The notes beneath the pieces were generated by a model. The model saw only the letters and a program-made list of their open reading frames with translations, ran no database searches and had not been told where the DNA came from. Positions 1-64,000 of a stretch of DNA of 64,000 nt are shown one piece after another. Positions within the stretch are counted from its first letter, which is position 1. Each line of letters starts with the position of its first letter. A program made the position numbers and the translations under genes. This stretch comes from Escherichia coli. GTDB lineage: Bacteria > Pseudomonadota > Gammaproteobacteria > Enterobacterales > Enterobacteriaceae. Where the stretch lies: NCBI RefSeq assembly GCF_003334335.1, contig NZ_QOWQ01000008.1; one strand, written 5' to 3'.

Positions 1-894
1 ACGCGTCACGTAGATCTCTTCACCAAAGTGCTGTTCTTTTTGCACATAGTTGTGGTGACAGTTGATCTCTTCCATCGCCAGCGTTTGTGGCTGTCTGACC
101 GTTTTCTGCGTAATGCTCTGCAATGCCGTTACCACGTTTTCCATCATCGCATCGCGGTTAAGGCTGGCAAAAAGCTGCGCCCAGGCCACGGCTTTCAGGT
201 AATCATCAAAGTATTCCGTACCTTCCATAAAGTACGCCAGATCACGCGACGGCAACGTCTCAAGCGTTTCCTGCATCTCTTTTTGTGCCAGATCGATAAA
301 GTAAGTCCCGATGGCGTTACCAATTCCGCGTGAACCGGAGTGCAGCATAATCCACACCTGGTCCGACTCATCAAGGCAGATTTCAATAAAGTGGTTACCG
401 GTTCCCAGCGTTCCCAGGTGTTTATAGTTATTGGTATTCAGGAAACGGGGATATTTTTGCGTTAACCACTGATAACCGGCTTCAAGCTCAGCCCATTTAG
501 CATCGACGTTAACAGGTGGATTTTCCCAGGCACCTTTATCACGTTTACAACGGCCAGTGGTACGCCCGTGCGGCACGGCCGTTTCAATCGCCTGACGCAG
601 CTCTGCCAGGTTTTCAGGCAGGTCTTCCGCCGTTAACGCGGTACGCAGCGCGTTCATTCCACAGCCAATATCCACGCCCACCGCCGCCGGAATAATCGCC
701 CCTTTGGTCGGGATCACGCTACCAATGGTGGAACCTTTACCCAGGTGTACATCAGGCATTACCGCAATATGTTTGAAAATAAACGGCATCTTCGCCGTAT
801 TAATAAGTTGCTGACGCGCATCGGCCTCTACCGGCACGCCTTTGGTCCACATTTTTACCGGGGCATTTTCAGTGGTCAGTAATTCGTAATTCAT
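1..894 (-). CDS. rtcB: RNA-splicing ligase RtcB, 5' portion only (about 298 N-terminal codons; gene runs off window start)
   Basis: Reverse strand from ATG at ~892-894 reads MNYELLTTENAP...; absent from ORF track because no stop lies inside the window; recognised as E. coli rtcB, divergent from rtcR. Confidence 0.85.
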   Translation of the reverse strand, partial: MNYELLTTENAPVKMWTKGVPVEADARQQLINTAKMPFIFKHIAVMPDVHLGKGSTIGSVIPTKGAIIPAAVGVDIGCGMNALRTALTAEDLPENLAELRQAIETAVPHGRTTGRCKRDKGAWENPPVNVDAKWAELEAGYQWLTQKYPRFLNTNNYKHLGTLGTGNHFIEICLDESDQVWIMLHSGSRGIGNAIGTYFIDLAQKEMQETLETLPSRDLAYFMEGTEYFDDYLKAVAWAQLFASLNRDAMMENVVTALQSITQKTVRQPQTLAMEEINCHHNYVQKEQHFGEEIYVTR

Positions 895-931
895 TTTGTT
901 TTTCTCTTTTCGTTGTTTGCTGTCCTGATAA

Positions 932-949
932 TTGCAACCGTCGTGCCAG
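932..949 (-). promoter_or_regulatory. sigma54 (-24/-12) promoter of rtcBA
   Basis: Minus strand reads CTGGCACGACGGTTGCA, a perfect TGGCACG-N4-TTGCA match, ~40 bp upstream of rtcB ATG; the sigma54 activator RtcR is encoded divergently. Confidence 0.7.
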
Positions 950-1082
950 AAAATTAAATAAGCAGCTTAATTTTTTAATTCATTGTTTTAAAAAAGATTA
1001 TATCTTTACGTCCGTAACCGGAGATTTCCCGCAAAGCCAATTTACCGATAATGAAATATCGTCTTTTATAAGGATATCTAAG

Positions 1083-2681
1083 ATGCGTAAAACAGTGGCT
1101 TTTGGCTTTGTCGGTACCGTACTGGATTATGCCGGGCGCGGCAGTCAGCGCTGGTCAAAATGGCGTCCGACACTCTGTTTATGCCAGCAAGAATCGTTGG
1201 TCATCGATCGACTGGAATTGTTGCACGACGCCCGCTCGCGCTCGCTATTTGAAACGCTTAAACGCGATATCGCCAGCGTTTCGCCAGAAACAGAAGTGGT
1301 GAGCGTTGAGATTGAACTGCATAACCCGTGGGATTTCGAAGAGGTCTACGCCTGCCTGCATGATTTCGCCCGTGGTTACGAGTTTCAGCCAGAAAAAGAA
1401 GACTATTTAATTCACATCACCACCGGTACCCACGTCGCGCAGATTTGCTGGTTTCTGCTGGCAGAAGCGCGTTACCTGCCCGCCCGGCTGATACAATCTT
1501 CACCTCCGCGCAAAAAAGAACAGCCGCGCGGCCCAGGTGAAGTAACGATTATCGATCTCGATTTAAGCCGTTATAACGCCATCGCCAGCCGCTTTGCCGA
1601 GGAACGCCAGCAAACGCTTGATTTTCTTAAGTCCGGCATTGCCACGCGTAACCCCCACTTCAACCGCATGATTGAGCAGATCGAAAAAGTGGCGATCAAA
1701 TCCCGCGCGCCGATTCTGCTTAACGGTCCAACCGGCGCGGGCAAGTCATTTCTGGCGCGACGCATCTTCGAGTTAAAACAGGCGCGGCATCAGTTTAGCG
1801 GCGCGTTTGTGGAAGTGAACTGCGCCACCCTGCGCGGCGATACCGCCATGTCGACGCTGTTTGGTCATGTAAAAGGCGCGTTTACCGGGGCGCGGGAATC
1901 TCGTGAAGGTTTATTACGCAGCGCCAACGGCGGAATGTTGTTTCTTGATGAGATTGGCGAACTGGGCGCAGACGAACAGGCAATGCTGCTGAAAGCCATT
2001 GAAGAGAAAACCTTTTACCCGTTTGGCAGCGATCGCCAGGTGAGCAGTGATTTTCAGCTTATCGCCGGAACGGTGCGCGATTTGCGCCAGCTGGTTGCCG
2101 AAGGCAAATTTCGCGAAGATCTGTACGCGCGGATCAATCTCTGGACCTTCACCCTGCCGGGTCTACGCCAGCGCCAGGAAGATATTGAACCGAACCTGGA
2201 TTATGAAGTGGAGCGCCACGCCTCACTCACTGGCGACAGCGTGCGTTTTAACACCGAAGCGCGGCGCGCCTGGTTGGCTTTTGCGACCTCTCCCCAGGCA
2301 ACATGGCGCGGTAACTTTCGCGAACTTTCTGCCAGCGTCACGCGGATGGCCACCTTTGCCACTAGCGGACGCATCACTCTGGACGTGGTTGAAGATGAGA
2401 TAAACCGTCTGCGCTATAACTGGCAGGAGAGCCGCCCCTCCGCGCTTACGGCGTTGCTGGGCGCAGAGGCAGAAAACATCGATCTCTTCGACCGTATGCA
2501 ACTGGAACACGTTATCGCTATCTGCCGCCAGGCAAAGTCGCTTTCCGCAGCCGGACGCCAGCTTTTTGACGTTTCGCGCCAGGGCAAAGCCAGCGTCAAT
2601 GACGCGGATCGGCTACGCAAATACCTGGCGCGTTTTGGTCTGACGTGGGAAGCCGTGCAGGATCAGCACAGCTCCAGTTGA
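1083..2681 (+). CDS. rtcR: sigma54-dependent transcriptional activator RtcR
   Basis: ORF track 532 aa; Walker [12 protein letters not shown] and sigma54-contact GAFTGA motif visible; divergent from rtcB. Confidence 0.95.
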
Positions 2682-3421
2682 ATATGGTGGTCCGTCAGCA
2701 CCTGCATCACGCTTACTGGCGGCGGGGCGTCGGTGTAGACGGCATCTACCATGCTGATGCTGCCCATATTGACCATCGCGTTACGGCCAAATTTCGAGTG
2801 ATCGACAACCAGCATAACGTGGCGCGAGTTCTCAATAATGGCGCGTTTGGTGCGAACTTCGTGGTAATCGAACTCCAGCAGCGAGCCGTCGCTATCGATG
2901 CCGCTTATCCCCAGAATGCCGAAATCAAGGCGGAACTGGGAGATAAAATCGAGCGTCGCTTCGCCAATGATCCCGCCATCGCGGCTGCGTAATTCGCCAC
3001 CGGCGAGAATGATGCGAAAATCTTCTTTTACCATCAACGTGTTAGCAACGTTGAGATTGTTGGTGACAATGCGCAAATTGCTGTGATTGAGCAGTGCGTG
3101 CGCTACCGCTTCCGGCGTGGTGCCGATATCGATAAACAGCGTCGAGCCATTGGGGATTTGCTCCGCCACTTTGCGGGCGATGCGCTCTTTTTCTTCGGTC
3201 TGGGTGGCCTTGCGATCGTGCCACGGCGTGTTAACCGAACTGGAAGGCAGCGCCGCACCGCCATGATGGCGCAGGATCAGGTTTTGCTCCGCCAGCTCAT
3301 TGAGGTCGCGGCGAATAGTCTGCGGGCTGACGGAGAAATGCTCTACCAGCTCTTCGGTACTGACATAACCCTGCTGTTTAACCAGTTCGATAATACCGTT
3401 GTGACGTTGTGTTTGTTTCAT
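2663..3421 (-). CDS. glpR: glycerol-3-phosphate regulon repressor GlpR (DeoR family)
   Basis: ORF track 252 aa; N-terminal HTH; 3' end overlaps rtcR 3' end by 19 bp (convergent). Confidence 0.95.
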   Translation of the reverse strand: MKQTQRHNGIIELVKQQGYVSTEELVEHFSVSPQTIRRDLNELAEQNLILRHHGGAALPSSSVNTPWHDRKATQTEEKERIARKVAEQIPNGSTLFIDIGTTPEAVAHALLNHSNLRIVTNNLNVANTLMVKEDFRIILAGGELRSRDGGIIGEATLDFISQFRLDFGILGISGIDSDGSLLEFDYHEVRTKRAIIENSRHVMLVVDHSKFGRNAMVNMGSISMVDAVYTDAPPPVSVMQVLTDHHIQLELC

Positions 3422-3437
3422 TTATAAATCCCTGGAA

Positions 3438-4280
<843 letters not shown>

Positions 4281-4312
4281 TTATTCCACACAAAAGGGGA
4301 CAGTATAAAGCG

Positions 4313-4717
<405 letters not shown>

Positions 4718-4773
4718 TTATACATATCACTCTAAAATGTTTTTTCAATGTTACCTAAAGCGCGATTCTTTGC

Positions 4774-4795
4774 TAATATGTTCGATAACGAACAT
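4774..4795 (+). promoter_or_regulatory. glpD promoter -10 (TAATAT) overlapped by a GlpR operator palindrome
   Basis: Perfect palindrome ATGTTCGATAACGAACAT at ~4778-4795, ~35 bp upstream of glpD ATG, in the glpE/glpD divergent region. Confidence 0.65.
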
Positions 4796-4828
4796 TTATG
4801 AGCTTTAACGAAAGTGAATGAGGGCAGC

Positions 4829-6334
4829 ATGGAAACCAAAGATCTGATTGTGATAGGGGGCGGCATCAATGGTGCTGGTATCGCGGCAGACGCCGCTGGA
4901 CGCGGTTTATCCGTGCTGATGCTGGAGGCGCAGGATCTCGCTTGCGCGACCTCTTCCGCCAGTTCAAAACTCATTCACGGTGGCCTGCGCTACCTTGAGC
5001 ACTATGAATTCCGCCTGGTCAGCGAGGCGCTGGCTGAACGTGAAGTGCTGCTGAAAATGGCCCCGCATATCGCCTTCCCGATGCGTTTTCGCCTGCCACA
5101 TCGTCCGCATCTGCGCCCGGCGTGGATGATTCGCATTGGTCTGTTTATGTACGATCATCTGGGTAAACGCACCAGCTTGCCGGGATCAACTGGTTTGCGT
5201 TTTGGCGCAAATTCAGTGTTAAAACCGGAAATTAAGCGCGGATTCGAATATTCTGACTGTTGGGTAGACGACGCCCGTCTGGTACTCGCCAACGCCCAGA
5301 TGGTGGTGCGTAAAGGCGGCGAAGTGCTTACTCGGACTCGCGCCACCTCTGCTCGCCGCGAAAACGGCCTGTGGATTGTGGAAGCGGAAGATATCGATAC
5401 CGGCAAAAAATATAGCTGGCAAGCGCGCGGCTTGGTTAACGCCACCGGCCCGTGGGTGAAACAGTTCTTCGACGACGGGATGCATCTGCCTTCGCCTTAT
5501 GGCATTCGCCTGATCAAAGGCAGCCATATTGTGGTGCCGCGCGTGCATACCCAGAAGCAAGCCTACATTCTGCAAAACGAAGATAAACGTATTGTGTTCG
5601 TGATCCCGTGGATGGACGAGTTTTCCATCATCGGCACTACCGATGTCGAGTACAAAGGCGATCCGAAAGCGGTGAAGATTGAAGAGAGTGAAATCAATTA
5701 CCTGCTGAATGTGTATAACACGCACTTTAAAAAGCAGTTAAGCCGTGACGATATCGTCTGGACCTACTCCGGTGTGCGTCCGCTGTGTGATGATGAGTCC
5801 GACTCGCCGCAGGCTATTACCCGTGATTACACCCTTGATATTCATGATGAAAATGGCAAAGCACCGCTGCTGTCGGTATTCGGCGGTAAGCTGACCACCT
5901 ACCGAAAACTGGCGGAACATGCGCTGGAAAAACTAACGCCGTATTATCAGGGTATTGGCCCGGCATGGACGAAAGAGAGTGTGCTACCGGGTGGCGCCAT
6001 TGAAGGCGACCGCGACGATTATGCCGCTCGCCTGCGCCGCCGCTATCCGTTCCTGACTGAATCGCTGGCGCGTCATTACGCTCGCACTTACGGCAGCAAC
6101 AGCGAGCTGCTGCTCGGCAATGCGGGAACGGTAAGCGATCTCGGGGAAGATTTCGGTCATGAGTTCTACGAAGCGGAGCTGAAATACCTGGTGGATCACG
6201 AATGGGTCCGCCGCGCCGACGACGCCCTGTGGCGTCGCACAAAACAAGGCATGTGGCTAAATGCGGATCAACAATCTCGTGTGAGTCAGTGGCTGGTGGA
6301 GTATACGCAGCAGAGGTTATCGCTGGCGTCGTAA
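4829..6334 (+). CDS. glpD: aerobic sn-glycerol-3-phosphate dehydrogenase GlpD
   Basis: ORF track 4814..6334 (GTG) trimmed to ATG at 4829 giving 501 aa METKDLIVIGGGINGAG...; FAD-binding GxGxxG. Confidence 0.92.
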   Translation: METKDLIVIGGGINGAGIAADAAGRGLSVLMLEAQDLACATSSASSKLIHGGLRYLEHYEFRLVSEALAEREVLLKMAPHIAFPMRFRLPHRPHLRPAWMIRIGLFMYDHLGKRTSLPGSTGLRFGANSVLKPEIKRGFEYSDCWVDDARLVLANAQMVVRKGGEVLTRTRATSARRENGLWIVEAEDIDTGKKYSWQARGLVNATGPWVKQFFDDGMHLPSPYGIRLIKGSHIVVPRVHTQKQAYILQNEDKRIVFVIPWMDEFSIIGTTDVEYKGDPKAVKIEESEINYLLNVYNTHFKKQLSRDDIVWTYSGVRPLCDDESDSPQAITRDYTLDIHDENGKAPLLSVFGGKLTTYRKLAEHALEKLTPYYQGIGPAWTKESVLPGGAIEGDRDDYAARLRRRYPFLTESLARHYARTYGSNSELLLGNAGTVSDLGEDFGHEFYEAELKYLVDHEWVRRADDALWRRTKQGMWLNADQQSRVSQWLVEYTQQRLSLAS

Positions 6335-6396
6335 ATTAACGTAAGGTGATCAGGTCAGATTTCAATCTGGCCTGAGACTGATGACAAACACAAAAC

Positions 6397-6500
6397 TGCC
6401 TGATGCGCTACGCTTATCAGGCCTACGTGGTTTATGCAATATATTGAATTTGCATGGTCTTGTAGGCCAGATAAGACGTTCACGTCGCATCCGGCATGAA
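6397..6500. repeat. REP/BIME cluster (repetitive extragenic palindromes)
   Basis: Inverted copies of GCCTGATGCGCTACGCTTATCAGGCCTAC and GTAGGCCAGATAAGACGTTCACGTCGCATCCGGCA downstream of glpD. Confidence 0.8.
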
Positions 6501-6539
6501 CAAAGCGCACTTTGTCAAAAATCTAACCTACTTTTTAAT

Positions 6540-6833
6540 TCAGGGAATTACCGCAAAGCCCACGCCATCATACCCAACGTAACAAAACTCAGGCACGTTC
6601 CCCACTCGCCCCGAGAAAAATAGCATTAATGCGCCCAGCGCCAGCATAAAAATTTTGAGCAGAAGGTAAATTGTTGGCGTGATAAGGATATTACAAACTT
6701 CAATAATACCGGCAAGTCCGACACCCAGCATGGCAATAACCACCGCCAAAAATTGCGCCAGTATGGGGATGCCGAAAAAAGTCATTACCAGCGAGGTCAA
6801 AATCCATTTTCTGTTTTGCATTATTCTTTCCAT
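6540..6833 (-). CDS. small hydrophobic hypothetical membrane protein (97 aa); possibly the gene annotated yzgL in K-12
   Basis: ORF track 97 aa, strongly hydrophobic, sits between REP cluster and glgP; coding status uncertain. Confidence 0.4.
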   Translation of the reverse strand: MERIMQNRKWILTSLVMTFFGIPILAQFLAVVIAMLGVGLAGIIEVCNILITPTIYLLLKIFMLALGALMLFFSGRVGNVPEFCYVGYDGVGFAVIP

Positions 6834-6949
6834 TCTTTTTGAATGGTGAAATTATACTCCCCGAGTCCCCTTGCCCCTTCTGGACACTTTTCCGAAATGA
6901 TGGCGGAAAAAAACGGGACCCTTTGGCCCCGTTCTATTTATTGGTGAAC

Positions 6950-9415
<2,466 letters not shown>

Positions 9416-10849
9416 CTATTTCAAGCGATAGTAAAGCTCACGGTACGACTTCGCCGCGACCTGCCAGCTAAAATCCATTGCCATAGCCTGACGTTGCACA
9501 AACCGCCACAGTGAAGGACGGGACCACAGTACAAAAGCACGTCGAATAGCCCGTAACAGCGACCAGGCATTACTATCTTCAAAGACAAACCCACTGGCGA
9601 CGCCATCTGCAAGGTTCTCAAGAGAACAGTCAGAAACCGTATCAGCAAGCCCACCGGTGCGCCGCACTAACGGCAGCGTACCGTACTTCAATCCATAAAG
9701 TTGCGTTAAGCCGCACGGTTCAAAACGGCTGGGCACCAGAATGACGTCCGCGCCGCCCATAATGCGATGCGAAAATGCTTCGTGATAGCCAATCTGAACG
9801 CCCACCTGACCGGGGTATTCCGCTGCCGCCGCAAGGAAACCTTCCTGCAGCACCGGATCGCCCGCGCCGAGTAGCGCCAGCTGCCCGCCCTGCTCCAGAA
9901 GACCCGGTAAGGCTTCCAGCACCAGGTCGAGACCTTTCTGGCTGGTCAGACGGCTCACCACTGCAAAAAGCGGCACTTTATCGTCAACCTTAAGCCCCAT
10001 TGCGATTTGTAACTGGCGCTTATTTTCCGCTTTATCTTCCAACGTATCGCGGGTGTAACGCGAGGCCAACAGTAAGTCCGTCTCTGGACTCCAGATTTTC
10101 TCGTCCACGCCGTTCAGTACGCCGGAAAGACGCCCTTCACGGTGACGCTGTTGCAACAGACCTTCCATACCGTAGGCAAACTGCGGTTCGGTGATCTCGC
10201 GAGCGTAGGTTGGACTGACCGCCGTAATGTGATCGGCATAGTACAGACCGGCCTTCAGGAAAGAGATTTGTCCGTTGAATTCCAGCCCATGAATATTAAA
10301 GAATGACCATGGCAATTGGATGTCATTCATGTGATGTGCATAAAACATGCCTTGATAGGCCAGGTTGTGCACAGTAAACACCGACTTCGCCGGACGCCCG
10401 CGCGCCGCCAGATACGCAGGCGCAAGGCCTGCATGCCAGTCGTGCGCATGCACCACATCAGGACGCCAGAATGGGTCAAGCCCGCTGGCCATTTCTGCCC
10501 CAACCCACCCCAGCAGCGCAAAACGCAATACGTTGTCGGTATAGGCAAATAAGTTGGTATCGTGATACGGGCTTCCCGGACGATCATAGAGATGCGGCGC
10601 GTCAATCAGGTAAATGCCAACCCCGTTGTAATGACCGAACAACAGCGTGATATGTCCGGCGAAGGTATCACGACGGGATACTACCTGCGCATCGGTCACG
10701 CCACGGCGAATATCGGGAAATGCAGGCAACAGTACGCGAGCGTCAACGCCGTCTGCGATTTGTGCTGCGGGTAATGCCCCAATAACATCAGCCAGACCGC
10801 CGGTTTTAAGCAGCGGGAACATCTCTGAACATACATGTAAAACCTGCAT
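9416..10849 (-). CDS. glgA: glycogen synthase GlgA
   Basis: ORF track 477 aa; KTGGLADV motif; start overlaps glgC stop (TAATG). Confidence 0.96.
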
Positions 10850-12144
10850 TATCGCTCCTGTTTATGCCCTAACTTCCGTAGCATTTCGCGCGTTACCAGC
10901 ACGATGCCTTCTTCTGAACGATAGAAACGACGTGCATCTTCCTCTGCGTTTTCACCAATCACCATGCCTTCCGGAATAACACAAGCACGATCGATGACGC
11001 AGCGGCGCAGACGGCACGAGCGACCTACCCATACTTCCGGTAACAATACGGCGGAATCAATGTTGCAGAATGAATTCACGCGAACGCGCGAGAACAGAAC
11101 GGACTGCACCACCACCGAACCGGAGATCACACAACCGCCGGAAACCAGTGAGTTAAGGGTCATCCCGTGGCTACCGGAGCGATCCTGCACGAATTTCGCT
11201 GGCGGTAATGATTCATTGTAGGTGCGAATTGGCCAATTGCGATCGTACATATCCAGTTCCGGCACCACAGAGGCCAGATCGAGGTTCGCTTTCCAGTAAG
11301 CTTCCAGCGTACCCACATCGCGCCAGTACGGCTCGGCATCCGGGTCGGATTGTACGCAAGAGAGCGGGAACGGGTGCGCATAGGCCAGACCGGCTTCGGT
11401 GATCTTGGGAATCAAATCTTTGCCAAAGTCGTGGCTGGAGTTCTCATCGCGATCGTCTTCTTCCAGCAGTTCATACAGATAGTCGGCGTCAAAGACGTAG
11501 ATACCCATACTCGCCAGAGATTTGCTCGGATCGTTCGGCATTGACGGCGGGTTAGCAGGTTTTTCAACGAATTCGATAATTTTATCGTTCTCATCAACCG
11601 CCATAACGCCAAATGCGGAGGCTTCTTCAATCGGTACTGGCATACAAGCAACGGTGCAACGTGCGCCTTTTTCGACGTGATCGATAAGCATACGCGAGTA
11701 GTCTTGCTTGTAGATATGGTCGCCCGCCAGGATCACCACGTATTCCGCTTTATAACGGCGGATAATGTCGAGGTTTTGGGTGACCGCATCTGCGGTGCCG
11801 CGATACCAGTTTTCCCCTTTCATTCTCTGCTGTGCTGGCAGCAGATCGACAAACTCGTTCATTTCTTCATTGAAGAATGACCAGCCGCGCTGAATGTGCT
11901 GCACCAGAGTGTGGGACTGGTACTGGGTGATCACGCCCATACGACGGATCCCGGAGTTGATGCAGTTAGACAGCGCAAAGTCGATAATGCGGAACTTACC
12001 GCCGAAGTGTACGGCCGGTTTTGCTCGCTTATTGGTTAAATCCTTCAGGCGGGTACCACGTCCTCCCGCCAGTATCAGGGCAACAGATTTCAATGGCAGC
12101 TGGCGCGCCAACATTAAGTGATCGTTCTTCTCTAAACTAACCAT
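10849..12144 (-). CDS. glgC: glucose-1-phosphate adenylyltransferase GlgC
   Basis: ORF track 10849..12180 trimmed to ATG at 12144 giving 431 aa ([12 protein letters not shown]...); [11 protein letters not shown] motif. Confidence 0.92.
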
Positions 12145-12161
12145 GACTAACTCCTTTTTTA

Positions 12162-14135
12162 TCATCTCTGGAACACACACAATCCGTGTGCAGGTCCCTG
12201 CCAGACAGCCGTAATCACTGGGTTATCCTCTCCAGCGAATGGGGGAATGGCGTGCCACTCCCCAGCAGGTAAAACAATCTCTGTTACCTCAAGCGTGGCG
12301 TTAATTGCGATCAAAAAGCGATCCGAGAGCAGAATTTGCAGCTGTTTCGGCCCGTTTTGCCACTCATCCGTGCTTAAAGGTTGAGCATATCGATTTAGCC
12401 AACGGACATTGCCGTCGCCTTCTTCCCACCAGCGATTCTCCACCAAAGCGGGAATGCGCTTGCGCAGATGGATTAACGCGGCGGTAAATGCGGTTAAACC
12501 ACTGCTTGCCTGCGACCAGTCCAACCAGGTTAATTGGTTATCCTGACAGTAGGCATTGTTATTGCCATGCTGGCTGTGACCATGTTCGTCACCGGCCAGT
12601 AACATCGGCGTACCCTGGGAGAGCAACAACGTTGTTAACAGGGCGTGAATGCTGTCGCGCCGCCGTTCAACCAGGTCAAGAGAACCGCCTAACCCTTCTT
12701 TACCATGATTGTTACTGTAATTGTTGTTGGTCCCGTCGCGATTTTCTTCTCCGTTTGCTTCATTGTGTTTATGGTTGAAGCAAACGCAGTCGCGAAGCGT
12801 AAAACCGTCATGCGCGGTGACGAGATTAATCGCGGCACTCGGCAGACGACCATTACGTTTAAAAACATCGCTGGAGGCAGCAAAACGCCCGGCAAACGCC
12901 CCCAGAGGCAAATCATAATGTAGCCAGAAACGACGGGCAGCATCGCGGAAATGATCGTTCCACTCGGCAAACAGCGGCGGGAAATTTCCCACCTGATAAC
13001 CACCAGGAGCGATATCCCACGGTTCAGCAATTAACTTCACCTGCGAGAGCACCGGGCAGTTCTGGATAGCGGTAAACAACGGCGCATCCTGACGGAACTC
13101 TGGCGTACGGCCCATGACTGCCGCCAGATCAAAGCGGAAACCATCGACGTGGCAGGTTTCTACCCAATAACGCAGGCAGGCGCTGGCATAATCCACCACC
13201 GCCGGATGACTCAAATTGAGCGTGTTGCCGCAACCGGTCCAGTTGTGATAATCGCCGTCTTCTCTTATCCAATAATAGCTACGGTTATCGATCCCACGCA
13301 GCGAGAATAACGGGCCGTCGAGGTCCAGTTCCGCACTATGGTTGAGCACGATATCAAGAATGACTTCGATACCCGCTTTATGCAGTGCTTTGATTGCATC
13401 GCGAAACTCATCCAGCGCCGTTTCTGGCGAGCAGGCATACGCCGGATGCAGCGCAAACATCGCCACCGGGTTGTAACCCCAGTAGTTACTTAGCCCCATG
13501 CGTTGCAGACGTGGTTCACTGGCAAACTGCGCCACTGGCAGCAGTTCCAGCGCGGTAATGCCCAATTGTTTCAAATAGTTGATCATCACCGGATGCCCGA
13601 GGGTTTTATAAGTGCCACGGATCTCGACCGGGATCTCCGGGTGCAAGTACGTTAATCCTTTGACATGGGCTTCATAAATGATGGTGCTGCCCCACGGCGT
13701 GCGCGGCGGGGCATCATCTTCCCAGTCATAGTGATCAACCACCACTACGCATTTCGGCGCAATGGCGGCGTTGTCGCGATAGTCAGGTTCATTATGACCG
13801 GCGTGCAGCAGCGGGTTATCTTTAAACTCCCCGTCAATTTGCCGCGCGCAAGGATCAATCAACAACTTCGCCGGGTTAAAGCGATGCCCCTCGGCGGGTT
13901 GCCAGGGGCCATGAACGCGATAACCATAACGCAAACCCGGGCGCGCATCCGGCAGATAACCGTGCCAAATGTCGCCACTGTGCCCTGGCAAGTCATAGCG
14001 ATGTTCCTGGCCATTGGCGTCAAAGACACACAGTTCTACCCGCTCGGCATGAGCGGAGAAAAGTGTGAAGTTGACGCCCTGACCGTCGTAATGCGCGCCG
14101 AGGGGAGCGGGTTTGCCAATGGCGAGTTGTGTCAT
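12162..14135 (-). CDS. glgX: glycogen debranching enzyme GlgX
   Basis: ORF track 657 aa; GH13 family features; overlaps glgB stop by 4 bp. Confidence 0.95.
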
Positions 14136-16318
14136 TCTGCCTCCCGAACCAGCCAGATAGTGGCCAGCGGTGGTAGCGTCAGGCTTAGTGAATGCTGACG
14201 ACCGTGGCTGGCAATCTCATCGCTGTGTACCGTGCCGCCATTGCCTGCATTACTGCCGTGATAGTGCATGGAATCGGTATTGAGGATTTCACGCCATTTG
14301 CCCGGCTGGTTTATGCCGAAGCGATAATCATGACGCGGTACCGGCGTAAAGTTACTGGCAACGATGATTTCGTTACCCTCTTTATCGCGACGCACAAAGA
14401 TCAGCACCGAGCGTTCTTTGTCATCCACCACCAGCCATTCAAAGCCGTACGGGTCAAAATCCAGTTCATGCATTGCTTTATGGTGGCGGTAGGTGAGGTT
14501 CAGATCGCGCACCAGACGCTGGACACCGTGGTGCCAGTTATCGCCGCCTTCCAACAGATGCCAGTCGAGGCTGGCGTCATGGTTCCACTCGCGGCCCTGG
14601 GCAAATTCGTTACCCATGAACAGTAGTTTCTTGCCCGGGAATGCCCACATCCAGCCATAGTAGGCGCGCAGGTTCGCGAATTTCTGCCATGCGTCGCCCG
14701 GCATGCGGTCGAGAATCGATTTTTTACCGTGGACCACTTCATCATGCGACAACGGCAGGACGAAGTTTTCAGTGTAGTTGTAGAGAATCCCGAAGGTCAG
14801 TTTATCGTGATGATACTGACGATAAACCGGGTCGAGCTTCATGTAGTCCAGGGTGTCATGCATCCAGCCGAGGTTCCACTTGTACCAGAAGCCCAGACCG
14901 CCCATATCCTGCGGACGAGAAACGCCAGGGAAATCGGTAGACTCCTCAGCCATTGTCACCGCACCGGAAACCTGCTCACCAAGAATACGGTTGGTATTAC
15001 GCAAGAATTCAATCGCTTCAAGATTCTCGCGCCCGCCAAATTCGTTCGGGATCCACTCCCCCTCTTTACGGCTGTAGTCGCGATAAATCATTGACGCCAC
15101 CGCATCGACGCGCAGCGCATCAATACCAAAACGTTCAATCCAGTAAAGCGCGTTACCGACGAGGAAGTTACTGACTTCACGGCGACCATAGTTGTAGATC
15201 AGCGTGTTCCAGTCCTGATGATAGCCTTCACGCGGATCGCTGTGTTCATACAAGTTCGTGCCATCAAATTCGGCAAGCGCAAAGTCATCAGTCGGGAAGT
15301 GGCCTGGCACCCAGTCGAGAATCACGTTCAGACCAGCTGCGTGTGCGGCATCAATGAAATAACGGAAGTCGTCGCGAGTACCAAAACGGCGGGTTGGCGC
15401 ATACAGGCCGGTTGGCTGATAACCCCAACTGCCATCGAAGGGATGCTCGTTAATGGGCAGTAGTTCGAGGTGGGTAAAGCCCATCCATTTAGCATAAGGC
15501 ACCAGTTGATCGGCCAGCTCGCGGTAGCTCAACCAGAAATTGTTGTCGGTGTGGCGACGCCAGGAACCCAGGTGAACTTCATAAATAGAGATTGGCGCAT
15601 CAAACTGATTCGCTTTTTTGCGCTCTTCAGTCTGTACAACCTTTTCCGGCAGCCCGCAAATAAGAGACGCGGTTTCCGGGCGCATTTGCGCTTCAAAGGC
15701 ATAAGGGTCGGACTTCAGACGCAAGTTGCCATTGGCATCAATCATCTCGTATTTATAGAGCTGACCGTTATGCGCCCCAGGGATAAACAGTTCCCAGATG
15801 CCGCTCTCTTTACGCAGGCGCATCGGGTGACGGCGACCGTCCCAGTAGTTGAATTGCCCAACCACCGAGACCCGACGGGCGTTTGGAGCCCAGACAGAGA
15901 AACGCGTACCTGTGACGCCATCCATAGTATCTGCATGCGCGCCTAAGGTTTCATACGGGCGCAGGTGAGTACCTTCAGATAATAGCCAGGCATCCATTTC
16001 CTGGATTAGCGGACCAAAACGGTAAGGATCATCAATCAGGTTTTGCTGACCATGCCAGACAACAGCCAACTGATAGCGGAAAAAATTCTTACGTCGCGGA
16101 ATGACGCCGCTAAAGAATCCCCGTGAGTCGAGACACTCCAGTTTTGCGAGTTTGCGCCCGGTTTTCGGTTCAATCACCCACACATCGGTAGCGTCGGGTA
16201 AAAGGGCACGGACTTCCAGTCCCGCGGTGGTTTTATGCATTCCCAGTACGGAAAAAGGATCCGCAAAATGGCCTGCAATTAGCGCGTTAATCACGTCTCT
16301 ATCGATACGATCGGACAT
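14132..16318 (-). CDS. glgB: 1,4-alpha-glucan branching enzyme GlgB
   Basis: ORF track 728 aa; first gene of glgBXCAP. Confidence 0.95.
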
Positions 16319-16590
16319 GCTTGTCTTCCTGTTTTATTGTGTCACCCCATCCAATTGGATTTTTGACTTCTGGTTGTGACATTTTTTTGACCTGAACGGC
16401 GCAGCACTCTGTGCATCCTCTCTGCGTCGTCCTCACTTCAGGTAAGGCTGTGAATACTCATGTATTCAGCCACCCTTAAAGAATAGCCAATGCTCTATTT
16501 AACTCCCGGTAAATCATGAAACATCTGCGCTTACTCCTGTATTACGCACTAACAGGGGCGGCATCGCGCCCCAGATTTAATGAATAAAGA

Positions 16591-17694
16591 TTACGCCAGT
16601 TGACGAAGCATCCGACGCAGCGGCTCCGCGGCCCCCCACAGCAGCTGGTCGCCCACGGTAAAGGCTGACAGGAACTCTGGTCCCATATTCAGCTTACGCA
16701 GGCGGCCTACCGGCGTGGTCAGCGTGCCGGTAACGGCAGCTGGGGTTAGCTCACGCATAGTGATTTCCCGATCGTTCGGAACGACTTTCGCCCACGGATT
16801 GTGCGCAGCCAGCAGTTCTTCCACGGTCGGAATAGACACATCTTTTTTCAATTTAATAGTGAATGCCTGGCTGTGGCAGCGCAATGCCCCGACACGCACA
16901 CATAAACCATCTACCGGAATTACGGAAGATGTGTTGAGGATCTTGTTGGTTTCCGCCTGCCCTTTCCACTCTTCGCGGCTCTGACCGTTATCGAGCTGTT
17001 TGTCGATCCACGGAATCAGGCTACCCGCCAGCGGCACGCCAAAGTTATCCACCGGCAGCTCACCGCTACGGGTTAAGGTTGTGACTTTGCGTTCGATATC
17101 GAGAATAGCAGAGGACGGGGTCGCGAGTTCATCTGCCACATGGCCATACAGATGGCCCATCTGGGTTAATAACTCACGCATATGTCGCGCACCACCGCCG
17201 GAAGCGGCCTGGTAGGTTGCAACGGACACCCAATCAACAAGATCATTGGCGAATAAACCACCCAACGACATCAACATCAGGCTTACGGTACAGTTACCGC
17301 CAACAAAAGTCCTGATGCCATTATTTAATCCGTCGGTAATGACGTCCTGATTGACGGGGTCAAGAATGATGATGGCGTCATCTTTCATGCGCAGAGACGA
17401 TGCTGCGTCAATCCAGTAACCTTGCCATCCGCTTTCACGAAGCTTTGGATAGATTTCGTTGGTATAATCGCCGCCCTGACAGGTCACAATGATATCGAGG
17501 GCCTTTAGCGCCTCCAGATCAAAGGCATCCTGAAGTGTGCCAGTGGTTCCGCCAAAAGACGGCGCAGCCTGGCCAAGCTGAGAAGTAGAAAAGAAGACAG
17601 GGCGAATGGCGTCGAAGTCGCGCTCTTCAACCATGCGTTGCATGAGAACGGAGCCGACCATACCGCGCCAGCCGATAAAACCAACATTTTTCAT
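16591..17694 (-). CDS. asd: aspartate-semialdehyde dehydrogenase Asd
   Basis: ORF track 16591..17817 trimmed to ATG at 17694 giving 367 aa ([16 protein letters not shown]...). Confidence 0.92.
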
Positions 17695-17886
17695 AAGCGT
17701 TTTTTTCCTGCAAAGATGTGTGCTGTATAAATGTGCCGGTCTCCTCTTGGCACATCTTTCACCATACAAAAAGCAGCCAAAGTCGCAAGTGAAATTAATC
17801 AATGATAGCGAAGCCATCAGTAATGCGACTTATCCTGCTTTGTTAGCACGCAGAAAGTCCGCGGCAATTATCAGGGAATTTGAGTT

Positions 17887-18480
17887 ATGAATGAAATCAT
17901 TTCTGCAGCAGTTTTATTGATCCTGATTATGGATCCGCTCGGAAACCTACCTATTTTCATGTCCGTACTGAAACATACTGAACCGAAAAGACGGCGGGCA
18001 ATCATGGTGCGAGAGTTGCTTATTGCTCTCCTGGTGATGCTGGTGTTCCTGTTTGCGGGTGAGAAAATTCTGGCATTTCTTAGCCTACGAGCAGAAACCG
18101 TCTCCATTTCTGGCGGCATCATTCTGTTTCTGATCGCCATTAAAATGATTTTCCCCAGCGCTTCAGGAAATAGCAGCGGGCTTCCGGCAGGTGAAGAGCC
18201 ATTTATCGTGCCGTTGGCAATTCCGTTAGTCGCCGGGCCGACTATTCTCGCCACGCTGATGTTGTTGTCTCATCAGTACCCGAATCAGATGGGGCATCTG
18301 GTGATTGCTCTGCTGCTGGCCTGGGGCGGCACCTTTGTCATCCTGCTACAGTCTTCGCTATTTTTACGTCTGCTGGGCGAGAAAGGGGTGAACGCACTTG
18401 AACGCCTGATGGGATTGATTCTGGTGATGATGGCAACCCAGATGTTCCTCGACGGCATTCGAATGTGGATGAAGGGGTAA
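17887..18480 (+). CDS. yhgN: MarC-family inner membrane protein YhgN
   Basis: ORF track 197 aa, multi-TM. Confidence 0.88.
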   Translation: MNEIISAAVLLILIMDPLGNLPIFMSVLKHTEPKRRRAIMVRELLIALLVMLVFLFAGEKILAFLSLRAETVSISGGIILFLIAIKMIFPSASGNSSGLPAGEEPFIVPLAIPLVAGPTILATLMLLSHQYPNQMGHLVIALLLAWGGTFVILLQSSLFLRLLGEKGVNALERLMGLILVMMATQMFLDGIRMWMKG

Positions 18481-18536
18481 CGAGGAGAGTTTTTCGAAAA
18501 GAACCCGGTAGCGTCACAACTACCGGGCGAACAAAC

Positions 18537-19877
18537 TTAACTCAACAGCTGGAACGCAATCATCCCAACGATGGCACCGACAGTGCCGAGGATGGTTTCC
18601 ATCATGGTCCAGGTTTTCAGCGTTTCGGCTTCGGTCGCGCCGGTAAATTTACCGAACAACCAGAAACCGGCGTCGTTAACGTGGCTGACAACAATCGAAC
18701 CACCAGCGATACAAATCGACAGCGCCGCCATTTGCGCACCGGAGTAGTTCAGTTGTTCAATAACCGGCATCACCAGTCCTACCGCCGTTAAACAGGCTAC
18801 GGTGGCAGAACCCTGAATGATGCGCACTGCAGCTGCCAGCACGAAGCAGGTGATAGCAATCGGCAGGCCCATGCCGGTTAACGCTTCGCCCAGTGCCGGA
18901 CCTACGCCAGAGTCAACCAGCACCTGTTTGAACACGCCGCCCGCACCAATCACCAGCAGAATGATCCCCGCCGGTTGCAGCGCGTGACCGCAAATCTCCA
19001 TCACTTTGTCTTTTGGCATGCCCTGACGCATTGCCAGACCGTAAATCGCCACCAGACAAGCAACCAGAATCGCGGTAAACGGATGACCGATAAACTCAAA
19101 CCATTCGTAAGCAGTTGATCCTTCCGGCACAAAACGCGCGGCAATGGTTTTCAGCCCTACCAGCACCAGCGGCAGCAGGATCAGCGACAGGCTGAATCCG
19201 AAAGATGGCATTTTGCCTTCGCCGAGATGCGGTTCGCTGATGTCGTCAGGAATATGCAGCTCAACGTAACGGCTGATGAAGTTACCCCACAGCGGCCCGG
19301 CAATAATCATTCCCGGAATTGCCGCACACAGGCCAATCAGGATCATCCAGCCAAAGTCGGCATTCATCTGCGATGCCAGCAGCATCGGCGCTGGTCCAGG
19401 CACCAGAAATGCCGCCGCTGCCGCCACGCCTGCAAATAATGGGATTACCAGCTTCACCAGGTTCGTACCGGTGTGGCGCGCCATTGAGAAAGCAACGCTA
19501 ATCAGCAGAACTATCGCCACTTCAAAGAACAGCGGTAGCGCACAGACCAGCCCCGCAAGGCCGATGGCATAATGCGCGCGGCTGTGACCGAAGGATTTGA
19601 GCATTTTGACGGCAATCTGATCGACTGCGCCGGTTTCATGTAAGATCTTGCCAAACATAGCTCCCAGGGCGACAACCACCGCCAGGAAGCCGAGGGTGCC
19701 TCCCATCCCTTTTTCCATCGTCGCTGCGATTTTATCGAGCGGCATACCAGAAAAAAGGCCAGCCCCCATGGACACCACCATTAAAGCCAGGAAAGCGTGC
19801 ATACGCGCCTTCATGACTAAAAACAGCAGCAGTAAAACAGACCCTACTGCTGTTAAAACAAGCGTTAATGTAGTCAC
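18537..19877 (-). CDS. gntU: low-affinity gluconate:H+ symporter GntU
   Basis: ORF track 446 aa, GntP-family polytopic transporter. Confidence 0.93.
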   Translation of the reverse strand: MTTLTLVLTAVGSVLLLLFLVMKARMHAFLALMVVSMGAGLFSGMPLDKIAATMEKGMGGTLGFLAVVVALGAMFGKILHETGAVDQIAVKMLKSFGHSRAHYAIGLAGLVCALPLFFEVAIVLLISVAFSMARHTGTNLVKLVIPLFAGVAAAAAFLVPGPAPMLLASQMNADFGWMILIGLCAAIPGMIIAGPLWGNFISRYVELHIPDDISEPHLGEGKMPSFGFSLSLILLPLVLVGLKTIAARFVPEGSTAYEWFEFIGHPFTAILVACLVAIYGLAMRQGMPKDKVMEICGHALQPAGIILLVIGAGGVFKQVLVDSGVGPALGEALTGMGLPIAITCFVLAAAVRIIQGSATVACLTAVGLVMPVIEQLNYSGAQMAALSICIAGGSIVVSHVNDAGFWLFGKFTGATEAETLKTWTMMETILGTVGAIVGMIAFQLLS

Positions 19878-19880
19878 TAC

Positions 19881-20408
19881 TTATTTGCCTTTTTTAATAA
19901 CCTCAATGGTGCTTGCCACAACACCTTCCAGCGGTTGATCGATATCCACCACCAGTACATCGGTTTCGTCCGCACCCGGCTCCTGCAGCGTTTCAAACTG
20001 CGTCACCAACATTTGGGTTTTAAAGAAATGGCCTTTGCGCGCTTTCAGGCGGCTTTCAATCACATCAAAATCGCCTTTCAAATAGATGAAAGAGAGATTC
20101 GGATTACCTTCACGCAGCAAGTCGCGATAGTGTTTTTTCAATGCAGAACAGACGATCAGCGACACTTTATTAGTGCGCTGCATAGCAAACGCGGCGTCGT
20201 TCAGCGCCTGCAACCACGGTTTGCGATCGTCGTCATTCAGTGGTTCGCCAGACGCCATTTTTTCGATATTGCGCCGTGGATGGAGGAAATCGCCATCAAG
20301 AAACGCGGCATGAAGTTGATGCGCCACTTCACTGGCGACCGCAGATTTGCCGCTGCCCGATACGCCCATCAAGACGTAAATGTGGTGATCATGGTTAGTC
20401 GTGCTCAA
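19881..20408 (-). CDS. gntK: gluconokinase GntK (TTG start)
   Basis: ORF track 19881..20429 trimmed to a TTG giving 175 aa (MSTTNHDHHIYVLMGVSGSGKS...); P-loop visible. Confidence 0.85.
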   Translation of the reverse strand: MSTTNHDHHIYVLMGVSGSGKSAVASEVAHQLHAAFLDGDFLHPRRNIEKMASGEPLNDDDRKPWLQALNDAAFAMQRTNKVSLIVCSALKKHYRDLLREGNPNLSFIYLKGDFDVIESRLKARKGHFFKTQMLVTQFETLQEPGADETDVLVVDIDQPLEGVVASTIEVIKKGK

Positions 20409-20438
20409 AGTGGTGCCCCCACAATACAAGAATTAAAA

Positions 20439-20467
20439 ATGTTACGGGTAACTGTTATCGGTAACAT
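20439..20467 (-). promoter_or_regulatory. GntR operator pair at the gntKU promoter
   Basis: Minus strand reads ATGTTACCGATAACAGTTACCCGTAACAT (two overlapping ATGTTACC-GGTAACAT-like palindromic half-site pairs) ~30 bp upstream of gntK start. Confidence 0.55.
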
Positions 20468-20546
20468 TGTCCAGCCGGACAATATCAGAAGCAATATCCA
20501 TCCATGCCTTAAGTGTATAAGTGTGAGCTACTTCAAATTTGTGGGC

Positions 20547-21542
20547 TTAAATAGATCCGCCCGGTGACAAGGTGAAACCTAAATCTAACATTTTCGGTGT
20601 CACAGATTCGCCACGAATACGCGCCAGCAGGCGTTCAGCGCCAATACTGCCCATCCGCTCACGCGGCGTCAGCACGCTCGCAAGTCGTGGCTCCATCACC
20701 TGACCAATGTCATGACCGTGGAAACCGGCAATCGCCATATCGTCAGGAACTTTTAACCCCAGACGCTGACATTCAAACGCCGCGCCGACCGCCAGGTCAT
20801 CATTCGTACAGAACACGCCATCCAGCTGCGGATATTCCCGCCGCGCCTGGCGAATCAGTTCAATACCGGAAGAGTAAGAAGAAGATTGCTCAACCATCAC
20901 GCTATATGGCACCAGGCCTGCATCCAGCATCGCCTGTTCGTATCCCTTCTGTTTGATGATAGTACGTTCGTCGAGACGTGCGCCGAGATAGGCAATGTGG
21001 CGATGCCCGCGAGCAATAATGGCAGTGGTCATCTGGCGTGCTGCTTCAAAGTTATCAAAACCGACGGCGATATCAAGGCATGGCGACTTGCTGTCCATCA
21101 GTTCCACCACGGGAATACCCGCCACTTCAATCATCTTTAAGGTGCGCGGCGTGTGGGTACGTTCGGTGAGGATCAGGCCGTCGATATTCCAGGAGAGCAT
21201 GGATTCGAGGCGTTCTTGCTCCATTTCCGGTTTATAACCGTAGTGCGCCAGCATGGTCTGATAACCGTGCGCGTCGGTGACGCTTTCGATTCCGCGTAAT
21301 ACTTCCGCGAAAACCTGGTTGGTGAGAGAAGGTAACAGGACGCCAATCGCCCGGCTGGTGGCGTTAGAGAGGATATCGGGCGCACGATTGGGAATATAGC
21401 CCAGTTCATCAAGAGCCGCGGCAATCTTGCCGCGTAGAGCGACGGAAACCTGCTCCGGGTTGCGTAAAAAACGGCTGACCGTCATTTTGGTCACGCCTAC
21501 ACGGTCAGCCACATCCTGAAGTACGGGTCTTTTCTTTTTCAT
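20547..21542 (-). CDS. gntR: gluconate repressor GntR (LacI family)
   Basis: ORF track 331 aa; N-terminal HTH plus periplasmic-binding-protein-like sugar domain. Confidence 0.95.
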   Translation of the reverse strand: MKKKRPVLQDVADRVGVTKMTVSRFLRNPEQVSVALRGKIAAALDELGYIPNRAPDILSNATSRAIGVLLPSLTNQVFAEVLRGIESVTDAHGYQTMLAHYGYKPEMEQERLESMLSWNIDGLILTERTHTPRTLKMIEVAGIPVVELMDSKSPCLDIAVGFDNFEAARQMTTAIIARGHRHIAYLGARLDERTIIKQKGYEQAMLDAGLVPYSVMVEQSSSYSSGIELIRQARREYPQLDGVFCTNDDLAVGAAFECQRLGLKVPDDMAIAGFHGHDIGQVMEPRLASVLTPRERMGSIGAERLLARIRGESVTPKMLDLGFTLSPGGSI

Positions 21543-21765
21543 CGTCCTGAAGGTACAAAAGAGATAGATTCTCTTAGTTTAACACGGACACATCAGAACC
21601 TTCCCGGGGAAAACAGTGCTTGTTTACAATTATTAGATATACACTAAATCAATTGCATCGCATTGTGCTAACGACGCGGCAAAACCCCGGAAGCGTACAT
21701 CAGCACGCGACCGGAGCGAGCGAGGAAGCCTGCAAAAAGGCAGGCTTCAAAGATGCCGTTGAGTT

Positions 21766-22461
21766 TTAAACCGGCGGCAGATCGAACAGTAACACTTCGC
21801 TGTCGCTATCCGCATGGATGGAGATTGCCTGCTCATCCCAGATTGCCAGACCATCGCTGGTCGAGGCTTTCACGCCGTTAATGGTGACATTGCCTTTCAC
21901 CACCTGGATCCAGACGCGGCGTTCAGCGGCAATCTGATGCACCGACTGCTCATCTTTCAGCAACGCCCAGCGGTACAGTTCCATATCCTGATGCACTTTC
22001 AATGAACCATCTCGCGCATCCGGCGAGAGCACCAGCTGTTTGCCCTGTACGGCATCGAAGCGACGCTGTTCATAACGCGGCGTAATACCGTTTTCTTCAG
22101 GCATGATCCAGATCTGATACAGATGCAGACGCTCGGTGCTGCTTGGGTTGTACTCTGAGTGACGAATACCCGTACCAGCACTCATAATCTGGAACTCACC
22201 CGCCGGAACCTGCTCTTTATTGCCCATGCTGTCCTGATGCTCAACAGTACCTTCCAGCACGTAGGTCAAAATTTCCATATCTTTATGCGGGTGAGTGCCG
22301 AAGCCCTGCCCTGCTTCAATCACGTCGTCGTTAATCACGCGCAGCGCGGAGAAGCCCATAAAGTTCGGATCGTAATAGTTGGCAAAAGAGAAAGTATGCC
22401 AGGAGTCCAGCCAGCCATGATTTGCATGACCACGTTCATTTGCTTTGCGTAAGTAGATCAT
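21766..22461 (-). CDS. yhhW: pirin-like cupin protein YhhW (quercetin 2,3-dioxygenase)
   Basis: ORF track 231 aa; cupin metal-binding histidines (HPHKDMEILTYVLEG). Confidence 0.9.
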   Translation of the reverse strand: MIYLRKANERGHANHGWLDSWHTFSFANYYDPNFMGFSALRVINDDVIEAGQGFGTHPHKDMEILTYVLEGTVEHQDSMGNKEQVPAGEFQIMSAGTGIRHSEYNPSSTERLHLYQIWIMPEENGITPRYEQRRFDAVQGKQLVLSPDARDGSLKVHQDMELYRWALLKDEQSVHQIAAERRVWIQVVKGNVTINGVKASTSDGLAIWDEQAISIHADSDSEVLLFDLPPV

Positions 22462-22583
22462 TTGTATTCGCCCCCTGAATGATTTCGATGGGCTTAGTGT
22501 GGACCCGATCTGCCTGGGATGATAGAGGGTGAAAATTGACCCCTCTGTTCAAAAAAATTGAACTATTCGAGGGGCCATCAAAC

Positions 22584-23621
22584 TTACTTAGCGAGAGTTA
22601 CTGTGGAGGGAGAGGCTTGCTCAAATCCGCGTTCAAGGATTTCCAGATTGGTAAGAACTTCAGATTCCTTGACGTAATTTGGCGCACCGTGGGTGATGGT
22701 TTGATACAACGCATCATAAACGCGCCCGTAATCGCCCATCTCCGGCTTCATCTCTTCTCTGACCGTCACGCCCTCGTCATTGACATACTCCAGCACACCG
22801 ACCGAATCATCCGCTGCGAATCCCGGTTCGCCCGGCATAATATTAGCCTTCAGGCTGGTTTCCTGCTGGTCGATACCGTATTTAATAAACGAACCTTTCT
22901 TACCGTGAACGATAAATTTCGGATAATCGATTTTCACCAGATGGCTGGTTTTGACGATGGCTTTCAGGTCGCCATAAAACAGTTGCGCTTCAAAGGTGTC
23001 GTCAGGATTGGCTTTATTACGCAGGCTGCGGATGTCATAAGCGACGTGATCCGGGCGACCGAACAGAGAAATAATCTGGTCCATCGTATGCACACCAAGG
23101 CCATAAAACGCGCCATCCTGCGGCAGCCCAGGTTTGGTTTCTGCCACCGGGCGGTAATAGTCAAAATGGCTTTCCACTTCAACAATCTCTCCCAACTTGC
23201 CACTTTCAATCGCTTTTTTCGCTGTCAGGAAGCAGGAGTCAAAGCGACGATTCTGATACGGCGTGACGGTCAGCCCTTTGCTTTTCGCCAACGCAAACAG
23301 CTCTTTCGCCTGCGCAAGTGTCGGAGTGAACGGTTTTTCGACCAGCACATTTTTCCCGGCTTCCAGCGCGCGTTTCGCGTACTCGAAATGGCTGTCCGCG
23401 TGGGTGCAGACAACAACCAGCTTAACATCGGGATCGTTTAGTACTTCGTCGAGATCGCTGGTGAAATGGATATGGGAATAAATGGGAGCCTGTTCTTCCG
23501 GCTTCGCATGGCGACGAAAAATATGCGCGACATGCCAGCTATCCTTGCGGTTAAGTACATACGGCAGATGGTAACGGGTGGTGCTTTTGCCGAAGCCAAT
23601 AAAGGCGCAGTTGATGACCAT
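22584..23621 (-). CDS. yhhX: Gfo/Idh/MocA-family NAD(P)-dependent oxidoreductase YhhX
   Basis: ORF track 345 aa; N-terminal Rossmann CAFIGFGKS. Confidence 0.9.
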   Translation of the reverse strand: MVINCAFIGFGKSTTRYHLPYVLNRKDSWHVAHIFRRHAKPEEQAPIYSHIHFTSDLDEVLNDPDVKLVVVCTHADSHFEYAKRALEAGKNVLVEKPFTPTLAQAKELFALAKSKGLTVTPYQNRRFDSCFLTAKKAIESGKLGEIVEVESHFDYYRPVAETKPGLPQDGAFYGLGVHTMDQIISLFGRPDHVAYDIRSLRNKANPDDTFEAQLFYGDLKAIVKTSHLVKIDYPKFIVHGKKGSFIKYGIDQQETSLKANIMPGEPGFAADDSVGVLEYVNDEGVTVREEMKPEMGDYGRVYDALYQTITHGAPNYVKESEVLTNLEILERGFEQASPSTVTLAK

Positions 23622-23737
23622 GATTTCGTCCTTTTTAAGGTGGTTATTTACACCTTAGCGCAAAGCGGACGTGGTTCCTACTGGAGTGCGCATAACGAAC
23701 ACAAGCACTCCCGTGGATAAATTGAGAACGAAAGATC

Positions 23738-23832
23738 AAAAAAAAAGCCAGCACCCGGCTGGCTAAGTAATACTGGAAGCAATGTGAGCAATGTCGTGCT
23801 TTCAGGTTCTCCGCGAGGGTCTTCCTGATCGC
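23738..23832 (-). ncRNA. ryhB: Fur-repressed iron-sparing small RNA RyhB
   Basis: Minus strand reads GCGATCAGGAAGACCCTCGCGGAGAACCTGAAAGCACGACATTGCTCACATTGCTTCCAGTATTACTTAGCCAGCCGGGTGCTGGC followed by T9 (intrinsic terminator); matches the RyhB sequence from memory; lies in the yhhX-yhhY spacer. Confidence 0.92.
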
Positions 23833-23835
23833 GAG

Positions 23836-23858
23836 ACAATAATAATCATTCTCATTCG
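23836..23858 (-). promoter_or_regulatory. Fur box overlapping the ryhB promoter
   Basis: Minus strand GAATGAGAATGATTATTATTGTC resembles GATAATGATAATCATTATC immediately upstream of the RyhB 5' end. Confidence 0.65.
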
Positions 23859-23953
23859 CACTTGTCCAACACTTTTTGCAAAAAAATGCATTTGACTCGC
23901 ATTTGAAAGTCAATGATGTTGAAAGGGACATTTACCCCAAAGAGGACAAAGGA

Positions 23954-24442
23954 ATGAGTGAGATAGTAATACGCCACGCAGAAACACGGGATTACGAGGC
24001 CATCAGGCAGATTCACGCCCAGCCGGAGGTGTATTGCAACACACTACAGGTGCCTCATCCTTCCGATCATATGTGGCAGGAGCGACTCGCCGATCGTCCC
24101 GGCATCAAGCAACTCGTCGCCTGTATTGATGGAGACGTCGTGGGCCATCTCACCATTGACGTGCAACAGCGCCCACGCCGCAGTCATGTTGCCGATTTTG
24201 GTATCTGTGTCGACTCTCGTTGGAAGAACCGCGGCGTCGCCAGCGCCCTGATGCGAGAGATGATTGAAATGTGCGACAACTGGTTGCGGGTAGATCGCAT
24301 TGAACTAACCGTGTTTGTCGATAACGCCCCGGCAATTAAGGTCTATAAAAAATACGGCTTTGAAATTGAAGGGACTGGTAAGAAGTACGCATTGCGTAAT
24401 GGTGAATATGTCGATGCATATTATATGGCGCGGGTGAAGTAA
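23954..24442 (+). CDS. yhhY: GNAT-family N-acetyltransferase YhhY
   Basis: ORF track 23876..24442 (TTG) trimmed to ATG at 23954 giving 162 aa (MSEIVIRHAETRDYEAI...); the longer track ORF would overrun the ryhB promoter. Confidence 0.85.
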   Translation: MSEIVIRHAETRDYEAIRQIHAQPEVYCNTLQVPHPSDHMWQERLADRPGIKQLVACIDGDVVGHLTIDVQQRPRRSHVADFGICVDSRWKNRGVASALMREMIEMCDNWLRVDRIELTVFVDNAPAIKVYKKYGFEIEGTGKKYALRNGEYVDAYYMARVK

Positions 24443-24678
24443 GATAGTGCCCTTTTTCTGAGATGGAAAAAGGGTGTCATTCAAAATCGACATACCTTCC
24501 TTTAAGGTATTTATTTGCCCAATACATATATTGAGATTTAACTCATAATTACTTCCTAAAGTGTAATATTTTATTTTTTAATATATACGCCTACAATTTC
24601 CTGGAGTAAATAAATAACAATTAACAAGCATAATATTGCCATTGATAAAATAGCATGCCATAAAAGGACTTTTCAGGG

Positions 24679-47288: not shown

Positions 47289-47648
47289 TTATTGTTCGCC
47301 TACAAAGCTGACAAAGCGCGTTCCTTTATAGCTCAGCGTACCTTTATCGCCCACTGTCAGGGCGTGGTACTGCTGGGCGTCGAGGCGAAACGTCTGCTCC
47401 ATTCCTCCGCTTTGCGGTTTGAAGCTTGCCTCATAGCGTATACTGGTGCCTGCCGGAGTCACTTCCTGCTGGCGCGAACGGCGATCGTTAATCGGTTTTT
47501 CCCGCTTGTTGCTCACCACCACCAGCTTTTGCTGGAGCGGAGCCATATCATTATCAGCTTTTTCCCGTCGCTGTTGCATAAAACGAAACGATGCGGCGAC
47601 GACAATTAAGCCAATGATAACAATAAAGAAAAGAGGTGGTTTGCTCAT
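47289..47648 (-). CDS. yhhM: membrane-anchored protein YhhM (DUF2500)
   Basis: ORF track 119 aa; N-terminal TM helix. Confidence 0.85.
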   Translation of the reverse strand: MSKPPLFFIVIIGLIVVAASFRFMQQRREKADNDMAPLQQKLVVVSNKREKPINDRRSRQQEVTPAGTSIRYEASFKPQSGGMEQTFRLDAQQYHALTVGDKGTLSYKGTRFVSFVGEQ

Positions 47649-47788
47649 CTTTATCCCTCATCGGAAAATGCGGAAATAAGCATACCCTGCCAGTTATGGT
47701 GTTGTCATCCGTCCACCCTCGCCACTAAACTGGAAGCAAGACCGTAGGCATTCCGCTTACGAAAAAATAACGAATTCAAGGAACTAAG

Positions 47789-48415
47789 ATGCTTTGGTCG
47801 TTTATCGCTGTCTGTCTTTCCGCATGGCTATCTGTGGATGCATCGTATCGTGGGCCAACCTGGCAACGCTGGGTGTTTAAACCGTTAACCCTTCTTCTCC
47901 TGCTGTTACTGGCCTGGCAAGCGCCGATGTTCGACGCCATTAGCTATCTGGTGCTGGCAGGGCTGTGCGCCTCACTGCTGGGCGATGCGCTAACCCTGTT
48001 GCCACGTCAACGTCTGATGTACGCCATCGGCGCGTTTTTCCTCTCGCACCTGCTGTACACCATCTATTTCGCCAGTCAGATGACGCTCTCTTTCTTCTGG
48101 CCTCTACCACTGGTGCTGCTGGTTCTGGGTGCGCTGTTACTGGCGATTATCTGGACGCGCCTGGAAGAGTACCGTTGGCCTATCTGCACGTTTATCGGCA
48201 TGACGCTGGTGATGGTGTGGCTGGCAGGTGAACTGTGGTTCTTCCGTCCGACCGCTCCGGCGCTCTCTGCGTTTGTTGGCGCTTCGTTGCTGTTTATCAG
48301 TAACTTTGTCTGGCTGGGGAGCCACTATCGCCGACGCTTCCGTGCGGATAACGCGATTGCTGCGGCCTGCTACTTTGCCGGTCACTTCCTGATCGTCCGC
48401 TCGCTGTATCTCTGA
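47789..48415 (+). CDS. yhhN: YhhN-family inner membrane protein
   Basis: ORF track 208 aa, polytopic. Confidence 0.88.
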
Positions 48416-48421
48416 TAAAAC

Positions 48422-48453
48422 TTGACTCTGGAGTCGACTCCAGAGTGTATCCT
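48422..48453 (+). promoter_or_regulatory. zntA promoter with ZntR (MerR-type) operator
   Basis: TTGACT -35, 20-bp spacer containing dyad ACTCTGGAGTCGACTCCAGAGT, -10 TATCCT; long spacer is typical of MerR-family promoters; ~35 bp upstream of zntA ATG. Confidence 0.8.
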
Positions 48454-48488
48454 TCGGTTAATGAGAAAAAACTTAACCGGAGGATGCC

Positions 48489-50687
48489 ATGTCGACTCCT
48501 GACAATCACGGCAAGAAAGCCCCTCAATTTGCTGCGTTCAAACCGCTAACCACGGTACAGAACGCCAACGACTGTTGCTGCGACGGCGCATGTTCCAGCA
48601 CGCCAACTCTCTCTGAAAACGTCTCCGGCACCCGCTATAGCTGGAAAGTCAGCGGCATGGACTGCGCCGCCTGTGCGCGCAAGGTAGAAAATGCCGTGCG
48701 CCAGCTTGCAGGCGTGAATCAGGTGCAGGTGTTGTTCGCCACCGAAAAACTGGTGGTCGATGCCGACAATGACATTCGTGCACAAGTTGAATCTGCGCTG
48801 CAAAAAGCAGGCTATTCCCTGCGCGATGAACAGGCCGCCGAAGAACCGCAAGCATCACGCCTGAAAGAGAATCTGCCGCTGATTACGCTAATCGTGATGA
48901 TGGCAATCAGCTGGGGTCTGGAGCAGTTCAATCATCCGTTCGGGCAACTGGCGTTTATCGCGACCACGCTGGTTGGGCTGTACCCGATTGCTCGTCAGGC
49001 ATTACGGTTGATCAAATCCGGCAGCTACTTCGCCATTGAAACCTTAATGAGCGTAGCCGCTATTGGTGCACTGTTTATTGGCGCAACGGCTGAAGCTGCG
49101 ATGGTGTTGCTGCTGTTTTTGATTGGTGAACGACTGGAAGGCTGGGCCGCCAGCCGCGCGCGTCAGGGCGTTAGCGCGTTAATGGCGCTGAAACCAGAAA
49201 CCGCCACGCGCCTGCGTAAGGGTGAGCGGGAAGAGGTGGCGATTAACAGCCTGCGCCCTGGCGATGTGATTGAAGTCGCCGCAGGTGGGCGTTTGCCTGC
49301 CGACGGTAAACTGCTCTCACCGTTTGCCAGTTTTGATGAAAGCGCCCTGACCGGCGAATCCATTCCGGTGGAGCGCGCAACGGGCGATAAAGTCCCTGCT
49401 GGTGCCACCAGCGTAGACCGTCTGGTGACGTTGGAAGTGCTGTCAGAACCGGGAGCCAGCGCCATTGACCGGATTCTGAAACTGATCGAAGAAGCCGAAG
49501 AGCGTCGCGCTCCCATTGAGCGGTTTATCGACCGTTTCAGCCGTATCTATACGCCCGCGATTATGGCCGTCGCTCTGCTGGTGACGCTGGTGCCACCGCT
49601 GCTGTTTGCCGCCAGCTGGCAGGAGTGGATTTATAAAGGGCTGACGCTGCTGCTGATTGGCTGCCCGTGTGCGTTAGTTATCTCAACGCCTGCGGCGATT
49701 ACCTCCGGGCTGGCGGCGGCAGCGCGTCGTGGGGCGTTGATTAAAGGCGGAGCGGCGCTGGAACAGCTGGGTCGTGTTACTCAGGTGGCGTTTGATAAAA
49801 CCGGTACGCTGACCGTCGGTAAACCGCGCGTTACCGCGATTCATCCGGCAACGGGTATTAGTGAATCTGAACTGCTGACACTGGCGGCGGCGGTCGAGCA
49901 AGGCGCGACGCATCCACTGGCGCAAGCCATCGTACGCGAAGCACAGGTTGCTGAACTCGCCATTCCCACCGCCGAATCACAGCGGGCGCTGGTCGGGTCT
50001 GGCATTGAAGCGCAGGTTAACGGTGAGCGCGTATTGATTTGCGCTGCCGGGAAACATCCCGCTGATGCATTTACTGGTTTAATTAACGAACTGGAAAGCG
50101 CCGGGCAAACGGTAGTGCTGGTAGTACGTAACGATGACGTGCTTGGTGTCATTGCGTTACAGGATACCCTGCGCGCCGATGCTGCAACTGCCATCAGTGA
50201 ACTGAACGCGCTGGGCGTCAAAGGGGTGATCCTCACCGGCGATAATCCACGCGCAGCGGCGGCAATTGCCGGGGAGCTGGGGCTGGAGTTTAAAGCGGGC
50301 CTGTTGCCGGAAGATAAAGTCAAAGCGGTGACCGGGCTGAATCAACATGCGCCGCTGGCGATGGTCGGTGACGGTATTAACGACGCGCCAGCGATGAAAG
50401 CTGCCGCCATCGGGATTGCAATGGGTAGCGGCACAGACGTGGCGCTGGAAACCGCCGACGCAGCATTAACCCATAACCACCTGCGCGGCCTGGTGCAAAT
50501 GATTGAACTGGCACGCGCCACTCACGCCAATATCCGCCAGAACATCACTATTGCGCTGGGGCTGAAAGGGATCTTCCTCGTCACCACGCTGTTAGGGATG
50601 ACCGGGTTGTGGCTGGCAGTGCTGGCAGATACGGGGGCGACGGTGCTGGTGACAGCGAATGCGTTAAGATTGTTGCGCAGGAGATAA
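48489..50687 (+). CDS. zntA: Zn/Cd/Pb-exporting P1B-type ATPase ZntA
   Basis: ORF track 732 aa; N-terminal GMDCAACA, transmembrane CPC, phosphorylation site DKTGTLT. Confidence 0.96.
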   Translation: MSTPDNHGKKAPQFAAFKPLTTVQNANDCCCDGACSSTPTLSENVSGTRYSWKVSGMDCAACARKVENAVRQLAGVNQVQVLFATEKLVVDADNDIRAQVESALQKAGYSLRDEQAAEEPQASRLKENLPLITLIVMMAISWGLEQFNHPFGQLAFIATTLVGLYPIARQALRLIKSGSYFAIETLMSVAAIGALFIGATAEAAMVLLLFLIGERLEGWAASRARQGVSALMALKPETATRLRKGEREEVAINSLRPGDVIEVAAGGRLPADGKLLSPFASFDESALTGESIPVERATGDKVPAGATSVDRLVTLEVLSEPGASAIDRILKLIEEAEERRAPIERFIDRFSRIYTPAIMAVALLVTLVPPLLFAASWQEWIYKGLTLLLIGCPCALVISTPAAITSGLAAAARRGALIKGGAALEQLGRVTQVAFDKTGTLTVGKPRVTAIHPATGISESELLTLAAAVEQGATHPLAQAIVREAQVAELAIPTAESQRALVGSGIEAQVNGERVLICAAGKHPADAFTGLINELESAGQTVVLVVRNDDVLGVIALQDTLRADAATAISELNALGVKGVILTGDNPRAAAAIAGELGLEFKAGLLPEDKVKAVTGLNQHAPLAMVGDGINDAPAMKAAAIGIAMGSGTDVALETADAALTHNHLRGLVQMIELARATHANIRQNITIALGLKGIFLVTTLLGMTGLWLAVLADTGATVLVTANALRLLRRR

Positions 50688-50765
50688 GGCAAACCGATCG
50701 CAACATTGAGCGCGATCGGTCCCCTCGCCCCTCTGGGGAGAGGGTTAGGGTGAGGGGAAAAGGCG
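50688..50765. repeat. palindromic intergenic repeat (boxC-like) downstream of zntA
   Basis: ACCGATCGC...GCGATCGGT hairpin followed by CCCCTCGCCCCTCTGGGGAGAGGGTTAGGGTGAGGGG; gives the spurious minus ORF 50581..50778 (PFPLTLTLSPEGRG). Confidence 0.6.
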
Positions 50766-50788
50766 GCATCGAAGCCAATCAGCCCCTA

Positions 50789-51034
50789 TCAACCGCCTTT
50801 ACGAATCAAATAACGATAAGGCAGTCCATCCGTCTCTTTAGCAACCAGTTCGTGTTCCATAAAGGTACAAAACCCAGGAATATCGCGGGTAGTGGCCGGA
50901 TCGTCGGCGATAATCAGCAACGTTTCGCCAGGCTGCATATTGCGCACGGTTTTGCGCACCATCATCACCGGTTCCGGGCAGCGCAGGCCAAGCGCGTCGA
51001 GTGTGTGGTCAGGGCTGGAAAAGAGATCGGTCAT
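50789..51034 (-). CDS. tusA: sulfur carrier protein TusA
   Basis: ORF track 81 aa; conserved CPxP cysteine (LRCPEPVMM). Confidence 0.93.
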
Positions 51035-51254
51035 TTTCTTCTCATCACTTAAAAAAACGGCGCTAGTTTACGCCCTGTGAGTCCGTAAGCAAACTAGGTT
51101 AACGATTGCGTGAAAATTAACCATTGCATTGTCAACGTAAAGCAGTATCATGCGGCGGCTCGAAAAAAGGGTAAGCACGTTATTATGTTAAGGTAACAGA
51201 CGTGTCGTACGTATTGGGTTCCCTCACCCCAATGGTTAATCAAAAAGGTACAAT

Positions 51255-51920
51255 ATGAACGTTTTCTCGCAAACTCAACGCTATAAGGCGTTGTTCTGGT
51301 TATCGTTATTTCATCTGCTGGTGATCACCTCCAGTAACTATCTGGTTCAGCTTCCCGTCTCCATTTTGGGTTTCCATACCACCTGGGGCGCGTTTAGCTT
51401 TCCGTTTATTTTTCTTGCTACCGACCTGACCGTGCGTATTTTTGGCGCACCGCTGGCCCGACGCATTATCTTCGCGGTAATGATCCCTGCGTTATTAATC
51501 TCCTACGTCATCTCGTCGCTATTCTATATGGGTTCCTGGCAGGGATTCGGCGCACTCGCCCACTTCAACCTGTTTGTCGCCCGTATCGCCACCGCCAGTT
51601 TCATGGCCTACGCGCTGGGGCAAATCCTCGACGTGCACGTTTTTAACCGCCTGCGTCAGAGTCGCCGCTGGTGGCTGGCACCGACAGCGTCCACACTGTT
51701 CGGTAACGTCAGCGACACGCTGGCCTTTTTCTTCATTGCCTTCTGGCGTAGCCCGGATGCCTTTATGGCTGAACACTGGATGGAAATCGCGCTGGTCGAT
51801 TACTGTTTCAAAGTGTTAATCAGTATCGTTTTCTTCCTGCCAATGTATGGCGTATTACTCAATATGCTGTTGAAAAGACTGGCAGATAAATCCGAAATCA
51901 ACGCTTTGCAGGCGAGTTAA
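51255..51920 (+). CDS. yhhQ: queuosine-precursor transporter YhhQ
   Basis: ORF track 221 aa, polytopic. Confidence 0.9.
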   Translation: MNVFSQTQRYKALFWLSLFHLLVITSSNYLVQLPVSILGFHTTWGAFSFPFIFLATDLTVRIFGAPLARRIIFAVMIPALLISYVISSLFYMGSWQGFGALAHFNLFVARIATASFMAYALGQILDVHVFNRLRQSRRWWLAPTASTLFGNVSDTLAFFFIAFWRSPDAFMAEHWMEIALVDYCFKVLISIVFFLPMYGVLLNMLLKRLADKSEINALQAS

Positions 51921-51992
51921 AGGTTCGTTATCAGAGTTGTGATAAGATGGATGAATGAGCCGTTATGGCCGTTTATCGAAAGGAAGAAGTCA

Positions 51993-52550
51993 ATGCGCAA
52001 TCTGGTTAAATATGTCGGAATTGGCCTGCTGGTTATGGGGCTTGCGGCCTGTGATGATAAAGACACTAACGCTACGGCGCAGGGTTCGGTCGCGGAAAGT
52101 AACGCTACCGGGAATCCCGTCAACCTGCTTGATGGCAAGTTAAGTTTCTCGCTGCCAGCGGATATGACCGACCAGAGCGGTAAGCTGGGAACGCAGGCCA
52201 ATAACATGCATGTCTGGTCCGACGCCACCGGGCAGAAAGCAGTCATCGTCATCATGGGCGATGATCCGAAAGAAGATCTGGCGGTGCTGGCGAAGCGTCT
52301 GGAAGATCAGCAACGTAGCCGCGATCCGCAGCTGCAAGTGGTAACCAATAAAGCCATTGAGCTGAAAGGTCACAAAATGCAGCAGTTAGACAGTATTATC
52401 TCCGCGAAAGGCCAGACGGCGTACTCTTCCGTTATTCTGGGTAACGTGGGTAATCAACTGCTGACCATGCAAATTACGCTGCCCGCTGACGATCAGCAAA
52501 AAGCGCAGACCACCGCAGAAAACATCATTAATACGCTGGTTATTCAGTAA
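51993..52550 (+). CDS. dcrB: periplasmic lipoprotein DcrB
   Basis: ORF track trimmed to ATG at 51993 giving 185 aa; lipobox LAAC. Confidence 0.88.
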
Positions 52551-52553
52551 GTT

Positions 52554-53771
52554 TTAAGATGATGAGGCGGCCTCAGGGACGTGTTCCGGAGGCCGTTTTT
52601 TTAATCGCCACGTCAGTAATAACGCGATTGCGACCAGTCCCGCCGCCGCCAGATAAATCACCGGTACGCCCGCCCAGCTCATCACCAGCCCAGCCAGTGG
52701 TCCAGTCACGCCAAGCGATAAATCCATAAATACGGTGTAAGTTGCCAGCGCCGCCCCCTGATTTTGCTGCGGAACCGCTTTTACCGCCACTACACCCAAT
52801 GCCGGGAACACCAGCGAAAACCCGGCCCCCGCCAGTAAGACGCCGATTTTCGCCATCCACGGCATAGTCGCCACGCCAACCAGTAGCAGGCCGATTATCT
52901 CAACGCTAAAGCAAATCATCGCTACGTTTAAGCCACCGATACGGTTAATGCCGTTAGGGAATAACAAACGCGTACCGACAAACGCACAGCTAAACAGCGT
53001 CAGCGCGAAAGCCGCACCGTCCCAACCTTTAGCGTCATAAAACAGCGTGATAAAGGTGGCGATGACGCCAAATCCGGCGGAAGCCAGTGCCAGCGCCATA
53101 CCGTACAGCCAGACGCGCCCAAGCACCGCGCGAAACGGCAGCGGTTTGCCTTTACTGGCTTTTACCGTCGGACGCGGGATCGCCAACAAAATGGCCACCA
53201 GCGCCACGCCCATAATGATTAACGCTAACGCCTGCAAGCCGCCCCAGTGATAAAACACGACGCCTAACGGCGCACCCATCGCCATCGCCCCGTAAGTGAC
53301 AATGCCGTTCCACGAAATCACCCGCCCGATATGCAGCGAGCCAACCACGCCAACGCCCCATAGGGTCGATCCCGTTCCGGCAAAACTTTGCCCAATCCCA
53401 AGGATGACGCGCCCCAGGCAAAGTAATAACAGGCTGATGACAGGCAGACTGGCGGTTAATCCTGCCGTCAGATACCCCAGACCGCTCAAAAAGCAGCCGC
53501 ATAAACCGAAGACGACAATCTTTTTGGGTCCCAGCGAATCGGCGTAACGTCCGGCATGAGGGCGGCTCAGCAAGGTGGCGAAATATTGCAGGCTGATAAC
53601 CAATCCTGCCCAGAAGGCGCTAAAGCCCATCACATCATGGACATAGCCCGGTAATACAGCGAGCGGCAACCCGATGGTGAGGTAGCTGGCGAAGTTAAAC
53701 ATGACTATAGAGACAATGCGCAAATTCAGGCGCAATCCGTTTAGCGCGGGTTCGGCTACGGGTTCGGGCAT
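52554..53771 (-). CDS. yhhS: MFS transporter YhhS
   Basis: ORF track trimmed to ATG at 53771 giving 405 aa; 12-TM-like. Confidence 0.88.
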   Translation of the reverse strand: MPEPVAEPALNGLRLNLRIVSIVMFNFASYLTIGLPLAVLPGYVHDVMGFSAFWAGLVISLQYFATLLSRPHAGRYADSLGPKKIVVFGLCGCFLSGLGYLTAGLTASLPVISLLLLCLGRVILGIGQSFAGTGSTLWGVGVVGSLHIGRVISWNGIVTYGAMAMGAPLGVVFYHWGGLQALALIIMGVALVAILLAIPRPTVKASKGKPLPFRAVLGRVWLYGMALALASAGFGVIATFITLFYDAKGWDGAAFALTLFSCAFVGTRLLFPNGINRIGGLNVAMICFSVEIIGLLLVGVATMPWMAKIGVLLAGAGFSLVFPALGVVAVKAVPQQNQGAALATYTVFMDLSLGVTGPLAGLVMSWAGVPVIYLAAAGLVAIALLLTWRLKKRPPEHVPEAASSS

Positions 53772-53902
53772 GAGGATCACCACATTTTTACAACAGTGTT
53801 TCATTTTTACCACGTGCTGACGTGAAAATCAGCAGTAAGAATCAGAATATTGCTGGCGTGACTCCCGCTACACTTAATACAAAAAGTCACAAGGAAGCCC
53901 CA

Positions 53903-54952
53903 ATGGAAACCCCTCAACCCGATAAAACGGGCATGCACATTCTGCTCAAGCTGGCCTCGCTGGTAGTGATCCTCGCGGGCATTCACGCAGCGGCAGATAT
54001 CATTGTGCAGCTGTTACTGGCGCTGTTTTTTGCCATCGTCCTCAACCCGCTCGTCACCTGGTTTATTCGTCGGGGAGTACAACGCCCCGTTGCCATTACG
54101 ATTGTAGTGGTGGTGATGCTGATCGCACTAACCGCGCTGGTCGGCGTACTGGCGGCATCGTTTAACGAATTTATCTCTATGCTGCCGAAGTTTAATAAGG
54201 AGCTGACGCGCAAACTTTTTAAATTGCAGGAGATGTTGCCTTTTCTTAATTTGCATATGTCGCCGGAGCGAATGCTGCAGCGGATGGACTCGGAAAAAGT
54301 GGTTACCTTCACCACAGCGCTAATGACCGGGCTTTCCGGGGCAATGGCGAGCGTGCTTTTGCTGGTGATGACCGTAGTTTTTATGCTGTTTGAAGTGCGC
54401 CACGTCCCTTACAAAATGCGTTTTGCGCTGAATAATCCACAGATTCACATCGCGGGATTACACCGCGCACTTAAAGGCGTTTCGCACTATCTTGCATTGA
54501 AGACGCTACTCAGTTTATGGACAGGTGTCATCGTCTGGCTGGGGCTGGAGCTGATGGGGGTGCAGTTTGCGCTGATGTGGGCAGTACTGGCGTTTTTGCT
54601 CAACTACGTGCCCAATATCGGCGCGGTAATTTCCGCCGTACCGCCAATGATTCAGGTGCTGCTGTTTAATGGTGTTTACGAATGTATTCTGGTCGGCGCA
54701 TTGTTTTTAGTGGTCCATATGGTCATCGGCAATATTTTAGAACCACGGATGATGGGCCATCGCCTGGGGATGTCCACCATGGTGGTATTTCTTTCATTGT
54801 TAATTTGGGGATGGCTGCTCGGCCCGGTAGGGATGCTACTTTCGGTGCCATTAACCAGCGTGTGTAAAATCTGGATGGAAACCACCAAAGGCGGTAGCAA
54901 ACTGGCGATTTTACTGGGGCCGGGCAGACCGAAAAGTCGGTTACCGGGATGA
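53903..54952 (+). CDS. yhhT: AI-2E/PerM-family membrane protein YhhT
   Basis: ORF track trimmed to ATG at 53903 giving 349 aa. Confidence 0.88.
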   Translation: METPQPDKTGMHILLKLASLVVILAGIHAAADIIVQLLLALFFAIVLNPLVTWFIRRGVQRPVAITIVVVVMLIALTALVGVLAASFNEFISMLPKFNKELTRKLFKLQEMLPFLNLHMSPERMLQRMDSEKVVTFTTALMTGLSGAMASVLLLVMTVVFMLFEVRHVPYKMRFALNNPQIHIAGLHRALKGVSHYLALKTLLSLWTGVIVWLGLELMGVQFALMWAVLAFLLNYVPNIGAVISAVPPMIQVLLFNGVYECILVGALFLVVHMVIGNILEPRMMGHRLGMSTMVVFLSLLIWGWLLGPVGMLLSVPLTSVCKIWMETTKGGSKLAILLGPGRPKSRLPG

Positions 54953-55006
54953 GGCGACAAGTGATACGATACGCACTTTCATTTTCCATTAAACGTTGGC
55001 CCTGAT

Positions 55007-55594
55007 ATGTATCGGATAGTTCTGGGGAAAGTTTCGACCTTAAGCGCAGCTCCACTGCCACCGGGTTTACGCGAGCAAGCACCGCAAGGTCCACGACGCG
55101 AACGCTGGCTGGCGGGGCGTGCATTGCTTTCGCACACGCTTTCCCCGCTACCGGAGATCATCTATGGCGAACAAGGCAAACCTGCATTTGCGCCGGAAAT
55201 GCCGCTATGGTTCAACTTAAGCCATAGCGGTGACGATATCGCCCTGCTGTTGAGTGATGAAGGCGAAGTCGGCTGCGATATCGAAGTGATTCGCCCGCGC
55301 GCCAACTGGCGCTGGCTGGCGAACGCCGTATTCAGCCTCGGGGAACACGCTGAGATGGACGCCGTGCATCCTGATCAGCAACTGGAAATGTTCTGGCGCA
55401 TCTGGACGCGCAAAGAAGCCATCGTTAAACAGCGTGGCGGCAGCGCCTGGCAAATCGTCAGCGTAGACAGCACCTATCACTCCTCGCTGTCAGTCAGCCA
55501 TTGTCAGCTTGAAAATTTAAGCCTTGCGATCTGCACCCCTACTCCCTTTACGCTCACCGCCGACAGTGTGCAATGGATCGATTCAGTTAACTGA
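55007..55594 (+). CDS. acpT: 4'-phosphopantetheinyl transferase AcpT
   Basis: ORF track 195 aa. Confidence 0.9.
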   Translation: MYRIVLGKVSTLSAAPLPPGLREQAPQGPRRERWLAGRALLSHTLSPLPEIIYGEQGKPAFAPEMPLWFNLSHSGDDIALLLSDEGEVGCDIEVIRPRANWRWLANAVFSLGEHAEMDAVHPDQQLEMFWRIWTRKEAIVKQRGGSAWQIVSVDSTYHSSLSVSHCQLENLSLAICTPTPFTLTADSVQWIDSVN

Positions 55595-55639
55595 TCTGCC
55601 CACCCGACTGCCCATCTATTGATCCAGAACAGGTAATCA

Positions 55640-55667
55640 GTATGACGAATACTTAAAATCGTCATAC
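55640..55667 (+). promoter_or_regulatory. NikR operator at the nikA promoter
   Basis: GTATGA-N16-TCATAC dyad (GTATGACGAATACTTAAAATCGTCATAC) ~40 bp upstream of nikA ATG. Confidence 0.8.
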
Positions 55668-55704
55668 TTATTTCCGCCATCTATTTTAATCCATTGGGGT
55701 TACC

Positions 55705-57279
55705 ATGCTCTCCACACTCCGCCGCACTCTATTTGCGCTGCTGGCTTGTGCGTCTTTTATCGTCCATGCCGCTGCACCAGATGAAATCACCACCGCCTGG
55801 CCGGTGAATGTCGGGCCACTAAACCCGCACCTTTACACGCCTAACCAGATGTTCGCCCAGAGCATGGTTTATGAACCATTGGTGAAATATCAGGCAGACG
55901 GTTCGGTGATCCCGTGGCTGGCAAAAAGCTGGACTCATTCAGAAGATGGTAAAACCTGGACCTTCACCCTGCGTGATGACGTGAAATTCTCCAACGGTGA
56001 ACCGTTCGATGCCGAGGCGGCGGCAGAAAACTTCCGCGCAGTGCTCGATAACCGTCAACGTCACGCCTGGCTGGAGCTGGCAAACCAGATTGTTGATGTT
56101 AAAGCACTCAGTAAAACAGAGCTGCAAATTACCCTGAAAAGCGCCTACTATCCTTTCCTGCAAGAACTGGCCCTGCCCCGTCCTTTCCGTTTTATCGCTC
56201 CCTCGCAGTTTAAAAACCATGAAACCATGAACGGAATTAAAGCGCCGATTGGCACCGGACCGTGGATTTTGCAGGAATCGAAACTGAATCAGTACGATGT
56301 CTTCGTCCGTAACGAAAACTACTGGGGCGAAAAGCCAGCGATTAAAAAGATCACCTTTAACGTCATCCCGGACCCGACTACCCGCGCGGTGGCGTTTGAA
56401 ACTGGCGATATCGACCTGCTGTACGGAAACGAAGGGTTATTACCGCTCGATACCTTCGCCCGCTTTAGCCAGAATCCGGCTTACCACACCCAACTGTCAC
56501 AGCCGATCGAAACCGTGATGCTGGCGCTCAATACCGCCAAAGCCCCCACCAACGAGCTGGCAGTACGTGAAGCTCTTAATTACGCGGTAAACAAAAAATC
56601 GCTGATTGATAACGCGTTGTATGGCACCCAGCAGGTCGCCGACACCCTGTTTGCCCCTTCTGTGCCCTACGCCAACCTCGGCCTGAAACCGAGCCAGTAC
56701 GATCCGCAAAAAGCGAAAGCGTTGCTGGAAAAAGCCGGTTGGACGCTGCCTGCGGGCAAAGACATCCGCGAGAAAAATGGTCAGCCGCTGCGCATTGAAC
56801 TTTCGTTCATCGGCACCGATGCGTTAAGCAAATCGATGGCGGAAATCATTCAGGCTGATATGCGCCAGATTGGCGCAGATGTCTCGCTGATTGGCGAAGA
56901 AGAGAGCAGTATCTATGCTCGTCAGCGCGACGGTCGTTTTGGCATGATTTTCCACCGCACCTGGGGCGCGCCATATGATCCACACGCCTTCCTCAGTTCA
57001 ATGCGCGTACCGTCACACGCTGACTTCCAGGCACAGCAAGGATTAGCCGACAAACCGCTGATTGATAAAGAGATCGGCGAAGTGCTGGCGACCCATGACG
57101 AAACGCAACGTCAGGCGCTGTATCGCGACATTCTGACCCGTCTGCATGACGAGGCGGTTTATCTGCCTATCAGTTACATCTCAATGATGGTGGTATCAAA
57201 ACCGGAGCTGGGTAACATCCCCTACGCGCCGATCGCCACCGAAATTCCGTTCGAACAGATTAAACCGGTGAAACCTTAA
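55705..57279 (+). CDS. nikA: periplasmic nickel-binding protein NikA
   Basis: ORF track 524 aa with signal peptide. Confidence 0.95.
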
Positions 57280-58219
57280 TGTTGCGTTACGTATTACGCC
57301 GCTTTCTGCTGCTGATCCCGATGGTGCTCGCCGCCTCGGTGATCATTTTTCTGATGCTGCGCCTCGGTACCGGCGACCCGGCGCTCGATTATTTGCGTCT
57401 GTCTAACCTGCCGCCGACGCCGGAGATGCTGGCCTCTACCCGCACCATGCTGGGACTGGATCAGCCGCTGTACGTCCAGTACGGCACCTGGTTGTGGAAG
57501 GCGCTGCATCTTGACTTTGGTATCTCATTCGCCAGCCAACGCCCGGTACTGGACGATATGCTGAACTTCCTGCCCGCCACGCTGGAACTTGCAGGTGCGG
57601 CGCTGGTATTAATTCTGCTCACTTCCGTACCGCTCGGTATCTGGGCGGCGCGCCATCGCGACCGTCTGCCGGATTTCGCCGTACGTTTCATCGCGTTTCT
57701 TGGCGTGTCGATGCCTAACTTCTGGCTGGCGTTTTTACTGGTGATGGCGTTTTCGGTGTATCTGCAATGGCTACCCGCGATGGGTTACGGCGGCTGGCAG
57801 CACATCATTTTGCCTGCGGTTTCCATTGCCTTTATGTCGCTGGCGATTAACGCGCGTTTACTGCGCGCCAGTATGCTGGACGTCGCCGGTCAGCGTCACG
57901 TCACCTGGGCGCGTCTGCGCGGCCTGAACGACAAACAGACCGAACGTCGCCACATCCTGCGCAATGCCTCGCTGCCGATGATCACCGCCGTGGGGATGCA
58001 TATCGGCGAACTGATTGGCGGGACGATGATTATCGAAAACATCTTTGCCTGGCCGGGCGTCGGGCGCTATGCGGTGTCGGCGATTTTTAACCGTGACTAT
58101 CCGGTGATCCAGTGCTTTACGCTGATGATGGTGGTGGTTTTTGTGGTCTGTAATTTGATTGTCGATTTGCTCAACGCCGCGCTGGACCCGCGCATTCGTC
58201 GTCATGAAGGAGCGCACGC

Positions 58220-58223
<4 letters not shown>
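57279..58223 (+). CDS. nikB: nickel ABC permease NikB
   Basis: ORF track 314 aa; 1-bp overlap with nikA. Confidence 0.95.
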
Positions 58224-61027
<2,804 letters not shown>

Positions 61028-61229
61028 GTCTATTATTGGGTCCTTTGGTGAACGATCAACAAAGGGCCACTAGCACACCTGATTCCTCTCTAAATACCCT
61101 ATCCGAACCTTCTCTTTTGTAACGTTCTAAATATATTCCTAAAAATCTTCAATTCATTGTGACCACAAGTTTTTCTTCGCTTTTTCGTATGAAGATACTG
61201 TCATTAAAATAATAGAAAAGGATTTTACG

Positions 61230-64000: not shown

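What the first reader, a model, noticed from the sequence alone, without database searches (positions are those of the whole stretch)
896..1082. Divergent rtcR / sigma54-rtcBA control region for the RNA repair operon
A perfect sigma54 -24/-12 element (TGGCACG-N4-TTGCA on the minus strand) sits ~40 bp upstream of rtcB, facing the gene for its dedicated AAA+ activator RtcR. The 190-bp AT-rich spacer between should hold the activator-binding and bending sites, which I cannot place by eye.
Basis: partly seen in the sequence, partly recalled or inferred. Interest (0 to 1): 0.3.

Follow-up and report, generated by a model that had tools for sequence, protein, structure and literature searches.

The report
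Known sigma-54 rtcBA/rtcR control region

Summary
The window is E. coli chromosome. rtcB starts at 894 on the minus strand, rtcR runs 1083-2681 on the plus strand, and the spacer between them is 188 bp with 32% GC. TGGCACGACGGTTGCA at 948..933 (minus strand) is the only exact extended sigma-54 consensus in the 64 kb. The same site is a published sigma-54 ChIP-seq peak for rtcB, with the same 28-nt leader.

An IHF-type site lies at 988..976, centred at -60. Its counterparts sit 27-30 bp upstream of TGGCAC in 9 of 19 RtcR loci from other bacteria. The RtcR enhancer is an array of TAT[A/C]-N6-[G/T]ATA half-sites at 1045-1082, with the best match at 1055-1072, about -142 from the rtcB start site. 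I found this dyad by comparative genomics, and it matches the published HT-SELEX motif of Pseudomonas aeruginosa RtcR (TTATCC-N4-GGATAA). The array overlaps the likely rtcR promoter and leader, so autoregulation like that of PspF is plausible but untested.

Interest is low.

The parts
1..894 (-). 5' part of rtcB (RNA ligase), cut by the window edge. The ATG is at 894..892.
   Evidence: The translation starts MNYELLTTENAPVKMW. Identical DNA is annotated rtcB in RefSeq.
895..922 (-). rtcB 5' leader of 28 nt. The start site is C922, with -1 at A923.
   Evidence: C922 lies 12 nt downstream of the C of the -12 GC. The native promoter was primed in vitro with ApC plus ATP, matching A923-C922-A921 (PMC9650030). 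Bonocora Table 1 gives 28 bp from predicted start site to ATG.
933..948 (-). Sigma-54 promoter. -24 is TGGCACG (948..942) and -12 is TTGCA (937..933).
   Evidence: It is the only exact hit in the window, against 0.06 expected. It is invariant in 5 Escherichia species and 4 E. coli alleles. An equivalent element is present in 16 of the first 21 ortholog loci. It is a ChIP-seq peak.
976..988 (-). IHF-type bending site AAACAATGAATTA, centred at -60. It has one mismatch to WATCAANNNNTTR.
   Evidence: It lies 27 bp upstream of TGGCAC. Sites with at most one mismatch lie at 27-30 bp in 9 of 19 loci, six of them perfect, against a shuffle mean of 0.18 and maximum of 2. All three Escherichia substitutions fall in the N4 positions. 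An 'rtc IHF binding site' is mentioned in PMC9650030.
968..980 (-). Alternative, overlapping IHF-like match AATTAAAAAATTA, with a mismatch at the conserved C.
   Evidence: Its gap to TGGCAC is 19 bp, close to the 17 bp seen in K. oxytoca and Superficieibacter. It is less well supported than 976-988.
1010..1027 (.). Block conserved only in Escherichia, GTCCGTAA(A/C)CGGAGATTT, containing the inverted repeat TCCGT-AA-ACGGA. Its function is unknown.
   Evidence: It is invariant apart from one position in the alignments. It is absent from Klebsiella and other orthologs. It does not match the RtcR matrix.
1025..1052 (+). Best candidate sigma-70 promoter for rtcR: TTTCCC (1025-1030), 16 bp, GATAAT (1047-1052). 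The inferred start site is about 1059.
   Evidence: It is the top-scoring pair in a lenient scan, 8 of 12 matches. CGATAAT is conserved in all four enteric genera. The strict scan found nothing, and no start-site data were available.
1045..1082 (.). RtcR enhancer (UAS): an array of TATC/GATA-type half-sites in 10-bp register. Matrix matches are 1045-1062 (6.5 bits), 1055-1072 (9.3 bits, the best) and 1065-1082 (6.3 bits).
   Evidence: An unbiased dyad enumeration ranked these dyads first. The exact dyad occurs in 11 of 19 loci in the 60 nt next to rtcR and in none of the rest of the spacer, against a shuffle maximum of 2. It matches the HT-SELEX motif of P. aeruginosa RtcR, NTTATCCNNNNGGATAAN (PMC8041468 supplementary file 9). 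The region is invariant across Escherichia.
1046..1061 (.). Exact inverted repeat CGATA-N6-TATCG. Its polarity is opposite to the SELEX dyad, and its left half is the putative rtcR -10.
   Evidence: It is the only GATA-N6-TATC in the 64 kb. It is conserved in four enteric genera with a variable N6.
1070..1074 (+). rtcR Shine-Dalgarno sequence AAGGA, 8 nt before the ATG.
   Evidence: Read directly from the sequence.
1083..2681 (+). rtcR, 532 aa: RtcR/CARF domain 2-185, sigma-54 AAA+ domain 187-354 with GAFTGA, lid 362-443, and a conserved C-terminal helix-turn-helix.
   Evidence: The HTH (AGRx[14 protein letters not shown]) is nearly invariant in 18 orthologs.

Best explanation
This is the divergent rtcR / rtcBA control region of E. 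coli, a classic enhancer-dependent sigma-54 promoter.

Shown by sequence together with published experiments:
- Sigma-54 holoenzyme sits as a closed complex on TGGCACG-N4-TTGCA (948..933).
- It starts the rtcBA mRNA at C922, giving a 28-nt leader.
- It does so only when the AAA+ activator RtcR, encoded divergently at 1083-2681, is switched on through its CARF domain.

Inferred here from comparative genomics and a published SELEX matrix:
- RtcR dimers bind an array of TAT[A/C]-N6-[G/T]ATA half-sites at 1045-1082. The best site is 1055-1072, centred about -142 from the rtcB start site.
- IHF bends the AT-rich DNA at 988..976, centred at -60, so that the RtcR oligomer reaches the closed complex.

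Inferred and untested:
- The array overlaps the probable rtcR -10 (GATAAT, 1047-1052), the rtcR start site and its leader. Bound RtcR would therefore also limit its own synthesis, as PspF does.

Sub-confidences: promoter and regulator identity about 0.98, IHF site placement about 0.7, enhancer lying within 1045-1082 about 0.8, autoregulation about 0.4.
For: The motif is unique in the window. Gene identities are secure. [quoted passage not shown] The ApC/ATP priming of the native promoter fits A923/C922/A921.

A reporter carrying only the 175 nt upstream of rtcB (window 895-1069) is RtcR-dependent and titrates RtcR when in multicopy. RtcR sites must therefore lie in 949-1069.

A sigma-54 element faces away from rtcR at 114-161 bp in loci from Gamma-, Beta-, Alpha- and Deltaproteobacteria.

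Phased IHF consensus: 9 of 19 loci at 27-30 bp, against a shuffle maximum of 2; with look-elsewhere correction, 9 against a maximum of 3.

Dyad: ranked first in the unbiased enumeration; exact in 11 of 19 loci next to rtcR and 0 of 19 elsewhere, against a shuffle mean of 0.19. In the six loci added afterwards it is exact in 3 and within one mismatch in all 6. It is independently the same as the HT-SELEX motif of PA4581 RtcR. That matrix scores 12.6-15.4 bits at the rtcR-proximal end in 12 loci (13 including Intestinirhabdus), and its best E. coli spacer hit ranks 6th of 63,983 window positions.

The RtcR HTH is nearly invariant. Dyad-to-promoter distances fall in steps of about one helical turn. 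The array is invariant across Escherichia.
Against: - The E. coli match to the SELEX matrix is only 9.3 of a possible 20 bits. It is not significant against shuffles of this AT-rich spacer alone (P about 0.16). Its support is positional orthology.
- The published reporter ends at about 1069, one base short of the core of the best site and excluding 1070-1082.
- The only exact dyad in E. coli (1047-1060) has the opposite polarity to the SELEX dyad.
- The E. coli IHF site has a mismatch at a conserved core T.
- In Salmonella, Fis rather than IHF was the factor found genetically to be needed.
- A 2016 review lists the RtcR enhancer as not known. No footprint was found in the papers I could read.
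- The SELEX protein is from Pseudomonas, not E. coli.
- The phasing test has only 9-12 data points, the loci are related, and I scanned several periods.
Confidence: 0.87

Rival explanations
1. The E. coli enhancer is the exact inverted repeat CGATA-N6-TATCG (1046-1061, centre -131.5), bound by one RtcR dimer, and not the SELEX-polarity site at 1055-1072.
For: It is the only exact GATA-N6-TATC in the 64 kb. It is perfectly conserved in four enteric genera with a variable spacer, which is typical of a protein footprint. It lies wholly inside the functional 175-nt reporter. Similar opposite-polarity dyads occur in Pseudomonas GD03944 and, imperfectly, in B. stagnalis.
Against: Its polarity is opposite to the experimentally selected RtcR dyad, and it scores only 6.5 bits with that matrix. 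Its two halves can each be explained separately: GATAAT as the rtcR -10, and TATCG as the shared half of the 1055-1072 site. Outside the enterics the dominant conserved dyad has the SELEX polarity.
Confidence: 0.25
2. DNA bending between enhancer and promoter in E. coli is provided by Fis or by intrinsic A-tract curvature, not by IHF at 976-988.
For: The E. coli site has a mismatch at a core position. fis is required for activation of the orthologous Salmonella promoter, and IHF is not mentioned in that study. A genome-wide ChIP-exo study saw no general IHF enrichment upstream of sigma-54 sites. The spacer is rich in phased A/T tracts.
Against: Perfect IHF consensus sequences sit at the same distance and in the same orientation in six other genera, and the E. 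coli site is their positional ortholog. Within-genus substitutions avoid the specified bases. Authors working on the E. coli promoter refer to an rtc IHF site. The Fis requirement may act on RtcR signalling and not at the promoter.
Confidence: 0.25
3. The dyad array serves only rtcR, as its sigma-70 promoter, leader and an autoregulatory operator. The enhancer for rtcBA lies elsewhere in the spacer, for example at the conserved block 1010-1027.
For: The array is anchored to the rtcR start codon (index 1-4 in most loci) and not at a fixed distance from the sigma-54 element. It overlaps -10-like hexamers and the Shine-Dalgarno sequence. The block 1010-1027 is conserved in Escherichia and unexplained.
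Against: No other part of any spacer matches the RtcR matrix or carries a conserved dyad: 0 of 19 loci in the distal part. The block 1010-1027 is genus-specific, whereas the RtcR HTH is conserved across classes. Dyad-to-promoter distances keep helical phase. In P. brassicae and P. palmensis the dyad is kept although its spacer is inverted and the GGA is lost, so it is not simply a Shine-Dalgarno sequence.
Confidence: 0.07
4. The -24/-12 match is a chance or merely poised sigma-54 site with no role in rtcBA expression.
For: [quoted passage not shown]
Against: Only 0.06 matches are expected by chance. The site is in the right position and orientation before rtcB, is conserved from Escherichia to Desulfobulbus, is a ChIP-seq peak flagged as experimentally confirmed, and supports RtcR-dependent reporter activity.
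Confidence: 0.01

Closest known systems
E. coli rtcBA promoter and RtcR (Genschik et al. 1998; EcoCyc rtcBp; Bonocora et al. 2015 site OS35)
   Same: It is the same locus. The motif CTGGCACGACGGTTGCA, the minus strand and the 28-bp leader are identical, and so are the divergent rtcR gene and the RtcR and sigma-54 dependence.
   Different: Nothing differs in kind. This strain's spacer is the common K-12-like allele, 100% identical in many genomes. The papers I could read give no coordinates for the UAS or the IHF site; those placements are added here. I could not read the 1998 paper. That its abstract already names the TTGCA and TGGCA elements is from my memory.
Salmonella Typhimurium rtcR / rsr-yrlBA-rtcBA control region
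   Same: An orthologous activator and a divergent sigma-54 promoter (TGGCACGCTGGTTGCAAT) that is bound by sigma-54 and dependent on RtcR.
   Different: In Salmonella the first genes of the operon are rsr and the Y RNAs. In E. coli the promoter drives rtcB directly. Rfam finds no RNA gene in 600-1400. Fis dependence was shown in Salmonella and has not been examined in E. coli.
pspF / pspABCDE control region of E. coli
   Same: A divergent bEBP gene and a sigma-54 operon, an IHF site between enhancer and promoter, and enhancer sites overlapping the activator's own sigma-70 promoter region, giving autogenous control. This is established knowledge; Jovanovic et al. 1997 is cited.
   Different: PspF has no sensory domain and is held in check by PspA. 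RtcR is held in check by its CARF domain. RtcR autoregulation is only inferred here, and current models assume constitutive rtcR expression.
P. aeruginosa RtcR (PA4581) HT-SELEX motif NTTATCCNNNNGGATAAN
   Same: The same dyad, TTATCC-N4-GGATAA or close variants, lies next to the rtcR start in 12 or more loci. It is the best matrix hit in the E. coli spacer.
   Different: The E. coli site is degenerate (AATATCGTCTTTTATAAG, 9.3 bits) and is accompanied by two weaker matches at plus and minus 10 bp. The SELEX study, as far as I read it, did not link the motif to the rtc enhancer.
norR / norVW enhancer (three GT-N7-AC sites)
   Same: A divergent arrangement with several short dyad sites in helical register that together assemble the activator oligomer. 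This is established knowledge, and the motif is listed.
   Different: The motif and the sensory domain differ. The requirement for multiple sites is demonstrated for NorR and is only suggested by sequence for RtcR.

Membership tests
Sigma-54 (-24/-12) promoter | GG and GC doublets exactly 10 bp apart within TGGCAC-N5-TTGCW | tested here: met
   TGGCACGACGGTTGCA at 948..933. One exact hit against 0.06 expected.
Sigma-54 (-24/-12) promoter | Correct position and orientation upstream of a gene, conserved in orthologous loci | tested here: met
   It lies 38 bp before the rtcB ATG. An equivalent element is on the strand opposite rtcR in 16 of the first 21 loci, plus 4-6 plasmid or chromid loci.
Sigma-54 (-24/-12) promoter | Bound by sigma-54 in vivo, with transcription dependent on rpoN | not testable with these tools
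   Reported in the literature: ChIP-seq peak OS35, flagged as confirmed; sigma-54 dependence is stated.
Bacterial enhancer-binding protein of the RtcR type | N-terminal RtcR/CARF domain plus a sigma-54 interaction AAA+ domain with a GAFTGA loop | tested here: met
   Pfam RtcR 2-185 (1.4e-85) and Sigma54_activat 187-354 (9.4e-51). NCBIfam equivalog at 852 bits against a cut-off of 650. GAFTGA and GPTGAGKS are visible in the translation.
Bacterial enhancer-binding protein of the RtcR type | C-terminal DNA-binding helix-turn-helix | tested here: inconclusive
   No Pfam HTH family matches, and the SELEX atlas lists the DBD family as 'undetectable'. However, a C-terminal segment that looks like an HTH is nearly invariant in 18 orthologs, and the full-length Pseudomonas protein selects a specific dyad.
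bEBP enhancer (UAS) | Dyad-symmetric sites matching the activator's specificity, about 80-150 bp upstream of the start site | tested here: met
   Matrix hits at 1045-1082, with the best at 1055-1072 centred about -142. Conserved position in 17 of 19 loci. The E. coli match itself is weak (9.3 bits).
bEBP enhancer (UAS) | Direct binding by the activator, and a requirement for activation | not testable with these tools
   Indirect only: the 895-1069 fragment confers RtcR dependence and titrates RtcR.
IHF binding site | Match to WATCAANNNNTTR, located between the enhancer and the promoter | tested here: met
   AAACAATGAATTA at 988..976, with one mismatch. Positional orthologs are perfect in six genera, with a gap of 27-30 bp in 9 of 19 loci against a shuffle maximum of 2.
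IHF binding site | IHF occupancy and bending | not testable with these tools
   The supplement of the IHF ChIP-seq paper is not held. The ChIP-exo paper does not mention rtc. PMC9650030 names an rtc IHF site without giving data.

The most novel reading that the evidence does not exclude
The RtcR enhancer is a conserved array of TAT[A/C]-N6-[G/T]ATA sites that sits directly on the rtcR promoter and leader in Alpha-, Beta-, Gamma- and some Deltaproteobacteria. One set of sites would then both activate the RNA-repair operon, across an IHF bend and in helical phase, and repress rtcR itself. In E. coli the array has decayed into three weak sites in 10-bp register, which would make activation strongly dependent on cooperative oligomerisation. 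Current quantitative models of the Rtc system assume constitutive rtcR expression, so this would change them.
Probability: 0.4. Interest if true: 0.25.

Novelty: already known. Interest (0 to 1): 0.1.

Why it matters
The Rtc system repairs damaged tRNA and rRNA and contributes to transient tolerance of ribosome-targeting antibiotics, so its switch is of practical interest. The promoter and its activator have been known since 1998, and the site has been mapped genome-wide.

The only added value here is positional. The IHF and RtcR sites now have coordinates. The Pseudomonas SELEX motif is tied to the rtc enhancer in many bacteria. The overlap with the rtcR promoter gives a testable prediction of autoregulation, which published models of Rtc bistability do not include.

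Tried and rejected
- Rfam at a permissive threshold on 600-1400 found no RNA family, so there is no Y-RNA or riboswitch-like element as in the Salmonella operon.
- The strict sigma-70 and terminator scan found no rtcR promoter. Only a lenient scan gave TTTCCC-16-GATAAT.
- Generic repeat finding in the spacer returned mostly AT-rich chance pairs and did not single out the relevant dyad.
- The founding paper (PubMed id 9738023) is not held. The supplements of PMC9650030 name the UAS plasmid but give no sequence. The IHF ChIP-seq supplement is not held.
- I first took the exact repeat CGATA-N6-TATCG (1046-1061) to be the RtcR site. After finding the SELEX matrix I demoted it, because its polarity is opposite and it scores lower than 1055-1072. 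It is kept as a rival.
- Four fetched loci were not usable for the spacer comparison. In Variovorax, rtcR is not divergent from a target operon. The Pseudomonas Leaf58 protein is a short RtcR-family protein with no clear GC at -12. The Acinetobacter intergenic region is only 67 bp. The Novosphingobium rtcR ORF is truncated at 440 aa.
- Two Desulfo-lineage loci (L017, L019) show no convincing RtcR-matrix site.
- The conserved block 1010-1027 was searched elsewhere in the window and not found in any meaningful form.

Full report
IDENTITY OF THE REGION
The first 3 kb of the window hold a long minus-strand ORF that runs off the window start and begins at ATG 894 (MNYELLTTENAPVKMW...). A plus-strand ORF runs 1083-2681. 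Megablast of 700-1300 finds the same DNA in 4,858 of 5,426 complete E. coli genomes, where it is annotated rtcB and rtcR. In one 100%-identical record the order is malT, rtcA, rtcB, rtcR, glpR, glpG. The plus-strand protein reaches the NCBIfam RtcR equivalog at 852 bits against a cut-off of 650. It has the Pfam RtcR domain (2-185), the sigma-54 interaction domain (187-354) and an AAA lid. GPTGAGKS and GAFTGA are visible in the translation. The intergenic spacer is 895-1082, 188 bp, with 32% GC against 53% for the window.

THE OBSERVATION
On the minus strand, 948..933 reads TGGCACGACGGTTGCA. It is the only exact match to TGGCACG-N4-TTGCW in the 64 kb, where shuffles give 0.06. The relaxed pattern gives one other perfect hit, discussed under side observations. 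GG is at 947/946 and GC at 935/934. Twelve bases after the C of GC lies C922, preceded by A923, which leaves a 28-nt leader. The -12 element ends 38 bp before the ATG.

WHAT IS ALREADY KNOWN
- Bonocora et al. 2015 list sigma-54 ChIP-seq peak OS35 with motif CTGGCACGACGGTTGCA, minus strand, gene rtcB, 28 bp from predicted start site to gene start, flagged as an experimentally confirmed promoter.
- Kotta-Loizou et al. 2022 primed the native promoter in vitro with ApC plus ATP, which fits A923-C922-A921. They state that rtcBA depends on a sigma-54 promoter and on RtcR. They speak of 'the rtcBA UAS' and 'the rtc IHF binding site' without giving positions.
- Engl et al. [quoted passage not shown] In multicopy this plasmid titrates RtcR.
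- The orthologous Salmonella promoter (rsr) is bound by sigma-54 and activated 71-fold by a promiscuous activator.
- A 2016 review lists the RtcR enhancer sequence as 'NK', not known.
- I could not read Genschik et al. 1998. That its abstract already names the TTGCA and TGGCA elements is from my memory.

PLACING THE BENDING SITE
I fetched rtcR loci from other species: 21 from representative genomes and 9 from plasmids or chromids. A sigma-54 element on the strand opposite rtcR lies 114-161 bp from the rtcR start in 19 usable, non-redundant loci, from Escherichia to Desulfobulbus and Methylosinus.

In the rtcB-sense strand, WATCAANNNNTTR with at most one mismatch lies 27-30 bp upstream of TGGCAC in 9 of 19 loci. 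Six are perfect: Iodobacter, Accumulibacter, three Pseudomonas and a Citrobacter plasmid locus. Dinucleotide shuffles give a mean of 0.18 and a maximum of 2. Allowing any 4-bp distance window, the observed best is 9 against a shuffle maximum of 3. Two further loci (K. oxytoca, Superficieibacter) have the site at 17 bp, one helical turn closer.

The E. coli member is AAACAATGAATTA at 988..976, with a gap of 27 bp and a centre at -60. It has one mismatch at a core T. Among five Escherichia species, the three substitutions inside this 13-mer all fall in the unspecified N4 positions. It is invariant among four divergent E. coli alleles. An overlapping second match (980..968) is less well supported.

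PLACING THE ACTIVATOR SITE
Enumerating every 4- and 5-mer dyad with gaps of 0-12 over the first 13 spacers put GATA-N6-TATC, TATC-N6-GATA and CGATA-N6-TATCG at the top. The 5-mer dyad occurred in 4 loci, whereas no shuffle exceeded 3.

Over all 19 loci an exact TATC-N6-GATA or GATA-N6-TATC occurs within the 60 nt next to the rtcR start in 11 loci, and nowhere in the remaining ~80 nt of any spacer. Shuffles give a mean of 0.19 and a maximum of 2. With one mismatch allowed the count is 17 of 19, against a mean of 2.9. The six loci added after the motif had been defined carry it exactly in 3 and within one mismatch in all 6.

The commonest form is TTATCCAAAAAGATAA, 2-6 bp from the rtcR ATG. In P. 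brassicae and P. palmensis the dyad is kept while its A5 spacer is inverted, so it is not merely the Shine-Dalgarno sequence. The C-terminal HTH-like segment of RtcR (AGRx[14 protein letters not shown]) is almost invariant in 18 orthologs, as expected for a conserved target.

A literature search then turned up the HT-SELEX atlas of P. aeruginosa transcription factors. For full-length PA4581 RtcR it reports NTTATCCNNNNGGATAAN, dimeric, with a matrix that accepts A or C at the fourth half-site position. This is the same dyad, obtained experimentally and independently.

Scanning with that matrix gives 12.6-15.4 bits at the rtcR-proximal end of the spacer in 12 loci, or 13 including Intestinirhabdus (shuffle P at most 0.03). 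In E. coli the best spacer hit is 1055-1072 (AATATCGTCTTTTATAAG, 9.3 bits), which ranks sixth of 63,983 window positions. Weaker hits lie exactly 10 bp either side, at 1045-1062 (6.5 bits) and 1065-1082 (6.3 bits). The E. coli score alone is not significant in this AT-rich context (P about 0.16). Its support is that K. oxytoca and Intestinirhabdus have their best site at the same index, and that 1045-1085 is invariant across Escherichia.

Distances from exact dyad centres to the -24 GG cluster near 106, 117, 127 and 139 bp (Rayleigh R about 0.7, nominal p 0.003-0.009, n = 9-12). This suggests face-of-helix coupling to the sigma-54 promoter. The sample is small, the loci are related, and I scanned several periods.

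RELATION TO THE rtcR PROMOTER
The best sigma-70 candidate for rtcR is TTTCCC (1025-1030), 16 bp, GATAAT (1047-1052). CGATAAT is shared by the four enteric genera, and -10-like hexamers lie at the same index in other lineages.

This explains why E. coli has an exact dyad of the 'wrong' polarity, CGATA-N6-TATCG at 1046-1061, the only GATA-N6-TATC in the window. One arm is the -10 and the other is a half-site of the 1055-1072 element.

A start site near 1059 would put the central RtcR site on +1 to +14 of the rtcR transcript. RtcR bound to its enhancer would then hinder its own promoter, as PspF does. This step is inference only, and a recent quantitative model assumes constitutive rtcR expression.

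MECHANISM
- Established: sigma-54 holoenzyme forms a closed complex at 948..933. RtcR, released from CARF-domain inhibition, assembles on upstream DNA and uses ATP to open the promoter, and transcription starts at C922.
- Placed here: the enhancer at 1045-1082 and the IHF bend at 976-988.
- Open questions: whether Fis, which is required in Salmonella, or intrinsic curvature contributes; which half-sites are used; and whether rtcR is autoregulated.

CAVEATS
- The published functional fragment ends at about 1069. It therefore lacks 1070-1082 and the last base of the core of the best site.
- The SELEX matrix comes from the Pseudomonas ortholog.
- No direct RtcR or IHF binding data for this DNA were accessible.

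VERDICT
The finding is real and correctly interpreted, and it describes a textbook-type, already characterised control region. The site placements are a modest refinement.

SIDE OBSERVATIONS
- The second perfect sigma-54 match (42877..42862) lies 41 bp upstream of rpoH and is the known rpoH sigma-54 site, OS36.
- A block conserved only in Escherichia, 1010-1027, contains the inverted repeat TCCGT-AA-ACGGA and is unexplained. The K-12-like allele in this window breaks the repeat.
- Strain S88 carries TATC-to-TCTC at window position 1058 inside the enhancer, and its rtcR is annotated as frameshifted.
- IS1 has inserted into the spacer in at least two strains.

Noticed in passing
window 42862-42877 (minus strand): A second perfect sigma-54 element, TGGCACAGTTGTTGCT, lies 41 bp upstream of the rpoH ORF (41967-42821, minus strand). 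It equals the published rpoH sigma-54 ChIP-seq site OS36, which is flagged as confirmed.
   Followed up: yes
window 1010-1027: The block GTCCGTAA(A/C)CGGAGATTT is invariant across five Escherichia species and absent from other genera. It contains the inverted repeat TCCGT-AA-ACGGA. This window's K-12-like allele has C instead of A, which breaks the repeat. It lies about 40 bp upstream of the putative rtcR start site. No binding factor was identified, and it does not match the RtcR matrix.
   Followed up: partly
L033 (E. coli S88), corresponding to window 1058: S88 has TATC changed to TCTC at a strongly selected position of the RtcR half-site. Its rtcR is annotated as a frameshifted pseudogene. 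This may reflect relaxed constraint on the enhancer once the activator is lost. It is a single case.
   Followed up: partly
L035 (strain LB858871), after about window 946; also hit H1 (strain N2250): IS1 elements are inserted within the rtcB-rtcR spacer or locus in some E. coli strains, with rtcB disrupted in LB858871. About 570 of 5,426 complete genomes have no match to the spacer at all. About 1,400 carry an allele only 90-95% identical, which is more divergent than the flanking coding DNA.
   Followed up: partly
window 2663-2681: The 3' ends of rtcR (plus strand, ending at 2681) and the convergent glpR-type ORF (minus strand, 2663-3421) overlap by 19 bp.
   Followed up: no
window 941 versus 42870: The two sigma-54 motif centres are 41,929 bp apart here but 42,707 bp apart in the MG1655 coordinates of Bonocora Table 1. 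The difference of about 778 bp is the size of an IS1 insertion, so this strain probably lacks an IS1 that MG1655 carries in the interval.
   Followed up: no
L028 (Citrobacter freundii plasmid), L025 (Shinella), L026 (Methylosinus), L029 (Acinetobacter): The first gene driven by the RtcR-controlled promoter differs between loci. It is a slipin-family protein plus a nucleotidyltransferase in L028, with no rtcB within 2.5 kb. It is an annotated RNA-binding protein of about 518 aa in Shinella, a hypothetical protein of the same size in Methylosinus, and RNase Z in Acinetobacter. The RtcR dyad next to rtcR is still present in L025, L026 and L028.
   Followed up: partly
L024 and L025 (Rhizobium, Shinella), about 158 bp upstream of rtcR: The -12 element reads TTGAA instead of TTGC (TGGCACGCGTCTTGAAA), and a second TGGCACG follows 9 nt downstream. 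This is an unusual tandem arrangement and was not examined further.
   Followed up: no

Follow-up and report, generated by a model that had tools for sequence, protein, structure and literature searches.

Organization of the glpD locus

The window, i.e., the whole 64,000-nucleotide stretch of Escherichia coli DNA analyzed here, covers the rtcR-glpR-glpG-glpE / glpD-glgP region. In the RefSeq annotation, rtcR, glpR, glpG, and glpE lie on one side of the feature under study, and glpD, yzgL, and glgP on the other. The feature is an inverted repeat with an 18-nucleotide core, ATGTTCGATAACGAACAT, located in the 189-bp intergenic region between glpE and glpD. An earlier note, made from the letters alone, had placed it in the divergent region between these two genes, and the annotation and NCBIfam agree on that location. 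NCBIfam models identify the products of glpD and glpR (Table 1), and likewise confirm GlpE and GlpG. The 1 kb around the repeat matches many E. coli chromosomes, in which glpE and glpD are annotated, at 100% identity, and this 1-kb stretch was found in all 5426 complete E. coli genomes. Positions 4640–4830 are identical to MG1655, with 4777–4796 corresponding to NC_000913.3 3561961–3561980.

The gene for the repressor of the glp regulon, glpR, is found ~1.4 kb from the repeat as an intact open reading frame of 252 codons. In the MG1655 reference, glpR is annotated as a pseudogene; as the gene is intact here, the operator should be occupied in vivo and glp repression should be normal.

Beyond the glp genes, the window was compared with the K-12 strain ER1709. 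The first difference is a substitution at position 1769, and 28,268 of the 64,000 positions mismatch when the two sequences are read in register. The zntA start codon is at 48490 in the window and at 49267 in ER1709, in which an IS1A element is annotated at 26299–26996 near yrhA. Judged by the zntA offset, the window seems to lack this IS1A. Given the mismatches and the offset, ER1709 coordinates beyond ~26 kb are probably inapplicable, and the transfer of the ER1709 annotation to the whole window was rejected. A perfect palindrome, ACTCTGGAGTCGACTCCAGAGT, lies elsewhere in the window, at 48425–48446 (48426–48445 as a 20-mer), between a TTG and a -10-like TATCCT, and 44 nt upstream of the zntA ATG. 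We take it to be the known operator of ZntR, a MerR-type regulator, in the spacer of the zntA promoter.

Table 1. Features of the glpD control region and its regulator, in window coordinates.
Feature	Position	Strand	Basis
glpR, 252-aa DeoR-family repressor, trans-acting factor	2663–3421	-	NCBIfam NF008154, 552.8 bits (cutoff 331)
CRP-like site TGTTA-N6-TCACT, centre 4723.5	4716–4731	.	Read from sequence; half-sites conserved across genera
ArcA direct repeats ATGTTTTTTCAATGTTAC and weak third repeat	4737–4779	+	Exact sequence of Park et al. 2013; conserved across genera
Extended -10 of glpD, TGcTAATAT (hexamer TAATAT, 4774–4779)	4771–4779	+	Conservation and hand scan
GlpR operator O_D1, 20-bp dyad TATGTTCGATAACGAACATT	4777–4796	.	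20/20 against consensus; conservation
Predicted glpD start point, A	4787 (NC_000913.3 3561971)	+	Inferred from the -10 position; 42 nt before the ATG
Tandem GlpR operator O_D2, TATGAGCTTTAACGAAAGTG	4797–4816	.	14/20 against consensus
glpD, aerobic glycerol-3-phosphate dehydrogenase, regulated gene	4829–6334	+	NCBIfam NF008899, 836.6 bits; RefSeq agrees
Candidate internal GlpR operator GGTTTGCGTTTTGGCGCAAA	5192–5211	.	11/20; synonymous-site conservation 0.90
Candidate internal GlpR operator TAAGCGCGGATTCGAATATT	5233–5252	.	13/20; synonymous-site conservation 0.91

Sequence and symmetry of the O_D1 dyad

The 18-mer, at positions 4778–4795 of the local sequence ...TTTGCTAATATGTTCGATAACGAACATTTATGAGC..., is the core of a 20-bp dyad, which lies upstream of the glpD ATG at a distance of 33 nt. 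On the opposite strand the 18-mer reads ATGTTCGTTATCGAACAT. The repeat had been described as a perfect 18-bp palindrome, which it is not: eight of the nine symmetric pairs are complementary, and A4785 and A4788 remain unpaired. It is more accurately a dyad in which two perfect 7-bp arms, ATGTTCG and CGAACAT, flank a central ATAA. The span given in the earlier note, 4774–4795, is the union of the TAATAT hexamer and the 18-mer; both the sequence and the overlap that it reported are present, but the 18-mer shares just 2 bp (4778–4779) with the hexamer, and the 20-bp operator shares 3 bp. The description is corrected in these two respects, i.e., a dyad with 8/9 pairs and a -10 overlap of 2–3 bp.

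Palindromy by itself does not set this 18-mer beyond chance. The window contains 11 18-mers with at least 8/9 palindromic pairs, against ~6.8 expected at equal base frequencies. Thus, symmetry would not single out the site; the match to a regulator motif and the conservation described below do. The feature is, in fact, already known: it is the main GlpR operator of glpD, and its regulation is textbook material. We refer to it as O_D1 and to its neighbor as O_D2, which we take to be the names used in the Larson papers.

The glpD promoter and the tandem operator

The promoter element associated with the dyad is an extended -10 sequence. T4771, G4772, T4774, A4775, and T4779 are each found in 78/78 of the Enterobacteriaceae sequences compared, and TGcTAATAT is both the sole -10 candidate with a TGn extension in 4740–4822 and the sole conserved -10 element. 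A generic promoter scan of 4600–4860 reported no promoter, missing that of glpD because its -35 is poor; in its place, -10 hexamers were sought by hand and compared for conservation. With a start point near A4787, O_D1 spans -10 to +10, O_D1 and O_D2 together span -10 to +30, and the CRP-like site is centred at -63.5. The abstracts of Ye and Larson and of Yang and Larson reportedly give the same positions for O_D1, for the O_D1/O_D2 pair, and for CRP.

These positions conflict with one published coordinate. Table S7 of Park et al. 2013 (PMC3798270) lists the glpD ArcA site at -72/-30. Counted from there, transcription would start at window position 4809, downstream of the start point predicted from the promoter logic. 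The hand scan and conservation found no conserved -10-like hexamer that could serve a start at 4809, and nothing usable on an experimental glpD start point was found in Kim 2012, Ettwiller 2016, or Conway 2014. If transcription did start at 4809, the operator would occupy -32 to -13, in the spacer between -35 and -10, and would still be inside the core promoter.

Other regulators share this promoter, and glpD has been reported to be under CRP, GlpR, and ArcA control (PMC3390287). Park et al. 2013 (PMC3798270) list ATGTTTTTTCAATGTTAC, extended to ...TTGCTAATAT, as the ChIP and motif site of ArcA at glpD. This site corresponds to 4737–4779 in the window, so that the ArcA repeats extend across the -35 region as far as the GlpR operator.

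O_D2 abuts O_D1 directly, with 20-bp phasing, and its core, TGAGCT..AACGAAAGTG, varies little from genus to genus. Yang and Larson (1996) are said to have introduced the name O_D2 and to have given this site a role in cooperative binding. A tandem or helically phased arrangement is present at glpD, with the abutting O_D2 and, additionally, candidate distal sites spaced 41 bp apart inside the gene (described below). The earlier note mentioned neither the tandem and distal operators nor the CRP and ArcA sites, and did not recognize the -10 as extended.

Match to the GlpR consensus and recurrence in other glp operons

The O_D1 dyad was compared with WATGTTCGWTAWCGAACATW, reportedly the GlpR operator consensus of the Larson laboratory papers. 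It matches at 20/20 positions, a score that is partly circular, since the consensus was partly derived from the glpD site itself. The consensus has this single match in the 64 kb even when three mismatches are allowed, against 0.02 expected from shuffled sequences, and the next-best 20-mer in the window scores 16/20; the match is thus beyond chance. The optimum half-site for GlpR is said to be WATGTTCGWT, given reportedly as WATKYTCGWW in Zhao et al. 1994, and both half-sites of O_D1 fit this optimum.

Because of the partial circularity, we scanned the control regions of other glp operons in MG1655, using 2000 runs of first-order Markov simulation for each expectation. The glpF-zapB region contains three sites of at least 14/20, at positions 270, 290, and 332, where 0.19 would be expected, a result reached in 4/2000 simulations. 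The glpT-glpA region contains four sites of at least 13/20, at 384, 424, 476, and 516, with 0.85 expected and 20/2000 simulations doing as well. Two of the glpT-glpA matches fall, in the same register, on GlpR sites that RegulonDB gives for glpTQ, AAAATGTTCAAAATGACGCATGA and AAATGGTAAAAAACGAACTTCAG (Supplementary Table 1 of PMC7804116), and it was against these two sites that the consensus was cross-checked. For glpFK, four GlpR operators have been described (PMC4117983). A full-text literature search for the operator and its consensus returned no match. The assignment of the dyad to GlpR in the earlier note holds, with a full-length consensus match, a second site in tandem, and an intact glpR gene.

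Conservation of the operator

We collected 80 glpD loci, one genome per species, of which 77 upstream regions were aligned with the window to give 78 Enterobacteriaceae sequences. The right half of O_D1, CGAACATT, is almost invariant: positions 4789, 4790, 4791, and 4793–4796 are identical in 78/78 sequences, position 4792 is A in 73 and G in 5, and position 4788 is evenly divided (A 39, T 39). Where the consensus is degenerate, the variation follows it exactly, with W at 4788 and the complement of Y at 4792. In the left half, the CG core at 4783–4784 and T4779 are likewise 78/78 invariant, and variation is limited to 4781 (A 51, T 16, C 11) and 4782 (G 50, T 28). The positions regarded as critical are invariant in the 78 sequences.

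The left arm is the part that has diversified. ATGTTCG is restricted to Escherichia, Salmonella, and part of Citrobacter. Its counterpart is ATGCTCG in the C. freundii group and ATGAGCG in most of the remaining genera, with AG at 4781–4782 in 50/78 sequences. The confinement of ATGTTCG to a few genera makes the near-perfect symmetry a feature of a lineage and not a conserved property of the operator; this symmetry may be a derived state of the genera that carry it. The TT at 4781–4782 suggests a lineage-specific strengthening of O_D1. The ATGAGC half-site is also present in O_D2 and in a glpFK operator, which argues that it is a natural GlpR half-site.

Within the species, the operator is nearly fixed. 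At least 28 contiguous identical bases of 4768–4797 are present in at least 5342/5426 E. coli genomes, and the three E. coli variants sampled carry changes at 4767, 4798, or 4802, all outside O_D1.

Candidate operators inside glpD

Two operators inside glpD, O_D3 and O_D4, with a 41-bp spacing, were reportedly described by Yang and Larson in 1996 (‘Action at a distance...’). The internal coordinates reportedly assigned to them, +568–587 and +609–628, gave only 4–10/20 against the consensus when counted from a start point at 4787, and were dropped. Synonymous-site conservation across 78 glpD genes was used instead to place the internal operators. Against a gene mean of 0.71, the blocks at 5192–5211 and 5233–5252 are the top windows in the first 1.3 kb of glpD, the first codons excepted, and they are 41 bp apart. 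The block at 5233–5252 averages 12.9/20 across the 78 sequences, most genera having GTGCGCGGTTTCGAATATT. These two blocks are probably the internal operators of Yang and Larson (1996).

The excepted codons form a separate block of constraint. At 4829–4860, the first ~ten codons of glpD, third positions are near-invariant across genera (0.95–0.99), which suggests either that translation initiation constrains these codons or that they contain another regulatory site. IHF sites have been reported in this general region.

A GlpR-like dyad at the glpG/glpR junction

A second GlpR-operator-like dyad, TATTTTCGTTTTCGCGCATT, is found at 3439–3458. Its score of 16/20 ties with that of 17088–17107 as the second-best in the window. 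It lies over the end of glpG, overlapping the final six codons plus the stop, 18–37 nt upstream of the glpR start. An equivalent site scoring 16–18/20 is present in 58/68 other Enterobacteriaceae, typically as AATGTGCGAAAACGAACATA on the coding strand, and in most genera the junction dyad is nearer to the consensus (17–18/20) than in E. coli (16/20). Third-codon positions within it are conserved at 0.91, compared to 0.63 in the preceding 33 codons of glpG, and two conserved CGA codons are retained. CGA codons are rare in E. coli. The conservation of third positions, together with the retained CGA codons, suggests that the nucleotide sequence itself is constrained.

Transcription of glpR is driven from two promoters located inside glpG (PMC5442614), and the main glpEGR promoter is not regulated by GlpR, according to the Larson laboratory (PMC2593051). 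The junction dyad could autoregulate glpR by blocking transcripts from the promoters inside glpG or, alternatively, could be a distant looping partner of O_D1/O_D2. We consider it possible, but rather unlikely, that the GlpR network at this locus is larger than described, with the junction dyad acting as an autoregulatory or looping site of glpR.

Proposed mechanism of repression and alternative explanations

This analysis establishes that the dyad matches the motif, overlaps the promoter, has a tandem partner, and is conserved, that its motif recurs in other glp operons, and that the repressor gene is present. We conclude, with a probability of about 95%, that the glpD dyad is a GlpR operator at which tandem repressor dimers block RNA polymerase, and that glycerol-3-phosphate relieves this block; for GlpR binding, cooperativity, relief by the inducer, and looping, the conclusion draws on the literature or on inference. 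Repression of glpD by GlpR, with glycerol-3-phosphate as the inducer, has been reported (PMC4117983; PMC7567609), and the latter cites Ye & Larson 1988 and Yang & Larson 1996 as having mapped the glpD operators.

In general terms, repression can be rationalized as follows. A dimer of GlpR, a DeoR-family protein, would bind the inverted 10-bp half-sites TATGTTCGAT and AATGTTCGTT, and a second dimer would sit on the weaker, abutting O_D2. Occupancy of both operators would cover the end of the extended -10, the start point, and ~30 bp of the initial transcribed region, and would in this way prevent RNA polymerase binding or open complex formation. Binding of glycerol-3-phosphate to GlpR would then release the repressor and induce glpD. 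CRP and ArcA, bound upstream on the same promoter, would add catabolite and respiratory control, and the distal operators inside glpD would probably strengthen repression via looping. Occlusion of RNA polymerase, which the earlier note had proposed, is the accepted reading and fits an operator that reaches into the conserved extended -10 and lies across the predicted +1. In one synthetic study, repression was not significant when a GlpR site was put in a proximal position on lacUV5, but the operator used there was a different and weaker one, from glpTQ (PMC7804116).

Three other explanations of the dyad were weighed. It is very improbable that the dyad is bound mainly by another regulator, such as ArcA at its third repeat or a different DeoR-family protein, with GlpR acting elsewhere. 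The ArcA site that Park et al. 2013 (PMC3798270) list runs up to 4779, where it meets the dyad on its left side, but the ArcA repeats are direct, 11 bp apart, and end at 4779, leaving the dyad core (4780–4796) outside. DeoR paralogues with TGTT-type half-sites are also numerous in E. coli, and AgaR, SrlR, DeoR, YciT, YgbI, and others are weaker family matches to GlpR; however, the dyad motif recurs specifically in other glp operons, and the literature assigns glpD repression to GlpR. Even less credible is a functionless palindrome arising by chance in AT-rich intergenic DNA. The number of near-palindromic 18-mers in the window, 11 against ~7 expected, agrees with such an origin for the symmetry alone, whereas the unique 20/20 match, the conservation across genera, the presence in at least 5342/5426 E. 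coli genomes, and the motif common to glp promoters do not, and conservation effectively refutes it.

The inverted repeat could also act as a nucleic-acid structure, i.e., as a leader RNA hairpin or attenuator, or as a DNA cruciform. An RNA of 4770–4805 folds into a 7-bp stem at -9.8 kcal/mol with a z-score of -4.0, but the leader that would be transcribed, 4787–4835, folds no better than shuffled sequences (z = -0.3). With transcription predicted to start at 4787, the left arm would be upstream of the mRNA and absent from it. In most genera, moreover, A/G occupy 4781/4782 while their partners at 4792/4791 stay A/A, so that the pairs 4781–4792 and 4782–4791 are lost with no compensating change, an argument against a conserved hairpin. 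A sequence scan found no terminator-like site at the glpD promoter. On the weak folding of the leader, the uncompensated pair breaks, and the position of the left arm, the hairpin or attenuator reading was rejected, and we regard a structural role for the repeat as negligibly probable.

In summary, a GlpR operator remains the preferred explanation of the glpD dyad. The value of the site as a discovery is small, as it is a classic operator in an early-studied regulon with a sequence identical to K-12. What the analysis provides is a promoter map that consists of the CRP site, the ArcA repeats, the extended -10, the tandem operators, and the candidate distal operators.

Comparison with known systems

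The closest counterpart is O_D1 of E. coli K-12 glpD, which is reportedly the site of Ye & Larson 1988 (J Bacteriol 170:4209) and Yang & Larson 1996 (J Bacteriol 178:7090). The DNA, the gene, the -10/+1 position, and the tandem partner are all the same, with no DNA difference; the repressor gene sets this strain, in which glpR is intact, apart from MG1655 and its glpR pseudogene. The operators of glpFK (O1–O4) and glpTQ/glpACB share the same 20-bp dyad motif, arranged in tandem or helically phased arrays. Their sites score 13–15/20; only the glpD site matches the consensus in full. The position relative to the promoter also differs: the glpFK operators overlap CRP sites, while those of glpD overlap the -10/+1 region.

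Outside the glp regulon, lac O1 with its auxiliary operators and the DeoR operators of deoCABD likewise have a main dyad over the start site, and repress by occlusion combined with looping. The likeness may extend to auxiliary operators located hundreds of bp away, inside the gene, that strengthen repression; in glpD these are candidates. In contrast to lac, where the LacI repressor binds a single main operator, glpD uses the DeoR-family GlpR and a tandem main pair.

Follow-up and report, generated by a model that had tools for sequence, protein, structure and literature searches.

The ryhB small RNA locus between yhhX and yhhY in an Escherichia coli chromosome close to K-12

What is encoded between yhhX and yhhY in the stretch of E. 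coli DNA analyzed here (64 kb in length, hereafter the window)? A mechanical list of open reading frames fills this region with a 95-aa ORF on the minus strand and with a TTG-initiated, elongated version of yhhY. A preliminary description made from the letters considered both to be artefacts and saw instead, on the minus strand, a 95-nt region matching the small RNA RyhB, with a terminator hairpin, a U-tract and a Fur-box-like sequence at its promoter; a covariance-model scan was named there as a way to check this. Our analysis leaves very little doubt that the locus is ryhB, the gene of a Fur-repressed, Hfq-dependent sRNA of the E. coli iron-sparing response.

The minus-strand sequence 23832..23738, GCGATCAGGAAGACCCTCGCGGAGAACCTGAAAGCACGACATTGCTCACATTGCTTCCAGTATTACTTAGCCAGCCGGGTGCTGGCTTTTTTTTT, is identical in 95/95 nt to the ncRNA ryhB of MG1655 (b4451; NC_000913.3 3580922..3581016), entered in the MG1655 record as 'small regulatory RNA RyhB' between yhhX and yhhY, and the identity extends over the entire yhhX–yhhY intergenic region (332/332 bp). 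The same placement between yhhX and yhhY has been described for ryhB before (PMC2189734). When the 64 kb were searched with the complete set of 4227 Rfam families, gathering thresholds applied, RF00057 (RyhB) alone reached its threshold, with a minus-strand match at 23739..23803 that covered the complete model (1–67/67) at 83.1 bits (gathering score 55; E 3.6e-14). Both the base-for-base comparison and the covariance model thus bear out the assignment made in the preliminary description, and the scan revealed no second RyhB copy in the 64 kb. As the Rfam model is restricted to the 3' 65 nt and leaves the 5' 28 nt of RyhB outside, the 5' stem-loop was identified by its identity with K-12 and not by the model. 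Transcription starts at 23832 (GCGAUCAGG...), and the 3' end lies inside the U-run 23746..23738; the length of 95 nt comes from the annotation of MG1655, in which the entire T-run is included, while mature RyhB is usually quoted as about 90 nt. All elements described at the time are present where they had been placed; the -35 hexamer (23868..23863) is located just outside the range first assigned to the locus, 23738–23858. The features of the locus are compiled in Table 1. To judge from this identity, the locus is the type gene of RyhB itself in a K-12-like strain, beyond mere membership in the family. It is as such an already known and ordinary gene that adds nothing new biologically, RyhB being among the best-characterized sRNAs of bacteria, and refutation of the assignment is very unlikely, since every base agrees with the K-12 locus, for which the experiments had a positive outcome.

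Table 1. Coordinates of the features at the ryhB locus, in positions of the window.
Feature	Coordinates	Strand	Basis or remark
ryhB sRNA gene	23738..23832	-	95/95 nt vs MG1655 b4451; Rfam RF00057
-35 hexamer TGGACA	23863..23868	-	promoter scan
-10 hexamer TATTAT	23839..23844	-	promoter scan; 6 nt 5' of annotated start
Fur box GAGAATGATTATTATTGTC (minus strand)	23835..23853	.	16/19 to Fur consensus GATAATGATAATCATTATC
5' stem-loop, RyhB nt 1–20	23813..23832	-	minimum-free-energy fold
Target-pairing core, RyhB nt 38–60	23773..23795	-	22-nt core in at least 120 loci
A/U-rich spacer UAUUACUU, nt 61–68	23765..23772	-	unpaired in fold
Rho-independent terminator	23738..23764	-	7-bp stem, 5 G-C pairs, 5-nt loop, nine U
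yhhX, oxidoreductase	22584..23621	-	co-oriented downstream neighbor, 116 nt after ryhB U-run
yhhY, N-acetyltransferase, 162 aa	23954..24442	+	divergent neighbor; NF007527
95-aa mechanical ORF, regarded as not a gene	23644..23931	-	spans ryhB promoter, RNA and terminator
TTG-initiated 188-aa version of yhhY	23876..24442	+	mechanical ORF list

The wider surroundings are those of a common E. coli genome. The window aligns to MG1655 3557186..3621962 with about 99.97% identity, the differences being 16 substitutions, two 1-bp indels and the absence of IS1E from yrhA, and over 25 kb many natural isolates show the same sequence without a change; by this measure, its source is an ordinary E. coli chromosome close to K-12. 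Intact yrhA (164 aa, 25854..26348, with the junction near 26235..26243) is split by IS1E in MG1655, and the K-12 alignment blocks overlap by 9 bp at this junction, consistent with an IS1 target-site duplication. Likewise, glpR is present as an intact 252-aa ORF (2663..3421, minus strand) with an extra G at 3271, whereas MG1655 is one G short at that site and has its glpR annotated as a pseudogene. Right after yhhY begins an AT-rich block (24500..27000; GC 0.30–0.35 versus about 0.50–0.55 in the flanks) with the genes yhhZ (392 aa), yrhA, yrhD and yrhB, suggestive of an orphan Hcp-toxin/immunity islet gained by horizontal transfer; yhhZ itself is named 'Hcp1 family type VI secretion system effector' by PGAP versus 'putative endonuclease' in MG1655. 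Three intergenic repeats of ~110–120 bp (6397..6503, 34598..34714 and 40422..40542; about 84% mutual identity) are each built as an inverted REP pair (GCCGGATGCGGCG…), i.e., as a BIME; an identity as ERIC/IRU elements was considered and discarded, the ERIC core being unmatched. The end of the window, 61230..64000, lies within rhsB (MG1655 3619192 onwards), with the Rhs element cut by the window edge.

A promoter scan of 23400..24200 returned a single promoter-like site, a sigma-70-like TGGACA-18-TATTAT arrangement with 10/12 matches, and an equivalent of the -35 hexamer (TTTACA, TAGACA or TGGACA) is visible upstream in most orthologues. The Fur-box-like sequence noticed beforehand turned out to be a 16/19 box that covers the -10 hexamer and extends to -3 from the start, a position that is the geometry of a repressor occluding RNA polymerase. 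With up to three mismatches allowed, the Fur consensus GATAATGATAATCATTATC occurs once in the 64 kb, where shuffled sequences let one expect 0.03 matches. The element is also conserved in homologues: when the 200 nt upstream of the RyhB core were surveyed against equally long control windows taken from these loci, a box matching in at least 15/19 positions was found upstream in 82% of the 116 distinct loci listed versus 0% of 498 control windows, and the mean best match was 15.4 for the homologous promoters versus 10.6 for the controls. For K-12, a Fur site of 25.2 bits has been described at the ryhB promoter, gel shift experiments confirmed binding, and Fur was found to repress ryhB (PMC2189734).

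The 5' stem-loop of the RNA varies between genera, with indels among the orthologues. Downstream of it, the conserved core sequence …GCACGACAUUGCUCACAUUGCUUCCAGU… is present at 23773..23803; the core lies in a weakly paired central region of the folded RNA and is largely unpaired in the centroid fold. A search for exact matches to the 22-nt core ACATTGCTCACATTGCTTCCAG in one genome per species yielded at least 120 loci in other Gammaproteobacteria (Enterobacterales, Vibrionaceae, Aeromonas and some MAGs), with a spread over three orders and often two loci per genome among the matches listed; the invariance of the core in the MAFFT alignment follows by construction from this exact-core retrieval, and documents the spread of the core rather than the strength of constraint acting on it. 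The adjoining spacer is U/A-rich in 91/91 aligned homologues among the loci listed, its length shifting in 1-nt steps, and is presumed to serve as an internal Hfq contact, on the basis of the Hfq-binding module described in PMC4509938. That module also includes the RyhB terminator, for which a dG of -10.7 and a 9-U tail were given (PMC4509938). Our terminator scan located the stem-loop AGCCAGC-CGGGT-GCTGGCT at 23764..23746, followed by nine T ending at 23738, in agreement with the hairpin and U-tract announced in the preliminary description. A GC-rich hairpin with a T-run directly behind it is kept in 90/91 distinct 3' halves of the loci listed, and its stem comes in 32 versions (for example AGCCAGC/GCUGGCU, GCCCGC/GCGGGC, AGCCGGC/GCCGGCU, GCCCAC/GUGGGC and GGCCAGC/GCUGGCC), from which we infer that it has been maintained through changes in both of its arms. 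Since MAFFT places the GCCCGC-type stems one column off those of the AGCCAGC type, such that column-wise pair counts would under-count compensatory changes, each 3' tail was folded separately and the stems were tabulated. The minimum free energy of RyhB as a whole (-24.1 kcal/mol) is no better than that of shuffled sequences (z = -0.67) and was excluded from the evidence in either direction; short sRNAs whose seed is long and unpaired usually give such weak z-scores.

Of 13 homologous loci rescanned with Rfam, 11 reached the RyhB gathering score (66.6–90.7 bits; two of these are second copies in one genome), the exceptions being a degenerate copy and one Vibrio locus whose terminator is distant from its core. 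The degenerate copy (L037:5671-5738) belongs to the soil MAG CTSoil_132, which harbors three RyhB-core loci (L036, L037, L038). It is mutated beside the core (TACAACATTGC), its terminator hairpin is broken (-1.9 kcal/mol), its Fur box is weak and its score stays below the Rfam threshold; it may be a paralogue in decay. The same locus carries an FnrS gene at 9300..9416. The sRNA gene is duplicated in tandem in Salinivibrio sharmensis (L039), where two RyhB cores (11701-11722 and 12007-12028) on the same strand are separated by 306 nt and are each preceded by a Fur box.

The function of the core was approached via sodB. When the K-12 sodB sequence was searched for the longest perfect complement of RyhB, nt 38–46 (GACAUUGCU) proved perfectly complementary to sodB positions -4..+5 (AGCAAUGUC), across the start codon, a complement length of 9 nt that was reached by 17/1000 RyhB shuffles. 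An RNAduplex calculation with full-length RyhB and sodB -60..+40 had produced an implausible 86-nt duplex that was no better than those of shuffles (55/500); RNAduplex disregards intramolecular structure and was replaced by the complement search above.

Taken together, these elements outline the following mode of action. With plentiful iron, Fe2+-Fur would occupy the 19-bp box over the -10 hexamer and block ryhB transcription; with scarce iron, Fur would depart and sigma-70 RNA polymerase would initiate at 23832. The intrinsic terminator would then end the transcript, giving rise to an RNA of ~90 nt with a 3' U-tail, to which Hfq would bind via the module formed by the terminator, the U-tail and the A/U-rich spacer. 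The single-stranded core (nt ~38–60) would finally base-pair with the sites of translation initiation in mRNAs that encode non-essential iron proteins, sodB among them, thereby blocking ribosome binding with coupled mRNA decay, i.e., iron sparing. The repression, derepression and Hfq steps are supported by the sequence analyzed here in combination with experiments on the identical K-12 sequence. Massé and Gottesman, as cited in PMC2189734, reportedly described in 2002, for this same K-12 sequence, a transcript of ~90 nt that appears when iron is limiting or fur is deleted and that is stabilized by Hfq. An Hfq-stabilized, iron- and fur-responsive RyhB transcript of ~90 nt in K-12 is also reported on in PMC4509938, together with its Hfq dependence and the behavior of its terminator, and Fur binding and repression are covered by PMC2189734, in all cases with the identical K-12 sequence. 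Iron-responsive expression of ryhB would accordingly be anticipated in the present strain as well.

Does this regulation reach beyond the sRNA? The gene yhhY is divergent from the sRNA in about 30 of the loci listed, down to 48–57% protein identity of YhhY, which is the level found in Yersinia, Serratia, Pantoea, Erwinia and Rahnella. This deep conservation of the yhhY–ryhB pair, along with the position of the Fur site about 100–120 bp upstream of the yhhY start, makes iron/Fur control of yhhY conceivable. The other neighbor, yhhX, adjoins ryhB in about 18 of the loci listed, all from genera close to E. coli (Citrobacter and Enterobacter among them), and the complete yhhX–ryhB–yhhY arrangement is likewise found in E. 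albertii, Citrobacter, Enterobacter and others. For yhhX, the ryhB transcript might double as an iron-regulated leader, with read-through of the ryhB terminator placing yhhX under Fur control. Such a role would be in line with the maintained ryhB–yhhX order in these related loci, with the about 20% of polymerases that pass the ryhB terminator on a plasmid during normal growth (PMC4509938) and with an early in vivo Fur-titration screen that, as cited in PMC2189734, gave the Fur site to yhhX. A promoter-like site specific to yhhX did not emerge from 23400..24200 in our simple promoter scan, which is too insensitive to exclude one. However, iron depletion, under which ryhB is transcribed, makes termination more efficient (PMC4509938), yhhX is unlinked to ryhB beyond the genera closest to E. 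coli among the loci listed, and a second, weak terminator-like hairpin (23715..23700) lies past the ryhB terminator, ahead of the yhhX start. We thus rate the leader function of the ryhB transcript for yhhX as improbable. The said hairpin (23700..23715, minus strand) consists of 6 pairs, 3 of them G-C, has a poor T-tail and showed no sequence-level conservation as far as examined; it might trap read-through transcripts. The broader proposal that the shared control region subjects yhhY to iron/Fur control, and/or that read-through does so for yhhX, is held to be equally doubtful. If it applied to either gene, the locus would be more than a solitary sRNA gene, namely a small module that responds to iron.

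Far less can be said in favor of a protein-coding function of the locus itself. If the 95-aa ORF were truly coding, the RNA features within it would be incidental. It is uninterrupted and ATG-initiated in the window, and tblastn detects partial similarity to it in many loci, but this similarity is limited to residues ~19–65, which are the translated Fur box plus RyhB, and is split into pieces in many genera. The start of the ORF (-137) is already gone in E. albertii, and where the frame was tracked through the core in 27 syntenic loci, starts and stops fell at unrelated positions; moreover, 1-nt indels occur in the spacer and terminator loop between close relatives. The ORF has no NCBIfam family match, the RefSeq records sampled are without an annotated feature at its position, and its translation would have to cross the Rho-independent terminator. 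A coding function thus has next to no probability. By all these comparisons the ORF is an artefact, as originally claimed, and its coding reading is effectively refuted. About as remote is the idea that yhhY truly starts at TTG 23876, with a coding sequence of 188 aa overlapping the ryhB promoter: in both E. coli and E. albertii, the 36 codons preceding ATG 23954 are indeed free of stops in the yhhY frame, but about two thirds of 29 orthologous loci have an in-frame stop 1–19 codons upstream of the conserved ATG, this ATG and an MSEIVIRHAE-type N-terminus are common to 29/29 of them, with a GAGGA/AGGAG Shine-Dalgarno sequence 5–9 nt upstream, the 162-aa YhhY fits the equivalog NF007527 end to end (373 bits, profile 1–162/162), the 26-aa extension of the long version matches nothing in the NCBIfam scan, and the RefSeq and MG1655 annotations both give the 162-aa form. 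On these grounds, ATG 23954 is to be regarded as the true yhhY start and the TTG-initiated version, in keeping with the preliminary description, as the second artefact of the ORF list.

A 601-bp query spanning the locus matched 5425/5426 complete E. coli genomes, and ryhB plus its promoter (133 nt) was at least 99% identical in 5414/5425 of them, always on the chromosome and with a single copy as the median. One of the 5426 genomes gave no match to the ryhB locus, and a few have matches in up to 3 places. In NZ_CP195448.1, identity over ryhB plus promoter is 93.7%, and the region measures 142 bp in place of 133 bp, suggestive of a small insertion. In a survey of 23738..23870 (RefSeq records H1 and H23–H30), none of the 8 PGAP-annotated RefSeq rows sampled across the 5,425 matching genomes had a feature over ryhB, and the RefSeq record of strain E2865, listed in full, is devoid of an ncRNA row at this site, whereas the curated MG1655 record has it. 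A track made of ORFs only mislabels the locus with two spurious reading frames. Because ryhB is missed by ORF callers and in the PGAP records sampled, a covariance-model pass is needed to annotate genes of this kind, and the locus may serve as a clean positive control for the recognition of sRNAs from raw sequence.

How does the locus compare with known systems? With RyhB (SraI) of E. coli K-12 (b4451, RF00057) it shares the same 95/95 nt, promoter, Fur box, terminator and flanking genes yhhX and yhhY. No difference is seen at the locus, although the host strain is not MG1655 (no IS1E in yrhA, intact glpR). Many Enterobacterales have two RyhB genes (locus pairs such as L004/L005, L015/L016, L033/L034, L043/L044 and L012/L013). 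The copy in the window is the yhhY-linked orthologue, and yhhY-linked copies carry the AGCCAGC-type terminator. The second copies, known as RyhB2/IsrE in Salmonella, share with the window copy the 22-nt core, a GC-rich terminator ending in a U-tail and an upstream Fur box, which in their case takes the form GATAAAGATTATCTTTCTC, and two of them (L005 and L016, about 68 bits) reach the RF00057 gathering score; they differ in their 5' part (…TATTCGGTACGACATTGC…), in a GCCCGC-type terminator stem and in a site away from yhhY. Vibrio RyhB (L003, L006, L014 and others) has the identical core and an upstream Fur box as well, but is a much longer RNA with the terminator far from the core; L003, the only Vibrio locus rescanned, scored below the Rfam gathering threshold. 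Finally, PrrF1/PrrF2 of Pseudomonas, HrrF, BrrF and FsrA follow the same logic, being Fur-repressed sRNAs that lower the levels of mRNAs for iron-containing proteins; to our knowledge, they have no sequence homology to RyhB and are functional analogues rather than members of the family to which the present locus belongs.

Follow-up and report, generated by a model that had tools for sequence, protein, structure and literature searches.

The promoter described here is almost certainly PzntA, a sigma-70 promoter that drives zntA, the gene of the Zn/Cd/Pb efflux ATPase, and its palindrome the operator bound by ZntR, a zinc sensor of the MerR family. The element is the known PzntA/ZntR promoter-operator, already described and found here in another E. 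coli strain; the stretch of DNA that was analysed (the window, 64 kb) is E. coli chromosome, from the yhhN-zntA-tusA region. Our own evidence concerns the anatomy of the site, its singularity in the window, the identity of the operator, its conservation, its likeness to other MerR-type promoters and the presence of zntR; ZntR binding, the response to zinc and the DNA distortion are taken from published work. The one part of the analysis that may be new is a predicted hairpin of the zntA leader, which pairs the −10 hexamer and the discriminator with the Shine-Dalgarno (SD) sequence.

Anatomy of the zntA promoter

The features of the locus are collected in Table 1. Direct reading of the DNA bore out the two hexamers, TTGACT and TATCCT, that the sequence-only reading had placed 20 bp apart, as well as its 22-bp perfect palindrome: ACTCTGGAGTCGACTCCAGAGT is its own reverse complement, with two arms of 11 nt and no gap. 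The same reading had located the palindrome in the spacer. This holds in that it fills 19 of the 20 spacer bases and ends 1 nt short of the −10 hexamer; it is, however, not confined there, as its first three nucleotides (ACT) are also the last three of the −35 hexamer. An over-long spacer of 19–20 bp and a dyad that overlaps the −35 hexamer and fills the spacer, both expected of a MerR-type promoter, are thus found at zntA. The over-long spacer also explains that a standard sigma-70 scan with spacers of 16–18 bp did not report this promoter. The stop codon of yhhN lies 6 nt before the −35 hexamer and 10 nt upstream of the palindrome, which itself ends 42 nt upstream of the zntA start codon.

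Table 1. Coordinates of the features in the 64-kb window
Feature	Coordinates	Strand	Basis
yhhN coding sequence	47789–48415	+	ORF list; RefSeq annotation of identical loci
−35 hexamer TTGACT	48422–48427	+	direct reading; 5/6 to TTGACA; named as the PzntA −35 in PMC3431237
ZntR operator ACTCTGGAGTCGACTCCAGAGT, perfect 11+11 palindrome, centre between 48435 and 48436	48425–48446	unstranded	matches the published site
Spacer CTGGAGTCGACTCCAGAGTG, 20 bp	48428–48447	+	direct reading; 20 bp also in PMC1526738, PMC7911910, PMC3431237
−10 hexamer TATCCT	48448–48453	+	direct reading
Leader inverted repeat, 5′ arm: G, −10 hexamer and discriminator TCGGTTAA	48447–48461	+	complementarity, folding
Inferred transcription start (A), 7–8 nt past the −10	48460–48461	+	usual distance from −10 to +1
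Leader inverted repeat, 3′ arm TTAACCGGAGGATGC, holding the SD GGAGG (48479–48483)	48473–48487	+	complementarity, folding
zntA coding sequence, 732-aa Zn/Cd/Pb P-type ATPase	48489–50687	+	ORF list; NCBIfam NF033775; RefSeq annotation
RyhB small RNA, known gene	23739–23803	−	Rfam RF00057, 83 bits (gathering score 55)

The location at zntA was also confirmed. The product of the downstream ORF scored 1447.5 bits against NCBIfam NF033775 (cut-off 1240) and is ZntA in the RefSeq annotation as well, so that the gene under control is the cognate metal-efflux gene. The 3.1 kb from 47700 to 50800 recur with 100% identity in many E. coli genomes of RefSeq. Every one of the 5,426 complete E. coli genomes carries the yhhN-zntA-tusA locus, and in each of them the 121 bp around the promoter were recovered with at least 95% identity. 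At the gathering threshold, Rfam matched the window at RyhB alone, and no Rfam family matched at the zntA promoter and leader.

Codons 1 to 5 of zntA (ATG TCG ACT CCT GA, 48491–48502) repeat GTCGACTCCAGA, which is the right operator half, with 11 of 12 positions matching. The string ATGTCGACTCC occurs in 42 of the 108 related loci described below, ATGTCGACnCC in 23 further ones, and the exact half-site ATGTCGACTCCAGA in several genera. This repeat may mean that the N-terminal codons descend from a common ancestor, that a weak additional half-site is present, or that the repeat pairs with the SD sequence (GGAG/CUCC).

Identity with the published ZntR operator

The ZntR recognition site has been published as a 22 bp palindrome of this very consensus, lying in a 20 bp promoter spacer, and the 22-mer of the window is identical to it at 22/22 positions (PMC1526738). 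Hobman et al. give TTGACT as the −35 of PzntA; the ZntR promoter is singled out as the 20-bp exception among the 19-bp promoters of the MerR family, and DNase I footprinting showed that ZntR protects the −35, the spacer and the −10 (PMC3431237). The 20-bp spacer was restated elsewhere, together with an identical operator in Enterobacter (PMC7911910), whereas another study gives the PzntA spacer as 19 bp (PMC9189660). The latter count would make the −10 hexamer GTATCC. Because this hexamer lacks the A2/T6 signature, we take the spacer as 20 bp, a count that the sequence and the register seen across species support. The PzntA/ZntR operator of E. coli K-12 has the same −35, 20-bp spacer, 22-bp dyad and −10 TATCCT upstream of zntA, without any difference. 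The primary papers on it are Brocklehurst et al. 1999 and Outten et al. 1999; PMC1526738 and PMC3431237 summarise it.

Singularity of the site within the window

The zntA promoter architecture is statistically singular within the window. The dyad is the sole gapless palindrome with a half-length of at least 8 in the 64 kb, the runner-up reaching 7, and a half-length of at least 11 was attained anywhere in only 5 of 200 composition-matched Markov-1 random windows. Searched with up to three mismatches, the exact 22-mer occurred once in the window and not at all in 100 shuffles. We then scanned both strands for the whole arrangement, that is, a −35 hexamer matching TTGACA at 5/6 positions or better, a spacer of 19–20 bp, a −10 of the form (T/C)AnnnT and a dyad of at least 9/11. 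The zntA site alone was returned, while the random windows gave a mean of 0.05 sites, weaker dyads included.

Comparison with other MerR-type promoters

A motif comparison with other MerR-family operators had been proposed as a check, and it was run on upstream regions of K-12. The promoters of copA and cueO, controlled by CueR, and of soxS, controlled by SoxR, have the same layout (Table 2). Like zntA, they combine a near-consensus −35 with an over-long spacer and answer to homologous regulators; their dyad starts inside the −35 hexamer and is centred 13–14 bp from its left edge, and their −10 is weak with a C at position 5. They differ from zntA in that a 19-bp spacer houses arms of 7 or 9 bp around an odd centre, in place of 20 bp and a gapless 11+11 dyad. 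The extra base pair of zntA amounts to about half a base pair on each side of the dyad centre.

Table 2. Promoter elements at zntA and at three MerR-type promoters of K-12
Promoter	−35	Spacer (bp)	−10
zntA	TTGACT	20	TATCCT
copA (K-12)	TTGACC	19	TAACCT
cueO (K-12)	TTGACC	19	TATGCT
soxS (K-12)	TTTACC	19	TATACT

The founding member of the family, MerR at PmerT of Tn21/Tn501, resembles the zntA system in its −35 TTGACT (PMC3431237), in an operator placed in the spacer, and in a regulator that represses when free of metal and activates by distortion when metal is bound (PMC7911910, PMC9909328). PmerT, however, has a 19-bp spacer and a 7-4-7 dyad in contrast to the 20 bp and 11+11 of zntA. Moreover, merR is transcribed divergently from the same region and is autoregulated, whereas zntR lies about 167 kb away in K-12 and has no ZntR site in front of it (PMC1526738).

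Conservation of the operator across genera

The 18-bp core TCTGGAGTCGACTCCAGA was scanned in one genome per species of bacteria and archaea, and 111 loci were obtained. Since these were chosen by the exact 18-mer, the core is conserved by construction, and only the flanks, the register and the gene downstream can serve as independent evidence. Nearly all loci came from more than 20 genera of Enterobacteriaceae and from Pantoea and Erwinia (Erwiniaceae). In 108 of the 111, TTGAC stands directly before the core, giving a −35 TTGACT in the same register, and in every one of these 108 oriented loci the hexamer exactly 20 bp later has the form xAnnnT, with A2 and T6. The −10 variants were TATCCT (51 loci), TATGCT (32), CATACT (11) and others (14). 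The full 22-mer was identical in 105 of the 108 loci while the flanks vary. A ZntA-like ORF follows on the same strand in 101 of 108, mostly 44–48 nt past the core, and four of the seven remaining loci run out of DNA. Directly upstream, a co-oriented yhhN was found in about 104 of 108.

One locus, from Kluyvera genomosp. 3, is unlike all others in that about 1.3 kb separate the end of yhhN from the zntA promoter; both the promoter and the leader hairpin are intact despite this insertion.

Several matches lie outside the zntA context. Enterobacteriaceae bacterium LSJC7 and a related MAG (loci L019, reverse strand, ~47–64, and L050, reverse strand, ~1565–1582) carry the core in a promoter-like frame, TTGATT-20 bp-TACATT/TACCCT. 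Some 52–55 nt downstream, both encode a 116-aa protein whose N-terminus is hydrophobic and signal peptide-like and which is weakly BsmA/DUF1471-like (NCBIfam NF011433, E 1e-5, below the cut-off). This gene is a possible extra target of ZntR.

An identical 18-bp core adjoins MerR-family regulator genes in the myxobacterium Labilithrix luteola (L096, ~6532–6549) and in the xanthomonad Pseudoxanthomonas kalamensis (L111, ~963–980). In the latter, TTGACT-20 bp-CATACT is followed by the regulator gene, which suggests that the regulator is autoregulated, in contrast to enteric zntR, which is not autoregulated in such a manner. Matches in an Acidobacteria MAG (L052) and a Steroidobacter MAG (L061) had no clear context.

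The regulator and activation by DNA distortion

No zntR was found in the 64-kb window (best tblastn E 0.2). Its DNA is, however, present in 5426/5426 complete E. coli genomes, including those that are 100% identical at the zntA locus, and this species-wide presence places the cognate regulator in the genome. In K-12, zntR occupies 3,438,705–3,439,130 and zntA lies at 3,606,451, about 167 kb apart. The only ZntR entry of the PDB is 1Q08, which covers the C-terminal part (residues 43–141), and no ZntR-DNA structure was found there. ZntR does match CueR chains, including those of the CueR-RNAP-promoter complexes 6LDI/7C17 and 6XH7/6XH8 (E ~1e-22).

With a 20-bp spacer, the −35 and −10 hexamers would be too distant and out of phase for RNA polymerase, and the bare promoter would be weak. 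A ZntR dimer would sit on the dyad with or without metal. In the absence of zinc it would keep the promoter off or slightly repress it; with Zn(II), or else Cd or Pb, bound, it would kink and underwind the centre of the dyad, and this distortion would shorten and re-phase the spacer, leading to the open complex and to induction of zntA. MerR-family regulators have been shown to occupy the dyad in both states, the metal-bound form realigning the −35 and −10 by DNA distortion, and their response is abolished by a shorter spacer (PMC9909328, PMC7911910). Both apo- and Zn-ZntR bind the zntA operator-promoter of Salmonella (PMC5709419). A PzntA reporter was repressed at low zinc and activated at high zinc up to about 10-fold relative to a zntR knockout; when the ZntR operator was moved into an ideally spaced promoter, activation was gone and only repression was seen (PMC9189660). 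The architecture of ZntR-mediated activation by DNA distortion, as the sequence-only reading had put it, is supported by the identity of the operator (PMC1526738), by the 20-bp exception (PMC3431237) and by the reporter data (PMC9189660). These last data also contradict the case named as refuting it, namely a zinc induction unaffected by deletion of zntR. Published experiments that decide the matter include deletion of zntR, mutation of the operator and of the spacer, footprinting, and KMnO4 or nuclease probes of the distorted DNA.

Other readings of the palindrome

The palindrome might act mainly at the RNA level, as a hairpin that terminates or stabilises the yhhN transcript, its place between the hexamers being secondary. 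It lies directly downstream of the yhhN end (48415), folds as RNA into a 9-bp stem, and was returned by a pattern scan as terminator-like on the minus strand, where CAAGTTTTAT follows the hairpin. On the + strand, however, which is the sense of yhhN, the hairpin is followed by GTATCCTTCGG, without a T-run, and the scan found no terminator-like site between 48415 and 48489, no GC-rich hairpin with a U-run being present; on the minus strand, no gene ends near the dyad. The 22-mer is also invariant in 105/108 loci, without compensated changes and between varying flanks, as fits a DNA site read by a protein, and its sequence is that of the published ZntR operator (PMC1526738). A mainly RNA-level function is thus very improbable. 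The minus-strand terminator-like dyad (48425–48446) could at most stop antisense transcripts arising inside zntA, because no minus-strand gene ends there.

It could also be supposed that ZntR is a steric repressor only, acting without distortion on an ordinary promoter whose hexamers would be reassigned with a spacer of 19 bp or less. ZntR indeed represses at low zinc and does nothing but repress once its site is placed downstream of a promoter, and the paper reporting this counts a 19-bp spacer (PMC9189660). Against this, the same work found that high zinc raises expression ~10-fold above that of the zntR knockout, and that this activation is lost at ideal hexamer spacing. The 19-bp count moreover yields the −10 GTATCC, devoid of the A2 and T6 that are invariant at the 20-bp register in 108 loci. 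The likelihood of simple steric repression appears negligible, and we retain the ZntR operator in a 20-bp promoter spacer, activated by DNA distortion.

A predicted leader hairpin pairing the −10 region with the Shine-Dalgarno sequence

Just downstream of the operator lies an inverted repeat (Table 1) whose arms, 48447–48461 and 48473–48487, form 15 pairs, two of them G-U. The RNA from 48420 to 48495, which also includes the dyad hairpin, folds with a minimum free energy of −35.8 kcal/mol as compared to −16.4 ± 2.9 kcal/mol for shuffled sequences (z = −6.7). In a read-through RNA begun upstream, the unpaired probability of the SD is 0.0. An RNA from the inferred start (~48460) does not contain the 5′ arm and leaves the SD open in its minimum-energy fold; in longer RNAs with this start, the SD is partly paired in the ensemble (unpaired probability 0.03–0.5).

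Alignment A1 comprises 71 distinct enteric leaders. In these closely related sequences, from which the structure had itself been derived, the named helix was paired in 88% of the cells, versus 28–56% if the partner was slid by 1–3 columns. Compensatory changes were clear at two positions (U-A in 47 leaders and G-C in 9; G-C in 62 and A-U in 7), and the covariation score was reached by 0/500 shuffles. RNAalifold found no consensus structure on A1, so that the hairpin claim rests on the named structure, the single-sequence folds and the slid and shuffled controls. In the single-sequence folds the SD was paired in 71/71 leaders, and the sense strand was more stable than the antisense strand in 63/71 (means of −20.8 and −16.7 kcal/mol). 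Such a sense-strand bias, expected if G-U pairs matter in the sense RNA, speaks against a site that works as DNA or is read by a protein. The covariation is thin and clusters by phylogeny, and the number of compensatory events is probably small.

Loop length is not the same in Escherichia, in Citrobacter and in the remaining leaders, a variation that the hairpin tolerates, and Pantoea and Erwinia have unrelated GC-rich hairpins in the same place. The loop of Escherichia (48462–48472) is the shorter one, TGAGAAAAAAC. Most other Enterobacteriaceae have a highly conserved loop, AATGAGAAAATTATCATT (A1 columns 18–32), which is itself an AATGA-N8-TCATT inverted repeat and would fall at the extreme 5′ end of the PzntA mRNA. 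This loop was considered as a Fur/Zur box and rejected: the match is poor by eye, E. coli does not have part of the loop, and there is no clear Zur site at zntA (PMC11618457).

Between yhhN and the zntA promoter, there is no terminator on the + strand. Transcripts reading through from yhhN would fold the 15-bp hairpin and hide the ribosome-binding site of zntA, whereas ZntR-activated transcripts from the inferred start at ~48460 would not carry the 5′ arm and would be translatable. On the strength of the conserved pairing and the predicted folds, we consider it possible, albeit doubtful, that the hairpin silences the translation of yhhN read-through transcripts and that PzntA-initiated ones escape. 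The inner stem alone, inside the PzntA mRNA, could be an ordinary 5′-terminal hairpin. A decay of the outer stem was looked for in loci devoid of an upstream yhhN, but none was available among the 108, and the Kluyvera locus with the 1.3-kb insertion keeps the stem.

No measured zntA transcription start was found in the supplements of PMC3415461 or PMC4782308 (the latter searched by K-12 coordinates of both genome versions), and the literature yielded nothing relevant on a zntA leader or UTR element or on yhhN-zntA co-transcription. An RpoS-SELEX peak that had been assigned to the interval from yhhN to sirA falls within zntA and has no bearing on the leader.

The transposons IS10 and IS50 offer a precedent: only transcripts entering from outside form a hairpin that occludes the ribosome-binding site. 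This fold-back inhibition of read-through transcripts was reportedly described by Davis, Simons and Kleckner in 1985. Its structural feature, an upstream segment that pairs with the ribosome-binding site, is found in the zntA leader, where, as in IS10/IS50, sequence upstream of the element's own start (here an inferred one) is complementary to that site. The systems differ in that the 5′ arm of zntA consists of the −10 and discriminator of a regulated chromosomal promoter, with a predicted role, while that of IS10/IS50 is the transposon end.

Significance

PzntA/ZntR is a reference case of transcription activation by DNA distortion and the basis of zinc and cadmium whole-cell biosensors. Its rediscovery in an E. 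coli window brings no new biology, but it confirms that a true regulatory element was recognised from the sequence alone; the invariant 20-bp register that emerged from the comparison across genera is a useful by-product. If the leader hairpin does act on read-through transcripts, it would add a second, post-transcriptional layer of control and insulate the synthesis of ZntA from upstream transcription. This would matter for the design of biosensors and for how leaky synthesis of ZntA is avoided.

Follow-up and report, generated by a model that had tools for sequence, protein, structure and literature searches.

A solo boxC (PIT, TMECO) repeat unit in the zntA-tusA spacer of Escherichia coli and its possible role at mRNA 3' ends

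The space between the convergent genes zntA and tusA of Escherichia coli is occupied by one solo type-A unit of the boxC family of intergenic repeats, also called PIT or TMECO, an identification that we regard as practically certain. This particular copy is an ordinary member of the family that has already been catalogued. For the locus as a whole, the best explanation, to which we give a probability of about 0.75, is a solo boxC unit that acts at the RNA level on transcript 3' ends and is not an intrinsic terminator of zntA. We propose a model where zntA and tusA would both be transcribed into the unit, whose very stable stem-loops would present a barrier to 3'-to-5' exonucleases. The 3' ends of the mRNAs would be fixed and protected there following read-through or Rho-dependent termination, as with REP elements. 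The narrower proposal, that this copy serves as a 3'-end cap for tusA and perhaps for zntA transcripts, is drawn by analogy with other boxC loci and is put forward tentatively, at slightly less than an even chance.

Family membership and anatomy of the unit

The window, a 64-kb stretch of DNA, is from a K-12-like E. coli, and its positions 50540-50940 are 100% identical to the MG1655 and W3110 records. Window coordinates are those of NC_000913.3 minus 3,557,962, with the end of zntA (3,608,649, here 50687) as anchor (Table 1). The spacer between the zntA and tusA stop codons measures 101 bp and holds both a 9-bp hairpin and a G/C-rich motif. The first-pass annotation had placed these two one after the other behind zntA, and correctly so, as the arms of the hairpin are 100% complementary and the motif is matched exactly. 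Across this stretch, the annotation of NC_000913.3 has the zntA and tusA coding sequences only and no repeat feature. The boxC unit nearly fills the gap between the genes and accounts for the strong folding of the spacer on both strands (-48.6 kcal/mol, z = -3.6, for the plus strand; -58.6 kcal/mol, z = -3.7, for the minus strand).

Table 1. Features of the zntA-tusA spacer and its surroundings, in window coordinates
Feature	Position	Strand	Remarks
zntA coding sequence	48489..50687	+	stop TAA 50685-50687; from the ORF list and the RefSeq annotation of the identical K-12 stretch
Mechanically listed ORF, 65 aa (...PLTLTLSPEGRGD...)	50581..50778	-	reads through the repeat; not a gene
U-rich tail UUGCCUUAUCU	50682..50692	-	follows the 9-bp hairpin on tusA-sense RNA; overlaps the zntA stop codon
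Whole boxC unit, solo type-A	50690..50769	+	5' flank, 36-nt core and 12-nt 3' flank
Hairpin left arm ACCGATCGC	50693..50701	+	locus-specific; as such absent from the BIME-type and core-less alleles
Hairpin right arm GCGATCGGT	50712..50720	+	conserved type-A 5' flank, consensus GC.CG.ACGGTC
boxC / PIT / TMECO core, type 'A mm'	50722..50757	+	exact matches; Holder et al. 2015, Table 1 entry 16
Core: C-arm	50722-50731		
Core: loop TCT	50732-50734		
Core: first G-arm	50735-50744		
Core: loop TTA	50745-50747		
Core: second G-arm	50748-50757		
Unit 3' flank AAAAGGCGGCAT	50758..50769	+	variant of the consensus GAA.A.GCC.GCA; lost with the core in the core-less allele
8-bp inverted repeat	50759..50800		AAAGGCGG at 50759-50766 (boxC 3' flank) against CCGCCTTT at 50793-50800 (last tusA codons)
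tusA coding sequence	50789..51034	-	convergent with zntA; from the ORF list and the RefSeq annotation

Holder et al. (2015; PMC4666352) equate their TMECO motif with the previously named BoxC and with Hoyne and Maher's PIT element, and their Table 1 lists 23 BoxC/PIT/TMECO units in MG1655. Entry 16 of that table (CCCTCGCCCCTCTGGGGAGAGGGTTAGGGTGAGGGG, type 'A mm', 3,608,684-3,608,719, plus strand) corresponds to the core in the window, since the end of zntA sets the offset. We recovered all 23 published units at their published coordinates, at 18 loci of NC_000913.3. The motif CCCCTCGCCCCTCTGGGGAGAGGGTTAGGGTGAGGGG at 50721-50757 is an exact match, with 0 expected from 100 shuffles, and 50722-50756 fits the core pattern CCCTCNCCC N3-6 GGGNGAGGG N3 GGGNGAGGG exactly, with TTA as loop 2 (type A) and a loop 1 that reads either as CTCT with 9-nt arms or as TCT with 10-nt arms. 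The unit is therefore like boxC, PIT (Hoyne et al. 2000) and TMECO in core pattern, TTA loop, 'mm' subtype, intergenic site and multicopy occurrence; 'mm' denotes the one-mismatch subtype, and the zntA-tusA core differs from the family in nothing. The cores of entries 9, 19 and 22 are identical to it, and entry 9 adjoins fabI (envM), the gene in whose description boxC was first reported (Bergler et al. 1992).

A BLAST search with positions 50688-50800 found a match in every one of 5,426 complete E. coli genomes, with 19 places as the median, 35 as the maximum, and 21 in an MG1655 record. No further copy of the motif was found within the 64-kb window, as expected because the family has a density of about one copy per 200 kb (about 20 in 4.6 Mb); the motif is unique in the window only and not in the genome. 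The earlier suggestion of a boxC-type intergenic repeat is thus borne out both by entry 16 of the 23 and by genomic copy number. Every MG1655 copy, this one included, lies between annotated genes, and 16 of the 18 loci are downstream of at least one gene. At five loci A and B units are paired, alternating in orientation with characteristic linkers in a mosaic, BIME-like fashion, but the zntA-tusA copy is not one of these A+B inverted pairs; it stands alone, its linker truncated on either side.

The unit extends beyond its core. When the 15 type-A copies of MG1655 are aligned, the conserved stretch takes in about 20 nt before the core and about 13 nt after it, and in some copies another 15-18 nt on the 5' side (up to about 38 in total). 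The original boxC is likewise said to have been longer than the 36-nt core. The zntA-tusA copy fits the family consensus on both sides (5' AAAAA.G.GC.CG.ACGGTC, 3' GAA.A.GCC.GCA), and its right-hand edge is also the boundary of a 48-nt indel in the core-less allele described below.

The 9-bp hairpin is part of this anatomy. Its arms, ACCGATCGC and GCGATCGGT, are separated by 10 nt and fold as plus-strand RNA at -14.8 kcal/mol (z = -4.7), compared with -26.2 kcal/mol (z = -2.9) for the G/C motif, each much more stable than its shuffled controls. The first-pass annotation described a hairpin preceding the repeat; the hairpin is there, but it is not a separate element, as its right arm is conserved boxC 5' flank. 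The hairpin is the unit's own 5' flank paired with an adjacent, locus-specific inverted copy. This copy alone among those of MG1655 has the perfect stem: its 49-nt 5' flank folds at -10.4 kcal/mol (z = -2.4), whereas the flanks of the other 14 type-A copies fold at -0.6 to -6.4 kcal/mol with z mostly near zero. We considered whether the hairpin is a feature of the family and ruled this out, there being no comparable stem in those 14 copies or in the Pseudomonas copies described below.

The left arm ACCGATCGC resembles ACTGATGAC, found in the extended flanks of two other copies, alx-sstT and fimH-gntP.

Transcript 3' ends and the terminator question

The curated Term-seq data of Adams et al. 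(2021) contain no called RNA 3' end at 3,608,5xx-3,608,8xx, an absence that is weak evidence either way because the table lists only dominant ends (about 900-1,200 per condition). Neither zntA nor tusA appears in the TERMITe supplements. A minus-strand Rho termination region is placed at 3,607,955 (window 49993), inside zntA (Adams et al. 2021), so that minus-strand transcripts must traverse the spacer.

We then turn to the family, for which the other 17 MG1655 boxC loci were looked up by coordinate in the same Term-seq data. Four of them have a 3' end just past the Watson-Crick stem of the boxC core: lldD (3,781,065, plus strand, 4 nt past the stem), hrpB-mrcB (164,636, plus strand, 5 nt), ilvC-ppiC (3,959,467, minus strand, 4 nt) and the fepB leader (624,567, minus strand, 11 nt). 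The register was confirmed by finding the published 61-nt strings within the locus sequences, each string having its 3' end at character 51. On the basis of 3,110 listed ends, 552 strand-positions examined and a 12-nt window, the 4 ends observed compare with 0.185 expected (P = 4e-5); assuming a 5-fold enrichment of 3' ends in intergenic DNA raises this to P = 0.015, and a 10-fold enrichment to P = 0.12. The 4-5-nt register alone gives P = 5e-6, or P = 0.004 with ten-fold intergenic enrichment. At lldD the end scores 1.3 for intrinsic termination, on a scale where values from 3 upward count as predictive, and it is assigned to a Rho termination region. Rho-terminated transcripts are trimmed 3'-to-5' back to a stable stem (Adams et al. 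2021), and the boxC-adjacent ends at the four loci look like products of such trimming.

The arrangement at zntA-tusA recalls intrinsic terminators, including bidirectional ones between convergent genes, which are likewise stable G+C-rich stems. Unlike them, the zntA strand has no U-tract and the U-tract of the tusA strand is interrupted. That the boxC element is the intrinsic, Rho-independent terminator of zntA, with polymerase stopping at one or both plus-strand hairpins, is suggested by the two very stable stem-loops immediately 3' of the zntA stop, yet we find it very improbable. Neither plus-strand stem leads into a U-tract, as CCCCUCGCC comes after the 9-bp hairpin and AAAAGGCGG after the boxC stem, and a scan for the terminator consensus reports no site there. 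Published reporter assays are negative as well: to the extent that Holder et al. (PMC4666352) relate the work of Hoyne and Maher (2002), PIT elements had neither promoter nor terminator activity and no effect on RNA polymerase. The boxC-adjacent ends at other loci also score below the intrinsic-terminator threshold. Where the first-pass annotation had offered a 3' stabilizer or a terminator of zntA, the stabilizer is plausible in view of the mapped ends at four other boxC loci; the terminator does not hold up, and the terminator-like geometry that does exist is on the tusA strand.

On the tusA-sense RNA (minus-strand fold), to which the 8-bp inverted repeat AAAGGCGG/CCGCCTTT contributes a third stem, the first stem in order takes in the tusA stop codon, with the 3' flank of boxC as its other side; the boxC stem comes second and the extended 9-bp stem last. 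This last stem reaches about 11 pairs at -20.1 kcal/mol and runs into UUGCCUUAUCU, a geometry that would suit an intrinsic tusA terminator with the boxC core as a mere passenger. The terminator scan does not report this hairpin, as its 10-nt loop exceeds the loop limit of the scan. Further in favor of a tusA terminator, the perfect stem is constant in three K-type alleles while the 3' part of the spacer varies, most K-type genomes are nearly identical over the junction (counts below), and a terminator hairpin of Rfam, Hrs13, aligns with 19.7 bits (E = 0.006 in a 161-nt search). However, the U-tract is short and interrupted, with two uninterrupted U's only after the terminal U of the stem, and the Rfam score is far under the gathering score of 52. 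Nor is a 3' end called at this hairpin in the Term-seq tables of Adams et al. (2021), and the Rho termination region that lies beyond it on this strand implies that much of the transcription reads through. In addition, the perfect stem is missing from about 15% of E. coli genomes. On balance we think a tusA terminator unlikely as the explanation of the locus, and it is with the same reserve that we suggest that the 9-bp hairpin and UUGCCUUAUCU may add weak intrinsic termination of tusA.

Hrs13 (RF02631) is an Hfq-regulated Erwinia sRNA with two hairpins, the second followed by U's. The full model aligns to the minus strand, but at its score the likeness is one of shape and not of membership. 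Rfam returned only sub-threshold matches for the zntA-tusA element, Hrs13 being the best, and no gathering-level match for seven other boxC loci.

Alleles of the spacer and DNA-level readings

Three alleles cover 99% of the 5,426 E. coli genomes. The K-12 type, with zntA stop, perfect hairpin and boxC in succession, is found in 4,571 genomes (about 84%), and in 3,712 of these (81%) identity over the 69-nt junction is 99% or higher. A second allele, present in 537 genomes (for example Nissle 1917 and ST95), carries a 167-bp BIME between the zntA stop and boxC; its left-arm region reads AAACCGGTTTCAAGCAG and forms no perfect stem. The third, in 265 genomes, has an extra 102-codon hydrophobic ORF and a BIME and retains the 5' flank of the unit, but lacks exactly the core plus 12 nt (48 nt). 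We considered this core-less allele as an empty site and set the idea aside, since the allele keeps the family 5' flank and a core deletion is simpler. Some alleles have a mutated C-arm, and one is without the third arm. Among the three K-type alleles that were read (the window, L022 and L023) the perfect stem is invariant. The boxC unit accounts for the polymorphism of the spacer across E. coli lineages.

Compared without regard to direction, the K-12 and BIME alleles differ in that the former has no BIME and has ATCG in place of GTTTCAAGCAG, the replacement by which the left and right arms become exact reverse complements. From the sequences of the two alleles, we infer that this replacement was probably a quasi-palindrome change of the template-switch type. 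As other E. coli alleles of the spacer show a mutated C-arm, a lost third arm or the loss of the whole core, the zntA-tusA unit may well be a decaying selfish or neutral repeat with no dedicated cellular function. Local variability around TMECO motifs has been described (Holder et al., PMC4666352) and fits decay in some lineages.

The same polymorphism could be read as a consequence of activity at the DNA level. Holder et al. (2015; PMC4666352) favor such an effect, in the form of local instability: the G-rich strand, when single-stranded, would fold into an intrastrand triplex that stalls replication or repair and destabilizes the locus. Published CD and NMR data, which cover four TMECO types including 'A mm', show a stable single-strand triplex, and polymerase stops at it in vitro. 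Our locus is polymorphic too, with a BIME in one allele, the core plus 12 nt missing from another, and some degenerate cores. The double-stranded form stays duplex, however, and DMS footprinting in vivo showed no sign of a triplex. REP/BIME sequence and the extra gene, which vary independently, make up much of the polymorphism at this spacer, and the K-12 arrangement is kept, largely unchanged, in most genomes. Instability would in any case be a side effect and not a function. We therefore hold a DNA-level activity to be rather unlikely as the explanation, and favor an RNA-level effect of the boxC unit on 3' ends. A G-quadruplex reading of GGG-AGA-GGG-TTA-GGG-TGA-GGG was set aside, the published NMR of the full oligonucleotide showing a triplex.

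A different identity for the element, as REP/BIME or another enterobacterial repeat such as ERIC/IRU, deserves almost no credence. It is intergenic, palindromic and repeated, and the B2-type allele of the same spacer carries an adjacent BIME, but the sequence matches the boxC catalogue instead, NC_000913.3 annotates no such repeat over the stretch, and a search of the window that allowed up to 3 mismatches found nothing matching the REP consensus GCCKGATGCGRCG...CTTATCMGGCCTAC. The likeness is instructive all the same. REP/BIME and boxC are both short, G+C-rich, palindromic intergenic repeats found mostly downstream of genes, both build mosaics of alternating units with specific linkers, and both are associated with stable mRNA 3' ends, a property of REP that reportedly goes back to work by Newbury and colleagues in 1987. 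In sequence the two are unrelated, and the third arm that allows a single-stranded-DNA triplex is a feature of boxC. We know of no RAYT-type transposase associated with boxC.

There is hardly any prospect, too, that the opposite-strand ORF encodes a small protein. It is an open frame of 65 codons, but it has a TTG start, is antisense to the 3' end of zntA, runs through the repeat and has no RefSeq annotation, and its exact sequence, with three choices of start, is absent from a collection of 15 billion predicted proteins. The first-pass annotation had rightly called this ORF a spurious product of the repeat.

Distribution and wider meaning of the boxC core

The range of the core was scanned in one genome per species with the exact 21-mer GGGAGAGGGTTAGGGTGAGGG, which occurs in at least 120 stretches; the 21-mer is fixed by the query, so that its identity across matches is not itself evidence of constraint, and the bins in such a scan can be contaminated. 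Among the matches listed are two Pseudomonas genomes, each carrying dozens of copies, as well as Contendobacter, Polaromonas, Bradyrhizobium, Hyphomicrobiales, Deltaproteobacteria/Thermodesulfobacteriota and Verrucomicrobiales. Also listed are one Gracilibacteria genome, whose five copies lie on contigs of 82-489 kb, a rumen bacterium, and one short contig of a Methanomicrobiaceae bin. In nearly every listed match a complementary C-arm and a short loop, which were not part of the query, stand just upstream, and Pseudomonas copies share the 5' flank ...C(G/A)GTC with those of E. coli. The 21-mer is also present in at least 120 IMG/VR contigs and in 234 plasmid records, including rhizobial and Azospirillum replicons. 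Phage origin was considered and rejected, as only 3 of 50,697 curated phage records match, and the IMG/VR matches may include host DNA from prophage calls.

Pseudomonas sp. dw_612 has at least 33 copies on 32 of the listed stretches, and there inverted type-B and type-A cores bound a repeat whose length we estimate, from reading the alignment, at about 190-210 bp; Enterobacter asburiae is another carrier of dozens of copies. The core in Pseudomonas sp. dw_612 thus forms both inverted ends of a repeat, as in MITEs (for example Correia/NEMIS and ERIC); E. coli boxC copies differ in being solo or tail-to-tail units and not full elements. From the occurrence of the 21-mer with its upstream C-arm in distant taxa, plasmids and IMG/VR contigs, and from these inverted cores in one Pseudomonas genome, it is tempting to speculate that the boxC core serves as the conserved end-module of a family of MITE-like elements spread across bacterial phyla and moved by some enzyme, the solo units of E. 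coli being decayed remnants that now cap mRNA 3' ends much as REP elements do. The last part of this speculation draws on the four E. coli loci with ends mapped just past the stem, and as a whole we rate it as doubtful. We know of neither an autonomous partner nor a transposase for boxC. Holder et al. (PMC4666352), who found the motif in 262 proteobacterial genomes, reported no mobility genes near TMECO and no link to mobile elements.

With these matches the boxC core, previously assigned to proteobacteria, is seen to range well beyond them. For annotators, the practical consequence is that the zntA-tusA repeat should be masked together with the ORF that it creates. In a broader context, the Term-seq ends just past boxC stems at several loci would give a repeat that has been listed as of unknown function for 30 years a testable, REP-like role.

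Alleles, pairing and transcription of the zntA-tusA spacer

Across 5,426 E. coli genomes, the spacer between zntA and tusA (window 50688-50788; L019, L020 and L021) has three main alleles. The K-12 type is found in 4,571 genomes, a form carrying a BIME in addition to boxC in 537 (for example Nissle 1917 and ST95), and a form that lacks the boxC core but holds a BIME and an extra gene in 265. Between zntA and tusA, this core-less allele contains a very hydrophobic ORF of 102 codons, corresponding to WP_000385055.1, which is annotated as hypothetical and gave a single match against NCBIfam, scoring far under the cut-off.

In the window, the 3' flank of boxC, AAAGGCGG, and the final codons of tusA, CCGCCTTT, form a perfect inverted repeat. 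Each of the two boxC flanks therefore pairs with adjacent DNA beyond the conserved part of the unit. A GATC (Dam) site, embedded in CGATCG, is present in each arm of the 9-bp hairpin, the right arm being the 5' flank of boxC; the second site lies 18 bp from the first.

A Rho termination region has been reported antisense inside zntA (Adams et al. 2021). On the tusA strand it lies downstream of the spacer, at a distance of approximately 700 nt. Its position implies that transcription on the tusA strand reads through the spacer.

Positions of the features discussed in the text
Feature	Position	Strand	Remark
boxC 3' flank	window 50759-50766
tusA last codons	window 50793-50800
Dam sites	window 50696-50699, 50714-50717
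Rho termination region	MG1655 3,607,955 (window 49993)	-	inside zntA
102-codon ORF	L021:281-589	-	core-less allele
lldD 3' end (L013)	MG1655 3,781,065	+	4 nt past boxC stem
hrpB-mrcB 3' end (L003)	MG1655 164,636	+	5 nt past boxC stem
ilvC-ppiC 3' end (L015)	MG1655 3,959,467	-	4 nt past boxC stem
fepB leader 3' end (L007)	MG1655 624,567	-	11 nt past boxC stem
fepB leader, further 3' end (L007)	MG1655 624,680	-	5 nt ahead of type-B core

The boxC core beyond E. coli

Among the matches listed in a genome scan (L024-L143), an exact copy of the 21-mer from the boxC G-arms occurs outside Proteobacteria, in hosts that include Verrucomicrobiales, Gracilibacteria and one Methanomicrobiaceae bin, and in nearly all matches listed the C-arm lies just 5' of it. 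Pseudomonas sp. dw_612 (L056-L087) carries a multicopy repeat, by estimate 190-210 bp long with a conserved linker of about 85 nt, bounded on both sides by inverted boxC cores, type B and type A. This architecture appears MITE-like.

The 21-mer is also present in at least 120 IMG/VR contigs (viral scan, L144-L223 and beyond). Two Campylobacter phage records, MG065686.1 and MG065691.1, each match the E. coli boxC copy in three places at 98% identity. Such matches are odd for a Campylobacter host, and foreign DNA in the assemblies may be their source.

RNA 3' ends at boxC

The fepB leader has a very strong Term-seq 3' end ahead of a type-B core, following a small stem, GCGCA...TGCGC, within the 5' flank of that unit.

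Published Term-seq data place RNA 3' ends closely 3' of the boxC core stem at four other MG1655 loci. The end at lldD scores under the threshold for an intrinsic terminator and lies inside a Rho termination region. The literature searched contained no statement of a 3'-end-capping role for boxC. The ends at these four sister loci suggest that boxC, much like REP, serves to cap RNA 3' ends.

Follow-up and report, generated by a model that had tools for sequence, protein, structure and literature searches.

The operator of the Ni(II)-dependent repressor NikR in the nikABCDE promoter of Escherichia coli has been published as the dyad GTATGA-N16-TCATAC, as given in three sources (PMC7055735; PMC4486848; PMC2875016). 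According to reviews, Ni(II)-NikR binds this exact operator with nanomolar affinity, and both Ni(II)-dependent NikR binding and in vivo nickel-dependent repression have been published for this sequence. In the co-crystal 2HZV, as outlined in two of these sources, the antiparallel beta-strands of two ribbon-helix-helix domains lie in the major groove of each half-site, and the NikR tetramer adopts a closed cis conformation (PMC4486848; PMC2875016). The published description is of an imperfect 16-6-16 inverted repeat with one half-site at either end (PMC4486848). A comparative genomics study proposed GTATGAT-N13/14-ATCATAC as the consensus of the enterobacterial NikR box (PMC545781).

The NikR operator shares its overall design with the MetJ, Arc, Fur and Zur boxes: a repressor activated by a co-repressor binds a dyad overlapping the -10 element of an uptake operon and occludes RNA polymerase. 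The NikR half-sites are separated by two helical turns and bridged by the central tetrameric metal-binding domain, whereas MetJ and Arc occupy adjacent sites. Helicobacter pylori NikR, unlike the E. coli protein, recognizes a weak consensus and has many targets (PMC4486848; PMC2875016). The NikR boxes of Deltaproteobacteria have GTGTTAC half-sites, which differ from the GTATGA of E. coli. Point mutations in the half-sites that leave the -10 hexamer intact reportedly abolish nickel repression, a result credited to Chivers and Sauer in 2000.

In this work, comparative genomic approaches were applied to a dyad at positions 55640-55667 of a 64-kb stretch of E. coli DNA (hereafter the window), for which an original prediction made from the letters alone had proposed a NikR operator upstream of nikA. 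We identify the dyad as the textbook operator of E. coli nikABCDE-nikR, bound by Ni(II)-NikR and already fully described, with a probability of about 0.97. The identification combines observations made here, on the dyad itself, its surroundings, its conservation and an encoded protein identical to crystallised NikR, with the nickel-dependent binding, the co-crystal and the FNR position at -40.5, all taken from the literature. For nickel-dependent repression by a ribbon-helix-helix metalloregulator, this locus is the reference case, and the known picture is unchanged; the value added is that of a clean positive control, a real operator picked out from sequence alone.

Operator and gene context

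The genes of the locus were assigned by curated family models as follows.

55007-55594, + strand: acpT, curated NCBIfam model above cutoff.
55705-57279, + strand: nikA, periplasmic nickel-binding protein; TIGR02294, 840 bits against a cutoff of 393; RefSeq annotation agrees.
57279-60620, + strand: nikB, nikC, nikD and nikE (two permeases, two ATPases); NCBIfam equivalog and subfamily models above cutoffs; RefSeq agrees.
60626-61027, + strand: nikR, Ni(II)-dependent ribbon-helix-helix repressor; NF002815, 235 bits against a cutoff of 83.

Open reading frames and curated models place acpT, nikA, nikB, nikC, nikD, nikE and nikR on the same + strand, and the RefSeq record of an identical chromosome agrees with the model calls. 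The acpT and nikA genes are 110 bp apart, and the dyad occupies part of this gap, 45 nt past the acpT stop codon and starting 65 bp 5' of the nikA ATG, so that its predicted placement between these two genes is borne out by the open reading frames, the NCBIfam models and the RefSeq annotation. The position of nikR at the distal end of the operon was also predicted correctly: it is the last gene of the cluster, on the + strand, and its start follows the nikE stop codon by 5 bp. The gene for the Rhs element protein RhsB starts about 200 bp 3' of nikR (from about 61230 of the window onward), and a terminator scan found no intrinsic terminator on the + strand between nikR and rhsB.

The encoded NikR is identical over 133/133 residues to the PDB chains 1q5v, 2hza, 2hzv and 3od2. 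Its translation contains the nickel ligands H76, H87, H89 and C95 of the high-affinity His3Cys site as well as R3, T5 and T7 of the N-terminal strand. The protein has the N-terminal ribbon-helix-helix domain and the His3Cys site that characterize the NikR family, scoring above the cutoffs of both TIGR02793 and NF002815, and the cognate NikR of the operator is encoded in the same genome, at 60626-61027.

The elements of the operator itself, none of which is assigned to a strand, are as follows.

55640-55667, no strand: core NikR operator, GTATGA-N16-TCATAC, at approximately -26 to +2 of the nikA promoter.
55640-55645, no strand: left half-site GTATGA, exact in 61/70 unique Enterobacterales sequences, with a per-base identity of 0.91-1.00.
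55662-55667, no strand: right half-site TCATAC, exact in 58/70 Enterobacterales sequences.
55639-55668, no strand: perfect inverted repeat with 10-bp arms AGTATGACGA and TCGTCATACT and a 10-bp spacer, read from the sequence.

Positions 55640-55667 read GTATGACGAATACTTAAAATCGTCATAC, an exact match to the enterobacterial NikR operator consensus GTATGA-N16-TCATAC with its span of 27-28 bp. Both the position and the sequence of the dyad had been predicted exactly, and it is the only exact match in the window. The motif scan that had been proposed as a check thus returned one exact match in 64 kb, compared with a mean of 0.01 per window in dinucleotide-preserving shuffles, where a match of any kind occurred in 1/100 shuffles. 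When up to three mismatches were allowed, the window contained 19 matches against 17.1 expected, and hence the exact site alone is exceptional. Intergenic DNA often contains short AT-rich palindromes, and the window has about as many near-matches with two or three mismatches as chance predicts, as would be the case if the dyad were a palindrome arisen by chance and devoid of function; the exact match, expected only 0.01 times per window, argues against this explanation, as do the binding and structural data reported in the published sources (PMC7055735; PMC4486848; PMC2875016).

The symmetric element is longer than the 6+16+6 arrangement initially described, and it encloses the putative -10 hexamer. 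The arms of the perfect repeat occupy 55639-55648 and 55659-55668, and they sit within a larger, imperfect repeat spanning 55632-55675, whose arms of 17 nt (55632-55648 and 55659-75) show 88% complementarity. This longer symmetry agrees with the imperfect 16-6-16 repeat of the E. coli NikR operator literature (PMC4486848).

Compared with the E. coli K-12 NikR operator in PnikABCDE (Chivers & Sauer 2000; 2HZV, Schreiter et al. 2006), the dyad has the same sequence, GTATGA-N16-TCATAC, and the same position between acpT and nikA. The NikR protein is identical as well. In a K-12-like chromosome, the region from the FNR site through the ATG is identical to the window, and the 110-bp gap differs by one base only, at 55597, just 3' of the acpT stop codon; the functional region is without any difference. 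Several E. coli chromosomes share the 6.2-kb stretch around the dyad at 100% identity, all 5426 complete E. coli genomes contain a match to this stretch, and the intergenic region was found at >=95% identity in 5426/5426 of them, a level of variation too low to be informative within the species. The few E. coli variants are located 5' of the TTGAT block or at arm position 7.

Phylogenetic footprint

For the analysis of conservation, 80 nikA loci of other species were collected by a NikA scan of species-representative genomes, ranging from Escherichia to Alphaproteobacteria, Desulfovibrio and Firmicutes. The dyad, with a spacer of 16 and at most one mismatch, has 74 matches in the 24 kb of sequence 5' of nikA against a single match in the remaining 1.01 Mb of locus sequence, which is the conservation across orthologous loci expected of an enterobacterial NikR operator. 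The sole background match, in locus L002, is the operator itself, displaced approximately 500 bp upstream by an inserted repeat array. With two mismatches allowed, the dyad is present in 76/80 loci. Among the exceptions, the Stappia locus (L072) has a dyad with a spacer of 15, still within the published span of 27-28 bp, and in this locus nikR lies 5' of nikA in the same orientation. At the Desulfovibrio, Paenibacillus and Domibacillus loci, no dyad was found at up to two mismatches, and nikR is also absent from the locus. Since both the sequence and the position of the dyad 5' of nikA are conserved from Escherichia to Alphaproteobacteria, this enrichment effectively refutes a functionless chance palindrome. 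The NikR-operator reading is supported both by this cross-species footprint and by the identity of the dyad to the published operator.

A gap-free column profile of 70 unique Enterobacterales sequences anchored on the dyad consists of four conserved blocks, TTGAT, GTATGA, TAnAAT and TCATAC, amid variable DNA. Column identity averages 0.89 across the operator and 0.83 across the FNR 14-mer, compared with 0.41-0.49 in the flanks. The TTGAT block lies at a fixed distance of 17-21 bp 5' of the dyad and is exact in 68/70 sequences, while TAnAAT within the spacer is found in 70/70, with variation at position 3 alone. The main variant of the right arm is TCACAC, which appears without compensation in the left arm. 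A simple cross-species footprint thus recovers the promoter logic without prior knowledge: an FNR box, an operator and a putative -10 hexamer in the operator spacer.

The window dyad shares its form and its span of 27-28 bp with the enterobacterial NikR box (PMC545781), and the 70-sequence profile obtained here, GTATGAYGA...TCRTCATAC, reproduces the consensus of that box. At the seventh arm position, the E. coli arms have C/G instead of the T/A of the enterobacterial NikR box; one strain, E. coli O166:H15, has T at the seventh position of the left arm, like the enterobacterial consensus.

In Alphaproteobacteria, the half-sites are retained, whereas the spacer sequence and the TTGAT block (FNR box) are not, as one would expect if NikR contacted the half-sites and the remaining blocks were promoter elements particular to each lineage. 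This pattern bears on the proposal that the conserved block represents mainly a promoter (the -10 and FNR elements) or the site of another regulator such as NarL, with the symmetry being incidental. The spacer TAnAAT is indeed as conserved as the half-sites, and TACTTAT at 55665-55671, which matches the NarL-type heptamer perfectly, shares bases with the right half-site. However, the alphaproteobacterial loci keep the half-sites where the spacer and FNR box are not conserved, both arms converge on one consensus, and the heptamer is present in only 23/70 sequences. The promoter function is additional to NikR binding rather than an alternative to it, and as a replacement for the NikR operator this proposal can be set aside. 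In four of the alphaproteobacterial loci (L068, L069, L070 and L073), nikR is divergent from nikA and the dyad is located in the shared intergenic region; in the same loci, a TTGAC-like -35 motif directly 5' of the dyad replaces the enterobacterial FNR box.

A palindrome at this position could also act, instead of or besides NikR binding, as an RNA hairpin that, for example, ends the acpT transcript as an intrinsic terminator or stabilises its 3' end. The 10-bp stem with its extensions has a predicted folding energy of -15.6 kcal/mol (z = -5.4 against shuffles) and is located 45 nt 3' of the acpT stop codon; however, any perfect palindrome folds well, and the z-score is therefore uninformative. 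Among 65 unique sequences, the share of paired cells is 89.8%, the same as in the column-shuffled control (89.8 +/- 0.4, 266/500 shuffles as high), and only 1 double-sided change was observed against 10 uncompensated A.C mismatches, with no covariation. The two arms therefore appear to be conserved each to the same consensus and not to co-evolve. The 10-nt loop holds the fully conserved TAnAAT, which an RNA loop would not need; the stem is not followed by a U-tract, and the terminator scan calls none; an Rfam search gave no match. Furthermore, the dyad accompanies nikA in at least 76/80 loci, whereas acpT is upstream in only 10/80, and a nik mRNA that starts at the putative nikA start, within the 3' arm, would be unable to form the hairpin. 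Taken together, a role as an RNA element is very improbable. As a Rho-independent terminator, the candidate was rejected on its structure: 4 GC pairs in a stem of 10, a loop of 10 nt compared with the usual 3-8, and the tail UAUUUCCG.

Proposed promoter architecture and repression

The NikR operator overlaps the promoter of the nickel-uptake operon, for which the following elements were assigned.

55619-55632, + strand: FNR site TTGATccagAACAG, centre 55625.5, at approximately -40.5; the sole FNR-like site with at most two mismatches in the intergenic region.
55654-55659, + strand: putative -10 hexamer TAAAAT, inside the operator spacer; TAnAAT in 70/70 sequences; fits an FNR centre at -40.5.
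55666, + strand: putative transcription start of nikABCDE(-nikR); the -10 hexamer ends 7 nt 5' of it, and the FNR centre is 40.5 nt 5' of it.

Direct activation of nikABCDE by FNR through one site at -40.5 has been reported from ChIP-seq and expression data (PMC3688515). In the window, TTGATCCAGAACAG carries 8/10 of the specified bases of the FNR box TTGAT-N4-ATCAA and is centred at 55625.5. The published position of -40.5 would put the transcription start at about 55666 and the operator at about -26 to +2. Numbered from this putative start, the FNR site extends from -47 to -34, the operator from -26 to +2 and the -10 hexamer from -12 to -7, and the nikA ATG is at +40. The FNR box, at -40.5, is then centred close to the -41.5 of class II FNR-dependent promoters, and the dyad, as in other enterobacterial NikR operators, lies in a nickel-uptake promoter and overlaps the core elements, given the start as predicted. 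A scan of 55400-55800 with the generic sigma-70 consensus found no promoter; this outcome is to be anticipated where a promoter depends on an activator and lacks a -35 element, and it does not count as positive evidence.

On this architecture, repression would proceed as follows. Given enough Ni(II) in the cytoplasm, the metal would occupy the four square-planar His3Cys sites of the NikR tetramer, and the beta-sheets of the two ribbon-helix-helix dimers would enter the major groove at the two GTATGA half-sites, which are approximately two helical turns apart. Because the operator encloses the -10 hexamer, NikR bound at -26 to +2, over TAAAAT and the start, would be expected to occlude RNA polymerase sterically. 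In this way, repression by Ni-NikR would prevail over activation by FNR from its class II site at -40.5. The exact start, the hexamer and the occlusion are inferred here. With nikR last in the cluster, repression would also lower its own read-through transcription, forming a negative feedback loop.

According to work attributed to de Pina and colleagues in 1999, nikR is said to possess a weak constitutive promoter of its own, in which case its autoregulation would be only partial. A simple scan of 60300-61300 for a nikR-specific promoter gave no + strand candidate 5' of nikR, a result that neither confirms nor excludes the promoter just mentioned. The compact feedback loop seen in the original prediction is a fair description of the arrangement, with nikR last and on the same strand, but it is not the whole story: the nikABCDE promoter needs FNR (PMC3688515), and regulation of the nikA promoter by nitrate and NarL has been reported (Rowe et al. 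2005, as cited in PMC2718512).

With respect to NarL, the TACTTAT heptamer at 55665-55671 (-1 to +6) perfectly matches the NarL-type pattern TACYYMT and overlaps both the right NikR half-site and the putative +1, and a second heptamer with 6/7 matches, TACTTAA, lies in the spacer at 55650-55656. At the window-wide frequency, the chance expectation of such a heptamer is 0.04 per 110 bp, a figure to be read with the TAC already fixed by the NikR half-site. Among the related sequences, TACTTAT is kept in 23/70. According to a 2009 paper, no NarL site had been detected in the nikA promoter region (PMC2718512). On the basis of these motif matches, it is conceivable, though doubtful, that the two heptamers are the sites through which NarL represses nikABCDE in nitrate; were this the case, the same DNA would be shared between NikR and NarL or contested by them.

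Variation among related loci

Across genera, the dyad is flanked symmetrically, by A-rich DNA on its left side and T-rich DNA on its right (consensus AAAA-GTATGA...TCATAC-TTTT in the window at 55639-55675 and in the aligned loci), and in the aligned loci the conserved half-site reaches inward to GTATGAYGA. The symmetric flanks and the extended half-site may reflect backbone contacts or bending.

The repressor gene is co-located with nikA in 62/80 loci, and in 57/80, as in the window, it follows nikE directly in the same orientation. A search of the 6-kb flanks on either side of nikA found no nikR homologue in three Edwardsiella loci (L049, L050 and L052), two Atlantibacter loci (L044 and L047) and the loci L025, L018, L080, L075 and L066, which means that the repressor is either encoded elsewhere or missing. 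A good NikR dyad is present 5' of nikA in all of these loci.

In two Escherichia loci, the operator has been separated from nikA by inserted DNA. In Escherichia sp. E1V33 (L002), an insertion of approximately 430 bp (5530-5960) parts the intact operator at 5502-5529 from nikA; it includes a tandem array with a period of 81 bp and 3.1 copies (5643-5894), and the sequence 3' of the operator has been replaced. In Escherichia sp. MOD1-EC7003 (L004), an insertion of approximately 112 bp (about 5870-5985) lies within the nikA leader, 3' of the operator and 5' of the ATG, and the operator is found at -177 instead of -65. This insertion resembles an ERIC element (...GAATCCCCAGGCGCTTACTAAAGTAAGTGACTG...GAAGTATGACGAGTATA). 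The element's own end carries the motif GTATGACG, which resembles a NikR half-site.
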